NCBI GenBank assembly: GCA_000708835.1 | Contig: DF237499.1 | Span: forward strand, 1-58,702 | DNA: 58,702 nt | Origin: Klebsormidium nitens | Lineage: Eukaryota > Plantae > Klebsormidiophyceae | Direction of reading: 5' to 3' | Shown here: positions 1 through 58,702 of the stretch, one piece after another | How positions within the stretch are numbered: the stretch's first letter is position 1 | Layout: each line of letters opens with the position of its first letter | Position numbers and translations under genes: made by a program | Notes under the pieces: model-generated | The model's database searches: none | Told to the model about the DNA's origin: nothing | The model's input: only the letters and a program-made list of their open reading frames with translations

Positions 1-42
1 CCTTAATAGCTTGGGGTTGCAAAAAGGAAGAAGAAAACCTCG

Positions 43-122
43 AAAAAGTTGGACCTCTGCGAATCGAACTCAGGATCAGCCGAGCGTAGGCGAGCACGCT
101 ATCCACAGTAACCCACTTGTGA
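43..122 (-). ncRNA. tRNA-derived (tRNA-Arg(ACG)-like) Pol III element: tRNA pseudogene or SINE head
   Basis: The minus strand reads TGGGTTACTGTGG (A-box-like, 115-103), CT-ACG, GATCCTGAGTTCGATTCGCAG (perfect B-box GTTCGATTC at 69-61, 4/5 T-stem pairs), then TTTTT (47-43). TATAAAA lies upstream at 165-159. The acceptor stem does not pair, so this is not a canonical tRNA. Confidence 0.45.
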
Positions 123-857
123 CTTGGCCGACTCCCGATTCAGTCTGGGAGATAGGGGTTTTATACCCCGACGCCCACTTTAACTTCAAGTTCAGGTGCC
201 ACTTTGTCTCCAATTGGGCCGAGCGCCCACTCCAAACAGATCCCAGCTCCTGCATGCGTTCTTTGTGCTGTTGAGGCATAGGCTTCCTCTGTCAACACTT
301 GCTCAGACAGTTTGAGCTTTACTTTCCGGTTCACATGCTCGGATCAAACAGCAGCGATTAGCTGGATCGCACATCACGGTGAGTCTGGTGGAGGTAATTT
401 CCTTGAAGAGTACTTCACAAGCAGGGGCCCGCAGCAATATCTCTGACATACGGTGGGAGGAAGTGTTTGAGTTGCTTGTAAGCAAATTGGAAAAGGACTG
501 TAAGTACACGGGAGCGTCGAAGGTAAAACTTACCGCCATTATCTCATTCACCAATCTTTCTGAGATGGTAATTCCTGCGCTCATACCAGTTGGTTTACCA
601 AGCGCTTGCACTTTGATTGAGATATACTTAACGCAATGCAGCAGGTCAATGAGAGTTCTGATGGTGGATAGCTTGCTGATGGGGCCCCTGGATACAGGCC
701 TGGGGCCATTACATTTAGGACTGCATCTGTAGATGGAACCCAGCTCGCTATCCAAGAAAGAGTGGAGCATCCAAATCCTGCGCCCCTGATAAGCAATAGG
801 TGCTGCCTTTCTACAGACCCTATTGCCCCCAAGTTTCCCTCCCCTTGGGGTGCACCC

Positions 858-3800
858 ATGGTGGAGCCTTCAGGCCCATCGCTGCGCGACAGGTGGATGT
901 GGGAGTTTCTCTTGCAAGACCAAGCGACCCCTTATGCGGCTCTCACAATCCTGGGGGGCGCCCGCTTCCGAGCCCTCGCCCAGGACCCCGCCCTCAACCG
1001 CCTCCAGCTGCTGCGCCACCTTCAGGAGCAACTAGACAGGGGGCGCTTCGACCATGACACGCTGGCCGCGCTCGCGGGGTTACAAGCTCTGGCCGCCCGC
1101 CTCGAGGGGACCCCCGCCTGGCGCCCCGTCGTTCCGAGCCCCGAGCTCTATGGACGGGTCAAGATCGAGGTTGTGCTCCAGCATTTGCGCAAGGAGACGG
1201 CCGATTGGGCGGCGTTCGAGGAGAGCTTAAAGGAGCTGTTTCCTGAGAGCGTGCCCGACACGGAGGAGGAGCAGTGGGGGGGCCTGCAGAAAGCGCAGGA
1301 GGAGCTGTGGGCGGTGGCAGCCAAGCTGGCGCCCCCCCTGCAGGAGAAGATCGCAAAGCGGTATCCGCGCGCGCCCCTCGTGGCGGCGCTGCGCGCGTTC
1401 CTGGAAGCGGCGTGGGGGGCTGTGGGACCCCCGTATTTGCAGCTGGTGGCTGATGACATCAGCGGGGGCCGGTATAAGTTGGGTGGGGAGGAGGAGGCGG
1501 AGGCGCCGCAGGGGCTGGTGGTTACGATGAAAGAGCTGCTGGCGAGCTTCCCAGCCAAGGATGCACGGCGAGGTGGGGCATCCACGATCTGGATTCTTGT
1601 CTTGGTCGTTGGCTGATGTGTCAACTTTTATCTGAGCACTCACTGCATTCCCATAGTATCCAAGGGCATGCATGTTTGTGACTAATTCCCCCCCATGCGT
1701 TCAGAACCCTAAAACCATTAAATGCCCAGAATGAAATCAGAAAGTGCCCTTCGCTTGCTCCGAATCCTATTTGTGAAGCATAAGATAGATCTGTCCATCT
1801 TTTCCTTTGCCACCCATCAAACCCTAAATCTGTCAACTAGAATCGCATCGGACCTCTCTTTCAGCATCTGCTTCAGAACCCTAACTCCTCAATAAGCATC
1901 AACCCTTTAGTATATTTGTGCCTACCCCCAAATCATGAAACTTTTAAAATCAATGCCTTGCCCCACCTTTCGGGTGTGTGCGTGTGATTTGTACTCTTCA
2001 CAATGCCCCCTGCACGTGATCCCTCGTTCTTGCGCTTACCCTAAAACCCTAATTCTGCACTATTACGTTCACACGAGCCAGATTTTTCATGTGCAGCCAC
2101 ATGCCGCCTCCTCTTGCGCTGACAAAATCCAAAACATCCTTCCTCCCCAAAACCCTAAATCCTGATACCTTGCAGCCATGGAGGTGGGCACCATTGGCAG
2201 CTCTGGTCTACAGCGCAGCAAGAGGCGCCGCTTTTCGGGCGGCGAGCCCAGCCGGGCCCCAGCAGCAGCGGAGGTTCCGACACCGGTGGAAGTTCCTGTG
2301 GCGACGGAAGTGCGCGGGGAAGTTGACGAGGCCATGCCGGACCTGCCCAGCCCCGAGCGAGAGGACGAGCCCCCCAGGTGAGAAGGAACTTCAGCTTTGT
2401 CAAGTTGGCACAAGATATGCGTTCAATAGAAAATCTGCTGTTGATGTTGGCTTCCTGACGTGCAGAGCTCAGCTTTGAGCCAGGGCGCTTGTCTTTCCCT
2501 CCCTCATGCTCGCTATAAGGGAACCTGGCTACGTCGTGACGCTGAGTATCAACATCCAAACGAAGTCAAGAGTCATTTCTGCAGTGTCATACTGCCAGAA
2601 ACAAAAGGCAGGCGGGACCCCTCTTCCCCGTTGCTCTGAGAACCGCGCCTTCTTCATTGTGCTGCGGCATCCCTCATGCCCCCCCAACCTCCTTCTCTTA
2701 GCAAACCGCTTCTCCTCCCTTCTGTCTGCCCGCAGCTCCCTGCCTGCCCCCGACGCCGCTGCTGTGATCGACGACCTTCGGGAGTCGAGCCAGGCGCTGC
2801 GCCAAATGGGCCACGACCCCCTTCCAGCGGTGCTCGCGCAAGCGGGGGGTGCCCGCTCCACTAGAAAGGCCACCCGGGCTGCCACCGCAGCGGCGGCAAA
2901 GTCCGACGGTGAGCCAGAGGGGGAGAAAGAAGCAGCGATTCCGGAGGAGGAGGAGGGGGCGGGCGAGGAGCCGAGCCCCGAGACGCTGGCGCAGCGCGCG
3001 GCGGAGCGGGGCAAGGCCAAGATGAGCCTGATGGACAGGCAGGAGGGGGCACGCACGCTGGAGGTGAGGGCCGAAAAGGGAGGGCGCAAAAAGACCGCGA
3101 TTTTTTTGCCTTCTTCTGTTTTGATAAAAGGCTTTCAGTGCCGGATGATACATCAAGAGTCGGCCGAGACCAGGCTACCACCCAGGTAGTCCGCTCGTAG
3201 AGTAATCATCGTGTTGATTGTCGGGCCCTGACTTTTGTATGAGACTGATACGTTCTGAATGACAAGAAGCACGGAATGTCCTTTGAGATGCCAGAGTTGA
3301 ATTGTTCTCAACTTCAAGGTTCTGAAGAGTTGAGCTTCTGAAGTTCTCTGAGATACTTTCCATCGAGCTTCGCGATAAGACCACCCTGACATATACTGCT
3401 CATATCGTCGGTTTCTATGTGAAGTGGCACGCCTCACAAGTCGCCCATCTCATTGCAACCTCTCTCTGTGCCCTACGGACCAGACAGGAAGAACCCACAA
3501 GGTTGGTTGTAGGTCTGGGTTTTCCTGACGCACCTTCTACGTTCGTCTGAACATTCCTTTATGCTTGTACAAAGACACACCTCTTCTGCAAAGTATCTAA
3601 AAGAACCTCAAAAGGAGCCTTTTTCGTTTGCAGTGGACCGAGGAGGAAGACCCCATCGAGTCCACGCCAGAGGCTGGCGCCCGTCCCCCCCGGCTGCCGT
3701 CCCCAGGCGCGCGCGAGCCTCCTCCCGACAAGATTCGCAAGAGCGGGGAGGGCGCACCTAAAAGCACCCTCAAGTCGGGCAAGCCGCGGCGGCCCACCAA

Positions 3801-4656
3801 CCCGTGGCGGCCGGCCGAGGAGGAGGCGCTCCTTAAGGGAGTCAGAGAGTGAGCATCGATGCGGAGTTATCAGATGGCGTGACACAGCCTTTGCGTGAAA
3901 CCGGAGTTTTGTCAGAATCTGGTAGATTACTGTCAAGCAAACACTCATTGCTGACCTTCAGGTTGATACGTCGTTGTTTCTCATCAAAAGCTGAGGCAAT
4001 CAAACGATATTGAAACGGCGGCCGTACGTGAAAGTAGACAGATTCGTAAGTAAGGGTCGGATGGACAGCAGAAGTGAGAATCGAGGTGGCCACAGTTGGT
4101 GGGCGGTCTCCTTGAAACTTCACTACTCATGTCAAAACGCGAGGGATGTCTCCTTGAAATTTTGGTCACCTGCTGCTATTTCTATCGCGCATGATGGAAA
4201 AGATGTGATGATAAAGGAAGAAGTTAGCGGTACTTTGATGGGCCATGTGCTGCAGTCGGCTTTCTTCTCTGGGCCTTGAGAAGGATATGGTGCCCGGCCA
4301 TTATCGGATGAGGTCCTTTATTGCGTTGTACTAACATGGGTGTCTTGTGCAGGTTTGGAGAGGGCAAGTGGAAAAGGATCCTCACCGAATACGCCCATGT
4401 GTTTGAACGGCGCACTGGGGTGAGTGCTGCGCACCTAAATTGGAAACGAGAATCCGCAAACATCTGGAAAGCATTCAAGCGGGCTTGCGAACCAATTTTG
4501 CAACATGTCGAGAATCAGTCCAAGTACGTGTGGCCCTGTGTTCAGCCGCCCTGATTCTTGCGGAAGAGGATGGCAACTCACCTTTTCTCTCTCCTTGTGC
4601 AGGTCGACTTGAAGGACAAGTGGAGAACTCGATCAAAAGACCAAGATTTTCAATGA
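858..4656 (+). CDS. TRF-like telomere-repeat-binding-family protein: N-terminal helical (TRFH-like) domain plus C-terminal single telobox Myb, about 526 aa
   Basis: Exons 858-1572, 2176-2377, 2736-3063, 3634-3848, 4353-4419 and 4603-4656, all GT-AG with consistent phases. The Myb reads RRPTNPWRPAEEEALLKGVRE-FGEGKWKRILTEYAHVFERRTG-VDLKDKWRT, with the telobox LKDKWR signature. Linker motifs DPLP and SLMDRQEGARTLEW resemble plant TRFL5/TRFL6-type proteins (recalled). A possible acceptor near 815 leaves the true start slightly uncertain. Confidence 0.88.
1705..2159 (+). repeat. Cluster of telo-box / telomeric (CCCTAAAA) motifs in intron 1 of the TRF-like gene
   Basis: AACCCTAAAA at 1705-1714, AAACCCTAAA at 1819-1828, GAACCCTAAC at 1876-1885, ACCCTAAAACCCTAA at 2038-2052 and AAAACCCTAAA at 2149-2159, all in the same orientation. 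Confidence 0.85.
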
Positions 4657-4905
4657 ATTTTAGCCGACCAGCGAAGCAAGGGGTGTCGACAGATATGGTG
4701 TCTTCTATAGACGAAAGGTGCTATACACTAACCGGTTCAGGCTATCATAAAGGAACGGAGGAGTTCCCTGGAGATTGATCCGAAGTCTTAAATCTCGAGG
4801 AAGTTTGCAGATGCGTTGCGTGTGTGCGGCAAGATGCACATGACAAGATCCTGGGCTCTGTGAAATCGAAGTCCTCTGGGTTCGCCATCAATCCTGAGCT
4901 GGCAT

Positions 4906-4930
4906 GCACTGCACTGCACTGCACTGCACC
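4906..4930. repeat. (GCACT)n pentanucleotide microsatellite
   Basis: GCACT x4 followed by GCACC, downstream of the TRF-like stop codon. Confidence 0.8.
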
Positions 4931-5763
4931 AGAAGATTTAGTCGAGGTGATTCGTGTGGGGCCTTGGCGCCATGCAACTGTCAAGTATATATGTCTTCAT
5001 ATCGCTTTGAATTTCTCCACGCAAAGTTTTCCGACGCGTTAGTGCGCGAGCGGCCATCGCAGGGCGCGCGCTCTGTAAAGCGGCGGTGATGCTAACTTCA
5101 AGTCACGGCGGACCGGACTGCTGAAACTTGAAAGCTTGAATTCTAGACCTTTGGATTGAAGATGCCTTGATACTATGGACGGTTGGATAATTTTGAGAGT
5201 TATCTCGGATGGGTCCAAATCAATTGTTCCAGCTCTAGTTCAAGCGCCAGCCTCCAGGCCGAGGTTTCTCATGTCCAACATGTATGATGATGTAACTTGT
5301 AACGCTTGGCGATCGCGTGACTGACAGCACTGCAGTGCGCACGCCATGCGTTACGTCGCACGGGAGGATGCTGGGACGGATTTTATAGGGGGCACCCAGC
5401 TCTGGAAATTGTGCCTCCTTGCTCACTTCTCCGGAAGTCAAGAACGGGCTCAAAGGCGCTTTCTTGCTGCAAGGCGCCCTCCTTGGTGAAAGGCGTGTTG
5501 CCTTCCTGTTCGGTTTGAGACTGGGTGCGGCTCCAACGATTGCTGCTGACGCAAGCAAGAGCAGGGGGCTTTGCACGATGGTAACGGTCGCTGTCGTTTG
5601 TGCATAAGAGAGCCCTTTGCTCTGATTAGTTTATGTGAGAGGGCTTGCACTACGAGCTGCTGTAGAACGCATTATAGCAGCTATACTAGTAGGCGGCCAG
5701 CTTTGATTGGAGCAACATCCTATTGTACAAACCGCAAAGGCTGTAGAGAAGGCATAAGAAGTC

Positions 5764-8700
5764 ATGGAGCAGCGCTTTGAGTACTCGCCGGCAGAAGTGG
5801 CACGTGTGCGCACCGTGCAGTTTGGCGTGCTGAGCCCAGATGAGATCGTAAGTATCCTCAGTTTCTATGGGTTTATTTGTTCAGAAGGCGGTTCATGGAC
5901 ATCCGGGGCTGTGCGCATGATTTGCCATTAGCTTGTGATTCTGCGGCCTCTGAATCAGTTCAAGGCGAGGCTAGAGTGGATGAGGTATTGTACCAAAAAG
6001 TGTCCCGCAAAGTATTGAAACCAGGGTCGCTCATTGCATGAAAATGCTGACGCTTTGAGCATGGTTGTGAGTATCGTATGGACCTTCAATATTTTGTGTT
6101 GTACAGCCAATTTGCAATTGTCTGTTGGAGAGCAGCAAGATGATATGCGTGGGCTTGCTCTGAGCATGCTGATGTACTTTCATACCAGCTATTCGTGGGG
6201 CTGTCTGTCTTAACTGGCTGCTCGGCAGACCCCTTATCCTGGGCACCAACTCCGGTCATTGATGATTGCCCACTTTCTCATTCTGCTGGGTCAGAAACAC
6301 CTTTAGAAAGAAACTCTTAACTCTCAACATTGGCAACCCGACCCCATCCAAAATCAGACCCCTAAAACCCCTTTTTTCACAGCGCCGCATGTCCGTGGCG
6401 CTCATTGATTCTGGGGAGACGTATGAGCGCGGGAAGCCCAAGCATGGCGGCATGTCTGACCCGCGCATGGGCACAATTGATCGCACCCTGCGCTGCGAAT
6501 CGTGCGGGTGCGACAAGGCCGAGTGCCCAGGGCACTTTGGGCACATCGAGCTAGCGAAGCCAATGTTCCACATCGGGTTTCTCAAGACGGTGCTCAAAGT
6601 CATGCGCTGCGTGTGCTACAACTGCTCCAGGCTGCTAGCAGACCAGGTGGGGTTTGCGCTTGTCTTTCTTTCCTTTGGGGTTACCGTTTGAATCTTCGTT
6701 TTCTTGTGGGGTTTTGTTGGAAAGTTTTGAGGCAAAGTGAGCGGGTTTGCCATAAATTTTCAGCAATTTTTACTTTTCAGTCTGCGGGCTGGGTTGTGGT
6801 TCGTGCATGCCTGGAGTCATCCCAGGTTCACGGGTTGTTCCTTTGAAGTTCGTTCATTCTTTGCAGAACCCAACCTTCTGTAATTTGCTCACTGATCGCA
6901 GGCTTCGGCCAAACTGTGCCAGCTTTTCTCGCTAGCCCCTCTTTCCCTGCTACCGTTTGAAGACGCCACAGAATTTGTGTTGCTTGCTTTTTGCGCCCCT
7001 CTAATGCATCCCTCAGGTTCAGAAGGAACCACCTCTCAGGGTCGGGCCTCCATGCTCACCCTCTGCCATGTCTTTTCTTGCAGTCGGACTTCAAGTTCAG
7101 CCAGGTGAAGAAGATCCGCAACCCGCAGCAGCGGCTGCGCAAGATGATGGATCTTTGCAAGAAGAGCATCTGCGAGGGTAGCACCCAGGTAAAGGGCGTC
7201 GGGGACGACTTTCCTGAGGAGGACGGGGAACAGAAAGAGCATGCGGGGGGGTGCGGGTCGCTGCAGCCGAGCTTGAAGGTGGAGGGCATGAAGATCGTGG
7301 CGGAGTTCAAGCCCCCCAACAAGAAAGATCAGGACGAGGTGCAGCTGCCTGAGGCGGTGGAGCGCAAGCAAATCTGGTATGGGGACAAGGTAAGGGGCCC
7401 GGAGAAGCGTCGCTTCCTGTATAGTGGTCCGGATGGAGTTGGGAATTTTGGTGCTAATTTGGTGGGATTCTGACTTTTGTTGCGTAGATTGTGCAGTTGG
7501 TTTAGGAAAACAAGGTCGAATCTCTTGAAAGTTGAAACAGGGAGGCTCCTTAATGTAGTTTTAGAAGGCGCTGCCGTGCGCTTGCAAGATTGCTATCAAC
7601 TGCTTCGATGGATTCGATTGCACCATCAACAGATGGTCTGAGCCACTTTCGACCCTGGCTGTGAAGCGATTCATAGGTTTTCAACCTGACACCATCCTGA
7701 CTGCATGCATCTCATCCTTCCTTCAGGTCCAGGGCATTCTGAAGCGAATTAGCGACGAGGACTGCCAGCTGTTGGGGTTCAACCCCAAGTACGCACGGCC
7801 CGACTGGTTCGTCCTGAGCGTGCTCCCCGTGCCCCCGCCCCCTGTCCGGCCCTCCGTCATGATGTCCAGCAGCGCGCGCAGCGAGGTACGGGCTCGTTGC
7901 AAGCTGGCAGTTCTCATCGGAAAACCGAGTTGCTCTATTTCTCTCTTCCCATACAAAGCGTTTGTATCTTGTACGGGGCTTGAAAGGCTCCATTGCTTGG
8001 TTTGAGAGTATTATGCTTGCTGAAGGAATGAACACTCGAAAACAGGGATGTGTCCCCTCCACCAGCATGCCGGAGCTTCTAGCTGCGATCCGAGTCAGAG
8101 GCATGTGGGATCCGGGACGTTCTTTGGACCTTGAATACAGCTGTCATGGATTCTCTTGCGTATACAAAGTTGCAGGTTAGTTATATTCGTGATTCGGAAC
8201 ATCTACAAGAGCAACGGCCGTTCTGTTGCAGTAGTTCGAAACTTTCCTTACATAACCTGCTGTTGAACTTCCCATCCCCCCTCCCCGCAGGACGACCTGA
8301 CGCACAAGCTGATCGAGATTGTGCGCGCCAACAACAGCCTGCTGAAGCACGAGCAGAGCGGCGCACCCGCACACATTGTGAACGAATTCGTGCAGCTACT
8401 GCAGTTCCACATCGCCACCGTCATGGTCAACGACCTCCCCGGACTGCCCAGGGTGAGGCCCCCTGCTGGCTGGCTTGTTCCTGGCGCCTGTTTTTGCAGT
8501 TTGCCATTTTGTGAAATAGCTATTTGCCAGGGTGGCAGAGGTTGGATGTTTATCAACAAAGGACGGGTTGCTATCACGCGTTTGCAGAAAAACCGCCTTG
8601 CTTCTTGTAAGTATCTTCCTCATCCTTCTGGCCTTTCTTTCACTTCTTGCAGACGTGGTGTTGTAGCACATCAACACTAGACGGTGTTTAGCTCTCTTAC

Positions 8701-11700
8701 TCAGAGTACTTGAAAGTGAAGCTGTGTGGTTGTCACTGGAGCAAAGGGGTGCTTGCAAGTGAGGCTCGTCATAATCGCTCATGTATTTGTCGTTTTCGTC
8801 ACAGGCCCTGCAGCGTTCGGGCCGCCCCATCAAGTCGATCAGCCAGCGGCTGAAGGCCAAGGAGGGCCGCGTGCGCGGCAACCTGATGGGCAAGCGTGTC
8901 GACTTCTCGGCGCGTACTGTCATCACACCCGACCCCAACATTGGGATTGACATGCTCGGAGTGCCCTGGAGCATTGCGCTCAACATGACGTACCCAGAAA
9001 CGGTCACGCCGTACAACCGGGAGAGGTAAGGGTTTTCGCAAGGAGAACCGGGTCCTTGCACTCCGCACAATCTGCCAGTCACATCGTGCTTGTTAATGTC
9101 AGGGAGCCCTTAGGTAAGTGTCAGGCGAAACTGCTAGAAGCCAACATGAGATGTTTCAGCCGAGGCTGTGGTGTCGTGCAGCACCATTTCGATTCTGCCA
9201 TTCCCCTCAAAAAGGTAAATACAAGGAACGCTCTAGCATGGACGGGCCGACCAGTTTGATTCCGTGAAACGCCACTGACGAACCACGTGTTGCTCACAGG
9301 CTGGCTGAGCTGGTGGAGAACGGCCCTCACCCGCCCCCCGGCAAGACGGGCGCCAAGTTCATCATCCGCGAGGACGGCCACCGGCTGGACCTGCGGTACC
9401 TCAAGAAGAGCAGCGACCGCCACCTCGAGCTGGGCTACAAGGTGAGCGGGTCCAACGGTGCCCCTCGCCCCGAATGTTCCGCGTGCGCATGTCTAAAGTG
9501 GCGCACTAGAAAAGGCCCTCCTTCGTTAGGTCTCCAAGTGGTGGAACGAAGGCACTCCAAACCAGTTCTTTGTTTTGGCGCTGCTCGTCAAGGTCGACAG
9601 TTTTGGTTTTCGAAACGAAGGAGCAGTTCCCGAAGCGTAGGCCATTCTATCTAGTACCCTTAATGCAAGATTCTCGCCCGCTGGTCTCCGGACTGTCTCA
9701 CACGCCGCTTTCAGTCCCACTTTCCCGCGAGAAAGCTGGTCAACTCCTCACAATCCGAACCCCCGCCCTCCGCTCGCAGGTGGAGCGGCACCTGTGCGAC
9801 GGCGACGTGGTGCTGTTCAACCGGCAGCCGTCGCTTCACAAGATGTCCATCATGGGCCACCGCATCAAGATCATGAACTACTCCACCTTCCGCCTCAACC
9901 TCTCCGTCACCACGCCCTACAACGCCGACTTTGACGGCGACGAGATGAACATGCACGTGCCCCAGACGACGGAGACCAAGGCCGAGATCCAGGAGCTCAT
10001 GATGGTGCCCAAGTGCATCGTGTCGCCACAGGCGAACCGGCCGGTCATCGGGATCGTGCAGGACACGCTGCTGGGGTGCCGCAAGATCACCAAGCGCGAC
10101 ACCTTCATTGAGAAGGTAGGTGGGGGTGACAAACTTTGGGCGAGTTTCATCTGGCTTGATAGGAGTTCTGTAGGTTGGGCGAGTGTCATCTGGCTTGATA
10201 GGAGTTCTGTAGGTATTGTTGGTTGTAGATTTCAGAAGGTTAGTGAAAGATGCCCGAATCAAATCAGTTAGCGTTTTCGAAAGCTGGAAGACATATTCCC
10301 GTCATCTCTTTCGCGTTTTTGGACAATTTGAGGCCGACATGTGTCTGCTTGAGGTCGAGATTTTAAGGGTCAAGGAGATTTGGCAAGAGAGTAGGGTGGA
10401 ATCAGCAGAATGATTTCTCCTAGGTTTGCAGATGGGGGTTTGTTCGCTTTTCATGTGCGTTGGCGAATCTCTCAGGGGAGAGTCCCCCATAAGACGCCAG
10501 CAGCCGTTTTGTGACTTCAGGAGATCCTTCTGCCGAGGAGCTGCCTGAAGGCTTTTGCCCCTTCTTCTGCAGGACCTGTTCATGAACATCCTGATGTGGA
10601 TGGAGCACTGGGACGGCACGGTGCCCATCCCCACCATCCTCAAGCCGCGCCCGCTCTGGACCGGCAAACAGGTGTTCACACTCATCATCCCAGACGTTAA
10701 CCTGATTCGCTTCTCGGCGTGGCACCCGGACGGCGAAACGGGCGACATCTCAGTGGGCGACACCCAGGTGCGCATCGAGTCGGGGGAGCTGCTGTCGGGC
10801 ATCCTGTGCAAGAAGACGCTGGGGACGTCGGGGGGGAGCTTGATCCACACCATCTGGTGAGCCCGCTGCTTCGCCTGCTTCATTGCCTGTGCAAGCTTGG
10901 TTTTGCTTGAAGCATGTGCGGAACGTGCCTCGGGCGTTCATTTGACGCCGTAGCGTTGTCCGAAGACACTGTTCATCGTGCTTCAAACTCGTCCGAGGTG
11001 GAAAAGCCCAACTTTTTCCAACTTGAGTGCAGACGGCCCGTCCTTCTTCCTACTTGTCACTATTGAGGACTGCGGTATCTGAATTTGCATCTGCTCTCTT
11101 CGGCGCTCTGTCTCTGTTCCATCGTTAAGATTCAAGGAGCAACGAAAGAATGAAAAGATTGCTCATTGCCCTTAATATCTGCTCCGAGTCAAAATGCACC
11201 ACCGGTCAACACCAAATTCAAAATGAGTCTTTTTCTTGTTGCAGGGAGGAGCACGGCCCCGACGCGGCGCGCAGCTTTCTGGGGCAGTGCCAGTGGCTGA
11301 CGAACCACTGGCTGCTGCAGCAGGGGTTCAGTATTGGAATTGGGGACACTATTGCGGACGCAGGGACGATGGAAACGATCAACCGCACGATTGCGGGCGC
11401 CAAGGAGGAGGTGAAGAACCTGATCAAGCAGGCGCAGGAGAAGCAGCTGGAGGCGCAGCCGGGGCGTACGCTGCTCGAGTCGTTTGAGAACAGGGTCAAC
11501 CAGGTGAGGCTGGTGTGGAAAGGTGGTAGTTGATTGTGTGCGAGCAGGCTCGTTTGGTTTGGGCTCATAGGTGCTGATGGTTTCGTAAATTTGCGACGTA
11601 TCAGGGAGTGGTTAATCTGTACAAGCGACGAGGTTCGAGAGGCTGTTTGTTGAAGCGAGAAGCGTCCTTGAGAGCTCAAAAGCTCTTTCAAGGAACTAAG

Positions 11701-14700
11701 TCGAGTGTGAGACTGAAGTTGTCTTTGCCTTCTCCCAATCTTATCACGTGAGGTCAGAAGGCTCTTTTTCACTTGTACTTTGCCTCCTGGTTCACAAACG
11801 CGAAAGGAAATCCTAAAAGGTGTGCTTAATGAAACCCTTTCTTCTGTTATTTAGGTGCTGAACAAGGCGCGTGACGAGGCTGGTCGCGCAGCGCAGAGCA
11901 GCCTGGACGAGGGCAACAACGTTAAGGCCATGGTCACAGCTGGTTCGAAGGGCTCCTTCATCAACATCTCCCAGATGATTGCGTGCGTCGGGCAGCAGAA
12001 CGTCGAGGGGAAGCGGATTCCGTTTGGGTTCGTGGACCGGACTCTGCCGCACTTCACGAAAGACGATTACGGGCCTGAGAGTCGCGGCTTCGTCGAGAAC
12101 TCGTACCTGCGGGGGCTGACGCCGCAGGAGTTCTTCTTCCACGCCATGGGAGGGCGCGAGGGGCTGATTGATACTGCGGTGAAGACGTCCGAGACGGGGT
12201 ACATCCAGAGGAGGCTCGTGAAGGCGATGGAGGACGTCATGGTCAAGTACGATGGGACCATCAGGAACTCGCTGGGTGAGGAAGTCTGTTCAATCATGTC
12301 TCGGTTTTGTGGGCAGAGAGGACGATGAGTCTTCGAAGCGTCTGTTTAGAGCCCAAGGAGTGAGTCCACTCGAAAGGGTTGGTCGTCATTCCTCTTTGCT
12401 CTCTTTGTAGTTTAACATCGTGTTCTGGGCTTCTTTCTGAAGCTTATTGTCTCAATCAACTTGCTGAGTTCGATTTCAGACAGCGTTTTCCACCTCCAAT
12501 GCGAGCTTGAGCTCGCAATGACATCTCCGTTGCAAGCATGTCCGCCTGCAACGTTGCTGACGAGATACTTTTGCTCATCCCCCCCAGGTGACGTCATCCA
12601 GTTCTTGTACGGCGAGGACGGCATGGACGCTGTGTATGTGGAGAGCCAGACGTTCGACTCGCTGCGGCTGACCAAGAAGCAGTTCGACCAAAAATATAAG
12701 TTCGACCTGCAGCACGACGCGCACAAGCTGGACCCGCAGACTGTGGAGGACATCCGCGACCAGGAAGACGTGCAGGTGGGCCAGCAGAAGTGCTTGAGTT
12801 GCTTGTCAATCCTATGCTCTTCCGATCTGTAAGGATTAAACTTTTGATGGAGACGTTCTCTAGACGCATGAAACAGCTGGATCGTGTCAGATCACCATAA
12901 GCTTGCCGGGTTCAAATTGTGGCACAGACTTCTGCTGCTGGTTCATTTAAGAGTTTAAAATTCCAGATTTAAAAATACAAAAATTTGGGATTGGGAGCCT
13001 GTCGTCACTGACCTCGGAGCCTGCCAGTCAGTTTTGAGCTTGCAAATCAGCTGTGATTTGAGAAGACCCAAGCTAAGCTTTGTGATTTGTTTTCTGACCT
13101 CCCTTTTTTTTTGATGAGGAAAAAGCGCAGAGTTGTTCCTTCAAGGAAGCACTCCAGCGAATCCGATCCTGGCACTTAGCCTGCATCTTCTTGTGAAGCA
13201 TTGTCGACTTCAAAGCACCCTCAATTTTTCGTAACTCCCAGCGTCTTGAGCTGGGCTCATCCCGTGTGTGATATTTGCAGCGCGTGCTAGAGGAGGAGCT
13301 TCGGCAGCTGGAGGAGGACCGGCGGCTGCTGGGCACGGAGATCATCCCGAGCGGGGACAAGACGTGGCCGCTGCCGTGCAACCTGAAGCGCATGATCTGG
13401 AACGCGCAGAAGCTGTTCGTGCAGTCCAAGAACGAGCCCAGCAAGCTCGAGGTGCTCGCCATCAAGGCCGGCGTCGACCGACTCCTGCGCCAGCTCATGG
13501 TGAGGATATTGGAAATAAGTTCGGCGTCGCTTCGTTTCTGCTTGTTCGATCCGCTCGTTGCGGGGGCGTGTCTGTTGGACGACAAAGTGTTCGGAGAGCA
13601 GCTTTTGGCAGGCGGGGCTCGAGGGGCTCGGCAGTCTGCATCTGCGTCAACTAGTGGTCGGTATTGACTGCTTGAAGTTGCTACTTCCGTCGATCTTGCC
13701 GTCGTGATCGAAGTGTCTCTTCATGCAAACATTACGACCTGGGCGTTAGTAGCGTTTTTTTGTAACGAACAGGAGGAGCGTAATGGACAAAAGATCCAAT
13801 TGTCCGGGACAAGCATAAGTGAAGAGGATTTGAGTGGAGAATCTAAGCTCTTCTCCCCTGCGGCTGAGACACCATTCCCTTTTCCAGGTGGTGGAGGGCG
13901 ACGACGGCCTGAGCGTGGAGGCGCAGCGCAACTCGACGCTGCTGTTCGGCATCCTGCTGCGCAGCACGCTGTCCACCAAGCGCGTGCTCACCGAGTTCAA
14001 GCTCAGCGAGTCCGCCTTCCAGTGGCTGCTCGGGGAGATCAGCTCGCGCTTCGCGCAGTCGCTCGTGGCCCCAGGGGAGATGATTGGCTGCGTCGCGGCA
14101 CAGTCCATCGGAGAGCCCGCCACCCAGGTTCGTATACGCTTTACCTTGATCGTTTTGTGGTTCATTTGCATCGACTGAATCCCACTGCTTGCTTGCGGCT
14201 TGTGGAGGTAATCTGTTTGGTCGCTTATAACGGTTATGCCGGCTCTTGTTGGATGAGTTTAGAGGAGAGATGTGTATTTTTCAGTCCGCATGCGCCCATG
14301 GAGATACCCTCAGGACCACATGCTCATCTGAACGCAGCAGATGTCGATTGTTGCAAGGCAGAACATGGCCCGTTCCCCTTTGGTTGTAGCATCTGGTTTT
14401 CGTTTCTCGACTTCGCAATTGGAAACTGAAGATGACCTCAAGGAGGTTTGAAACACCCGTCCGCCTCAATAGCTCCCAAGCCTAATGGCACCTCTGCCTT
14501 TTCGCCCAGATGACGCTCAACACGTTCCATTACGCCGGCGTGTCCGCCAAGAACGTGACGCTCGGCGTCCCGCGGCTGCGCGAAATCATCAACATCGCGA
14601 AGCAGACCAAGACGCCGTCGCTGTCGGTGTACCTGACCCCCGACTTCAACAAGGACCGCGAGCGCGCTAAAGAAGTGCAGGTCGCGCTCGAGTACACCAC

Positions 14701-17700
14701 GCTGCGCAGCGTCACGCAGGCCACCGAGATCCACTACGACCCCGACCCCAACACCACCGTCATCGAGGAGGACCTCGAGTTTGTCACGTGAGTGCTGCGG
14801 CGCTTGGTGCGCAGTAGATCTGTGCAGGTTTCTGTACTGCCTGGTGGCTCCCTTGAATTGGACATTCTGGGGCCCTTTGAAATCTTCGATCCTTCGAAGG
14901 TTCTGCTCTGCTTGTGAGAATCTGCTGCTGATCCGACATGGTCTATTCGCACCCCCGTTACGGGGTATTGCAACCACATTTCTCCAGGTTTGCTCCCATC
15001 GATATTACTAGAGTCAGCAATTGCCTCCAACGACGTTCGCAGTTCCAGAGGACGCTTGAGCCATAGTTGGCGCTAATTCTAGTTAAAGGAAAAAGTTTCA
15101 AGAGCTTGCGGCACCACAATCTCAACGTCCGCCACTCCCCGTTCCCGCAGGTCGTACTTCGAGATGCCTGACGAGGCGGACGAGGGGTTCCGGCAGCAGT
15201 CGCCGTGGCTGCTGCGCATCGAGCTGAACCGCGAGATGATGGTGGACAAGAAGCTGAGCATGGCCGACGTGGGCCACCGCATCACGCAGGAGTTCGGGGA
15301 CGACGTCGCCGTCATCTTCTCCGACGACAACGCGGACAAGCTCATCCTGCGGATCAGGCTCATGCAGGTGAGGCTCGGGGTGACAATTTGGTTTCAGCTG
15401 GTTGATTCTTGACTGATTCGTTTTTAGGGGGAGGTAGTCGACGTCAGAAACCAATCAAATGATCCGAATGTTCCTTGAACCGGAATTTGTAGTTGATTAA
15501 TCAAGATGTTTTGGTTGGTTGATTCTAGGCGCAGACAAGTCCGAGAAGGTTATTTTCGGGAATGTTCGGTGCCCTTTGCAAATATGAAAGGTTTTGTTGA
15601 CAGAACGGCACAGCTGTTTTCCGTCAAGCACACATAACACCCTTTATCCTTCTCGTCCACTGGTAATGCTTCTTCAACACGATTCTTTTGACAGAAGGAG
15701 GGGTCTGTATTACGCATACCAAAGACTTTGAACCCTAAACACCCAGGCCGTGCCTGGCAGGTTTCGTAGGTTAAGGACGGCATGGAGATTGTGCTTCGAG
15801 ACATCCACCGAAACCTCCAGTTTGACTCAGCAGACCCTTGAACCATTTATTACGAAACGTGCAGGACCCTGAGGGCAAGGACGTGGAGGAGGACGGCATG
15901 GACGACGACGCATTCCTGCGCAAGGTGGAGAGCGAGATGCTGACGGACATGAAGCTGCGCGGGATCAACGGCATCAAGAAGGTGTTCATCCGCGAGGTCA
16001 AGAAGAACGTCTTCGACGACACCGAGGGCTTCAAGCCGCAGACGGAGTGGATGCTCGACACGGAGGGGGTCAACCTGATGGAGGTCATGTGCCACCCGGG
16101 GGTGGACCACACGCGCACCTCCAGCAACCACCTCATCGAGGTGAGGCCTCACGGCGTGTGTCTAGGGTTCTGAGGTCTGGAGTCGTGCTTTGGAGACGGT
16201 CTTTGTGTGCGTGTGTTGCTTTAAGCTGTTGGGGTAAATCATCTTTAGATTCCCACCCTCACGGGCGCTGTCTGTGGTCTGTTTTGTGGTCTTCGGTCGG
16301 ATCTCAAGATCTTGAAAGCGTACTTCTGCTCTTTTCGTTGTCAACAGCCGATGTATAGTCGCACTTTTTCGGGTTCATACAAAGCTAAATTCAACCAACG
16401 ACATCTTATTGAGGTTTATCTTAACCTTGTGCTGATTGTACTGAGTAGCCCCTCCGATTGCACGCTGGCGAGGATCTGACCTGAACCTCCGCGCCGGCTC
16501 CCTTTTCCAGATCATCGAGGTGCTGGGCATCGAGGCGGTGCGTGCGGCGCTGCTCAAGGAGCTCCGTGACGTCATCAGCTTCGACGGGAGCTACGTCAAC
16601 TACCGCCACCTGGCCATCCTTTGTGACGTCATGACGTACCGCGGGCACCTGATGTCCATCACGCGCCACGGCATCAACCGGAACGAGACGGGGCCGCTCA
16701 TGCGGTGCTCCTTCGAGGAGACGGTCGACATTTTGTTCGATGCCGCAGTGTTTGCGGAGACGGACCACTTGAGGGGAGTGTCGGAAAACATCATGCTGGG
16801 GCAACTGGCGCCGCTTGGAACAGGTGGGTTATCGATTGTAGATTGGTCTATTCACGAGCTTTATCAGACACAGCAGCGTAGATGCTTATGATGACGACTC
16901 AAGTACTCGCATTCCCGGTCTGATTATGCACCAGACGGTGCAGTGTTGAGTCGAGACCGATGGCGAAAGTTTCAATAAAACAGGTTCCTAATGTCCAGTG
17001 GTCCGTCGGAGGCCTTGCCTTATTTTGGGCGCAATCCCAGAAGTTCTCGTGTCTTTGTGTTGTCCCTTGCATACCTTAGGGCATACGTTCCTCCTGCAGG
17101 GACAGACTTCTCGAGGTAATTTTGCGCTTGCTGACTTCGGTTGGTTCTTACAGGAAGCCGATTCATCTCTGCGCTGTATGCACCTCGTCCTACCTCATTG
17201 CTCCGTTCGTGCTCACTCGCGTCTTCTTCGCCGCAGGTGACTTCGGGCTGCACCTGAACGAAGAGATGCTCAAGAACGCGGTGGAGATCAACATGACCGA
17301 CACCTACGAGTTCGGCGCCCCGGGCAGCATGACCCCGGGGATGACCCCCGCCCGCTCCCCGGGCAACTTTTACGACCCCACCATGTCTCCGTCCATGCTT
17401 CTGAGCCCTGCCGGGGACGCTTCCCCGGGCCCAACCAACCCCATGTTCTCCCCGTACTTGGCCGGCGTCGCCTTTAGCCCGCAGCCCGGTTATAGCCCCG
17501 CCTCGCCCGGATATAGCCCCTCATCTCCGGGATATAGCCCCGCTTCTCCTGGATATAGTCCGTCGTCGCCCTCTTACAGCCCCACGTCCCCATCTTATTC
17601 CCCAACGTCGCCGGCTTACTCTCCGACGTCGCCGAGCTATTCGCCGACCTCGCCGGCTTATAGCCCCACGTCGCCAAAGTATAGCCCCTCCTCCCCTGCG

Positions 17701-19116
17701 TATAGCCCAACGTCGCCCAGCTATAGTCCCACTTCGCCGAGCTATAGTCCGGCGTCGCCAGCTTATAGCCCCACGTCCCCCAGCTACAGCCCCACGTCTC
17801 CCTCATATAGCCCGACTTCTCCGAGCTACAGCCCAACTTCGCCGAGCTACAGTCCGACGTCGCCCAGCTATAGCCCCACATCGCCGGCGTATAGCCCAAC
17901 CTCGCCCGCCTACAGCCCAACGTCGCCAGCTTATAGCCCAACGTCACCCTCGTATTCCCCCACGAGCCCTGCTTATAGTCCTACGTCGCCAGCCTACAGG
18001 TGAGATTACAAGCTTATTTTGCAGATTTCATCTCTCTTGCTTCTGACACTGTAGTGTAACCAGTCGATAACTTACAGAATGCCGTCCTTTGCTCCTGTAA
18101 AAGAGCGTCAGAAGGATGTTCTATTGCCTTATCAATACTGCATCACCACGTGTATCTCTTCGAGACCTTTCGTAAGTCTCTCGAACATCTCCCGTTTTGG
18201 CGGTCGGAACTTCTTGTCTCCGACCCAAGCAGGCAGAGCCTTGCTAAGCATCCCGATTGGGCATGTTTCTCCATTATGGCTGAGCAGTCCGTGACTGTTA
18301 TTTTGACCCGTCTTCTTAAACTCGTTGCAGCCCTGCCTCGCCTGCGTACTCTCCAACGTCCCCTGGTTACTCCCCAACAAGTCCAAGCTACTCGCCTGCT
18401 AAGTAAGGCTTCGCACGCTTCCTTCTCTTCGTCCTCCCTTCTTCATCTTGATCACATCTGATGGTTAGTCTCGACGTCGTCGTTAACCTTGATTCAAGCC
18501 AAAGCATTGCTATATTTCTGAACCCGCAGGTTGCTACCTGCGCTTTTGGGTTTAGAGGATTCACAACGCTTGCGTTTGATTACCAAGAGGCTTTGCCAGA
18601 TTGTCGTCCAAGGTCTTTCGCACGGGGTAACGCCATGGGAACAAGTCAAGTAACGCTCATTCTTTCCCTGCAGCAACGATTACTCACCGACCAGTCCGGA
18701 GTACAACCCCGGTTCGCCGGACATGTGAGCGGACTAGACCCGCACGCTTCTCTTATCTGAAGAGGACGACTTGTTGTTGGGCAGCAGACACTTCCGAGGC
18801 TAAAGCTTTTAGTGCGTCGGTTTGGGGGTTTCTCCTCGAGGATACCGCCTCTTGCCCTTTCCAGCGACTTGCTATCAGAAGCTTGCTCTTTCCCTGCCCC
18901 CTTCAAGACAGGGTGGTTTGAGCTGTACGACGAGTGATCAAATACGATGGTTGTTTACTTGTGTTATGAGCGCAGTTTGACGCCGTATATCCGTCCATTG
19001 TTTGCAGCAAGTACTCCCCGACGGGCCCTGTACCATATTCGCCCACGCAGGCGGGTTCATACTCGCCGACCCATCCGGATGGAAAGGGACCGTCCGATGG
19101 TGCCAAGAAGGAGTAG
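5764..19116 (+). CDS. RPB1: DNA-directed RNA polymerase II largest subunit, about 1787 aa, 22 exons
   Basis: Exons 5764-5847, 6383-6646, 7084-7389, 7727-7885, 8291-8452, 8805-9025, 9300-9441, 9780-10115, 10573-10856, 11245-11503, 11855-12275, 12588-12775, 13281-13499, 13888-14127, 14510-14787, 15151-15367, 15865-16140, 16511-16823, 17237-17999, 18331-18402, 18674-18724 and 19008-19116 sum to 5364 nt in frame. Hallmarks: zinc-site CESC...[22 protein letters not shown], catalytic NADFDGD (9921-9941), bridge helix [15 protein letters not shown], trigger loop [12 protein letters not shown], and a YSPTSPS CTD. Confidence 0.98.
10136..10213. repeat. 39-bp tandem duplication in RPB1 intron 8
   Basis: TTGGGCGAGT(T/G)TCATCTGGCTTGATAGGAGTTCTGTAGG occurs twice with one mismatch. 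Confidence 0.9.
17491..17994 (+). repeat. RPB1 CTD heptad array, 24 contiguous heptads in exon 19
   Basis: A 21-nt periodic sequence encoding YSP(T/A/S)SP(S/A/G/K) x24. The array continues into three downstream exons. Confidence 0.97.
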
Positions 19117-21477
19117 GGGGTTCTCGAGCAGGCAGCTGTCTGACTCAGCTTTTTTTTTTCCCCAATTTGAGTTGAAGGGGGCGCTACGCGGACAGGAGGG
19201 GAAAGTACAAGGTAGACCTAGGCGATCAATGGGCTTGAAAGGGACGTGATCGGTTCTTTGGAAGAGTGTTCGCAGGATGGAGAGGGGGTTTGTCAGCATT
19301 GAGATCAGGTCTTAGTCAGGACGGGAAATAGGGCAGCGAAGGCAGCTTGGGGCGGAGGTGTAACAGTACAAAATGGACTTTCAAGATTGTGACGCGGTGA
19401 CAAAACCTCATCTGAATGCGCCCCAAATCCTAGCACAATGAAAGCCAAGCAGGCCGTCGATGAAAACCTGATTATGGGCCATATGGACGGGGCAGGGACA
19501 GGCTTGTTGACCCTGAAGTATTTACCTTTCGAGCGCCATTGGATGTGTAACACAAAGTCATTTCTAGAAGATTATTCGTGTTTGGCCATGTTGCCTGAGC
19601 AACTCATTATCAACTCGAGTGGCCTGAGTAGAGGACTATGGATGCAACAACATGCAATCTGCACTGAGGATCGAAGCGTGCAGCACCGTTGAGCACTTCA
19701 TTCCGGAAATCAACATGTATGGACAGATGTCAGATGCACTGTATGATCGCCATATCGTTCCCACTAGCGCATGCCCAGCCGGGGCCCCCTCCCATAGATT
19801 ACGAACGCTCGTACGTATAAACTTAGTTCGGCTTAACAATGATTGATGCCCTTTGGTCTTTGGTTTTCACGAATGCAGAATGCAATCTTTCTAGGACAGC
19901 CCATGTACGTCGGCCATCAATCCGCATCTAGGTTCCGAACAGGGCTTTGGTCCCATGATCGATGTGGTTTACACACGCCTCTGATCGCATGGCCGGTGCG
20001 CGCTCACATGAACCAATGGTGCCAGGTGCGGCCTGAATTGCCTGAACGTACCGGGGCCGCCGTTTGCTTCCGCTCCATGTCGGACTCGCAGCTCAATCCA
20101 AAACGTAGGTAACCAGAAGCTTGCTTGCCCTGTCTTCGTCATCGGGCGGCCTTCCTCCATGCTTCCTAGGTCGGAAATCTCCAGATCCAAAATAAGCTGG
20201 AGGTAGTGGACTAAGAGACTGAGAGAGATTATTAGGTACGGGCGCATCCTTTTTGATGCTCGAACTGGGTGGGAGTCTGGAGGCTGTTCTTTGAGGCACC
20301 GTTCACCAATTCAAGGCCCCTATTAATACACTCCTTAGTAGAAAAACCCCGTGCAGATCAAGCCTTTCCAACGGCGGAAGGGGGGTGACTAACAGATAGA
20401 CTTGGGGCAAGACATGGGGCTAGCCTTGCTCCTCCTTGTGTGGGAATCTCGAAATTCTCTTCTGCGGCCGCGCTCCGAATAAGGCCGAGCTTTCATCAGT
20501 CGCTCGAGTCCAACCCGCCTACCTCTTATATCTCTGCCTTGCAGTTTCTTTCTCTCTAGTTCTGGCCGGCACTACTCTTTACTTAGTTGCTGCTGCCGTG
20601 CCCGATTAGTGGGGCATGAATTGCTCTTTCAGTTGCCTCGTTCAAGTCCGCCGTGGCGCGGTAAACGGACGCCAAGAAGAGGTCTCCTGCACATTAGAGC
20701 GCGGGTGCTGGGCCGCCAGCTTGCAGAAATTTACCAGACACGTCGCCATGAAGGCCCTCCGTGTTTCTTCTGCTGCTTACGTATCAAGCAAGAGCGTTGA
20801 CCTGCGTTGCTAGCTAACGCCGAAAGCAGGTTGCCAGCAAGATGATCCATACCCTATGCCGCTGATCGGCTGAAGACTGTACATGAGTACGGTAGTAGTG
20901 CTTGTCATTGAATGTTTCGAGCGGGCGACGCCCCGGAGCCGCGCGCGTTCTGGTCACTAGTAAAAACTCGCCAAGACCTCCCCAAAATCCAAAGCGGGCC
21001 GGCCGCGCCGGCCGCCTGTCTGATTCCGTGAATATCGAGAGACTCATTCATTTGCCGACTCAACCAACAGCACGCCTCAAGCTGACGAGCCGGGTATGAT
21101 TCAGCAGTGTCGCAGCGCACAGTTGGATGCCTCCTACTACGTGTCCCTCTGAATGCCCCTTTCCTGGAGGCCCCCTAAGGGCGTCTTTTAATTTCTCTCC
21201 GATTCTGCATACTATCCTGGCAACTGTGCAATGATCCTGTGAGATCTTTCACAGTCTCTTTCTGTATTTCTTTTGAGATACATCAATAGTTGCTTTTTTA
21301 CCCCTCTTCTAGGCATCTCAGCTTGCAAGCTCCATCTCAATCTCCAAAAGTCTTCACGTCTCAAAAAGATCTCGAGACCAGCTTGTGCGTCAAGCTTCCG
21401 TAAACCCCAGATTAGAGGCAGAGAAAACAAAACCGTAGCTACGAAGTGTATCCTTCCGAGCGAGTGTCTGAGCGGCC

Positions 21478-22320
21478 ATGGAGAGTCTTCCGGGCGACGT
21501 CTTCTTCGTCGTTCTTCACAAGCTGGCGGTGCAGGATCCCCGGTCCCTGCTACGCGTCACGTGCGCCTGCAAAACGTTCCACCGGGAGGCCGAGCACAAC
21601 CGGGCCATCTGGAAGGACGCCTTTTTTGGCAGAGACTCGAGGTGTGGGGAGCACTGCAAAGACGAGAGCGTCGAAGCGGAAGTCCTAGCTTTGGGTGGGT
21701 ACAAGCAGCTAGTGAAAGCTCGGTGGGCTGTGCCGCGGTGGATCTTCTATGTACAAAAGCAGGAAGCTAGTATCGTATTCGGGCATGACGGCTCGGCCGT
21801 GCGAGACAGCTCAGCCGGGGAGTATCTGCTGAACAAACACCTTCTTGTTCTGAGGGAGAAAGGGCGACTCCTCCTGTGGGGCTTGTTGCTTTAGGAAAGC
21901 CCGTTCTCTGTGAAAGAAGTGGGCGACTTCGGCTTCAAGAACGCGTTTCGTGGCAAGGCTCCCGGAAGAGTCGCCTTCACTTTCTATAGTTCTCGGCTCG
22001 AGCCGTTCTTTTCTGAGCAACATAAAAGCATCGGTCATCTGAAGATGAAGCTTGCGGGAAGCGGACGCGTGATACAGCGGATGGATCTTGATTTGGAAAT
22101 CTATAACTTTACGGAAGACGAATTGAAGGTTGGAGGACACGTGTCGTCAAGAGAGACAGGTCGGCTTTGGGTCTGCGATCTTGACTACGATGGCAGAGAC
22201 AACATCTGGGCATCTATATTTGACGGGAACTTCTATAATGTTAGACTCGGGGGCCTCGACCAGGACAAGGAGCTGACCAACAGTGCGCTGTTGGACCTCC
22301 GCTTTGACGAACCACTTTGA
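21478..22320 (+). pseudogene. Intronless F-box protein gene interrupted by one in-frame TAG (21892-21894)
   Basis: The N-terminus is F-box-like (MESLPGDVFFVVLHKLAVQDPRSLLRVTCACKTFH...IWKDAF). ORFs 21478-21894 and 21910-22320 are in the same frame, separated only by CTT-TAG-GAA. No frame-preserving intron of normal length was found. Confidence 0.65.
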
Positions 22321-23241
22321 TAACTTATTAGTTGTATACTGAGACGGTGTTTGAAGAACTTTAGTAAGGAGCATCAGCATTCAGGCTCGCTACCAAAAGC
22401 TACGTTGCGCCCTTTGATTAAATGCAATGATTTGACGCGTTTGCATTGCAGTAAAACGCAGAACATTCTAGTGCATGTCAAACTCGCCGCCAGTCCGTTC
22501 ATTACAGGTGTCCCAGTCATGCAGACTTACATGTGGTCCGTTCAGGCGTCGGCTCTCTGAATTCACAGGGGTATCCTAACGGACACGCCCGAAGACAAGA
22601 CAGAATTCTGCCACATGCGTGCTAGCTGTGCGAATGCAGGGCAACTCGAGCAAATTTACCTAACCGCATATAGGCTGGCCTGACTTATTCGCGCCGGCCA
22701 GGCACGTTCCGAACTTCGATTTGAAGCTCGGTACAGGGATACACCTAAAGAACATGATATGGCAGGGCGCGTCACGCGGCACTGAGCTTGGCAACTGGAA
22801 GCTGGCCCGCTGGCAAGCCTGCCAGCTCAAACTAGATGTATAAGTATGGAGCTAATTCTACTCAACGGAGGGCCGCCCGGTGTTCACATGATCGGGCCAT
22901 GCGCCGAGGCATTGACATACACACGCGGAAGGCTGCACATATGTGCAATCAGCCAGACGACAGTCGAATCAATCAGCATGTGCCACATGCACATATAGGT
23001 GCGATGCCTTTTGCAGTGTCAAGATTTGTCAATGTCTTGGCCGTCCGGGCGATATCATGTCATGTTAGTGGGTTGTGACATCCGAGACGTGGCTGTCACT
23101 AGCACTCCTATCGACTTGCACGTTGGCCTGCCAACGCTTGTTGTTTCCAAAAGCATTCCTTATTGTTGATGTTATTGTTGAAACGGAACTTCAAGAAAAG
23201 AACGACAATGGTTAATTCAAGCCTCCTTGCACGCTTACACT

Positions 23242-25249
23242 CTACTCCGGCCGTCTCTTGATCAAAATAGAGCCGCATGTTAAGCCGCCGTCAGCTTTAT
23301 GAGCCTCCGACATGTCTATCGGGTATACCGGAACAGACAGACCTTCATATGGATTGTGGGACGTCCGAAAATAGGCACGGGGGTAGAGAAGAGACCCGTT
23401 CACGAGCAAGGCATTCGCAGCTCCTGTCTCACGTATTCGAAGGGCGTGAAGTTCGGGTTGGCCCAGGAGCTTTTTGATCCTCTTGAAGATATCGAGTACT
23501 TCTGGGGAGTCCTCGACGGCCAGAGTGTTGGGCCCCACCCACGAAAGGCCTGCAATGTCAAGTGGGGGTTTATGGGCTTTTAGTACCGCCGAAGAAGACC
23601 CCTGTTATAATCAAAATTATAAGAGGTTTGCGGGACATGACTTGAACGGCAGGAGGCAAGGGAAAACGAAAAGGTTCACACTAAGGAAGAAACGTATGAA
23701 TGCTGATCAAGACTTTCGGGGCGTTGAGGACGAGCAAGGCGACGTTGGAAACATGAGCGAAGCGCAGCAAATTGTCTTAAAGGCAAAGAATTTCAGGAGG
23801 TCCACGAACCTGATTTCAGATGCAGACCAGAGGGCACAGGCAGTAGCACAACAGGGGTGTCAGGGAAAGCCTTGCGCAGAGCGTCGACTCCTGCCTCGTT
23901 CGTGCGACTGCGCAAGTGAGCTAGAAGAATCAGTTTTAGCCGAAACACGGTTCAATTCTTCGCTCGAAGAGCATGCTTTGCTGTAGCCAACCTTCAGCAT
24001 ACTGTTTCAGGCGGCTCCGCTCAGATTTGGCTAGAAATGACGAACAGAAACGAAGAGATAGCAGACGTATTTACCAAGACAACATTGCAGTGCGACAGGA
24101 GTGGAGGTTTGTCAAATCACTTTCAAAGACTTTGAGCAAGCTTGATGCAGTGTTCATGTCGAAGGCAGATCGAAGATACATGCTATCGGACGTCAGACCA
24201 ATCCTACAGACAGCAGTAAGCCACTCGCCTGCTGAGTCCGACAAAGATGTGGGTACGCGTTTGCAGCACGTCCCCGCCATCGATAGTCGCATCGGGTTCA
24301 GTGTCAGTGGTCTGGACCCCCAGCTCCTGGAGCTTCTCCCTGACTGCGGTCACCTCGCCCTGGCGGGCGATGTTTCCCTGGCGAGTAAAAGATAGGTGGT
24401 CTCTCAAGGAAACCACTTACAGCTGCACGGCATGTCAACCTCAAGGTACATTGATGAAAAGCTGACTATCGTCCAGTGGAGACGCTTGCTGCGGCTTCAT
24501 AACGAGTGGAGTTAACCTGCTTAGACAGAGTTCTCAGGGGGGCTTTGCTGGCTTTTCGCTTTGATTCCGCCCAAACATTTCGTCCCAGACTTTTGTCCTA
24601 CTTATTGGGCTTGGTGTTTGAAGGTGAACCTGCAGCAAGAACCTTCTGTGCCACAATAAGACTGCGAGTCCTTGAAGAAGAGAGCATATCTCAACTAGTC
24701 TTGCTTGAAAACTGATTGGTGAATCCGGTTCAAACGCAGGAAAGCTGGGTCCCGCCTACATGGCGTTTTTTAGCAGTACCCCTCACCGGTCTTGTGATCA
24801 GGGCGCTATTACCCCGAACCACGGCAGTGTCTTCAATGAAACAGCAATCTGGGTATCGGTTGTCTGGGGCTATCTCAACAACTCGAGGAACAAGTCCTGC
24901 CAAGGAAGACGGACTTTTTTTCTTTTTTCACATGTCAGCGGGGAGCACAGGGAGATGCAAGAAGGGAATTGTGGTGGAAATGAGAGGACAATTGCAGCTT
25001 TTTGAGGCCAAGGAATGCCCTGATGTGGGGCGCATCTCTTATTTCATAAGAATGTTCTGCTATTGCAATTGTTAAGATTATCACAAGAAGGGGGAAAGAG
25101 ATCTCACTCTTAAGCTGCTCAACATATGCGGCATGTTGCTGTTTGGCCTTTGCAACATCGATCGCCTCTGGCTTTTCATGGAGCGTCAGCGCCTCTGAAA
25201 AGGAGTCGGGAACCCCTCTAACTAGAGCGATTGCATCAGGGACATCCAT
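23242..25249 (-). CDS. DDAH: N(G),N(G)-dimethylarginine dimethylaminohydrolase (amidinotransferase superfamily), about 268 aa
   Basis: Exons 25249-25108, 24896-24787, 24377-24229, 23907-23810 and 23549-23242 sum to 807 nt in frame; intron 3 has a GC donor. Motifs: ALVRGVPDSF, QQHAAYVEQL, YPDCCFIEDTAVV, ALITRPG, RQGEV, ATIDGGDVL, FVGLSSRTN, LHLKS (catalytic His) and ADGGLTCGSIL (catalytic Cys). Confidence 0.9.
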
Positions 25250-25789
25250 TTGAGAATGTGTTGAGAACGTTCTCCTTGTCTGGTCACTTGCGTCCCACAA
25301 AGTGAGGGAGAGTAGCGAGCTGTGGTAGCTAGCTTGAGTATGCCCCTTGCGTAGACCGCACCTTGTTTGCACAACATTGCGCAGGCCCAGGAGGGCCCAG
25401 CGATTAAGGGGTGACATCAGTCAAGCAGTTTCTACCATCACCTCACCATGTTTCGCCTGCCGTGCTGAGAAGCAGGTTTCTCATTGCAAAGAACAGGTTC
25501 AGCAATTGAACGAGCTTGGCTTAAACCTCTCGCTGAGCTGCCTTCTCCTCACGCTCTGCACAGACGGGTCCCTTATGTATACCCACATTCTCCCCCTCCC
25601 CAAATGCTCCCTTTCCCCCTTGTCCAGAGCGCCTGGAAAGCTGATATGAGCGACTGTAAAACCCTAATCGGTAAAACCCAATCTGCACAGTATGCCTCAA
25701 CGTGCAAACTGAGCTTCTCAACTTTGAAACCAGATGATGGAGCTGGCGCGCTTCACTTCAATCAAAGACACTACTTAATAGTATTGGTG
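25250..25789. promoter_or_regulatory. Putative bidirectional promoter between DDAH and the NCBP3-like gene
   Basis: The divergent ATGs are 540 bp apart. This is inferred from the gene arrangement only. Confidence 0.5.
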
Positions 25790-28700
25790 ATGGCGGCTGC
25801 ACCGGATCTCTCCGTGGAGGAACTGAACGGCGATGCGGAGGTGGCGAACCCTGAGAAAAAGCTTCCGGAACCGATATTGTTTGGTGCTCAAGAAAGTCTT
25901 GAGAAGTCAGCGGTGCAATTGGAGCAAGAAAAGCACCAAGCAAGGTACAAGAGCTCTGACCAATGTCTTTGAGCCGCTTCGATGAATGATGAGAGGAAAT
26001 AATGATGTTTTTGGAGATGGCTTGAAATAAGGCAAGGAAAGCTTTTAGGACAGCATCAGGATTTCATGCTGAGTTTGGAATGCATCGCTTCTGTATGGTC
26101 GTATATCTTGGTGGTGGAGAGATTGACGCACTAAGGATATGTGATAATTCAATGCAGTCCATAAGAAGATGTACTCGGCTTTATTGAAACTACCACCAGT
26201 GCATCGCTCAGAACATCAACTGCCATTGTTTCTGGGAGAGAGCGATCAATGCAAGGCCTGCCATTGACATCAACCGACATGTGCAGGGCCCGCAAATTCG
26301 GAGTTGAGTATGTCGAGCCCAGGAAAGATCTCCTCCTTTCTCGAGCCGAGCTACGAACCCAGATCGCCAGGGAGCGCGCTGGAGATCGCAAAGGTTTTGC
26401 CGTGGGTATTGACCTCTTCTCAGAGGTATGCTCCATGTCTGGTTCCTTGATCTGGACTGTCTGCTTTTTGGTCACTGCTGGTGGTGCTTTCTTGGTGCTT
26501 ACCAGGATAAGAAGATTTAGTCCTCGACCACAAACTTTGTACGCCTACTTCGCATGTCAGGCGGGGGTTTTGTTGGCGGCTGGCATCCTTTGTTGTATGT
26601 TAGCGTTGGGGCTATGTGCAGGTCGCCGTTCTACTTCCATCAGTAGGCTGATGCAGTTGCGCCCATCATCCACGATTTTGTTGAGCGCAGACTTCAGGCT
26701 TGATAACCAAGGAGTCTGAGACTTCAGGCCCAAAACACTAGAAAAACACAGAAATATTTTCTATCATTGGCAGGAGGAGAAGGCCAAGAAGGAGCGCCGT
26801 GCGCAGCGGTATGGCCTGGCGACTGCCGCCAAGGACGAGACGGATGAGGAGCGGAAGCGGCGGCTACGGGCGGAGAGGTTTGGTGCGGTGGAGCCAGAAC
26901 CTGCAGTTGAGGGCGCAACCATGGACGTAGGTGAGGCCGGGCTGCGAGTTGAAAGGCAGTGGAAGCCTGGAAAGATCTGTTCCTGGCAAGATGCACTTTA
27001 TAGTCGTAAACCTGACCGGACTAGCGGTTTTACCCAAGTGCGACGCCTCTTCTCCCCACGACCAAAGCAGCTGTTTGGTGGGGCTGTCTGAGAAGCATCA
27101 AAGATGAGGTTATAACGGGCAGAACTGAGTTTAAGGATGCAACCGACATTCAGAAAGCTGATTGTTTCAGCCGTTGTTGACAGGCTCCCACTGAGATCTT
27201 CTTGGAGTAACATCAGCATCTTTAGTAGGAGGGCATCAAAGTATCGATCGAAGGTTGTTTGAAAGTCATCGCGGCTTCGTCAAGAAGCCTTCTCATCATA
27301 TGTTGCCCCTGTATCCCGCAGATGCATTGGAGGTCCGACGGGATGCGCCTGACACCGCCTCCCTTCGGCTAGACACGATCTATGTGTACGGCACCGATAC
27401 ACTGTCCACTAAGGACGTGTTGCGCTACTTCACGGGGTATGGACCCAGCTTTGTGGAGTGGATCAACGACTCCTCATGTAAGCCCGGTCAATAATGGCCT
27501 TCGAAGAGGATACCTCCGAAAGCGACATGCCTCATCGAAGCTGTCAATACTTGTCGTACTTTCGATGATACTTGTAGATTTCGAGTACTGAACCTCCTCT
27601 TTGTTTCGGTAGCCAGGCGACCAGATTGTTGACTTCGTTGCACCTTAAAAAACCAGACTGCCTGTCATTCATGGTCTGATCAATGTCAAAACAGGTCTTC
27701 TTAAGTTGACCGTCTATAATCGGGCTCACAACCATAGAATTTCACAAATTTGCTCAGACCTTGCTTCCGCTCCGCACGCCACTATCAGCTCGAACACCTA
27801 CTTGATCTCTGAGCTTACTTTGTTCGGCAAGGCAACTGTTGTTTATCGTGAGAAAAGATTACGATTGGCAACCACCCTCGCTGAGTGGCACTGGTTTGAT
27901 ACCTTGCTCGACGGAGACAGCTGATTAGCACCCATTGGCACTTCTCGCAGGTAACATCGTTTTTGAGGACGAGTTTGCCGCCAAGCGCGCCCTCTTAACA
28001 ATCGGAACCCAGGAGCCGGGTTCTGCTAACGAGGCGCTCCCTGCCCCCTGGTATGCTGGGAAGCCATTCGAAAGGGATGACCTCAGGCTGCCACTGAGCC
28101 TCAGGATTGCGTGCACTGCTGACGTCAAGCCGGAAGAGGGGGTCGTCTCTCGCCATCTGTGGATACGAGATGGCGGCAGAGGGCAGGGGCGAGGCAGGGG
28201 CGGGGGGCGGGGACGAGGGGCCAGCAGGAGAGAGCGGGGAGACTGGCAACATGAGCAGCAAAGCGAAGAAGGTGAGGGCTGTGCCTTAAATCGTGGTGCA
28301 ATCTCTAAACTGCTCTGCAAGCTGGCTGTGCCTTAATCCGTGATGTGGCAATTTCTAAACTGCTTTGCAAGCTTAAGTCGACGACTGTACAGCGAGCGGA
28401 AAGTAAGGTCCGCCGCACAGCCTTCCTGACGATTATGTAGCTAGTTGCTGCAGACGCAGAAAGCACTGGGTCGTCCTCAGAATGTAGGGCTGGCTGGTCG
28501 GCATCTCGATTTGTATATCAGGGGCTTGCTTTTGTATCATTTCCACCAATGTTTTGGTATGGAGGTCCAAGGACGCCGAGAATGTAGGCAGTATTTGTGG
28601 ACGGCCGGGACTGTCGAGAGTTTGATCGATTGAGTGCAGCTAGATAGCCACAACCTCGTCAATATAAAACTCAACGAGGTCAAGAAACGATTTTGGAGAG

Positions 28701-29109
28701 CCACTGCGAGGCTGCTGAATGCATTTGAAGACCTCCCGAGCATGCACATTGAATAATGGTGTTTTGTAAATGATCGTGGATAGACTTTCTGCTTTAAGCC
28801 GATTTTTGAAAGAACGTGCCAAATGTGACCTGCTCATTTCTGTCTGCAGTTTGGGGTCAGGAGCCCGTCGCTGTTCAAGAGGTCCCAGAGCGGCCTTTGG
28901 GTCCTAGAAAGCGGCTCCGCAACGATGTGGAGCCGCAACCAGGCTCGAAAGAACCTAGACAGAATGGTAAGTCAAGAAACCGAAAACGGGGTAAGGTAAG
29001 TAATACCCTTGCGGCGGCGGGGCAAGGATCGGTCGAAAAGGATGCGGAGCCTGAAAGGATAGCTAACCCCAGGTTCGATAGGAGAAAAGACGACGAAGAT
29101 GATGATTAG
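25790..29109 (+). CDS. NCBP3: Nuclear cap-binding protein subunit 3-like RRM protein with an RG/RGG-rich tail, about 395 aa
   Basis: Exons 25790-25944, 26287-26425, 26774-26930, 27322-27477, 27951-28271 and 28850-29109 are in frame. RARKFG/RAQRYG/RAERFG repeats precede the non-canonical RRM IYVYGTDTLSTKDVLRYFTGYGPSFVEWINDSSCNIVFEDEFAAKRAL, followed by GGRGQGRGRGGGRGRG. The 3' end is uncertain because strong GTAAGT donors lie inside the last exon. Confidence 0.8.
28278..28374. repeat. Imperfect ~47-bp tandem duplication in NCBP3 intron 5
   Basis: GCTGTGCCTTAA...CAAT(C/T)TCTAAACTGCT(C/T)TGCAAGCT occurs twice. Confidence 0.75.
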
Positions 29110-29946
29110 GCGAGCATCGCAAAGTCTGCCTGCTTGACTCAAATGTCCATGCCGCGTGCACAAAGGAAATGACGTAATGGCATCCGTACGAGCATGTCGT
29201 ACGCTGCAAAAATGGTGCAAAGCGTGTCCTGCCAGGCTGACAATACCTACCTCTGCTTCATGACCGTGCTTTCCCTTCACACGTTAAATCGAAGTGTGCC
29301 AGCGACCCGAGTGAACGGCCGCATGCATGCCCGCGTGGCCGCCCAATTAGCGCGCCTCTAGGCTAGTCTCTGCAATGGTGATCATGACAGTCAACTTCAA
29401 AGCGCCGCCATGGTGCTGGCGGGTGCACTGCATTGCCAGCCGGGCCTGGCCATGCACGAGCAGGTTAATAAAGGTCACCAAATTGAGCTGGCGTCGCACG
29501 CCGCATTTTATAGCTGTGCATATAAGCATCCATGCTTGCCAGTAGTGGGCAGCCGCCGGCTGCACTGGTCTATAGTACATATCATTAAAGCTGGCAAGTC
29601 GATCGAGACGGTCCGGCCACCAGACACGGAGTGCGCTTGATCTCATGCTCCACCTATCGGCAATCACGGGCGCAATGGCGCGCAGCCAAAGCGTAGCATG
29701 AACTTATGGTTGAATAAGGTAAGCTAAACGCATACCCCGGCATCCGATAGATCATGGTGGAATCAGCGGGTAGCCGAAGACAGCTAGAGACCATTGTGTG
29801 AAGCTTGCGAGCAGGGCCAAATGAGTAGCTTCGGCGAACATTGCCCTTGATTGCCACTTAACTCTTGTGCATCGAATTTTGCCAGCTTGGCATTTCACTG
29901 CACGATCCTGATCTCGATTGGCGCCGTGCACGCTAGAGATTCTCAT

Positions 29947-32900
29947 CTAAGTTTTGCTCAGGACATTTAGATCGTTGTAGTTTGGCATCTCATCTTCACT
30001 CGTGCTTTTTCTCGAAGCGGGCGACGCTTCACCCCTTCGAATGATGAAGATACCGATATCGTCGCTCCGCCACTGCAGAAGAGAAAAAGTATGTCACGCT
30101 TTCGGTTGCCTATACATAGGGAAACGTTCTCTCATACATACCTGATCCCATGACGAGGGGCCCGATGGCCAGAAGCGGAGCCCGGGACCATGCTCGAGCG
30201 CAACTTGGGCCTACGAGATTACACGTCGACCGACAACTCGAGAGCTCACCTGCGGTGGTCGGAAGCAACGCAAACGATTCATTTGTCGACGCGGGTAGGA
30301 AACACAGAACTTGTAGGCCTTCTCGCAGGAACCAGAGAGTACCCAGGCAGTAATCTGAACCGGTGATTGTTAGAACGCCAACCCTACCATAACAGCACGT
30401 ATTCCTGATCTGCCTCAATATCCTCAGCACATGACAGTGGCTCAACACAGCCAACTAGCATGAGGCGGCCAGGAAACCCACCTCTGGATGCAGCTTGTCG
30501 TAGTCTACCTTGACGGACACGAGCCCGTGCTCCCGCATAATTTGGAAGGCCTCCGTGGTGCCGAACCTCAGCTCATAACCGATGATGATCTGCATAAGCA
30601 GAAGGCGTGTTACCAGCCCCGATGCGGCTGTTGCATCCGGCAGGTTTTGCGCTTCATTGGGACGCACGGCATAACCAGCGGCGAAGCAGGCCGCGTACGA
30701 ACGGAAGGCACTTGCAAACCGGACGTGCTGTTGAAAGAAGGTGATAAGCAGGCAAGTGCTTTGGACGTAGGAGGAAAGAACGTTGCTTGCCTGGGTGTTT
30801 GGGCCACTTAGGTCCAGCAAGGTTTTACAGAGGGCAGGGACGAGGGACCTGCGGGCTACAGACACACTAAAACTCAGAAGAGATCTCAGGGTTCCTTTCC
30901 TCCTCCCATCGTGATTGTGATGAAGCGGATGCACGAGCGAAGTTTTGCGTGTACGCTCGACAAGTGACGCACTCCAAAATGGAACCTCATGAAGTTGCTA
31001 CCAACTTCTGGCCCTTGCTTTCTCACCACCCGTCCTACATCGACGACCAAGGCAAGACGCAGCATTCCGCCCGGAAGTCAAGCGAACGGCTAGCGGGTTG
31101 ACAGGGCGAAAACTTTGCAATTTAGGGCGGAACATATTGGATGCACTTACATGTCATACAGGATGTCCGACCCCACCACGTAGTCGACCGGCGGAAACAG
31201 GTGGCTCGCATCGGACCCCCACTCGAGCACGTCGGCTCGACACCGCTCCTCCAGCTGGTTGGCCTGCAAGAGAAAGTAGCGTTCTAGAAGCCCATCAAGC
31301 GGCCATGTCAACGTTGCAGATTACCTGCCCAGAACGTTCAGCGAGAAGGACATTTGCGATCCTGAGTCGTTTCAAATCCAGCAGCCTCATATAGTTGCAC
31401 CCGTATTGCAGGGGAAGTCACGGAATGGCTGTTCGACTTCATGCAACTTTGAGAGACAAAGACGCAATGAACCTTTAATCGGACCCCCTCTCGAGAACGA
31501 AGTCCAGTAAGAGCTGTGCCTCATTTTGAGCAGCTGCGCCCCCAACAAGATTCTCAAGGGGTCCAAGTTGGCTGGTCGTCGGGTCACCTGTATGTTGGTC
31601 CGCAGGCCTGGCATAAGTGCCTCGCGATCGGTGAGGACCACGTCGGCACCTAAGGAGGCCAGAGCCAGACCCACCTGCAGGAAAAGCACCGGGCTGCGAT
31701 CGGACTCCAAACAAAGCCAACTTTGTTGAAGAGTGAATAACCTTGGGCGCAATCGACTCACCAGACAGGACTGGCGGCACTTGTCGAAAGATAGTGGGCT
31801 AGCAACTATGAATAAAAGTATGCTGTCCAAACGCTCTGCACGACCAGGAAATCGGAGCGTTCTGAACCCTTAGTATCTACTTTGTAGATCGAACTAAAGG
31901 ACAAGCGGGGAACCGGGGGGCTTCGGGGCAATCCTTTTGAAGTCGTGTTATATATCAGCGGTCAGGGTGTTGTACAGAACGAACGTTTATAGAAACTCCG
32001 GTGGTCAAATCGGGCACGCTGTTGTCAATTCTGAAAACGCTAAAGGTCGAAGCAAATCCAATATCTATAACGTCAAGCGGAAATCCTGCTATCAGCCAAT
32101 GAGTACACTAGTTTCGAAGGCTTCAAGAATTTGCATCTTGTCAACCCACTGCGGAACGGAAAAGTGTCCACTCTTTCGCACTGCTGGCGCTACGCTGATG
32201 ACAATCTTACCAGGCCAGTACCCGCGCCTGCACAGAGAAGGAGCAAGGTGTCACCTGATTTATAACAGTATTTACAGCTTTGCAAAACATTTGTTGCCTG
32301 TACAAGGCTGGGAAACTCATGTATGAGCAAGATTAAGAGACTATCAAAGCAACGACCCGCCAGGAAACCTGCATTTGAGTTCCACTTCTCTATCCAGCGG
32401 AGGACAGCGCGTTGGGTCAGCACCAATATGCACCTCAAGAAACGTATACATGCGATTGGGCGAACCTAACGCCCTTTTGCCTTGTCAGTATTCTCACCAA
32501 CTTCGATCACCCGCTTGCCCTTGAAAGAACCTGCAAAAAACAGGAGGTCCACACATGTGAGTATTCAGCCAGTGCCTCTGCTGACAGATCATTCATTGCT
32601 AAAGACACCAGAACTTTTTGCATCTTCGCCCTCAAAGGTACTCATCAATTCTTACGATCCTCTTGGGATCATTCACGGAAAGCAGGAAGGGTGGTGCGGA
32701 TGGAGACTAAGCAAGTTCAAAGAGACTGAAATCAGCTGATATCTGGAGGGAACAGAATCAACAATTGTAGTGGCCGCACTCACCAGGGGGCCATGACTGG
32801 GTTTCAAACCACTTTGCGACAGCGATAGCCTGCATGGGACATTAGGAAGCGGGAGGCCTGTAAGCAGGAGAACATACGCCAGACCGGCGCTGCAAACAAG

Positions 32901-33305
32901 GCCTGTATCAATCATGCATTCAAAATCCCACACCGCATTGCTTGTCTCCATTTCGCTCTAAAGTTGGCTTGCCCATTCATTAGATTTTTAGGATTGATGG
33001 GCGCAGCCTCACGGCATTGCGCTGATTCCTGTCGCCCTGCTCTCCGACGTCCCTTTACAGCATTCTATGCAGAACAGTGCTGGAAGAACAGGAGTGCTCA
33101 CACAGTCCCACACCCAGGCCCCTGTCAGCGCCCGCCCTGTCTGCGGGTCCATCAAGGAGCTGTGCTCATAGATACGAAGCTCCCGCCCCCGGACGCTGAT
33201 ATCCCTAAACCGGCGTGCCGTATCAGGTGGCTCTGAAGTGGTGGTGCCGCCAGCTGAATCGATGGCAGGTTGCTTTACGGAGTCATCTGCTTCCGGGGAG
33301 GCCAT
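29947..33305 (-). CDS. Family-16 (METTL21-like) SAM-dependent protein lysine methyltransferase, about 263 aa, 9 exons
   Basis: Exons 33305-33102, 32829-32784, 32530-32498, 32227-32211, 31674-31588, 31263-31151, 30848-30791, 30589-30482 and 30072-29947 sum to 792 nt in frame. Motifs: TGAWVWDCA, motif I GKRVIEVGAGTGLVG, post-I VVLTD, LEWG, the family-16 signature VVGSDILYD, and IIIGYELR. Confidence 0.9.
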
Positions 33306-34343
33306 GTTGCAATGCTCAGGTTTATTATGGCAGCGCACAGCCTTTGAAGCTGATTGGGAGTGGTATGATGCCTGAAACTCTGCCTGGAAAAGGCCTGCGA
33401 GCTACTGAGCTGGGGGTGGAAGACCGTGTCACACTTGACTTGCCAATTGACCCTCCTTGCAGCAGCCGTGAAAGATGCAGAAACTTGAAATGCTGACTTC
33501 AATGCATGCAGCTGAACGGCCAGCTGCAGGCACCCAAACTACCGGTACTGGAAGAAAATTGGGGTTTTGAGGGATGAGCCTGGCCTTATGGGTCTTGAAT
33601 GTTGGAGTTCAGTGCTGCCACTGATCAGCGCTGCTATATTCTTGACGTTCAGAAGCAATCATAACGATTCGGTTTGAACATGTGAGCATATCATATGTCA
33701 CGTACACTCTATGGCGCTAGGTGAGCGCCGCACCAACCACCGCAACGGCGCATGCTGAACTATACTGAACACCCGATATCTGTCATGGTGCATGAGGTAC
33801 AACTACGTTACCCACTGGCCTCACCAGTTCTTTTGTTTGCCTCGGGCGATCGATCAAGTATCTTTGGCGCGGCCAGGCCGCGAGCTGCCCACAGTACCGG
33901 CCTAAGGCACACTTGCAGCTCTCAACGCGCCGTGACGATGAAGGTGCAAATGCACGACACAAGACGTGTAGGCATCCTCCAATTCGTATGAAAGGAACTG
34001 TCACAAATGTTTATGACATGTGATCGAAGCAATGGTGATCCAGACCGTCTGGACAGGTCAAGCATCCTCTTGCATCTTTTCTACAATGATGGCGCCCTGC
34101 TGCCGGGAACAAAATGCAACTTCTCAATTTCAACATCAGAGCGTCACAGAACGCGCCAAGGAAGTCGAGCATTCGAGCTCGATGACAACATGGCCGCGCA
34201 GGACAATGTTGCAAGTCAAAGTGAATCGGTCCGCACGAAATCACAAGCGAATTGAGTCGGACCCGCACACACAAGAAAGTGCATTCGCGCCCTCTGCCAG
34301 AGGTATCTGTCAGGATGCCAGGAAGTGGGCCGTTCCACATTTC

Positions 34344-37300
34344 TCAAGGCTTCGGTTTCGCTTTGCCGAATCGAATGGTAAGCTTCAGCGGCCCTTTGTC
34401 CGGCGGCGGCGGTGCTTTCTTTGGCTCCGCACCCGCTTCCATCTTCACTGGGCCCATTTCAACCTCCGGTTTCGGACGACTCGCTTCCTCCTCCAGCAAA
34501 GCGTCCAACGACTTCATCCTCTTTTTGGGCTTCGACCCCCGCTTCTCGTCCCGGTTTTTCTTCCGCTTCCTCTCCCCCTCCCGTTTCTCCCCCTCTTTCT
34601 CGACGCCCTCTGCCCCGTACTGTCCCGTGTCAATAGGCTCTGCCTGATCCTCCAAACCTCTAGCGCCCTCGAGAGAAGCCCCTTTAGTTCCCCTGTCACC
34701 GTCTAGTGTCAATACTTCTCCGCCTCGCTCGTCTTTTACCCGCTTCAATCGCTCTTCCGTGCCCCTCTCTTTTTTGATCCGTATCCGATCGATCTGCGGC
34801 GCTTCCCGTGGTTGCGCTCCTGCCTTTAGCTCTGCCGCTGAAATCTTTTCCCTCTTGTCTCCGCTCACCTTTGCCCGCTTCTCCGCATCATCCTCCCACT
34901 GCCCGTCCCGCAAACCGCCTCCTTCCGTGCTCTCATTTTTCTCTCCCTGTGACTTCCCTGAAGCACCCTTCGCCTCCCTCACCTTCCACTCGCGGCTGAA
35001 CCCAAAGGCCGTCTCCGCAGCCCCTCCCCTCGCCTCCATCGGTCCCCCACTGTTCCCCTTCCCCATCTTTTCCTTCGCTCGGCCTTCTTCCCCGCCAATT
35101 CTTGCTTCCATCTCTACCCCTCCTGCCCCTCTTTTCTTGCCCAGCATCTCCTTCACTCTCCGCAACCGCTCCTGCTTTTTCTTCTCCGCCTCGTCCGGCG
35201 ACCCCAGCCCCCGCGCCTGCGGCCCTTCCAAGTCATCCAAGTCGCCCAAAACGCGTTCGCCCACGTTCGCAAACCCAACTTCCGCTCCTGTTCCGCCCCC
35301 GGCGCTTCCTTCACGCATCCGCCGCCGCTTCCGTTCCTCCTTCGCCGGTGACGGAATCACGTCCCCGATTTCCGCTTCCAGCTCGTCAATATCTGACGTC
35401 AGCTTCCCGAAGTGACTCCCCGAGCCCACGCCCCCATCCCTTCCCCTCTTTCCGAGAACGCTACCTCCTGTTGTGCTCGCGAGCACTCCAGCGTCTGCCA
35501 CGTGTTCCCCGCGCTCAGTCCCCGCCGCACCCTCCTCCCCGGCCCTTGCCTCTGCTTCCCGCTTGACTCTCACCCGTGGTGTTTCCCCTCCGGCTTGGAG
35601 CTCCGATGCACGCAAACCATCGGCAGTGACGTCACCACCGGTCGCCCCAGGCCGCTCATCTTCTGCCGCCCTTTCTTCGCTCTTCCTCACATCCTCCGCC
35701 GTTGATTTCTTTTTATTCAGCGATGCCCTTTCTTCATTTTCTGCAGCGCCCCTTGCTGCGGCCTCCGCCTCCCCCGCCCCCAGGCTCTTCCGTCGTCTCC
35801 TCTCCTCCTTTCGCCTCCGCTTATCCTCCTTTTTCGCCGCCTTCATCCGCTGGTACTCCTCGTCGCTCATCCCCTTGAGCTTGTCCCTACGCTTCTCATC
35901 ATCGCTGCTCTCAGGGCCTTTGCGAGCGGACGGGGTCTGGGCCTGCAGGCACGCCGGCGCGAGGCATGCTCAGTAAATCAGCAGCACGCAATGGTCATCG
36001 CACTGGGCCGAAGGTATACTCAATCCGTGCAATTTTCATTTCAATATGTTCAAATTTCCCGACAAACCAGCAACAGCTCAAGGTTATTGCCACGTCCGGT
36101 TCAAACGGGCAGCCAGTGCAAGATGCTGAGCAGAATGACGGGCAAGGAGCCTGACAAGCTGCGCAAGCAGGGCAAGATAGGGCGGAAAAGGACGGCGAAA
36201 TTCGCTCGGGAAAACGGCAGCTGTCCATTTTTAGCCTCTTCACAGTCGGAGCACCGATCAAGATCTGCCCTCCGGAGGGCAGCAGATCGCGTTCCTAGAC
36301 TTCGTGCCCTCACCTCGGCCGGCGGCTGCTCCGTCTCCGTCTTGACGCCCTTCCAAAGCCTCCCCTGCGAGTCGACCCCCGGGCTCGGCCGCGCACTTTC
36401 CGTCGGCGTCACACCCTTCCCGGGGGGCCCTTTGTCCCCAACTACCACTCCTTTCAGCTTCAGCTTCAGCTTGAAGCCGGGTGCCTTTGCGGGTGCTTCC
36501 TTCGTTGGCAGTAACTCCGCCTTGGGAGTTACTGCAATCACACCGATGTCTGCGGCTTTCTCTCGTTTGACAGGAGTGGCGTCCGGTCCTTGCCCCTCGT
36601 TAACCGTCTTCAAAATTGCTCCCTTTTCAAGGTTCAATTTCAGCCCACTCTTTTTTTTGACGCCCTCAGCCTGCCCAGTACCTTTCACAAGAGCGGTTGG
36701 GGCCCCTTTTTCTTCCCTCGGCTTTGGCCCCTCGACGAATTTCCCAATATCTTTGCGAAGAGGAACTAGACCCCTGACCATTTTAAGTCTCTCAACGTCC
36801 TTCTCTGAAAGCGCTCCCTTCCCAAGGCTCAATTTCAGCCCGCTCTTTTTCTTGCCCCCCTCAACCTGCCCAGTGATCTTCACAGGCACAATCGGCGCCC
36901 CCGTTCCTTCCCCCAGTTCTGGCCCCTCGACGGGCGCCCCCTTCTTTTCTTTCAATCTTGGCCCCTTGAACGACCTTTCGACATCTTTGCGAACGGGCAA
37001 TCGACTTTCCCCTTCAACCCTGACCTCTCCTTCCTCTTCTTCGTCCGCGATTGTCAACACCCGCCCCGGCGCGTCCTTGCTGCGCTTCTGCGCTGCAACC
37101 TCGTCTCCTAAGCCCTTCGGCGACTTGATCTCGCCTTCCTCGGACGGTTCCAGAACCACAGTCTCCACCCGGCCTTCTGCTTTCGTTTCAGGTACCGTGC
37201 CTCCCTCACCCTGCTTCAGCCCCTTGTTTTCGACTCCTTCGCCCCTCTTCTTGTCACCCTTCTTCTTGCCTTTTCCCTTCTTCTGCTTCTTCAACCTCTC

Positions 37301-40300
37301 CTTCTCGTCCCCTTTATGCACCCTCGCTCCACGCTCGCCCTGTGCCTCTGTCCTTTTTTGTTCCCCTTCCCGTTTGGCCGGCACCCCCTCCCCTTCGCTC
37401 TTCTTCTGAAGAACTTTCTCTCCGTCCCCGCTTCCTTTCGCGGCCCGAATCTCCCCTTCTTCCTCCTCTATCTCTCCTTCTTCCTTCGGCTCGTTCCGCT
37501 CCTCTCCAACCTCGGCAACCCCCCTGCTGTCGTTTCCATTTTCCGCCGCCAGCATTGCTTCGATCTGCGCCATCCGCTCGCGCATTGCCGCCTCCTTTGC
37601 CGCCAGTTCCGCCAACGCCGCATCCCCCGGCACCCCCTCCGAAGACAACTCTCTAAGCTTCCCCTCACTCTGCACTGCCATAGCGGGTACCTCTAGAACT
37701 TCCATGCTGCCGTCCTCCGTGTCAGGGGGTGCCCCTTCCCCTTCGCTCGGCCCCCCCGCCTCCGTTTCCACCAAGTTCGCAATCGGCACCAGAGACAGCG
37801 TGCGTGGGACTCGCGCTGTCGCGGAGCGGAACTTGCGGGCGCCCGGCCGCGGTAATTCGATGTGGGGCCGGGGCGGGCCCCCTTCGCCCGGTTCTCCTTC
37901 CACCGAGGCGCTTCGCAGGGGCGTGGACGCCTCTTGGTGTGCCTCGTCCATGTGACCGGGGCCGGCCTCGGGTTGGCTGCTTCTCTCCGTTGCCTGCAGA
38001 ACCCAAGTTTCACGATTCAGGACTCAACTCGCTGAATACTCTATAATGCTTTGCTAGATCGTGATGAACAAACGCAGGCCAAAGACGCAGGGCCAAGCCG
38101 TCTCAACGATGTCATGTAGACAGCTGTCTAGATTGTGCACCGGAAAAAGCTGCCAAACCCTTGCCACCGTCAGCTGAGTTGGACTTCACACGGCGCTGTT
38201 TTGGATTGCTTCCTGCAGGCACGACGTAGGCGACTAGAAAGCTCCGTCTTTGGGGGACCAACCAGTACAGCGCTTTCCTTCACGCAACACTGAAATGGCA
38301 CGGCCATGCTATGCCACAGATCGTCCACAGAGCTGCTCTGGATCCTTAAGCCTCTAGTCGTGTCGCCGATCAACCAAGGCCCGAGCCGACAATCCAAAGT
38401 TTTCAATAGCCCCGTCGTTCGCTTGCGAAGGCCCCCGGTCCGCTCCTTACCTGGGCGCTTCTCTCGGACACGCTCTTCTTTCTGGGCATCGCTTTTCCGG
38501 ACACCGCTGCGGACTCGCTCACCTCCGGACGCTCGACGGCCTGCCGGACGGACGTCCCGGCGCCCTCGGACGCGTCAGGACCCAGCTGGGAGGAGCGCAG
38601 CGGGCCGTGGGACAGCTTCAGACGGACCTTCAGGCTGTCTGCGGACATCAATGATCAAATAGCGAATTAGCGCTAAGTGCCACTTCATTCCAAGACCGTG
38701 CTTTGCGGGGCGTCGGGGATCCGGAAAGGCTTTCAGGACGGCTAGGACCTGTCGTTTGAGCCAGCGGTTGCATACGAAAGAACCCAAAGAAGACGAAGTC
38801 TTGGCAGACAAAATTCTCAATCTCAGCGGCGCGGCACGTGTGCAACTTGAAGATAAAGTACGAGTCGATCCATGTTTTTGGCGCAGACATCAACATGATC
38901 GCGTAACCCCATTCAAGGAAGATTCCCTAGCGAGAAATGGCGCTTTGAGACAATGGATATAGAAGCACACAGCCGAAAGGAGGCGTGGATCCTCCCCATC
39001 CTCACCTTGTGTGGCGGAAGGGGCGGCCATGCCCCCCGGCCTGGGGAGCCGCACGAAAATTTTGGTTCCGTCCGTCTTGGTGGGCTCTGCCACGCTCTCG
39101 GAGCCGGCCCGCCGAATCCGAACAAGCAGGGGCACGTGGCCCTCCTCTTTCCCGGAAGGGGGGGCCGCCGCCTGAGCTTCTGAGGGGGGGGCTTCTGGTT
39201 GTGGGAGGTCGATGCCGTGCGTGGTGTACATGCGGAACAGGGTGGCGGGCCTGCCGGAGAGGGGGGGGAAAAGGGGGAAGGTTAGCGGGAGATTCAGGGG
39301 GCCGATCAGGGAAAGGGGAAGAAATGGAACCGTCTGATGCACGCCCAGGGCATGAGGAGGTCGGTCGCTGAAAGTTGTCCGTGAGATGCTCAGACTTTGG
39401 GCTTTTAGGATTTTAGGGTTTTAGGGTTTTAGGCTTGGAGAAGGACTGCAATTGTGGGCAGAAGTACAAAGTTGACGAGACACGGTGGCTGCAATGAAAG
39501 AGACGACAGAGAAGGGTGCCTTCTTTGAAAAGCAGGGCGAGCTGCATATGTAGGCTGACTCCTTAACTCAAGCCCGTGATGCAACTTACTTGTCAATGCT
39601 TAATTTACACAGCATCTCTGAATTTCTCAAAGTAACTTCCTTAAGGACGTTGTACGCACTCAGACACTCGGAATACGGATCAAGGACACGTGGGAGACTT
39701 AACGTTGGCGGTGGCTGCTGACCTGCCGTGCATCTGTTGGTCCAGCATGAAGGCCACGTGTCGGAGGCGCACGTCCCGCCAGCCCCGCCTGCTGGTCACC
39801 AGGCCTTGCAACCGGCCACCCCCCGCCACCGCGCCGCCCTCAGGGGTAGCCACCCCCTTATGCGAGGCCCACAGCCGGCTGGCGTACGTCAGCAGCTTCG
39901 TCACGACTGCGCAAAAAGGAGCTCCGAAGCCCCGATCAGTCCGCGCCAAAATCTTGGAAGTCGCGGATTGGGCTGAGTCCTCTGTAGAAGGTTCACAGAC
40001 AATGAAAGGGATCCGCTTTGTGAGAGGGCACTTGCTCTTTGGACCTCACAAACTGTACCCTGTCAAACGCTCTCGAGCTGGGAACATAACAAGAAGCTCT
40101 CGAGCCCAACTTTGATAGTTACAAAAGCCTCTTCAAGTAATCTCAGTTGTAGCAGTGCTTTTGTCCCTCCCTCGGATCAATCCCCACGCCTTGCAGGGGT
40201 GTTCTCACCTTTGGCTGGCTCGCGGTTGTCGGCCACCTTGAGTGCCACGTGGAGGGCTGCGGTAGGCCCGTCCCAGCGGTGCTCCAGGTCCATGAGCGAG

Positions 40301-43300
40301 CGGAACGCGGCCACGCGGACCTTGTACACGTGGCGGGCCGACGTGTGCTGCAGCAACAACACCTGAAGGCGCTCCTTCTGCAGAACGGAAACGAGTCTGT
40401 CTGTGATTGGGAAGCAACAACACGATGCATGAGAAGTCACCAAAGTGGAGCTCACTTTCGGCTTGGGCTTCGAAGGAAGCGCCGGAAGGGGAGGGTTGTC
40501 AAAACATTGCTTCTAAGCGATGAGGGCAAACGGCACAGAAGGATACGGACAGGGGTGGGACAACACTACTGCTTGAGACGACGAAGAGACGGGATTTCAG
40601 AGCTACGTCACGAAGCAGCGGGAAGTTCAGGCCCGGTGACTCACTAGGGTTTCGTCCCGCGGCATTTGGCACGCCAGCCTGGCGAGCGTGCGGAGACAGC
40701 TAATAGTCACCACGTGGCCGTGGCTGGGGAGCAACCTGAAAAACATTGCACAGATGTGAGCACTTGGTCTGACAGTCCGACGTAGCGAACGGACTCGCTG
40801 GTGAGAGGGTATCATAGCCCGGGTGTCAACCTACGTTTCTCTACACTGGTGTAAGCACCCTTTCAGACTTCTTTCCATAATTGCGGTCTCCACAGTGTCC
40901 AAGTAGGTAGCCTCACTTTCTCAAATTGGGGACCCGCGCACCTTGTTAAGCATAATCGTATGCGAACATCCAGTATCAGAGAGGACGGTTCGACCTCTCA
41001 GAAACAGGGCACCAAACCCCTGATGTGGAGACTAACCACTCCTTCAGAGATCGTGTCAAGTGAAGCTCACCGGTCGTACTGGAGGTGTTTGTCGAGCTGT
41101 TTCAGGAGTTTGGGCAAGTGCTGCGTGCGCGTCTGCACAGTAACGAGGAAAGTCAGGAGCCTTCACAACGCCTCTAAGACCTTTACTCGGATCTCACAGG
41201 GCACACTGGGGCCAGTCTTTACTGCTAACTCTATGTACGAAGGGCCAAAGAGTGACGTCAGCAGTGGAACGCACTCGAAGACAATGATCCCTGGGCTGAA
41301 GCCCATCAGAGCAACTCGTTGTGTCGGTCTTGCATACGACCATTGCGATGCAATGATGCCTGCAGATAAAGGAGCCACCCAAAACGTCTTTCGCTACGCC
41401 CAACGTCTGCGGTCACAGAGAGACAGTCCGGACAAAGTCTCGCTCAATCGCCAGAGGAGAAGTCTGAGACAGCCCGGTTGCCTGCGCGCACCTGCGGACT
41501 GTACTTGGCCGCGCCAACGGCCTCAATGACAACCGCCAACCAGTTGCCGTCGGAGAAAGCGTTGGCACTATTGTCGTTGTACTGCAGATGAAAAGCAGGT
41601 ATAGATGCTCCTCAAGCTCACTCAGACATGTAGCCCAGAAATCGTGGCCGCGGGACCAAAAGAACCTCTGCGGTGTCACTCATTTTGTTGCCACATGAGC
41701 ACCGGGTCTCTTTCCCGGGTCTCTTTCCCGGGTCTCTTTGTGCGACATATCACAAGATGCTGCAGGCTTGGCAACTCAGAAGTCCGTTACGAGCTGCTCA
41801 AGTAGACTATAGCAGCTCCCACCAATCCTTTCCCTTATCAGCTATATCGCTTTTGACCTCTCCGAAATGCAATAACCCCGATCTAAGAGACGAGCGGTTC
41901 CGTAAGTTCTTTGCGCATTTCATACCTCACGTTCTTCGAGCCTTGGCTTAGAGTTCGATCACACTTCTCGTCAAATGTTATCAGTCTTTTGGCCGCCCAC
42001 CTTGAGCACTTCTAGCAAGAACTCGACCGCCTCGAGCGGCGAGAAGCCGTCACTCCCGCGCACGGAAGCCACGGCCCCAGGGATGGCCTGATCCACGAAG
42101 TAGTCCCGGAAGTCGGAAAAGTCGTTTGGCCTGGAGCCAGAACATCGATGAATCTGTTACCGAATAAAACCTGGGAGGGAGAGGACATTTGCAGATAGCC
42201 TCGGACATTCAACAGTCTCTTAACTGAGGTGAGCCAAGCTCAGCAACAACAACCACTCATTATCTGATGAAAGTCGTCGGTGCAATGACGTATCGGGGCA
42301 GATGCACAGCAAGTGGGAGGGATCGCGTCTGCGTGCCGCGTACTTTGGCTGCTCGACGTCCGGGTCGTACCGCCGGCTGCGGTAAAACTTGAGCAGCATG
42401 TCCAGCCCCGCCCAGTTGGTGCTCTGCGCGAAGCATTGTGACGCTCAGCAAGAGTATACGCTTGCCAAACGCGTCCAACTCGAGTGCGGTAACTCACTGA
42501 GCAGAAGAAGGAGGCGTTCAACCGAGTGGCGACTATGAGCCAACACGACAAGGAGGGGCTTCCCGTCCAATCGTTTCTCGTCTACCGTACGAGGCGGTTC
42601 GAAGTCCAGGTGTGGCCCGCTCCTGAGCAGATTGGGTTGCTACTGAACGGGGTCACCTAGCAGTGGACTTCCTGACAGCGTTGACAAGCACGCATACGTT
42701 TTGCAACCTGCGGCCTGTCCAGCATACTTTCAGAGTAACCCTCTAAGCAAGCTGTGCTTCACTTGCCTCCTTGGCCGTTCGACCGAGGGCTCTGGCCGCC
42801 TCCGCTCTCACGTGGCAGTACACCTGCAAAGCAGCAGAGAGAAGAATCCGTATTGACACTCGAAGTAAGCACTTCTCACATCGTAGTCTTACGGTTTTCA
42901 GAGGGACTGCGTATCGACTACCAAATGACGTATCCGTTAGGGTCCTTGGTTCGGTGTCAGAAGCACACACAAAGACCGAGCTCCGTCACAAGGCGTTTTC
43001 TACAGGCGTTCATGGGCAGTAAACGTTCACAACTGTATCAATCATCGATGCAAGGCCTTACTAATCCGCAGGTTTAGATGGCAGGTCGTTTTATCCCGGA
43101 ACTCACCCGGCCGTCTGCCAAGCAATTGTTGAGCGCATTCATGGCTGCGAAGGTCGGCCGGGGCAGAGCCCCGAGCGCCGTGATCGCCTCCACCTGAGCC
43201 ACCACGTCTCGGTCCTTCTCCAGCTGGGCAATCTGCGAGGCAGGTTCTCAATCATGTGTGACTCTGGGCTCCAGAGTTTGCTTCCTGGTCGACCTTCCTC

Positions 43301-46300
43301 CCAACCCTCCTTTTTGACCTGCTGCTACCGTTCTTTTCATAAGCGAGAAACAATAAATTGGATTAAAGATGCTCTTGGCTCTGTATCCGGCATGGACCCA
43401 CGCCCAATTTCGCTCGGCCGTGACAGCTGGCGCTCCACCTGTCTGACAAGGTCTGCCTGACCCAGATCGGTCTCCCTGTTTTTGCATCTAAACCTGAAGT
43501 ATTGTTGAAGTTTTTCGAAAACTGCGTGTAGAATCAAGGCGGACGACTCCAGTACTCACCCACATATGCTCCGTCTGATGAACGTGCAGCTCGGCAAGAA
43601 CGTCCAGGTCCGGGTTGACGCGCACCCACACCACCGCAGAGTCCACGCTGCGCACAAGCAAAACACCAAGGGGTTACAAAGGCTGACCTGAAATACGAAA
43701 CATTGAAAGGCTGAAGGAGCGGTATATCGAGAAAGCGGTGTAAATGGAAGATACATTTTGGCACCAGATAGACCTGATGTTCCTCAAGTCTCTAAAACGA
43801 AGCGGAAGCTTGGAGTGTTTCCCCACGCTTCTACAACGAGTGTCGCATACACCGCAGATACAGCTCAGCTGGTTGCATACAGCTCGATTGATTCTGCACA
43901 ATAAAGCCGAATGTAAACAAGTGGATTGAAGCGTTTCCTTCAGTCAAGATTAGGACCCTCAAAACGATTCCAAATCCAACAATCTCCTCACTTGTGTTCC
44001 CGCGCCCCGTTAGCCGCACCAGCCAGCACCTTGAGCGGCCCCCCGAGCTCTCCGTCTTCCTCAATTTCTGCGGGCGCCCCCTTCTTCTTCTGACCGTACT
44101 TCCCTTTGCGCTTGGTGGGTTTGCCCTCCTTGGCGATGAGCTTCTTGGCGGCCGTCAGCTTGGAGTGGCACTGCAGCTCCGCCTTGTCAAATGGGTCGCC
44201 CGACAGCGCCACCAGGTGGTCGAAGCTGCCGTCCAGCTCCTGAAGAACATCGGGCATAAGCGACGGCTCGGTTGTGAGAGATTGCTTTGGTTGGTTTGCA
44301 CCAACCGTGTACCTTTGACAGTGTCGGATACTGAGACGCTTGTAAAATCCAACGGGACCACCCTGCGGTTACAACTACATGCCCGCACGTACTATGCTTA
44401 GAGATGCCGCAATCAAGCAACGCTTTACGAAACTGCAGAAACTTATGGGGGTGAGAATGACCAAGCGCAGTGAGCATTTCAACGTCCTTTGCTTCACTTC
44501 TCAAACGTCGCAGGCAGAGTATGCTGCCAACCAACAGCGCCCTGAAGAAAGACAACAAGATCCCAAGCGAAGTAAGGAGACATCCGAAGAAGATCCCTAC
44601 GGCCTTACAAAACGGGTGTCCGTTGACAATTTGGCATCTGTGTGAGACACCACACCTGCACGCGGATGGGCAGCGACCCTGGCCAGCCGCTTTCGGGGTT
44701 GATGTCGCTCAAGTCGCTGGACTTTGCGCCACTGGATGCAGCCAGTACGGCGGGATCGGCGGAAGCGGTGGCAGTCCGCACGAGAGCCACCTCCAGCAAG
44801 TTGCGTCGCCGGATGTAATTGAAGGCGACACTGCAAAGGAGAGACAAGCGTTGAAGCAGCCAACGGGAAGGTGCGTTTAGCATCTGAAGAGCACTAGTAG
44901 GAGCACTTTTGGTGGCCAAATGGATTCTGAGAACATAGGAAGGTTCGAACGTAAGCACTTCTCGACGCACCAAGGTTTTCAGCTTGGCGCGCGTCACCGC
45001 ATAGAAGCACTAGGAGGTAGAAGAAGAGCAAGTTGCTTGTAAGATTGTTCACCGGAGTTGACCTGCAAGTAGAAGCGCGGCGATACCTGATGCGTGGACA
45101 GCCGGGAGACTTGACCCATCGCGCAAAGAACTCTTTGAGCGCGCGCTTGTCCTGGCCGCCGACCTTCCGCAAAATGGCCTGGAACTGCGAAAGAAGGGAG
45201 CAGGGCAGCTGTTGAAAACACGTGAACAGAAGGCAAAAGGCTCGGGCAGTTTCAAACCAAGAAATGAGCCGAAACGGCCAGATGCGGAAGGAAGCATATA
45301 TCCAGTCGTCCGGCTGCCAATTGTCACTTTACAAACCCCTGGAGCATCTTTCCTTTTCAACTTGCAGCCCCCGTGGACTCTCCGACTGTCTGGGGGAATC
45401 CATGGCGACACGAGAACAAAGGAAAAGCTGTGGCACGAAGGAGACCGCTAACGACTCGTACTGTTGGCGTGAGTGGATTTTCACAGCCTGGCTCTGCACT
45501 AGGTGCTCACGTCTCGAGTGGTGACAGCTCGCCCTGGCCGGCGCCCGTCCCTGGCCTGGGTCACCAGCTCCTGGATGCACTGCCGAAGGAAGTACGAAAG
45601 TTCTCAATAACAAAGCCTTTAACATGCATCTTGATTGTGGAGACCAAGGTCTATCTCCATCTTTTGGAAGTGCACAGCAGCCGACTCAGGCCGTGTGCTT
45701 TTGGAGCTGCGCTCAGCATAGTGCGCTAGAGAAAAAGAACGGTGCATCGTCAACCAGAGTGAAAGAGCGAGTCAATCTTCTCACAAGGGAGAACAACATC
45801 AACTCGAAGAGCGTCTCGGACAGAAGTCACTTCGCAACCTGGCGGCGTGACGATGCAGGAAAAGATTGATTGATTTGTTCCGCAGCGGACGCGCTCACCT
45901 TTTTGAAGCCGTCCGGCCCGACCTGCTTTTCCAGCATTGCCAGCACGGCCTTCTGCACGGCAGACGTCATGCTGCGCTCAGCAAAAGCACTGACCGCAAC
46001 CGCGGGCCTTTGCATTCATCTGACTCCCATTGGCTACGCTCTACCCTTTGTAGCAGAAATGAAGGCCCACAAAACCAACAGCCTTTCAAACAAACCTCGA
46101 CAATCTCCTATTCGGAAGGATGTTTGTTTCGGACGCAAGCATGCAAACTAAGATGGTTTTCTGAGTTACCAAAACCGAATCATCCATTCTGCACTACTGC
46201 CTCTCACAATCTTGACAGCCACCGGGCGGACGATCCCCAGAAACCACAAAGCTTTACTTACCGCCTTCCAAGTCCGAACGCTGCTCCTCTCGAGCTCCTC

Positions 46301-49300
46301 CAGTTGGACGGCCGGGCCGGCTGCCTTCTCGGATTCGTCCAAATCTGGAATGCTCAGCGGAGCAGCGCCGTCAACGTCAGCGAGGCACACCGCCTCATAC
46401 TCCTGCAAGTAGCAAAATCACGAGTACGCAAGCGCTCTTTGCTCTCCCAGTCCAGGTCCTAGCTGGTAGCAGAAAGGCTAACGCGAATTCAGGTTGAGGA
46501 ACCTATACGCACCAGTACGATTAGAGGTATTCAACTGTCAGCGCTCGCGCACCTTGTAGCGGCGGTAGCGGAGCTCGTTGTTGCCCAGGTGGCGCCGCAC
46601 AAAGACGTCCGTCAGGAGGGCCGCCAGGCCGTCGATCAGCCACACTGGGAGCAGCGCCACGCAGACGCGTCAAGATTGGATGACCAAGCAACAGCAGATA
46701 ATGACCCCAGTACAGTATGAGATTGATCCAAGTCAAGCAGATTCCTTTCGCGCCAGCTCTAGAGCCGTCCAAACTATTCTGAAAGGATTTACGGCGGCCG
46801 GTCCTACCGTCCGCTGACGAGTCGGCTGTGATGAAGGCGCCGAACCATTGGCGGGCCAGGAGGGAGGCCAGCTTGATGCGGGTCGCTGACGTCTGCAAAA
46901 GATTTAAGGCATAGAGCTCATGTCTCAAGGATGGGCTTCAGGCATGGCCGCTGCTTTTTGACGACGAGAGTCGACTCAAACACTGCTCACTACGTAACGC
47001 TCAAAACCTAACCGTCGACCCTGCTCCCTCTAAGATTCAGAAATTGAGAGGATTCCACGGTTTGACTCCGAACCATGGATCTGATGAAAACATGCATCGA
47101 GTTTAGAAACATCCTGAGGAAACCCAGACGGCCCGATTGGGGGTGGCTCAACCAACGCTCGCTTCGATCACCATAACAGTAGCCCACCCCTTTCAATTCG
47201 CGCCAGCATTCAAAACTCTCGCTTGTGTACTTTCAAACCGGTCCTCTGCAGCCCTGCAACTAGGGTGGGAATGAACAAAGTGACGCTCCGACCTGATCAA
47301 TAATGCGGTCGTCCACCAGGAGGTGTGCGCTGAGCAGGGCCGTGGAGAGGCCCATGGTGGCGGTTTCGTACGCCGCTTCTGAGTCCAGAAACACTTGCAC
47401 GTACGAACTGAAGGGGAACGGCAGGTCCAGGTACTCCTCGTACGTGCTGCACGACAGGCGGAACAGCAGTCGTTTCAGAAAATGACTGGGCAGCAAACTT
47501 AGTTTGAGGGTCCATAAGAAAGCATTGAGGAAGAACGTCAGTCCTCGCAAGAAGTCAGTGTCCAAAAGGGGTTGAACGTGGGCGACAGACATCGGCCTTC
47601 CAGGATTGGAACCAGCGGCCGACACTCCTAGATCCTCGCCAATACTGAAAGTGACCGACAGACAGAAACGAGCTTTTCGGAACTGAACGTAATGAACAGA
47701 CAGAAACGTGGTTTTCGGTTGAAAAAGTTACTCCGCTCTTTCCAATGTTGAAACAGCCCGAAGGGAGTTCAAAATGTCACAAGTCGCTAGTTCGGACACC
47801 TCCATGCATCCCAGGCTGGCAGTTCTCAGTAGTCTGGACTGTGTGTGCTCCGCTCAGACCAGACGCTTCATGTCCAAACCGACAAGCTCAAAGAGTCTCC
47901 AACAGCGAACCTGAAAGCGGTGTGCAGAAAGTGCACGGTTTGGCGCAGCTTCTTGAGGTGCCCCGGCATGCAGACGTGCGTGATGGCCGGGGCCTGAACG
48001 TCCGGGAGCACCACGAAGGGGCCCACCGCCAGCGAGATCAGGCCCGGGGTGGTCGGGGCAGCTACCCGGTACGCCCACACCTTGCGCTGCTCCGCCGCGC
48101 TCGTGAACGCCTGAGACGAGAACTCTCGTGCTAATTATACCGTATGCTACTTTGTTTGCTAATTTTTACTTTGTGAAAAGGAAGATCGAGGCCGTCGAAC
48201 GCCGATCAGACGGTCTGAGAGAAGATCTTCTTGTGCACTTTTTGGGTTTGGTCAAGGCGTCCGCCAGGATTCCGGAAACGGTGGTGCGCTCTAGCGCTCT
48301 CCTCCCTCCTTTCTGGCGACCAAACAAGCAGTGCAAGGGCGGCTTCTAGGTGCATTCAAGCCCTTCCGAAGAAGAGAGCAGGAAAGAGTAGCGTCGCTTG
48401 AAAGCTACAGTCAAAAATGCCAACCTCCGCAATTTGCGAAAAGAGAAGTGGTGGATTATCCTGAAGTTGGGACCCAGTATGATTGGCACGAGACTGTTAA
48501 TGACATACTTCCTACTTTGATGTGCAAGCGTGTTCGAGGACACGCTCAAGCGCCATCCCTGTTGGGCGGTCGGTCGCAATGGGCGGAACGCCGTTGAAAC
48601 GAGATGATCGTAGGCGCTTGATGTATGGATGGGGCTACAGCATGATATGCTTGAAGATACGACTGAACGGGCGTGTGGACACGATGGGGTACGACCCTGA
48701 GTATGTATTCCAATATCGTGTACCTCAGCAAACTTTGTGAGGCTTTCTTGTTGAAGTCGATCAGTGACAACGTCAAAAAGCGAGTTACTTGAGTTGCAGC
48801 ATCTGATGTATCATTGAAACTCGTGTACTTGGCAAAAGGGACGGGGACAGTGAGTCTTACCTGATACAAGAGCTCCCCGCTGCTGATCGCCATCAGTTGC
48901 GCGTCCACAGTGTATTCCAGGTCGAAGCTGCACAATTGGACGCCGTGATAAAAAACAGTCGTATGGAAAGGCCCAATTCTCATCGGCCCGTTGAACTTGG
49001 CTATCAAGCATATGCTTCGGGGCTGGGACCGGCAAGCGTGCGTTCAGGATCATCTCCCCTGTACCGGCCAACTAGAATAGGCCAGGAATGTAACATGGGC
49101 TTCCAGATTCTGGACAACTTTGGGCAACGGCTTGCTAAGCATCAATCCGGCCAAAGGGACTTTGCGATAACCTGACACTTCAAATCAACCATAGGTTGCT
49201 AGCCCCTTACATTTTCTTGGCTTCTTCATGTCCTCAATTCGGCGTAGCTTAGCACAGACCAACGCTCAAGGAACGACTCCCAAGACAAGTTCAGCCGGCC

Positions 49301-51397
49301 TTGGGACACTGATCACAGGCAAAAGCCGCACCTGTGGGGATGTTCGGAAGTGTCCGCACAGGGGAACCAGCACCGCGCCCTCCGGAGCTGGTTGTTTGTA
49401 TGCATGACGTCACCCTGGAAGTTCACTCCAGCACGCGCATGCTTCACCCGGAACCCGATGCGCACTCGAAGCAGCTGCAGGAAAGGCCTTACTTAGCGTT
49501 CACCAGAAGAGGGCATAGGCGTCAAATTGAAGAAACGGACTTTCGCCCTAATGGGTTCCACTGGCCCTCGAGAGACGCTAAACATTGGGAAAGGGAGTCC
49601 TGACACCCCGCATGGTCGGACTTGAGGATGTTCTCTTAGAAGAGAGCGTCTGTCATTGTCAGCTCTAATTCGCGGTGCTTCAATAGCCCTGGTACCATAG
49701 CATCTCGACTTCGGGAACCAGATTTCGCCAAGCTGACGTCAGAGTGTGACAAGAGAAGCGCCTCAGGGCTTTCATTCCATGGAGAATGTGAAGGTTTATA
49801 CGAGGCCCTACCCGAGAGTTCGAAATACCCCACCACTGACGAGTCAAAACCACAAACAGAAGCCGTACAGATTCCGTCACTGCTTCCAGATACATGTCCC
49901 TACCGTTGTGCTCGTCTCATCTTTGGCCTCGATCTCCTTCCCATCTTTGGCGCTCCCCTTCCTGGCACTCCCTTTCTTCTCCTTCTCGTCACTCCTGTTT
50001 CTCCCCCCAGAGGGCTCTCCTTTCTCCGGTGTCCCTTTCTCCGGCGTCCCTTTCTCCGGTGTCCCAGTCTCTTTTCCGCTAGGCTCCTCTTTCCCCTCGT
50101 CTCCCTTCTCCACTTCCACTGGCTCAGTCCTCCGCCCACCTGAACCTTCAACAAGCGCCAATCCATTCTCAGCTGTCCCTGCTTCTCTTTCATGCCCCTT
50201 CTCCTTCGTTTCCCCAGTCTGTCCAATTCCCACTGCCCCGTTTTCCACCCCCTTCAAGTCCGCCCCGTTTTCCACCCCCCCATTCGGGTGCCCCTCCCTT
50301 CCAGGCCCCCCAGTGGCTTCCACTTGCGCCCCATTTGCACCAAAACCGTCAGACGTAACCCCCACGATTGGCTCATGGCTTGCCCCCGCTTCTTGCAACA
50401 CCTCTGGGAGGTGAATGAGCAGCTCAGGCTCAGATTCCTCTTGCAACAACCGGACATAGTCCCTGTAAACCTTCTCGCCTGCGTTGTTTGGATTATCCTC
50501 TTTGGTTGCTGCATACACCTGCTGCAGAGACCGCACCCGAGTCTGGCCAGCGGGGGGAGCGAGTTGCTGAAACTTCGCGGGGGCGCCTTCCACGAAGATC
50601 CTGGAGATTTGGAGGCCGTTGGCATGGAGGCCCAGGATGCGAGGGGCGTCCGCAGGGGGGGAGAAGACGTCGAGCTCAGTGTACCTGAGGAGAAGGGGTA
50701 AGTTGATTGGTACGGAATCAGAAACCCGGCAGTCTACGATCGCGTCCACTTTAACCAATTGAGAATGAAAAGGCAACCAGGATATTTGAATGCGGACGGG
50801 AATTTTCAATGAGAATTGAAGGAGGAGCAGTCGATTGGGGATGACGTGTCGTTCACAGTGGTTGGAAACCTCCAAAGCGTGCAATGATGTACTTTAATAG
50901 TCCTTGAAGACACTGCAGGATTCCTAACCTAGTCAAGCAGCATGATACCTACGCAGCTGCTTGACAATGAAGTCACAACACAAAGGTGGGACCAGCTGGG
51001 ACCCAGAATACGAGCGCCACCGATCAGCAGCATTGAAAGCGCCATCAGAGAGTTGATGCAGGTCCAATGTCTTTGGCCAGACTTTGAAGAGAAACCCAAT
51101 ATGTGAAAATCCTGGGTGCCATTCAAAGTCATTGTGAGCCGCTTGATTTTGAAGCATACACCATGCATGGCATAGCAATGAAATTGTGTTCTCGAGAGTG
51201 GCAGCTCAAGGTGCATGATCATCGCGGCAATCAAAGGCAAGGGGTGCACTGCTGGCCAGGCAGCACGCTCACCCTTCAAGAGTTTGCGCTTTCAAGTCCA
51301 CCGCCAGGCACAGCTTCTGATTCTGGACACGGCACAATGGGACGCGCCGAAAGCTCTCCTCTGCAGAAGCAGGAAGGGTGTCCCCAAAGTCCGCCAT
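34344..51397 (-). CDS. TAF2: TFIID subunit 2 (aminopeptidase-like fold, HEAT-like region, very long charged disordered C-terminal tail), about 28 exons
   Basis: Exon 1 (51397-51273) encodes [12 protein letters not shown]...EG, continuing as YTELDV...ILGLHA. Downstream exons encode [22 protein letters not shown]...[73 protein letters not shown]...[45 protein letters not shown]...PNDFSDF, LKYNDNS and DRLLPSH. The last exons are 37993-36314 and 35942-34344. Confidence 0.93.
39403..39433. repeat. Short interstitial telomeric tract (TTTTAGGG-type) in a TAF2 intron
   Basis: TTTTAGGA TTTTAGGG TTTTAGGG TTTTAGG. Confidence 0.85.
41703..41739. repeat. 13-bp tandem repeat (CGGGTCTCTTTCC, about 3 copies) in a TAF2 intron
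   Basis: CGGGTCTCTTTCC-CGGGTCTCTTTCC-CGGGTCTCTTT. Confidence 0.85.
47658..47718. repeat. ~38-bp-period imperfect tandem duplication in a TAF2 intron
   Basis: ACAGACAGAAACG..TTTTCGG starts at 47658 and again at 47696. Confidence 0.7.
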
Positions 51398-51696
51398 TGG
51401 AGGGCCCATCCTGCTTGCCCTCCCAACAGGCGCATGTTACAAGCGCCTGTCAAAGCGCCCTCTTGGCTTTCTGGGCTGTCCTGCAAATTCATTCATGAGC
51501 GAAGACGTGAGCCTGCCTGGAAAAAAAAGCCGCCTGAAAACCCTATATGGAGGTTCTATTTTGTCGATGTGGGCGTTCCAAAACCCTAAGAGCTGGCATT
51601 CACGGAGACACCCCTTCAGTTCAAGGCGCAGGGAAAGCCGCCACACTTGCAAAGATCTCGCTTGCTCTCGAGTTGGGTCGTCTTCAAGGAGCAGCA
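51398..51696. promoter_or_regulatory. Compact bidirectional promoter shared by TAF2 and eIF2A, with telo-boxes and site II motifs
   Basis: The divergent ATGs (51397 and 51697) are 300 bp apart. AAAACCCTA lies at 51537-51545 and AAAACCCTAA at 51580-51589. TGGGCT lies at 51472-51477 and TGGGCC on the minus strand at 51408-51403. Confidence 0.65.
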
Positions 51697-54600
51697 ATGG
51701 GCGACACTGTGCAGAGGATCCTAGGTCAGTCGGCTTATACCTGTTTCGAGCATCCGTAGTCACCTTTGAACTCCTATTTTGCGGAAACCTGGAACGGGCG
51801 CTTTGAATCTGCCATGCGCATTCTGTATGCCTTTCAGGTTCCAGGACTTGCTTTTTGATTCTTAGAAGCATCCGTGTGATCAGGCGACGTAGTGTTGAGA
51901 CCTTGCAATGCTGACTTTGGAGGTTTTGTGCTTGCAGTGCGGGCAAAAGACGGCATTGCTCTACTCAAGGCGCCACCGGAGGAGGTCAAACCTGTTGACA
52001 CTTTTACCAGGTGAATGTGCTGACCAACTTCTTGCAACTATCGATCCCACTCGAAGGTCCCGCGCTTGTGCAAGCAAAGCACTGTGTTCTGTCCAAGTGC
52101 TGCCAGGGTGGTGAGAATGGAGAGGCTCGGTTGGTTTCCACTGTAAACAGAAGCATGGTGTCAGTCCTAGTAATCTATTGAAGGAGAAAGACATGGCAAC
52201 TATCCAGCAAGTTGGCCGCAAATGCCAGCAACTTCCAGTTCACAGTATACTTCTGTCAGCACCTATCAAGGTCAACAACCAAAAGCAATTCTCCAAACTA
52301 TGGGCGATTGAATGGTGGTAGACATCTCGATCACCAGAACGACGCCCGCAAGTTCTAAAAATGTTCAGTATCTTCTCGCAAGAGAGCATCAGTCGTCCAA
52401 AAATCATCCTCAATCAACAGCATTGGTAGATCAATGTGCCTATGCCTGGCAAGCTGCCCTGTTGGCGTCATCTTTCTGATGTTGCTCTTATCATGCAATC
52501 CCAACACATGGTCTCGCTTTCGCAGGACTCAGGGCCTGCAGACGCAGTTTAGTGCGGATGGAAAGCTTCTTGCCATTGTCAAGCCCTCCGGCTCTGGCGT
52601 CAGCATCATTGACGTGGCGTCCTCCAAGGAACTACGCACTATTCCGGCGAGCAATGTGATGGGGATCGCATTCTCCCCCAAGAACACGTTCCTGCAAACA
52701 TTCCAGAAAGCGGGCGCTCCGGGTGAGAAGAACCTTGTTCTCTGGAGCCTGGCAACGGGCGAGGCCGCTTTTCAGCAGTCCCAGAAGACCTTCTCCAAGC
52801 TGAGCTGGTGAGATATGAATTCCTGCTTGAAAGTGATCATGCTCAATTGTGGTGAATGACTTCAGATGTGCCGAGAGTAAGCTTTGCTGCGCACTTCACT
52901 GCAAGAGGTGTGTCGACGAGAAGCTGGTTCATGCAGAGCCATAGGTACTGGTTTACAGAGGCGACAGAGTAGTATGACGGGTGTTTGAGAGGTCCGTAAG
53001 GAAAGCTGATCTGGTTACGATGCAAGGGTGGTGCATCCTGTTCTGGTGTGTGAGAGGCCGTTCATGTTTCGGTCTTGTGTCGCAAGTTTGAGTTATTCAA
53101 AGCACAACGCCGTTCAGCCCCCCAGAGATGCAACGCTGCCAATGTCCTGGCAAAGAACAGACCCAAAAGTCAGGCACTTTTCCCACTAAGATACTCTAAA
53201 CATGAATTATGTGAATTACGTGCATCACACAAAAAGCTCTGATGGCATCCTGGGTGATGTTTTCTCTGGAAACGATCTACTGGTATCCACCCCATGCAGT
53301 CCCCCCCTCAAAGCAGGGACAAGCAGGGACTCCATAAATCTCTTTTTTCGGTCCTGCAGGCCCTCAATCCAGTTCAGCGATGACGAAACAGTGGCTGGCC
53401 GGTGTGTGACGAACGAGGTCCACTTGTACGACCCTCAGGACTTTTCTCGCGGCATAGTGGACAAGCTGCGGGTGCCGGGGGTGGCCGCTATGCAGCTAGG
53501 CTTCGACCCGCCCTCCCACATCGCCTGCTATGTCCCTGAGCTCAAGGTTCGACATCCACTACCTCCAATCTGGTTTTACTACCTCTGATGTACGTCACAG
53601 CGATCTGATTTAGTGCCTCCTCTAGGCGTCTCTCGACAAGCCAGATTGTCTTAATATGTTTGAAACCAGGTGCTGTGCGTCACCTTGAACTGCTTGTCAG
53701 GCGAAAGGAAACTGCAGATCGTAAAAGCTGGTGAATCCTGGCTAGTCACCGACCCCAAATCTCTGCAACCACTCACCTTAATGATAGAAAGCTCAAGCTA
53801 GTTAATGCACGCCCTTTGCGTCTTCTGCCGAAGTACTCGAATCTGCACAGGACAGGAACGTCCCATCCTTGTCTTCACACAGGGCGCTCCAGCGAGCGTG
53901 CGCATTTACGAGCGGGCCAACATGGCATCGGGCCAGCCCGTCGCGCGGCGCAGCTTCTTCAAGTCGTCGACCGTCAAGTTCTTCTTCAACCGCGGCACCA
54001 CGGCGGTGCTGGTGCTGGCCGCGTCCGACGTGGACAAGACGAACCAGAGCTACTACGGGGACACCGCGCTGCATTATCTCGCGTGCGACGGGAGCAACGA
54101 GTGCACCGTTCCTCTCAGTAAGCCGGCGGTTCCTGATGAGTCGATGTCTAGACTCTGCTATATTCTTCTAGCATTCATCTCTCTTTCGGCACCCGTCTTG
54201 ACTCGTAGCTCGTCTTGCGGGTTGGCAATCGTAAGTTGGTACCGACTAGGTTTCGCTGAGTTGATGTGCTACTTGATAATATAAGGGCTGTGGCGAGTGT
54301 GGTGAAGCCGCCTAGGCTAGCACAGGACCTCTTACAGGCTTCCACGATCGGCGTTGACTTCGGGTTAGGTATTGGCATCGAGCGTCTGTTACGAAGAGGC
54401 TAGCCGCACTCTTTTCCGTCAAAGCGGAACAAACTGGTAACAAAGAGCGCACTTCCAACATGGCTTAACCCGATCTTCTGTATTGTGCAGGTAAAGAAGG
54501 GCCGATCCACGACGTGCAGTGGTCGCCGTCTGGCAAGGACTTCGTGGTCGTCCATGGCTGTATCCCCCAACCGTTGCGATGCTGACATCTCAGAGATATG

Positions 54601-57600
54601 ATTTTGACTGAAATAGTCCACATCAAAATCAAAACTTCGGTCGCAGCAGATACCCACCGATGTGCACGAAAAGTGCTGACGCCGGATTCCTGGAGGTTCA
54701 CGATAGTCGCCTCGGTCACGTCCCATGGAGCCTTGTTCTTGACTGGCAGCACCTATTTTCCGCAATCTCTTTCGTCACTCGCGTCGCAAAGCTGAATTTC
54801 CGGGGCTTGTTATCAAAGTCAAGGGCGCAACGTGAAGCTTGTTTGTCTACAGTCAAGTGAACTTGGAAGAGGAGGACCCAGCGCTTGTGCGAGTAGTTCG
54901 CTGCTTATTCATGTCCAAAAGCGAATGGATGGATCACTTTTCCTTGACGGATTGCTTGCCAGTCATGCCATCCAAAGCAACCCTGCTGGACTCGCGGTGC
55001 AAGACCCTCCATGACTTTGGTTCCGGCCCACGGAACATGGTCAAGTGGAGCCCCCACGGTCGATGTGAGTCTCCTCCGGCCTTCTGACGCGTGTCGTCAT
55101 ACCGTTTCTAGATTTCAGCAGTACCTTGGCAAAATGGAACTGGTTCTGTCGCGTTCCCTCTTGTTTTGGCATCGAACCTTTCAGAAAGTGCTCGCCGAAG
55201 GATTCTATTGTGCCCACAAGGCACTCTTCACCCCTTCGGGAGCAAGCCTTGCAGAGCAGTCTTTTTTGGAGTCTCTATGTCGTCCTCCTTCGTTGACTTT
55301 GTCTCCGGTGTTGTGATTGCGAAGTGTTTAACGACCCTCTGTCGTCTTCTTTGCAGTCATCTGCTTGGCAGGGTTTGGAAATCTTCCAGGTGACGTGGTA
55401 AGTGCCGTCCTCGGGCGTCCTTGAAATTCTTTAGGGGCTGTGCATTCCTTTTACCATCTGAAAGGATGTTTTTTTGGACGCTCAACATGCTCACCAGCAA
55501 TCGGTCGGCTTACTAAAGGTAGTCTCCATGTAATTCTTTCCAAATACCGAGGACTGATGGCGCTACATTCGAATGATACGCTGAAGCCATGCTGGGACAT
55601 CTCAATGATACGCCGAGCCAGTCTGCAAACACCCTCACTCAGCTTCCTTTTTGGCGTTCGCTCCTTGCAGGAAATTTGGGAGCGGAGCCAGCTGAAGCTG
55701 CTGGGCAAGACCCGTGCCCCGATGACAGTGACGTGCGAGTGGGGCCCCAGCGGGCGCTATCTGCTGTGCGCCACCACGTCGCCCCGGCTGCAGGTCGACA
55801 ATGGGTGAGCGCCAGACTCTTGAGCCTCTCCCTTGCACTCTTTCAGGTTCTCAGTCTTCAGTATCCATCCAAGCTACTCCCCTACTGATCTGAGTCGCTC
55901 GTTGTCCTGTGATCTACCACGAAAGATGGAGCAATGATGTGCAGGGATCCAGACAACTCATTCAAAAGGCGTGAAACGAAAGGATGACGTTGGCAACTCA
56001 ATCGGGGAGTCTTGCACCGTCGATGGTGCCGCCTGATTGAGCTGGAACTTCGCTGCTTGCAGGATCAAGATCCTCAAGTACGACGGCCGGCTAGTTTATC
56101 AACAGCCGTACGATCAGCTATATCAGGTGAGAAAAGAGATTTGTGACCTCAATACCAACTTAACAAGCCGGTGCCACCCGCAAAGGTGACTTTGAGAGCC
56201 CGTTCGAATGCCATTACACCTACTCGGTATTCGGCTGAGGCGCGCCAGACAATGCATAGCTTGTTGCCGTTGGGGGCATCATATGAAAACACGTGCCCCT
56301 CCCCCTCGGTCAGGAAGTCCATTCATTGCCTGCAACTACCTTGACCGACGATCATCTGCCGATTATTGAAGACGACTGAAAGCTGCATAGAGTGAACCCG
56401 CGAAGGCAACTTACAAACGGAGCGTGATTCCAATTCGAAACCCTTTCCATCGACCCGTTTCCTCAGTGTCCCCGCCCTCATTTCGCAGGCGGAATGGGCC
56501 CCCGCTGCCCGGGACGTCTTCCCCGACCTCCCTCCGTCGCCCAAGGCAAGCAAGAGCGACGAAGCGTCCACGTCGGGCCAGGCCGCGGCCGCCGCCCAGG
56601 AGAAAAAGCCGTACATCGCTCCGAAGCCCGTTGCATACGTGCATCCGCATGCCGCCACGTCAGCGAGCATCAAGTCGGCTGTGAGTGTTCTTGTCGGAGC
56701 CTGAAAAAGGTTGCGGTGTAGACTGGAGCGCAGGGTCGATTGTCTGAATTCTTCGCCCTCGCACCCCTGGTTTTTTTTGTGCGATGATTGCGTGGATTTT
56801 CGTTGATTGCCGCCCTTTATGCTGTCAAATAGAGGTTAGCTGTTCCTCATACCGCCTTTTCTGCTGTACTGTGCAGCTCTTTGGGGATGACGACAAGCCA
56901 AAAGCGTAAGCCTTGTCTCTTTCTTCCTTACATTAGGGACACTCTGGCCGCATGCTTCGACCCGATCCCTTACCTGATAACAGCGGTTTCACGTGATTCA
57001 TCTTGCTGTCTGTTTGCTGCGCTCTTTTCGCTCCTTGGTATCTCCACCAATTTCCTGGCAGCTCCATACTATGCTTTACGTGGTCCTTCGTGGAAAGCTT
57101 GGGGTTGAGTGACGGTTTTAGCCGATTACATGGCCGCCCACTCTGCCCGAGAACTCCCTGTTTACAGGTTGAGTAGAAGCGCCCAACGAAATAAGAAGAA
57201 GCGCGAGAAGAAGGAGGCGGACGGACAGGACGCGGACGGCGAGGGCGTTGCTGTGGTGAGGGCTCCGCACAAATCCTTCATAAATTTCCCAACGCAACTC
57301 AGGTTTCCAAGGCGTGGAGGTCGGGCTTTCGAGAGGAATCGTTGGGTTGTTACAGGATACAGCATGTGCCTCTGCAAAACCGTTTTCGAAGACATATGCT
57401 CGCTCGCAAAAGAATGACAGCGGCATGGAAGTTCCCACTCTGGGAGGTAAACCAGCTTTTCTGAGGCCACCCTTTGCGTTTGCAGGACTCACTGGCGGCC
57501 CAGGTCCAAGCAACCCAAATCGAGGAAGCTGAAAGTGAGCATGGTGCCAAACCCAGAACTTTCTGGCTCTTTTTTCGCGGCCATCCCCCTGCGTTGGTAG

Positions 57601-57981
57601 GAAGGCTCCAGCTAGAGCTGTGGGAATCTGTGATGCCGCCTTACAATCTTTGATGGCGCCTTGTCACTGCGGAGTCGTAGTCCTCTCTGGTTGCGAAGAA
57701 GTGAAAGGCTCACATCAATGGAATTCTCAGAAGGTGGTGCGTCGTGGAAGGGCGCGTCTTAACCAAGAGACACTTTTCATCCTGCTTGTTCACGTGCAGT
57801 CCCGGGTGAGACCGGCAAAAAGATTCGTGCGGTACAAAAGAAGTTGCGCCAGATTGACGAGCTCAAAAAGAAGGCGGCTGACGCGGGAGGCGCGGGGGCG
57901 CTACCTCCGGCACAGAGAGAAAAGCTGGGGCAGGAAGCTGCCCTTAGGCAAGAGCTGGAAGATCTGCAAAAGACGCTTTGA
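51697..57981 (+). CDS. EIF2A: Eukaryotic translation initiation factor 2A (WD/beta-propeller), about 584 aa, 15 exons
   Basis: Exons 51697-51724, 51938-52010, 52526-52807, 53360-53546, 53883-54117, 54491-54559, 54963-55064, 55357-55397, 55671-55804, 56063-56126, 56489-56680, 56877-56905, 57168-57255, 57486-57534 and 57800-57981 sum to 1755 nt in frame. Motifs: FSPKNTFLQTFQK, DVDKTNQSYYG, KEGPIHDVQWSP, AGFGNLPGD, TTSPRLQVDNG, NKKKREKK and the C-terminal KKIRAVQKKLRQIDELK. Confidence 0.96.
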
Positions 57982-58438
57982 TCTTCTTAAGTTACAGTGC
58001 CGCATCTGATCCGAATGGAAGTGCGCTGCACGTCGTGTTCAAGCTATTGAAGCAAAGACTGATCATGAACATCTGAAGCAAAACCAAGTATGCCCCATGG
58101 CCACATTTGCGAAGTTTTACAACTGCCAAAATTTGGCAACCCCGGCGCAAGATTACCTTCACACGCGACACTTCGGATAAAATCAACTGTTGGACGGCTC
58201 ATTAAGCTACTAACCGATTGCGCCGCAATTTAGCAAACGCGGCTTGCCTCAAGTGAACCTGCAATGATGATCATGCACAATACCGGTATACACATCTTGC
58301 ATGCATGGTCGATCGTTGACCAGGCCATCGTGATTGGACGTCACAGCTATATAGCCTGCGGCCATGGACTGCGCGCATGTAGCCCACTGTTGTATGCTGG
58401 CACACTGCACGTACATGTTATCTTAATTCGCTTCAAAA

Positions 58439-58702
58439 CACTGCACGGGACAGTTACGGTGGTTTTTCGCCCGGCGGAAATCTGCCGCAGACCAATTTAT
58501 TTCGGGCGCGCGACGTAGCATATCCGTACGGTATCGCAAATTTTCGCCGGCGAAACACGGGGGATGTGTAGGACCTCGATGGGTACTTCCGAGGATATTC
58601 CTCCGGAAAATTGCACATTTGCCCCCAATTTTTTCCAATTTGTTGCATTTTGGCCCTAAAAAAGGCCTTTACATATGGCTATAAAACTGCAAATTTAAGA
58701 GA
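58439..58702. mobile_element. Possible terminus or subterminal region of a DNA transposon, truncated by the window end
   Basis: The character changes abruptly after CACTG (58439). Features include the perfect palindrome TTTCGCCGGCGAAA (58542-58555), a near copy TTTCGCCCGGCGGAAA (58465-58480), CCGTACGG, GAGGA/TCCTC and A/T runs. No transposase or partner end is present in the window. Confidence 0.3.

What the first reader, a model, noticed from the sequence alone, without database searches (positions are those of the whole stretch)
858..1572. Plant-lineage TRF protein with a candidate TRFH dimerisation domain (vertebrate shelterin architecture)
Seen: exon 1 encodes an ~195-aa helical domain, followed by a long low-complexity linker and a C-terminal telobox Myb, about 526 aa in total. 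From memory, four ordered segments line up with the human TRF1 TRFH domain: RWMWEFL ~ GWMLDFL; RLQLLRHLQEQLDRG ~ TIYICQFLTRIAAG; RVKIEVVLQHLRKETADWAAFEESLKELF ~ LIKIQAIAVCMENGNFKEAEEVFERIF; LRAFLEAAWGAVGPPYLQLVADDI ~ IKSYVNYVLSEKSSTFLMKAAAKVV. Known: TRF1/TRF2 and Taz1 use TRFH to dimerise and recruit partners, whereas plant double-stranded telomere binders are usually described as TRB (Myb-H1/5-coiled coil) or Myb-extension TRFL proteins without TRFH. Inference: TRFL5/6-like proteins may be true TRFH-Myb TRF orthologues, implying a shelterin-like hub in streptophytes.
Basis: partly seen in the sequence, partly recalled or inferred. Interest (0 to 1): 0.85.

Follow-up and report, generated by a model that had tools for sequence, protein, structure and literature searches.

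The report
TRFH-Myb telomere protein in Klebsormidium
An expressed gene of the alga Klebsormidium nitens encodes a telomere-repeat-binding protein whose N-terminal domain has the same fold as the TRFH dimerisation domain of human TRF1 and TRF2, so green plants have a TRF2-type protein that was long thought absent.

Summary
Window 858-4656 (+) is a six-exon gene of Klebsormidium nitens (KFL_005500010). Spliced transcript contigs from four studies confirm every junction, and the ORF is a complete 526 aa.

Exon 1 encodes an all-helical domain. On its own it matches nothing. A profile of 16 streptophyte homologues puts human TRF2 TRFH first in the PDB (E 0.002). One homologue scores 24.6 bits against Pfam TRF (cut-off 25).

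Downstream lie a low-complexity linker, a conserved acidic iDDR-like motif (ARTLEW-TEEED) and a C-terminal telobox Myb closest to human TRF1 Myb. This is the TRF2 domain order.

A February 2026 preprint already calls the Arabidopsis TRFL7 subgroup, including the K. nitens orthologue, TRF2-like. It never mentions TRFH, so the fold assignment appears to be new.

Dimerisation and telomere binding were not tested here. In passing: intron 1 carries a conserved cluster of telomere-repeat motifs.

The parts
817..857 (+). Last part of the 5' UTR, after a 5' UTR intron at 379-816. An alternative donor lies near 522.
   Evidence: Spliced contigs join 378 to 817 in four runs. GT..AG ends and an in-frame stop 47 codons upstream of the ATG were checked.
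858..1572 (+). CDS exon 1, residues 1-238, which holds the whole TRFH-fold domain
882..1463 (+). TRFH-fold core, residues 9-202, 11 helices
1573..2175 (+). Intron 1. It holds five AACCCTAA telo-box motifs on the + strand (1705, 1820, 1877, 2045, 2151) plus an adjacent CCCTAA at 2039.
   Evidence: Five of the window's ten sites lie here, against 0.8 expected in the whole window. The binomial probability is 3e-8. The motifs are conserved in a related strain while the rest of the intron has diverged.
2176..2377 (+). CDS exon 2, low-complexity linker (residues 239-306)
2736..3063 (+). CDS exon 3, linker
2764..2838 (+). Conserved linker motif of the form S..L....DPLP (residues about 316-340). Its function is unknown; it may be a partner-docking motif.
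   Evidence: Conserved in at least 70% of 20 full-length family members.
3025..3063 (+). First half of the iDDR-like motif (SLMDRQEGARTLE), residues 403-415
   Evidence: The pattern A.T.[EDQ]W followed by an acidic run recurs in lycophyte, fern, liverwort, gymnosperm and monocot homologues. It fits the motif definition in preprint 10.64898/2026.01.29.702503.
3634..3848 (+). CDS exon 4. It holds the second half of the iDDR-like motif (WTEEEDPIES, 3634-3663), a proline-rich and basic stretch, and the start of the Myb domain (from about 3799).
4353..4419 (+). CDS exon 5, the middle of the Myb domain (FGEGKWKRILTEYAHVFERRTG)
4603..4656 (+). CDS exon 6, the telobox recognition helix (VDLKDKWRT), nine further residues and the stop codon. 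There is no Myb extension.

Best explanation
The gene encodes the Klebsormidium nitens member of the plant TRFL7 subgroup. It is a TRF2-type duplex telomere-repeat-binding protein.

Shown here:
- Residues 9-202 adopt the TRFH fold of human TRF1 and TRF2 and are distantly but detectably homologous to it.
- The domain order is TRFH, low-complexity hinge, acidic iDDR-like motif and C-terminal telobox Myb, as in metazoan TRF2.
- The gene is expressed and spliced as modelled.
- The family spans streptophytes, from Klebsormidium and Spirogloea through liverworts, lycophytes, ferns and a gymnosperm to monocots.

Inferred:
- The TRFH domain makes the protein a homodimer. That places two Myb domains on TTTTAGGG/TTTAGGG duplex repeats and offers a docking surface for partners.
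- The iDDR-like motif restrains MRE11-RAD50-NBS1, as it does in TRF2.
- The net role is telomere-length control and end protection.

Sequence. The family profile's top five PDB hits are all TRF2 TRFH, best E 0.0019, at colinear positions (profile 143-215 against chain 144-216). The larger alignment again ranks TRF2 first, at E 0.009. Family member P0012 scores E 2.2e-5 and 24.6 bits against Pfam TRF PF08558. In the ESM Atlas feature search the first family-bearing neighbour is a TRF1 cluster. Independent ESM models of plant family clusters have the same shape, TM 0.65-0.73.

Other domains. The Myb matches Pfam at E 1.7e-8, and its best solved relative is human TRF1 Myb at E 1e-9. The iDDR-like motif is conserved across the family.

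Expression. The gene is expressed and all junctions are confirmed.

Literature. Arabidopsis TRFL7 binds telomeric chromatin and self-interacts in yeast two-hybrid. Its mutants, combined with trfl5 or trfl11, have longer telomeres. The sole K. nitens family-2 TRFL falls in the TRFL7 subgroup.
Against: - The window protein alone has no Pfam TRF hit and no PDB sequence hit.
- The profile hit covers only the last two or three helices and is marginal (E 0.002-0.009).
- No family member reaches Pfam's curated cut-off.
- Foldseek E-values are weak (0.008 at best) and TM-scores are about 0.5.
- The structure is predicted, not solved.
- Dimerisation, DNA binding and localisation of this protein are untested.
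- Arabidopsis mutants lacking all three TRFL7 paralogues show none of the end-fusion-related phenotypes that TRF2 loss causes in humans, so the functional equivalence to TRF2 is partial at best.
Confidence: 0.78

Rival explanations
1. The fold is TRFH, but the protein works mainly as a Tbf1-like transcription or chromatin factor at short interstitial telomere-like motifs (telo-boxes) in genes, rather than at chromosome ends.
Confidence: 0.2
2. The N-terminal domain is a generic helical bundle that resembles TRFH only by convergence or by model bias. The protein would then be a Myb factor with an unrelated plant-specific N-domain.
Confidence: 0.08
3. The domain is TRFH-like in the manner of TIN2 or Poz1: a non-dimerising scaffold that bridges other telomere proteins.
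Against: The TIN2 alignment omits the first helices (model 40-195), whereas TRF1 and TRF2 align from residue 1 to 206 with higher Z. TIN2 and Poz1 carry no Myb domain. Arabidopsis TRFL7 self-interacts.
Confidence: 0.05

Closest known systems
Human TRF2 (TERF2), and TRF1
   Different: Sequence identity in the TRFH is only 10-15%. There is no basic (TRF2) or acidic (TRF1) N-terminal extension: the TRFH starts at about residue 9. The hinge is unrelated low-complexity sequence with its own conserved DPLP motif. No TIN2- or RAP1-binding motif was recognisable. The peptide-docking pocket was not examined.
Arabidopsis TRFL7 subgroup (TRFL7/5/11) and rice ANTHER INDEHISCENCE1, as described in bioRxiv 10.64898/2026.01.29.702503
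   Same: Both have a C-terminal telobox Myb without a Myb extension, preceded by the A..T..W acidic iDDR-like motif. The preprint places the sole K. nitens family-2 TRFL in this subgroup.
   Different: The preprint argues TRF2 relatedness from Myb phylogeny, the iDDR motif and topology. It does not describe a TRFH domain; the word occurs 0 times. No Arabidopsis sequence was compared directly here, so identity of this gene with the preprint's K. nitens entry is inferred.
Fungal Tbf1 (S. pombe Tbf1 helical domain 6k5s; TBF1 N-terminal domain 8x6e) and Taz1
Plant TRB/SMH proteins and Myb-extension TRFL family 1 (TBP1, TRP1)
   Same: All are telobox Myb proteins that bind plant telomeric repeats.
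   Different: TRBs have an N-terminal Myb, an H1/5 domain and a coiled coil. Family 1 TRFLs have a Myb extension. This protein has neither: only nine residues follow the telobox.

Membership tests
TRF family (TRFH + Myb: TRF1, TRF2) | A TRFH-fold all-helical domain | tested here: met
TRF family (TRFH + Myb: TRF1, TRF2) | Sequence membership in Pfam PF08558 (TRF) at the curated cut-off | tested here: inconclusive
   The window protein has no hit. The best family member scores 24.6 bits against a cut-off of 25, E 2.2e-5. Only 2 of 31 members match at all. The family profile hits TRF2 TRFH at E 0.002-0.009.
TRF family (TRFH + Myb: TRF1, TRF2) | A single C-terminal Myb/SANT domain with a telobox | tested here: met
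   Pfam Myb_DNA-binding matches at E 1.7e-8. VDLKDKWR is present. The best PDB relatives are human TRF1 Myb at E 1e-9 and TRF2 Myb at E 6e-7.
TRF family (TRFH + Myb: TRF1, TRF2) | Homodimerisation through TRFH helices 1, 2 and 9 | not testable with these tools
Indirect support: the first helix (W13, E16, L19) and the last helices (L182, A185, G190, P191, L194, V197, A198) are among the most conserved positions of the family. Arabidopsis TRFL7 self-interacts in yeast two-hybrid.
TRF family (TRFH + Myb: TRF1, TRF2) | Binding to duplex telomeric repeats and localisation at telomeres | not testable with these tools
   Evidence exists only for the Arabidopsis orthologue subgroup in the preprint: pull-down, ChIP and nuclear foci.
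TRF family (TRFH + Myb: TRF1, TRF2) | A peptide-docking pocket for F/Y-x-L-x-P partners (TRF1 F142, TRF2 F120) | not tested
   No residue-level structural alignment or model coordinates were available to scripts.
Metazoan TRF2-like proteins (Myler et al. 2021, PMC8653790) | An iDDR motif (a tryptophan within an acidic run) upstream of the Myb | tested here: met
   ARTLEWTEEED lies at residues 411-421, about 50 residues before the Myb. It is conserved in liverwort, lycophyte, fern, gymnosperm and monocot homologues. It fits the plant motif defined in the preprint. Binding to RAD50 is untested.
Plant TRFL family 2, TRFL7 subgroup | A C-terminal telobox Myb without a Myb extension, plus the A..T..W acidic motif | tested here: met
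   Nine residues follow the telobox and the motif is present. The preprint states that the sole K. nitens family-2 TRFL belongs to this subgroup. No tree was built here.

The most novel reading that the evidence does not exclude
Streptophytes, and by implication the last common ancestor of plants and animals, had a shelterin-type core. In it a dimeric TRFH-iDDR-Myb protein binds duplex repeats, docks partners on its TRFH surface and hinge motifs, and pairs with the RAP1 homologue noted elsewhere in this genome. In addition, the gene may sense its own product, or other telomere-repeat binders, through the conserved telo-box cluster in its first intron. That would be a feedback loop on the dosage of the telomere protein.
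Probability: 0.3. Interest if true: 0.8.

Novelty: new member of a known kind. Interest (0 to 1): 0.62.

Why it matters
Papers on plant telomeres describe only the Myb domain as shared between plant telomere-binding proteins and human TRF1/TRF2 (for example PMC12315454). None of the plant telomere papers retrieved here describes a TRFH domain in a plant protein.

A 2026 preprint proposes that TRFL7 is the plant TRF2, based on an iDDR motif and Myb phylogeny. Finding a TRFH fold at the N-terminus of the same family would supply the missing third domain. It would strengthen the case for common descent rather than convergence. It would also give a structural explanation for the reported TRFL7 self-interaction.

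Several experiments then become directly possible. Interface and docking-pocket mutants can be designed from the TRF1/TRF2 structures. Partners such as RAP1, nucleases and RAD50 can be sought with the isolated domain. The age of the shelterin core can be dated to before the split of plants and animals.

Tried and rejected
Searches that gave nothing useful:
- Single-sequence searches of exon 1 gave no TRF hit. The best Pfam match was Se-cys_synth_N at E 0.08, and the best PDB sequence match had E 1.
- Single-sequence AlphaFold2 was uninformative (pLDDT 40) and used one of the two jobs.
- The word-indexed homologue search returned nothing with the N-terminal region of P0016. It returned only three proteins with a 15-sequence profile, apparently because low-complexity words swamped the candidate list.
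- The exhaustive representative search and a search seeded with a monocot member supplied the family instead.
- P0012, the member closest to Pfam TRF, found no TRF chain in the PDB by plain phmmer.
- Rfam found nothing in the window.
- My first translation was off by one base and was corrected.

Steps I could not run:
- A profile-profile (hhalign) test against a TRFH alignment, because no tool supplied full TRFH sequences and I did not type them from memory.

Other points:
- I rejected the annotated 'partial' status of the protein. The extra 36 N-terminal residues in GAQ89678.1 are translated 5' UTR.

Full report
**What is there**

The window is a 58,702-base contig of the streptophyte alga Klebsormidium nitens. 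The protein over the finding is annotated as GAQ89678.1, 'hypothetical protein KFL_005500010, partial'.

Reading the sequence gives a six-exon coding model on the + strand: 858-1572, 2176-2377, 2736-3063, 3634-3848, 4353-4419 and 4603-4656. It translates to 526 aa and equals the annotated protein from its residue 37 onward.

In four public runs from four different studies, one contig of about 1.85 kb carries exactly these five splice joints. The same contigs also show a 5' UTR intron, 378|817. The runs are therefore transcriptomes, and the gene is expressed and spliced as modelled.

In the spliced 5' UTR an in-frame stop lies 47 codons upstream of the ATG at 858, with no ATG in between. The 526-aa ORF is therefore complete.

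**The family**

An exhaustive HMMER search of 1.84 billion representative proteins with exon 1 gave 15 hits. A second search seeded with one of these hits (P0015; source organism not recorded) added 18 more proteins, chiefly from monocots. Named sources are:
- Klebsormidium relatives and Spirogloea muscicola
- the liverworts Marchantia polymorpha (Mp1R-MYB2) and Riccia
- the lycophytes Selaginella and Diphasiastrum
- the ferns Adiantum and Ceratopteris
- the gymnosperm Taxus
- the monocots Spirodela, Colocasia, Elaeis, Phoenix, Cocos, Wolffia and Typha

Nearly all are 'uncharacterized' or 'hypothetical'. Most full-length members carry a C-terminal Myb. Three ESM Atlas clusters of streptophyte proteins (109, 50 and 146 members) have the same predicted shape, with TM 0.65-0.73.

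**Is the N-terminal domain a TRFH?**

The window protein alone hits neither Pfam TRF nor any PDB sequence. Three further lines of evidence agree with each other.

1. Sequence profile.
   - A profile of 16 family N-domains (A2) searched against all PDB sequences returns human TRF2 TRFH as its five best hits. The best E is 0.0019, and profile positions 143-215 align with chain positions 144-216.
   - The 31-sequence alignment (A4) again ranks TRF2 first, at E 0.009.
   - Family member P0012 matches Pfam PF08558 (TRF) at E 2.2e-5 and 24.6 bits, just under the 25-bit cut-off.
2. Language-model features. In the ESM Atlas feature search the first neighbour that carries a Pfam family is a chordate TRF1 cluster (PF08558 in 96% of members), with score 0.75. 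This is a lead only.
3. Predicted structure.
   - AlphaFold2 on A4 gives a confident model: pLDDT 84.3, pTM 0.80, and 11 helices over residues 9-202.
   - Foldseek against the PDB gives no E of 0.001 or better. Even so, its list is almost entirely TRF1, TRF2 and TIN2 TRFH entries, aligned over 210-220 columns with TM about 0.5.

Two of them are real TRF1 segments, residues 175-201 and 240-264. Their order and terminal offsets are compatible with the structural alignment. Exact residue equivalences could not be verified.

**The rest of the protein**

- The linker (about residues 215-470) is rich in A, E, P, R and G. It contains two blocks conserved across the family.
- The first block is a S..L....DPLP motif at residues about 316-340. 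Its function is unknown.
- The second block is SLMDRQEGARTLEW-TEEED at residues 403-421, which spans the exon 3/4 junction. It recurs from liverworts to monocots. It fits the plant iDDR-like motif defined in a recent preprint: invariant A and T followed by a W flanked by acidic residues.
- The Myb domain (residues 471-518, split over exons 4-6) matches Pfam at E 1.7e-8. Its closest solved relatives are human TRF1 Myb (E 1e-9), plant TBP1/TRP (about 1e-7) and TRF2 (6e-7).
- Only nine residues follow the telobox, so there is no Myb extension.

The overall order is TRFH, hinge, iDDR-like motif and Myb, which is that of metazoan TRF2.

**What is already known**

Fulneckova et al. (bioRxiv 10.64898/2026.01.29.702503, February 2026) report the following:
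- Arabidopsis TRFL7 is pulled down on telomeric DNA and binds telomeric chromatin.
- It self-interacts in yeast two-hybrid.
- Its loss together with TRFL5 or TRFL11 lengthens telomeres.
- The sole K. nitens TRFL family-2 orthologue belongs to the TRFL7 subgroup and keeps the iDDR motif.
- On these grounds they propose that TRFL7 is the plant orthologue of TRF2.

The words TRFH, AlphaFold and 'dimeri...' do not occur in that text. Searches for TRFH together with plant terms found no paper that assigns a TRFH domain to a plant protein. [quoted passage not shown] Myler et al. 2021 did not examine plants.

The gene family and its TRF2-like status are therefore already proposed. The TRFH fold assignment appears to be new within the literature I could search.

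**Mechanism**

Most likely (confidence about 0.78 for fold and homology, lower for function), the protein dimerises through its TRFH domain and places two Myb domains on duplex telomeric repeats. It would use the TRFH surface and hinge motifs to recruit partners and the acidic motif to restrain MRN.

Only the fold, the architecture, expression and family range are shown here. Dimerisation, DNA binding and localisation are inferred from the fold and from the Arabidopsis data.

The main functional rival is a Tbf1-like role at genic telo-boxes, and it is not exclusive of the telomeric role. Convergence of a generic helical bundle and a TIN2-like non-dimeric scaffold are both unlikely, for the reasons given under the rival explanations.

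**Seen in passing**

- Intron 1 (1573-2175) holds five of the window's ten AACCCTAA sites, all on the + strand. About 0.8 are expected in the whole window, and the binomial probability is 3e-8.
- In a related strain (locus L002, exon 1 protein 95% identical) the intron has diverged to 47% identity outside the motifs, yet 36 of 40 motif positions are identical. That strain carries six + strand copies. A more distant relative (L001, 60% identical) has none in the intron.
- A telomere-repeat binder whose own first intron carries conserved telomere-like motifs suggests feedback or co-regulation. This is untested.
I did not check it. If it holds, K. nitens would have both halves of the TRF2-RAP1 module.

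**Verdict**

The novelty class is a new member of a known kind. Interest is moderate to high, because the result completes the case for a TRF2-type protein in plants and makes it testable. A preprint has already taken the headline claim of TRF2 orthology.

Noticed in passing
window 1573-2175 (intron 1); L002 1545-2150: There is a cluster of five + strand AACCCTAA telo-box motifs in the first intron of this telomere-protein gene. In a related strain the motifs are conserved (36 of 40 positions) while the rest of the intron is only 47% identical. A relative with 60% protein identity (L001) has none in the intron. This may mean auto-regulation or co-regulation by telomere-repeat binders.
   Followed up: partly
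window 39405-39436 (- strand motif orientation): There is a short interstitial run of about four Klebsormidium-type telomere repeats (TTTTAGGA TTTTAGGG TTTTAGGG TTTTAGGC), just beyond the TAF2 region that another first-stage note covers. Single telo-boxes also lie at 15731, 25660 and 51582.
   Followed up: no
window 2764-2838: A linker motif of the form S..L....DPLP (residues about 316-340) is conserved in at least 70% of 20 full-length family members, from alga to monocots. Its function is unknown; it could be a partner-docking motif in the hinge.
   Followed up: no
window 312-857: The 36 N-terminal residues of the annotated 'partial' protein GAQ89678.1 are translated 5' UTR. The spliced UTR (378|817, with an alternative donor near 522) has an in-frame stop upstream and no ATG before 858.
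   Followed up: yes
P0014 and cluster (Ceratopteris richardii KP509_13G036700): This fern paralogue has the same N-terminal TRFH-type domain and C-terminal Myb, plus a PHD finger in the middle. It has no iDDR-like motif by my pattern. More than one plant TRFL family-2 subgroup may therefore keep the TRFH domain.
   Followed up: no
window 5764 onward: The next gene downstream on the + strand starts with [28 protein letters not shown]. In the syntenic locus L002 the corresponding gene hits Pfam RNA_pol_Rpb1_1, so it is the largest subunit of an RNA polymerase.
   Followed up: no

Follow-up and report, generated by a model that had tools for sequence, protein, structure and literature searches.

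DDAH (dimethylargininase) breaks down methylated arginines. The closest described counterparts of the Klebsormidium nitens protein analyzed here are human and bovine DDAH-1 (PDB 2JAI, 3I2E, 6SZQ and 2C6Z), to which its predicted fold superposes with a TM-score of 0.93 and an rmsd of ~1.9 Å. Identity is 38–40% over the whole length, and the two share the Cys-His-Asp triad, the substrate clamp and a similar size of the mature domain. Several features set them apart. The lid residue Leu30 of human DDAH-1 aligns with Thr22, adjoined by Leu21 and Leu23, and the C-terminal half of the vertebrate enzymes carries insertions of 4–6 residues that the K. nitens protein lacks. The motif DGLLTC of human and bovine DDAH-1 reads DGGLTC in K. 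nitens. A presequence is found in many streptophyte orthologues and possibly in K. nitens, whereas animal DDAH1 has none. Finally, human and bovine DDAH-1 have been assayed for activity, while that of the K. nitens protein is predicted from its sequence.

Bacterial DDAH (Pseudomonas aeruginosa PaDDAH, PDB 1H70 and 3BPB; the Streptomyces type, NF045660) belongs to the same family and has the same catalytic residues. PaDDAH, however, is only 28–29% identical to the K. nitens protein, with a TM-score of 0.80–0.83 between it and our AlphaFold model in Foldseek, and the K. nitens gene is eukaryotic, with four introns. The cyanobacterial enzymes ArgZ and AgrE (PDB 6JUY, 6LRF) share the pentein fold (TM ~0.8) and the chemistry of a Cys nucleophile acting on a guanidino group, but are 18–21% identical, use unmethylated arginine as substrate, release two ammonia and are fused to further domains. 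Within the streptophytes, orthologues have been machine-named ‘dimethylargininase’ in Marchantia polymorpha (BBN14875.1) and Riccia sorocarpa, and ‘DDAH 1 isoform X1’ in Selaginella moellendorffii. These are 44–50% identical to the K. nitens protein, fall in the same clade and have the same active-site residues; unlike them, the annotated K. nitens form has no N-terminal extension. With such names already in place, the K. nitens protein is a further member of a known family. A literature search for DDAH or dimethylargininase in plants, algae and bryophytes yielded no publication on such an enzyme from a plant or an alga.

Gene structure, transcripts and the N terminus

The gene, KFL_005500040, lies on the minus strand at positions 23242–25249 of the window, the whole 58,702-nt stretch of K. 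nitens DNA that was analyzed (contig DF237499.1), and runs from the annotated ATG start at 25249–25247 to a TAG stop at 23244–23242. Its five exons, separated by four introns, have a combined coding length of 804 nt (268 codons). The public protein P0001 (KFL_005500040, 268 aa, K. nitens) was retrieved by a search with the exon-1 open reading frame and then compared against the exon-by-exon translations; the five in-frame translations equal it residue for residue. The database entry is labelled “hypothetical protein”.

All parts of the gene are read on the minus strand. The annotated coding part of exon 1 (25108–25249; 47 codons plus 1 nt) corresponds to residues 1–47 of P0001 and holds the first β-strand and the lid region. 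Intron 1 (24897–25107; 211 nt, GT-AG, phase 1) interrupts codon 48, and the joint of exon 1 to exon 2, at 24895/25107, was recovered in four of four runs. Exon 2 (24787–24896; 110 nt) encodes Asp64 (24849–24847), Phe67, Glu69 (24834–24832) and Asp70 (24831–24829), predicted to contact the α-amino and guanidino groups of the substrate, and is followed after codon 84 by intron 2 (24378–24786; 409 nt, GT-AG, phase 0), with its joint again in all four runs. The triad acid Asp117 (24281–24279) is encoded in exon 3 (24229–24377; 149 nt), along with Arg89 and the GGD motif at Gly118–Asp120. Intron 3 (23908–24228; 321 nt, phase 2) falls inside codon 134 and is of the GC-AG type, with the donor AG/GCGAGT. 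Exon 4 (23810–23907; 98 nt) supplies Arg135 of an RTN motif and His163 (23822–23820) of the LHLKS motif, and intron 4 (23550–23809; 260 nt, GT-AG, phase 1), inside codon 167, was likewise joined in four of four runs. The coding part of exon 5 and the stop codon occupy 23242–23549 (coding 23549–23245); Asp253 and Cys258 (23277–23275), the latter in DGGLTC, lie here. Contigs with the exon 5 joint reach 23100, giving a 3′ untranslated region of at least 23100–23241.

RNA-derived contigs from four runs of four studies contain all four splice joints, bearing out the four spliceosomal introns that had been recognized from the genomic letters. Spliced contigs have a depth of ~50–180 in the four runs, compared to ~2–30 for contigs that hold introns. 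The intron 3 joint, 23907/24229, has the plus-strand ends CT..GC and a depth of 99–161 in the four runs. The GC donor is also present in the related species L002, as AG/GCAAGT, and the donor at this position in the moss and lycophyte orthologues is GT. The departure of intron 3 from GT-AG was absent from the earlier description of the gene. KFL_005500040 is an expressed five-exon nuclear gene. Its scaffold neighbors, TAF2, an NCBP3-like gene and RPB1, are eukaryotic, and no second K. nitens DDAH-like protein was found among the best 120 matches. Comparison with a related species over 162 codons revealed purifying selection, with 10/7/45 differences by codon position and 39 synonymous against 14 non-synonymous codon changes. 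Long RNA contigs extend into the divergent neighboring gene, and the transcription start is not readable from them.

A candidate N-terminal extension lies outside the public annotation, at 25250–25417 on the minus strand, where an upstream in-frame ATG (25417–25415) would add 56 codons. The frame is open throughout, and spliced mRNA contigs cover the region to at least 25500. The long form, from the upstream ATG through the exons, would have 324 aa. The candidate extension is basic, rich in Ser, Thr and Leu, and resembles a transit peptide. L002 retains this upstream ATG and an open reading frame, differing by a 6-nt in-frame indel, and lacks an in-frame ATG where the annotated start lies in K. 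nitens. Basic N-terminal extensions of 30–95 aa are also found in most streptophyte orthologues. The case for a presequence is weakened by nearly neutral substitutions in the extension (10/12/16 by codon position), by short upstream ORFs and by a transcription start that the contigs do not reveal. The annotated protein may be truncated at its N terminus, and our hypothesis is that translation probably begins at the upstream ATG and yields an organelle-targeting presequence, which would place the protein in an organelle.

Streptophyte distribution and the relation to NOS

In the phylogenetic tree, a streptophyte DDAH clade with support of 100/100 unites Mesostigma, Chlorokybus, Klebsormidium, Zygnematophyceae, liverworts, mosses and lycophytes. 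Orthologues were found in the Zygnematophyceae Mesotaenium and Spirogloea, in the liverworts Marchantia polymorpha, M. paleacea, Riccia and Calypogeia, in the mosses Physcomitrium and Ceratodon, and in the lycophytes Selaginella and Diphasiastrum. Mosses, liverworts and lycophytes each form one group, and the clade mirrors the species tree. Klebsormidium shares all four intron positions and their phases with Physcomitrium, a moss, and Selaginella, a lycophyte; the Marchantia orthologue has no introns. Judged from the tree and the shared introns, the DDAH gene is one vertically inherited streptophyte lineage, extending from the earliest-branching streptophyte algae to bryophytes and lycophytes, which agrees with its earlier description as a long-resident nuclear gene. 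No fern or seed plant homologue was among the best 120 matches of either of two word searches, and for seed plants this is consistent with the remark in the sequence-only reading that no angiosperm DDAH is known. The introns of the amphioxus DDAH gene lie at other positions; none of its four coincides with one of K. nitens, so the intron comparison is silent on common eukaryotic descent. Support is weak (75–94) along the tree backbone between streptophytes, animals and bacteria. Of the horizontal origins for which a tree had been proposed as a check, recent transfer is contradicted by the 100/100 clade; an ancient bacterial origin would be compatible with this backbone.

Two NOS genes are reported for K. 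nitens, KnNOS1 (KFL_000760350) and KnNOS2 (KFL_006460015), in line with the earlier statement that Klebsormidium possesses NOS, and the enzyme is also reported from Mesostigma and Chlorokybus (PMC8728061). No NOS homologue is reported from any land-plant genome (PMC8728061). Overlap between DDAH, as located by our searches, and NOS, as reported (PMC8728061), is confined to Klebsormidium, Mesostigma and Chlorokybus. This overlap, together with a complete DDAH active site and an expressed gene, is what would be expected of an animal-like PRMT-ADMA-DDAH-NOS axis, in which DDAH sets NO output by clearing endogenous NOS inhibitors and is lost together with NOS. However, liverworts, mosses, lycophytes and Zygnematophyceae still carry vertically inherited orthologues. 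Land plants without NOS yet with DDAH therefore contradict the proposal of the sequence-only reading that the two were lost together, and the land-plant NOS absence places the loss of NOS and the loss of DDAH far apart in time. DDAH and NOS were not kept and lost as a pair. Instead, the DDAH distribution is largely unrelated to that of NOS, an outcome named beforehand as evidence against the axis, and what stands of the proposed association is the overlap in three algae.

Other observations also weigh against the axis. A paper on KnNOS partner proteins makes no mention of DDAH or ADMA, and any sensitivity of algal NOS to ADMA is presumed. If DDAH is targeted to an organelle, it would be separated from a cytosolic NOS. 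We know of no NOS connection for the many DDAH-bearing bacteria (P. aeruginosa, Streptomyces-type), as in bryophytes and lycophytes, and this fits a catabolic or salvage role. We therefore regard the axis as unlikely. A similarly low chance attaches to a broader scenario, in which streptophytes inherited an organelle-targeted DDAH from an algal ancestor, retained it as far as the bryophytes and lycophytes, and lost it in euphyllophytes or seed plants, with the enzyme in NOS-bearing algae also closing an animal-like feedback loop between methylarginines and NOS.

Family assignment, active site and substrate

A search of PDB sequences with P0001 matched human DDAH1 over its full length (E = 4e-46, 38–40% identity) and P. 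aeruginosa DDAH (E = 1e-26), with no non-DDAH PDB family at E ≤ 0.01. Exon 3 alone and exon 5 alone each match only DDAH chains in the PDB. The AlphaFold model (pLDDT 95.1, pTM 0.92) gave the same picture in Foldseek, where the 23 top matches were all DDAH and the best 20 were human or bovine DDAH-1 chains (TM 0.88–0.93, rmsd 1.7–2.1 Å); ArgZ/AgrE, arginine deiminase and amidinotransferases ranked lower.

The ED (Glu69-Asp70), GGD (Gly118-Gly119-Asp120), LHLKS (His163) and LTC (Cys258) motifs are all present. The predicted triad Cys258/His163/Asp117 aligns with Cys274/His173/Asp127 of human DDAH1. Asp64, Phe67, Glu69, Asp70, Arg89, Arg135 and Asp253 are the counterparts of human Asp73, Phe76, Glu78, Asp79, Arg98, Arg145 and Asp269, to which we assign the binding of the L-arginine backbone and its guanidino group. 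Among 84 homologues, Asp64, Phe67, Glu69, Asp70, Cys258 and His163 are invariant and Asp117 is at least 90% conserved, and none of the catalytic and binding residues varies more than slightly. The first description of the gene as a catalytically complete DDAH, drawn from these motifs, holds for Asp64, Arg89, Asp117, Arg135 and Asp253 as well.

The three top NCBIfam matches are all dimethylargininase models. The best, Streptomyces-type NF045660, aligned end to end (positions 2–249 of 249) with 146.6 bits, below its curated equivalog cut-off of 340, and Pfam PF19420 scored 20.1 bits against a curated cut-off of 23. Calibration of PF19420 showed that true animal DDAH1 reaches only 36–38 bits and that the moss, liverwort and lycophyte orthologues also fall below the cut-off, and the NCBIfam cut-offs delimit narrow bacterial equivalogs. 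Since true DDAH1 and the plant orthologues showed them to be uninformative, the Pfam and NCBIfam cut-offs were set aside as a measure of membership, and we treat the low scores as a weakness of the models and not as failure of a defining feature of the family. An exon-by-exon Pfam scan matched none of the five pieces, because they are too short. By its sequence, the K. nitens protein is a genuine DDAH-family (EC 3.5.3.18) pentein-fold cysteine hydrolase.

The substrate is predicted from homology (~38–40% identity to human DDAH1), and a DDAH fold could in principle act on another compound. It might serve as an arginine dihydrolase, resemble a deiminase, degrade citrulline, or hydrolyze some other guanidino amino acid from the nitrogen metabolism of plants. 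Several chemistries do share this superfamily fold, as the ArgZ/AgrE, arginine deiminase and amidinotransferase matches illustrate, and both the sub-cut-off scores and a lid residue unlike that of human DDAH1 would be compatible with such a change. However, identity to the assayed animal DDAH1 far exceeds the 13–20% identity to ArgZ, AgrE, ADI and amidinotransferases. With every DDAH residue that holds the backbone and guanidino group retained, and dimethylargininase models filling the top of the NCBIfam matches, we find a different substrate improbable. A bacterial contaminant or recent horizontal transfer, for which one might cite bacterial MAG proteins at 45–49% identity (P0019, P0125), the Streptomyces-type top NCBIfam model and a backbone that leaves room for an ancient bacterial source of the streptophyte lineage, is exceedingly unlikely and was rejected on the spliced introns, the eukaryotic flanking genes, the streptophyte clade and the intron positions common to moss and lycophyte.

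Proposed role and its meaning

Taken as a whole, the evidence is probably best explained by an expressed, vertically inherited DDAH with a likely presequence, whose role is most likely methylarginine disposal and salvage and for which an effect on NOS is only a possible extra. By homology, Cys258 would attack the guanidino carbon of a free Nω-methylated L-arginine, either ADMA or monomethylarginine. Dimethylamine or methylamine would then leave, and the thiouronium intermediate would be hydrolyzed to L-citrulline. As in animal and bacterial DDAH, Asp64, Arg89 and Arg135 are predicted to clamp the arginine backbone, and Glu69-Asp70 with Asp253 to bind the guanidino group. The substrate presumably comes from turnover of PRMT-methylated proteins, and the citrulline may re-enter arginine synthesis. 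Since the lineage has been maintained in NOS-less plants over hundreds of millions of years, the conserved job is most likely this hydrolysis of methylarginines to citrulline, for salvage or detoxification. Nitrogen or arginine salvage, offered in the sequence-only reading as an alternative, fits the distribution better than does loss with NOS. In K. nitens, the clearing of NOS inhibitors may come as a by-product but is not why the gene is kept.

These results allow the K. nitens entry to be renamed, and its start codon merits re-examination. They correct the tempting story in which DDAH goes with NOS: streptophyte algae, bryophytes and lycophytes retain an intact, selected and expressed DDAH, and seed plants apparently do not. 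Two questions are thereby separated, namely how the methylarginines released by every PRMT-containing cell are disposed of, and whether these compounds control algal NOS. Single-copy genes in Klebsormidium, Physcomitrium and Marchantia offer simple genetic systems. Plant NO biology has long been divided over arginine-dependent NO synthesis and the meaning of “NOS inhibitor” effects. A methylarginine-NOS loop, if true, would be the first of its kind outside animals; knock-outs of DDAH in Klebsormidium, set against those in NOS-less Marchantia, would then provide plant NO research with a genetic handle.

Gene model, transcripts and surroundings

The sequence-only reading had proposed a DDAH gene with four introns at window 23242–25249, which both the exon translations and spliced contigs bear out. 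Sequence reading and in-frame translation place five exons on the minus strand (exon 1, 25249–25108; exon 2, 24896–24787; exon 3, 24377–24229; exon 4, 23907–23810; exon 5, 23549–23245, followed by a TAG stop at 23244–23242), totaling 804 nt of coding sequence, or 268 codons. Three of the four introns are GT–AG, and the third (24228–23908, minus strand) has a GC donor, AG/GCGAGT. In-frame splicing of this intron is possible only via the GC donor, which restores the DDAH motif GLS-S-RTN. The five translations match P0001, the K. nitens hypothetical protein KFL_005500040, residue for residue, including the Ser formed across the GC–AG intron; P0001 was found by a word-index search with the exon 1 ORF, confined to exon 1 residues.

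Contigs from four public runs, each from a different study, were placed on window 23100–25500. Spliced contigs in all four runs carry the joints of the minus-strand gene at 24895/25107 (211 nt skipped), 24376/24786 (409 nt), 23907/24229 (321 nt; plus-strand ends CT..GC, which read GC..AG on the gene strand) and 23548/23809 (260 nt). Contig depth at the gene is ~50–180 for spliced forms versus ~2–30 for intron-holding forms. The four runs carry no record of being RNA; the contigs must be transcript-derived because spliced ones dominate over unspliced ones. Since the dominant contigs have the predicted joints, expression of the DDAH gene and its annotated splicing are confirmed, and the GC–AG intron 3 is genuine. 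Its GC donor is kept as AG/GCAAGT in L002, a Logan contig from a related species with 76–86% DNA identity.

Intron 3 (23908–24228, minus strand) is efficiently spliced in all four runs, and the corresponding intron begins with GT in Physcomitrium and Selaginella. Within the same intron, at 23915–24151, one depth-2 contig from run X1 only shows a 235-nt skip with plus-strand GT..AG ends; it could represent rare, spliced antisense RNA or an artifact of assembly.

The neighboring genes are ordinary eukaryotic genes, namely TAF2, a Methyltransf_16 protein two genes away (~29947–33305; L001:1945–5303), a divergently transcribed NCBP3-like gene (plus strand, CDS from ~25790, starting ~540 bp upstream), a 232-aa protein lacking domains, and RPB1. 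The genes around DDAH on the scaffold show no sign of a functional cluster. The Methyltransf_16 protein belongs to a Pfam family of lysine, not arginine, methyltransferases, and nothing evident ties it to arginine methylation. The DDAH and NCBP3-like genes are only ~540 bp apart (window 25250–25800), and spliced DDAH contigs of three runs extend 0.9–1.1 kb beyond 25500 into this neighbor; this probably means that the transcripts overlap at the 5′ end or that one bidirectional promoter serves both genes.

Family assignment, active site and N-terminus

Sequence and modeled structure both make the assignment of the protein to the DDAH family a sound one. In a PDB sequence search, exon 3 alone and exon 5 alone retrieved DDAH chains only, while the whole protein matched human DDAH1 (E = 4e-46, 161 bits, residues 8–266 against 17–283) and P. 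aeruginosa DDAH (E = 1e-26), with no other family at E ≤ 0.01. Dimethylargininase models take the top three places in NCBIfam; among them, the Streptomyces-type one is matched over its full length at 146.6 bits, below its narrow equivalog cut-off. Pfam PF19420 and PF02274 each score 20.1 bits, slightly below their cut-offs. This miss says little, since true animal DDAH1 gets only 36–38 bits with PF19420, and moss, liverwort and lycophyte orthologues all fail to match it. Structural matches to an AlphaFold model (84 homologues as input; pLDDT 95.1, pTM 0.92) are led by twenty DDAH-1 chains of human or bovine origin (TM 0.88–0.93, rmsd 1.7–2.1 Å, 36–39% identity), followed by P. aeruginosa DDAH (TM 0.80–0.83). 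RESC5, ArgZ/AgrE, amidinotransferases and arginine deiminase rank after the DDAHs, at 13–21% identity.

The claim that all DDAH motifs are present holds on alignment to human DDAH1, from which residue equivalents were taken, and on conservation among the 84 homologues. K. nitens D64, F67, E69, D70, R89, D117, R135, H163, D253 and C258 correspond to human D73, F76, E78, D79, R98, D127, R145, H173, D269 and C274, respectively. In the 84-sequence alignment D64, F67, E69, D70, R89, G118, G119, D120, R135, H163 and C258 are invariant; D117 and D253 show conservation of 90% or higher. The sole notable difference is in the lid, where human Leu30 aligns with Thr22, with Leu21 and Leu23 on either side. 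Comparison of exons 1–4 with L002 (162 codons) gave 10/7/45 differences by codon position and 39 synonymous versus 14 non-synonymous codon changes, a pattern that clearly indicates purifying selection. P0001 is already public, unnamed in K. nitens, and its orthologues are machine-named; our searches of the published literature found no paper on plant or algal DDAH.

The annotation may have placed the start codon incorrectly. On the minus strand, an ATG at 25417 opens a frame that runs for 56 codons without a stop to the annotated Met, and spliced mRNA contigs cross 25250–25417 and reach at least 25500. In transcripts starting upstream of 25417, two AUGs, the out-of-frame one at 25377 among them, would precede the annotated ATG. 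In the related species (L002:342–506) the annotated start position is GCA, and no other in-frame Met occurs ahead of residue 246; the upstream ATG persists, as do its first seven codons apart from two synonymous changes, and the sole indel in the extension region is 6 nt and in frame. The extension contains 7 Arg/Lys versus 2 Asp/Glu and 25% Ser/Thr. That of the Marchantia orthologue has 60 aa, with 11 basic residues versus 1 acidic, and similar basic, hydroxylated extensions occur in Chlorokybus, Mesostigma, Mesotaenium, Selaginella and others, whereas animal and bacterial DDAHs have none. Against the extension, the pattern of change within it is close to neutral (10/12/16 substitutions at the three codon positions; 7 synonymous versus 19 non-synonymous), and short upstream ORFs lie further 5′. 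These features together tip slightly in favor of a longer, organelle-targeted precursor.

Distribution and descent in streptophytes

Relatives were sought by word searches with the K. nitens protein and its Physcomitrium orthologue, plus a cluster look-up. They share 42–54% identity with the K. nitens protein, and the moss query reaches up to 80% among mosses. Relatives occur in the early-branching streptophyte algae Mesostigma viride and Chlorokybus atmophyticus; the Zygnematophyceae Mesotaenium endlicherianum and Spirogloea muscicola; the liverworts Marchantia polymorpha ("dimethylargininase", BBN14875.1), M. paleacea, Riccia fluitans, R. sorocarpa and Calypogeia fissa; the mosses Physcomitrium patens and Ceratodon purpureus; and the lycophytes Selaginella moellendorffii ("DDAH 1 isoform X1") and Diphasiastrum complanatum. 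The best 120 rows of either word search contain no fern, gymnosperm or angiosperm, in keeping with the earlier remark that no characterized DDAH is known from angiosperm models. Apparent absence from angiosperms is well supported, because the moss query places lycophytes at ranks 13 and 15 and the searched collection holds hundreds of named angiosperm proteomes; apparent absence from ferns and hornworts is weakly supported.

The public gene models of P0017 (Ceratodon), P0130 (Chlorokybus), P0024 (Spirogloea) and P0009 (Riccia fluitans) look faulty, carrying inserted or substituted sequence precisely where the conserved introns lie (after LHLKS, after GLS); in P0009 a phosphatase fragment (PF00149) is also fused to the N-terminus.

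In an IQ-TREE analysis (LG+C20, 59 rows), with which a quick tree of 89 rows agrees, all streptophyte sequences form one clade (100/100). Land plants group at 98/88, with mosses, liverworts and lycophytes as one group each, and K. nitens falls in the basal algal polytomy. Mapped on public genomic loci, its introns 1 (codon 48, phase 1), 2 (after codon 84, phase 0), 3 (codon 134, phase 2) and 4 (codon 167, phase 1) share column and phase with introns in Physcomitrium and Selaginella. Amphioxus DDAH also has four introns, none at these positions. Clade and shared introns indicate a resident nuclear gene, as the sequence-only reading had supposed from the introns, and one that predates the divergence of Klebsormidiophyceae and land plants. 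Given these common introns, the intronless M. polymorpha orthologue (L004:1501–2451, KZ772728.1) reflects wholesale intron loss or a parent-replacing retrocopy.

The chlorophyte homologues P0055 (Chromochloris), P0169 (Chlorella sp. A99) and P0199 (Micractinium) fall outside the streptophyte clade, in a cluster (100/99) that includes Bdellovibrio-like and further bacterial sequences, a placement that hints at a separate origin. The backbone linking streptophytes, animals and bacteria is weak (75–94), so the deep origin could be by vertical descent or ancient transfer.

DDAH and NO synthase

As had been expected, NOS is encoded in K. nitens, by the two genes KnNOS1 (KFL_000760350) and KnNOS2 (KFL_006460015), and it is also present in Mesostigma and Chlorokybus, while genomes of land plants are reported to contain no NOS homologue (PMC8728061). 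The study of KnNOS partner proteins mentions neither DDAH nor ADMA (PMC8728061). DDAH orthologues and NOS thus co-occur in three early-branching streptophyte algae. Overall, the distribution of DDAH is largely unrelated to that of NOS, an outcome that the sequence-only reading had named as refuting its proposal. The earlier evolutionary proposal stands for a resident gene, NOS in this alga and the lack of a detected seed-plant homologue, but its suggestion that DDAH was lost with NOS fails, as bryophytes and lycophytes keep DDAH, conserved in sequence and structure, long after NOS has gone.

A regulatory side effect of DDAH on algal NOS is possible. With DDAH retained in bryophytes and lycophytes that lack NOS, the function maintained by selection in the streptophytes must be one that does not need NOS. 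The better fit is clearance or recycling of free methylarginines, with citrulline returned to arginine synthesis, and this agrees with the bacterial members of the family, for which we know of no link to NOS.

Follow-up and report, generated by a model that had tools for sequence, protein, structure and literature searches.

Does TAF2 of a streptophyte alga carry, in a long disordered tail, an array of docking sites for ET domains, as the first-pass annotation of this locus had proposed? The links between TFIID and chromatin readers are known in detail from yeast (Taf14, Bdf1) and are just beginning to appear in human (ENL-TAF2, 2026); the literature that could be searched gave us nothing on them for the plant lineage. 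We addressed the question in a window of 58,702 nt, contig DF237499.1 of Klebsormidium nitens, together with three related algal genomes (L001, L002 and L003). The reading that we favour, and to which we give an even chance of being right, is that the window holds a TAF2 gene whose product ends in a disordered tail some 1,237 residues long, in which six sites kept by selection are putative ET-binding motifs.

The minus-strand gene, consisting of a core at 39723..50893 and further 3' tail exons, was assigned to TAF2 of a Klebsormidium-type streptophyte alga on its domain matches, with all sequence searches run exon by exon. The exon ORF at 43991-44368 matched Pfam TAF2_3rd (PF25316, the TAF2-specific Ig-like third domain) with an E-value of 1.5e-5 and 25.8 bits, a score slightly below the 27-bit whole-protein cut-off because a single exon was scanned, and the same domain was also recorded for the orthologous ORF in L001. 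The exon at 42141-41993 reached 33.9 bits (cut-off 27) against PF25577, TPR_TAF2_C, the C-terminal TPR/HEAT repeat domain, and had TAF2 chains as its best PDB matches (6hqa_A, human TAF2). Profile positions 7-45, 92-135 and 135-165 of this domain fell, in that order, on the consecutive exons 43247-43077, 42141-41993 and 41611-41447. Regarding the N-terminal M1-aminopeptidase-like domain, Pfam returned no match for any single-exon ORF between 49492 and 46524, where the exons are short.

The tail is encoded by four 3' exons, here called A to D (Table 1), of 245, 188, 1680 and 1596 nt, giving about 1,237 codons. All four tail junctions are canonical GT-AG, phase-compatible and common to the window and the three related genomes, in which exons A-D were found to be collinear. 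Exon A has kept both its acceptor (a polypyrimidine tract followed by AG/G, the slash marking the splice point) and its donor (G/GTGAGG) in the window and in L001, L002 and L003, with a residue identity of 73-85% among the four, and exon B has likewise kept its acceptor GCAG/AC and donor CAG/GTAAG in 4/4 genomes. It was also clear that the limits annotated at first pass for the two large exons, 37993-36314 and 35942-34344, fall exactly on canonical splice sites, which are phase-compatible and conserved in the relatives. The tail exons furthermore evolve as coding sequence, with dN/dS of 0.2-0.47 (0.35 for exon C and 0.47 for exon D versus L001). This comparative splice evidence supports the assignment of exons A-D to the TAF2 gene.

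Table 1. Coordinates in the window of the TAF2 core, the tail exons and the alternating hydrophobic/basic motifs encoded by them
Feature	Position	Strand	Remarks
TAF2 core exons	39723..50893	-	putative aminopeptidase-like region, TAF2_3rd, TPR_TAF2_C; last core exon stops at 39723, AG/GT, phase 2
Tail exon A	39006..39250	-	245 nt; phase 2 in, phase 1 out
Motif 1, LLVRIRR	39109..39129	-	exon A; PLTIKIRR in L002/L003; pattern Phi-x-Phi-+-Phi-+
Motif 2, KIFVRLPR	39040..39063	-	exon A; KILVRIPK in L001, KILLRLPK in L002/L003
Tail exon B	38451..38638	-	188 nt; phase 1 in, phase 0 out
Motif 3, LKVRLKL	38613..38633	-	exon B; identical in 4/4 genomes
Tail exon C	36314..37993	-	1680 nt, 560 codons, phase 0/0; predicted disordered apart from one helix
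Motif 4a, LKLSL	36824..36838	-	exon C; within 14-residue module; LKLTL in L001
Motif 4b, LKLNL	36629..36643	-	exon C; second copy of motif 4a module; LKVKL in L002/L003
Motif 5, FKLKLKLK	36452..36475	-	exon C; LKLKLKLG in L001, MKFKIKVK in L002, MKVKIKVK in L003
Tail exon D, last exon	34344..35942	-	532 codons + stop at 34346-34344; conserved acceptor CAG/G
RVRVKR	35559..35576	-	exon D; conserved in no relative
RIRIKK	34770..34787	-	exon D; RVRIKK in L001, lost in L002/L003
Motif 6, LKLTIRF	34368..34388	-	exon D; FKLKIRF in L001, LKLKIKF in L002/L003, FKIKIKI in P0004

The description of a charged, low-complexity tail of more than 1000 residues was borne out by this codon count and by low pLDDT in exons C and D. 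The tail contains 19% K+R, 18% D+E, 14% G and 17% ILVFM, and AlphaFold2 modelling of exons C and D gave mean pLDDT values of 41 and 49, respectively, with few charged helices only and with values below 60 at every motif site within these two exons, so that the tail, as far as modelled, is predicted to be mostly disordered. An HMM search of 1.84 billion representatives with the last-exon alignment matched only P0001, P0003 and P0004, and neither a land-plant TAF2 nor the alga's own full-length model was among the matches; since this last-exon profile found no land-plant TAF2, the tail as a whole appears to be lineage-specific. Word searches, whose length window stopped short of full-length plant TAF2 (about 1,300 aa or more), gave three relatives and nothing else with the last exon and zero matches with the exon A alignment, and a search of PDB sequences with the last 60 tail residues gave nothing relevant. 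The mixed-charge tail also contains further conserved islands, including EEGEI[RK], LGKRGRD, EERKRRR and MKSLDAL.

For the seven motifs to which the first-pass annotation had given coordinates, minus-strand translation reproduced the stated residues exactly. Its list of nine as a conserved array was reduced to six sites: exons A and C contribute two each, with one of the exon C pair duplicated in this species, exon B contributes one, and the last lies at the extreme C-terminus. LKLSL and LKLNL are the two arms of a tandem duplication with 195-nt spacing, a recent and Klebsormidium-specific doubling of one ancestral site. RIRIKK is kept in the closest relative only, and RVRVKR is probably not a functional site, because it is conserved in no relative. 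Each conserved site is an alternation of hydrophobic residues with Lys/Arg over 5-8 residues, having Gly, Pro or Ser flanks. The ET-binding consensus known from the literature (hxhKh; Phi-x-Phi-+-Phi-+-Phi for Taf14; Phi-+-Phi-+-Phi for BET) is matched by all six, and only poorly by RVRVKR and RIRIKK, with two hydrophobic positions each. As background, Arabidopsis TAF2 seems to terminate in a similar, K-I-R-I-K-I-K-like run.

Such alternating segments are strongly over-represented in the tail. Strictly alternating hydrophobic/basic 5-mers were found 9 times versus 0.45 expected from 5,000 residue shuffles, an approximately 20-fold excess, and 5-mers of the type h+hxh or hxh+h were found 11 times versus 2.0 expected. 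With a criterion of three hydrophobic residues in five, the alternating/basic type made up 8 of the 24 hydrophobic islands in the tail, which makes them a prominent class but not, as had been noted, the main one. Comparing conservation within a narrow clade of four to five Klebsormidium-like genomes, we found 6/9 listed islands conserved amid saturated synonymous sites, the remaining three being either not conserved or a recent duplicate. At the three core sites within exons C and D, L002 and L003 each retain the class of every hydrophobic (11/11) and every basic (7/7) residue of the window sequence, against a background retention of 38% for hydrophobic and 57% for basic residues, with dS saturated. 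Substitutions at the conserved sites are swaps among L, V, I, F and M that retain the alternation. When basic residues were instead pooled over all listed islands of exons C and D, 10/16 were kept versus 118/206 in the background, which is no excess over what is itself a very basic background. Apart from the pooled count, which speaks against it, these comparisons support the view that the six tail sites have been kept by selection.

Binding of ET domains to TAF2 tails is established in yeast (Taf14) and in human (ENL), and the algal array would be an expanded version of this known type. In yeast, the Taf14 ET domain is bound by Taf2 residues 1393-1406 (PMC7442819), and the crystal structure has F1395, V1397, K1398, I1399 and R1400 of Taf2, which ends at residue 1407, in the groove (PMC9177701). 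As in the alga, the yeast motif (Taf2CT, aa 1392-1402) lies in a disordered tail near the C-terminus, with 6 residues from the end of the motif to the C-terminus compared with 7 for algal motif 6, and the pattern F-x-V-K-I-R in yeast compares with L-K-L-T-I-R-F in the alga and L-K-L-K-I-K-F in algal relatives. Yeast Taf2 has, however, one described site, whereas algal TAF2 has six conserved ones on a tail about 8 times longer, and the yeast binding has been shown (Kd 1.6 µM, crystal structure) and is lost in the Asp mutants V1397D and I1399D of the central hydrophobic residues, whereas binding by the algal sites is a prediction from their sequence. In human TAF2, the ENL ET domain binds residues 994-998, where the IDR begins (PMC13643176). 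That site, LVLNL, is of the hxhxh type and proximal in the IDR, like algal motifs 1 and 2 just past the TPR domain, but it is a single site without basic residues, and its partner is a YEATS-ET protein of AF9/ENL type, whereas the alga has an array.

The same alternating hydrophobic/Lys-Arg strand, often following Pro or Gly, is found in BET ET ligands (MLV integrase LKIRL, NSD3 IKLKI and the 'KIKL' of CHD4/BRG1), although these belong to proteins unrelated to TAF2, and in BET ET domains it is LKIRL or IKLKI that pairs with EIEID (bioRxiv 10.1101/2020.09.21.306696). The complementary acidic strand is present in plant GTE ET domains; those of other plants and algae, being full-length Pfam BET matches, retain it as DEIE[VL]DI, of which the search pattern had fixed the EIExD core but neither the D nor the I on its flanks. 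We found no description of a BET-TAF2 contact for any organism, and TAFs go unmentioned in the text of an AP-MS study on Arabidopsis GTE4. The claim of novelty at first pass holds in that we found no TAF2-tail/ET docking described for the plant lineage in the searchable literature, and it does not extend to Taf2-tail/ET binding as such, known as it is from yeast and human.

Other explanations of the motifs can be weighed against these findings. That they are a functionless by-product of low-complexity sequence containing K/R and L/V is a disfavoured and very improbable reading; it would draw on the K+R content of the tail and on the fast decay of RVRVKR and RIRIKK between relatives, but 0/5,000 shuffles reached either of the observed 5-mer counts, and the six sites have been retained against saturated synonymous sites and a tail alignment with no more than 18-22% invariant columns. 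It is also quite unlikely that they are EAR-type LxLxL motifs bringing a TOPLESS/TPR co-repressor to TFIID, even though LKLSL, LKLNL and LKLKL literally fit LxLxL, the host lies within the plant lineage and a TPL-TFIID link via TAF5 has been proposed (PMC12706133). We largely rejected this reading because the leucines are unconserved among orthologous sites, where V, I, F or M readily stands in for Leu (MKFKIKVK, LKVKL, PLTIKIRR, FKIKIKI). EAR function is reportedly leucine-dependent (Kagale and Rozwadowski 2011; Ke et al. 2015), and the intervening positions of EAR motifs are mostly acidic or polar, whereas those of the algal sites are mostly Lys/Arg. Comparing the six sites by eye with PxVxL (HP1), APIM/PIP (PCNA), SIM (SUMO) and classical NLS motifs gave no fit.

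A rather unlikely alternative is that the sites, as conserved short linear motifs or 'stickers', serve some purpose that does not involve ET domains, such as TFIID/PIC contact, nucleic-acid binding or SRRM2-like IDR-IDR association. Conservation alone names no partner, and the many further conserved islands of the mixed-charge tail would be in keeping with such a role. The human TAF2 IDR, likewise a basic disordered tail, directs nuclear-speckle localisation and binds SRRM2 through a basic H/K stretch (bioRxiv 10.1101/2024.02.05.578926), giving TFIID an extra partner and condensate behaviour, as the algal tail may do; the targeting there, however, uses the H/K stretch and not alternating strands, and the algal tail is without a His-Lys run. 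Complex prediction pairing the last 60 tail residues to a GTE ET domain of moss type (L016:3232-3471:-), performed without controls, scored 0.30 and 0.29, the mark being 0.34; it gave no support for ET binding and counts neither way. What speaks against this alternative is that strict alternation, four hydrophobic positions maintained via L/V/I/F/M swaps, and Gly/Pro flanks are what a beta-strand-addition ligand needs, whereas charge-driven association or an NLS would not require such alternation, and that motif 6 parallels the ET ligand that experiments have defined in yeast Taf2, both in its pattern and in its distance from the C-terminus.

Should ET binding be the function of the six sites, each would add a beta-strand alongside the acidic-hydrophobic, EIEID-type strand of an ET domain, with its hydrophobic side chains entering the ET groove and its Lys/Arg side chains pairing with Glu/Asp. 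Motif 6 would then be the counterpart, by position and pattern, of the Taf14-binding site in yeast Taf2, and the proximal sites would be positional counterparts of the site by which human TAF2, early in its tail, binds ENL. Multiple sites on a single TFIID subunit could hold several ET-domain readers at promoters, for which BET/GTE bromodomain proteins are the obvious partner candidates in the plant lineage. The first-pass proposal of TAF2 as a multivalent scaffold for ET proteins is upheld in part, as to the TAF2 identity, the non-random motifs and the consensus fit of six, and is not supported for three of its nine islands; condensate formation by the tail, which it also raised, would be pure inference.

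Six conserved putative sites, including a yeast-like terminal one, make for a concrete and cheap hypothesis involving six peptides and few ET domains. If it is true, the TAF2-tail/ET link would be older than the split between fungi and plants, and plants would have a named physical path by which histone acetylation reaches TFIID; if it fails, the six sites remain well-defined conserved motifs in a fast-evolving IDR, each needing a partner. A more far-reaching view, which we hold to be doubtful, is that the streptophyte TAF2 tail serves as a multivalent landing pad for several BET/GTE readers on TFIID, giving acetyl-lysine reading in trans, and that the C-terminal ET-binding site is ancient and common to fungi and the plant lineage, its partner having switched from YEATS-ET to BET. 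For yeast TFIID, acetyl-lysine reading in trans is provided by Bdf1.

The window is eukaryotic DNA with a GC content of ~54%, and its minus strand carries a multi-exon gene running from ~50.9 kb down to 34,344, which was searched exon by exon. A single exon (43991-44368) matched Pfam TAF2_3rd in an exon-wise Pfam scan, positions 7-45, 92-135 and 135-165 of the TPR_TAF2_C profile were matched in order by successive exons, and the best PDB matches of exon 42141-41993 were the TAF2 chains of Komagataella (6hqa_A) and human TFIID. These matches identify the gene as TAF2; the single-exon scans did not delimit its 5' end or its aminopeptidase-like exons.

The tail of ~1,237 codons is encoded by four exons, here called A to D. 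Using the last exon in a word search, we found three relatives, one in a Logan assembly (L001) and two in one JGI metagenome (L002 and L003), and a more distant relative (P0004, NCBI assembly) was added by a later profile search. In L001-L003 the exons of the TAF2 core and all four of the tail had the same order and strand, with ORFs matching TAF2_3rd and TPR_TAF2_C upstream of the tail exons in L001. Each tail junction was canonical, compatible in phase and placed at an identical codon in the four genomes (the window and L001-L003). This shared architecture is good comparative evidence that the tail exons would belong to TAF2, and the limits that the first-pass annotation had given for the two large ones (37993-36314 and 35942-34344) proved exact. 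The large tail exons evolve as coding sequence, with dN/dS against L001 of 0.35 (exon C) and 0.47 (exon D), and of 0.2-0.3 against L002/L003, where dS was ~1.9 or saturated. L002 and L003 are two diverged copies of the entire TAF2 3' region on separate large contigs of JGI metagenome 3300060284 (dS ~0.21-0.24 and dN/dS ~0.4 between them), and could be related strains, haplotypes or paralogues. We also noted that the frame continues into the intron past the last TPR exon (39722-39680), if retained, for ~14 codons to a TGA; such retention, if real, would yield a TAF2 without the entire tail.

The tail is rich in charged residues and glycine (K+R 19%, D+E 18%, G 14%), and AlphaFold2 models built from the four-sequence alignments had a mean pLDDT of 49 for exon D and 41 for exon C, with only a few charged helices as confident structure. 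The sole confident predictions in these large exons were a highly charged helix (pLDDT >90) past the conserved GMS-EEY with which exon D begins and an Ala/Glu/Met-rich helix in exon C. Within this disordered chain, short alternating motifs were enriched: relative to 5,000 shuffles of the residues in the four tail exons, 5-mers of the form hxh+h or h+hxh (h, hydrophobic; +, basic) numbered 11 where 2.0 were expected, the strictly alternating hydrophobic/basic 5-mers numbered 9 (0.45 expected), and no shuffle matched either count. The seven motifs for which coordinates had previously been proposed were reproduced exactly by minus-strand translation; their description as the main hydrophobic islands was overstated, as only 8 of the 24 hydrophobic islands are of the alternating/basic kind.

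Comparison of the genomes separated the conserved motifs from the others. With only 18-22% of alignment columns invariant in exons C and D, six sites were kept in all four genomes, with replacements preserving the hydrophobic/basic alternation. For the three core sites in exons C and D, 11/11 hydrophobic and 7/7 basic window residues stayed in the same residue class in L002 and L003 alike, against backgrounds of 38% and 57%, respectively, for these exons. When all listed islands were pooled, the hydrophobic excess was modest (12/18 versus 61/161, P = 0.018) and basic residues showed no excess over the exon C/D background. The motif set of the first-pass annotation stood for these six sites but not for RIRIKK, kept in L001 alone among L001-L003, nor for RVRVKR, retained in no relative compared, while LKLSL and LKLNL are two arms of one tandem duplication (134 nt, 76% identity, 195-nt spacing). 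This duplication is specific to the window genome, with a single copy in the relatives, so the extra motif was gained in this species; the count is six ancestral sites, and seven in this species.

Features of the TAF2 tail and its sites, with variants among the compared genomes
Feature	Position	Strand	Description	Basis
Last TPR exon	end at 39723	minus	AG|GT, phase 2	comparison of four genomes
Tail exon A	39250-39006	minus	leaves in phase 1	comparison of four genomes
Tail exon B	38638-38451	minus	phase 0	comparison of four genomes
Tail exon C	37993-36314	minus	phase 0	comparison of four genomes
Tail exon D	35942-34347	minus	stop 34346-34344	comparison of four genomes
Site 1 (exon A)			PLLVRIRR / PLTIKIRR	
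Site 2 (exon A)			KIFVRLPR / KILVRIPK / KILLRLPK	
Site 3 (exon B)			SLKVRLKL, identical in 4/4 genomes	
Site 4 (exon C)			SGLKLxLxKGA: LKLSL or LKLNL in window, LKLTL in L001, LKVKL in L002/L003	
Site 5 (exon C)			FKLKLKLK / LKLKLKLG / MKFKIKVK / MKVKIKVK	
Site 6 (terminal)			PLKLTIRF / PFKLKIRF / PLKLKIKF; PFKIKIKI in P0004	
RVRVKR	35576-35559	minus		exon D translation
RIRIKK	34787-34770	minus		exon D translation
Direct repeat	36604-36737 and 36799-36932		in-frame tandem duplication of 65-residue module carrying KKKSGLKL[S/N]L	
Exon C helix	~37630-37532		exon C residues 122-154	AlphaFold2
Exon D helix	~35864-35763		exon D residues 27-60	AlphaFold2
EEGE[IV][R/K/E]	37483-37466, 37462-37445, 37141-37124, 37036-37019	minus	four copies in exon C	

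By their sequence, the sites fit the class of motifs bound by ET domains. Ligands of the Taf14 ET domain are Phi-x-Phi-+-Phi-+-Phi motifs (Phi, hydrophobic) in Sth1, Snf5, Ino80, Sas3, Tfg1 and Taf2 1393-1406 (PMC7442819); in the crystal structure the ET sheet gains a strand from Taf2 F1395, V1397, K1398, I1399 and R1400, and Taf2 ends at residue 1407 (PMC9177701). In human TAF2 the ligand of the ENL ET domain is LVLNL (994-998), at the beginning of the IDR (PMC13643176), and the acidic EIEID strand of BET ET domains pairs with LKIRL of MLV integrase or IKLKI of NSD3 (bioRxiv 10.1101/2020.09.21.306696). The terminal algal site matches the yeast Taf2 site both in its pattern and in how far it lies from the C-terminus (7 residues here, 6 in yeast), and motifs 1 and 2 lie shortly past the TPR domain, as does the human ENL site. 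Given this class fit and likeness in position, ET binding is in our judgement the best single account of the tail sites, with about even chances of being correct. To the established steps (gene identity, exon structure by comparison, disorder, enrichment and site conservation) it would add an ET partner, a mode of binding, multivalent recruitment and possibly condensate behaviour.

It is conceivable, if rather unlikely, that the sites instead have a different partner or function as stickers of the IDR; a parallel is the human TAF2 IDR, whose basic H/K stretch does so for SRRM2 and nuclear speckles. A plant-specific alternative, that they are EAR motifs recruiting TOPLESS, could draw on the LxLxL that can be read in three sites and on the TPL-TFIID link proposed in the literature; it is improbable, however, as Leu is replaced by M, F, I or V at orthologous sites and the x positions are basic. 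Both the shuffles and the site conservation disfavor chance, which we regard as very improbable.

As to ET binding, contacts between a TAF2 tail and an ET domain have already been described in yeast and, as of October 2026, also in human. What is new here is how many sites there are, how long the tail is and in which lineage it occurs; no plant TAF2-ET or TAF2-GTE work was found in the published literature searched. No land-plant protein was matched by the last-exon profile among 1.84 billion representatives, and the tail as a whole seems to be lineage-specific; the word searches were length-limited, with full-length plant TAF2 outside their reach. Candidate plant ET domains were sought in metagenome contigs with a degenerate pattern, which biases the set. 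In 120 plant/green-algal GTE loci (L005-L124) the ET domain lay within one exon and kept DEIE[VL]DI, a strand partly imposed by the pattern, and the DEIE[VL]DI...TLWEL core was nearly invariant in this pattern-biased set, from angiosperm-like to GC-rich algal contigs. Three of the GTE loci scored as full-length Pfam BET.

Exon C also has four occurrences of the acidic motif EEGE[IV][R/K/E]. Across all four genomes it ranks with the best conserved tail islands, and it looks like a second short linear motif, likewise repeated and independent of the alternating sites.
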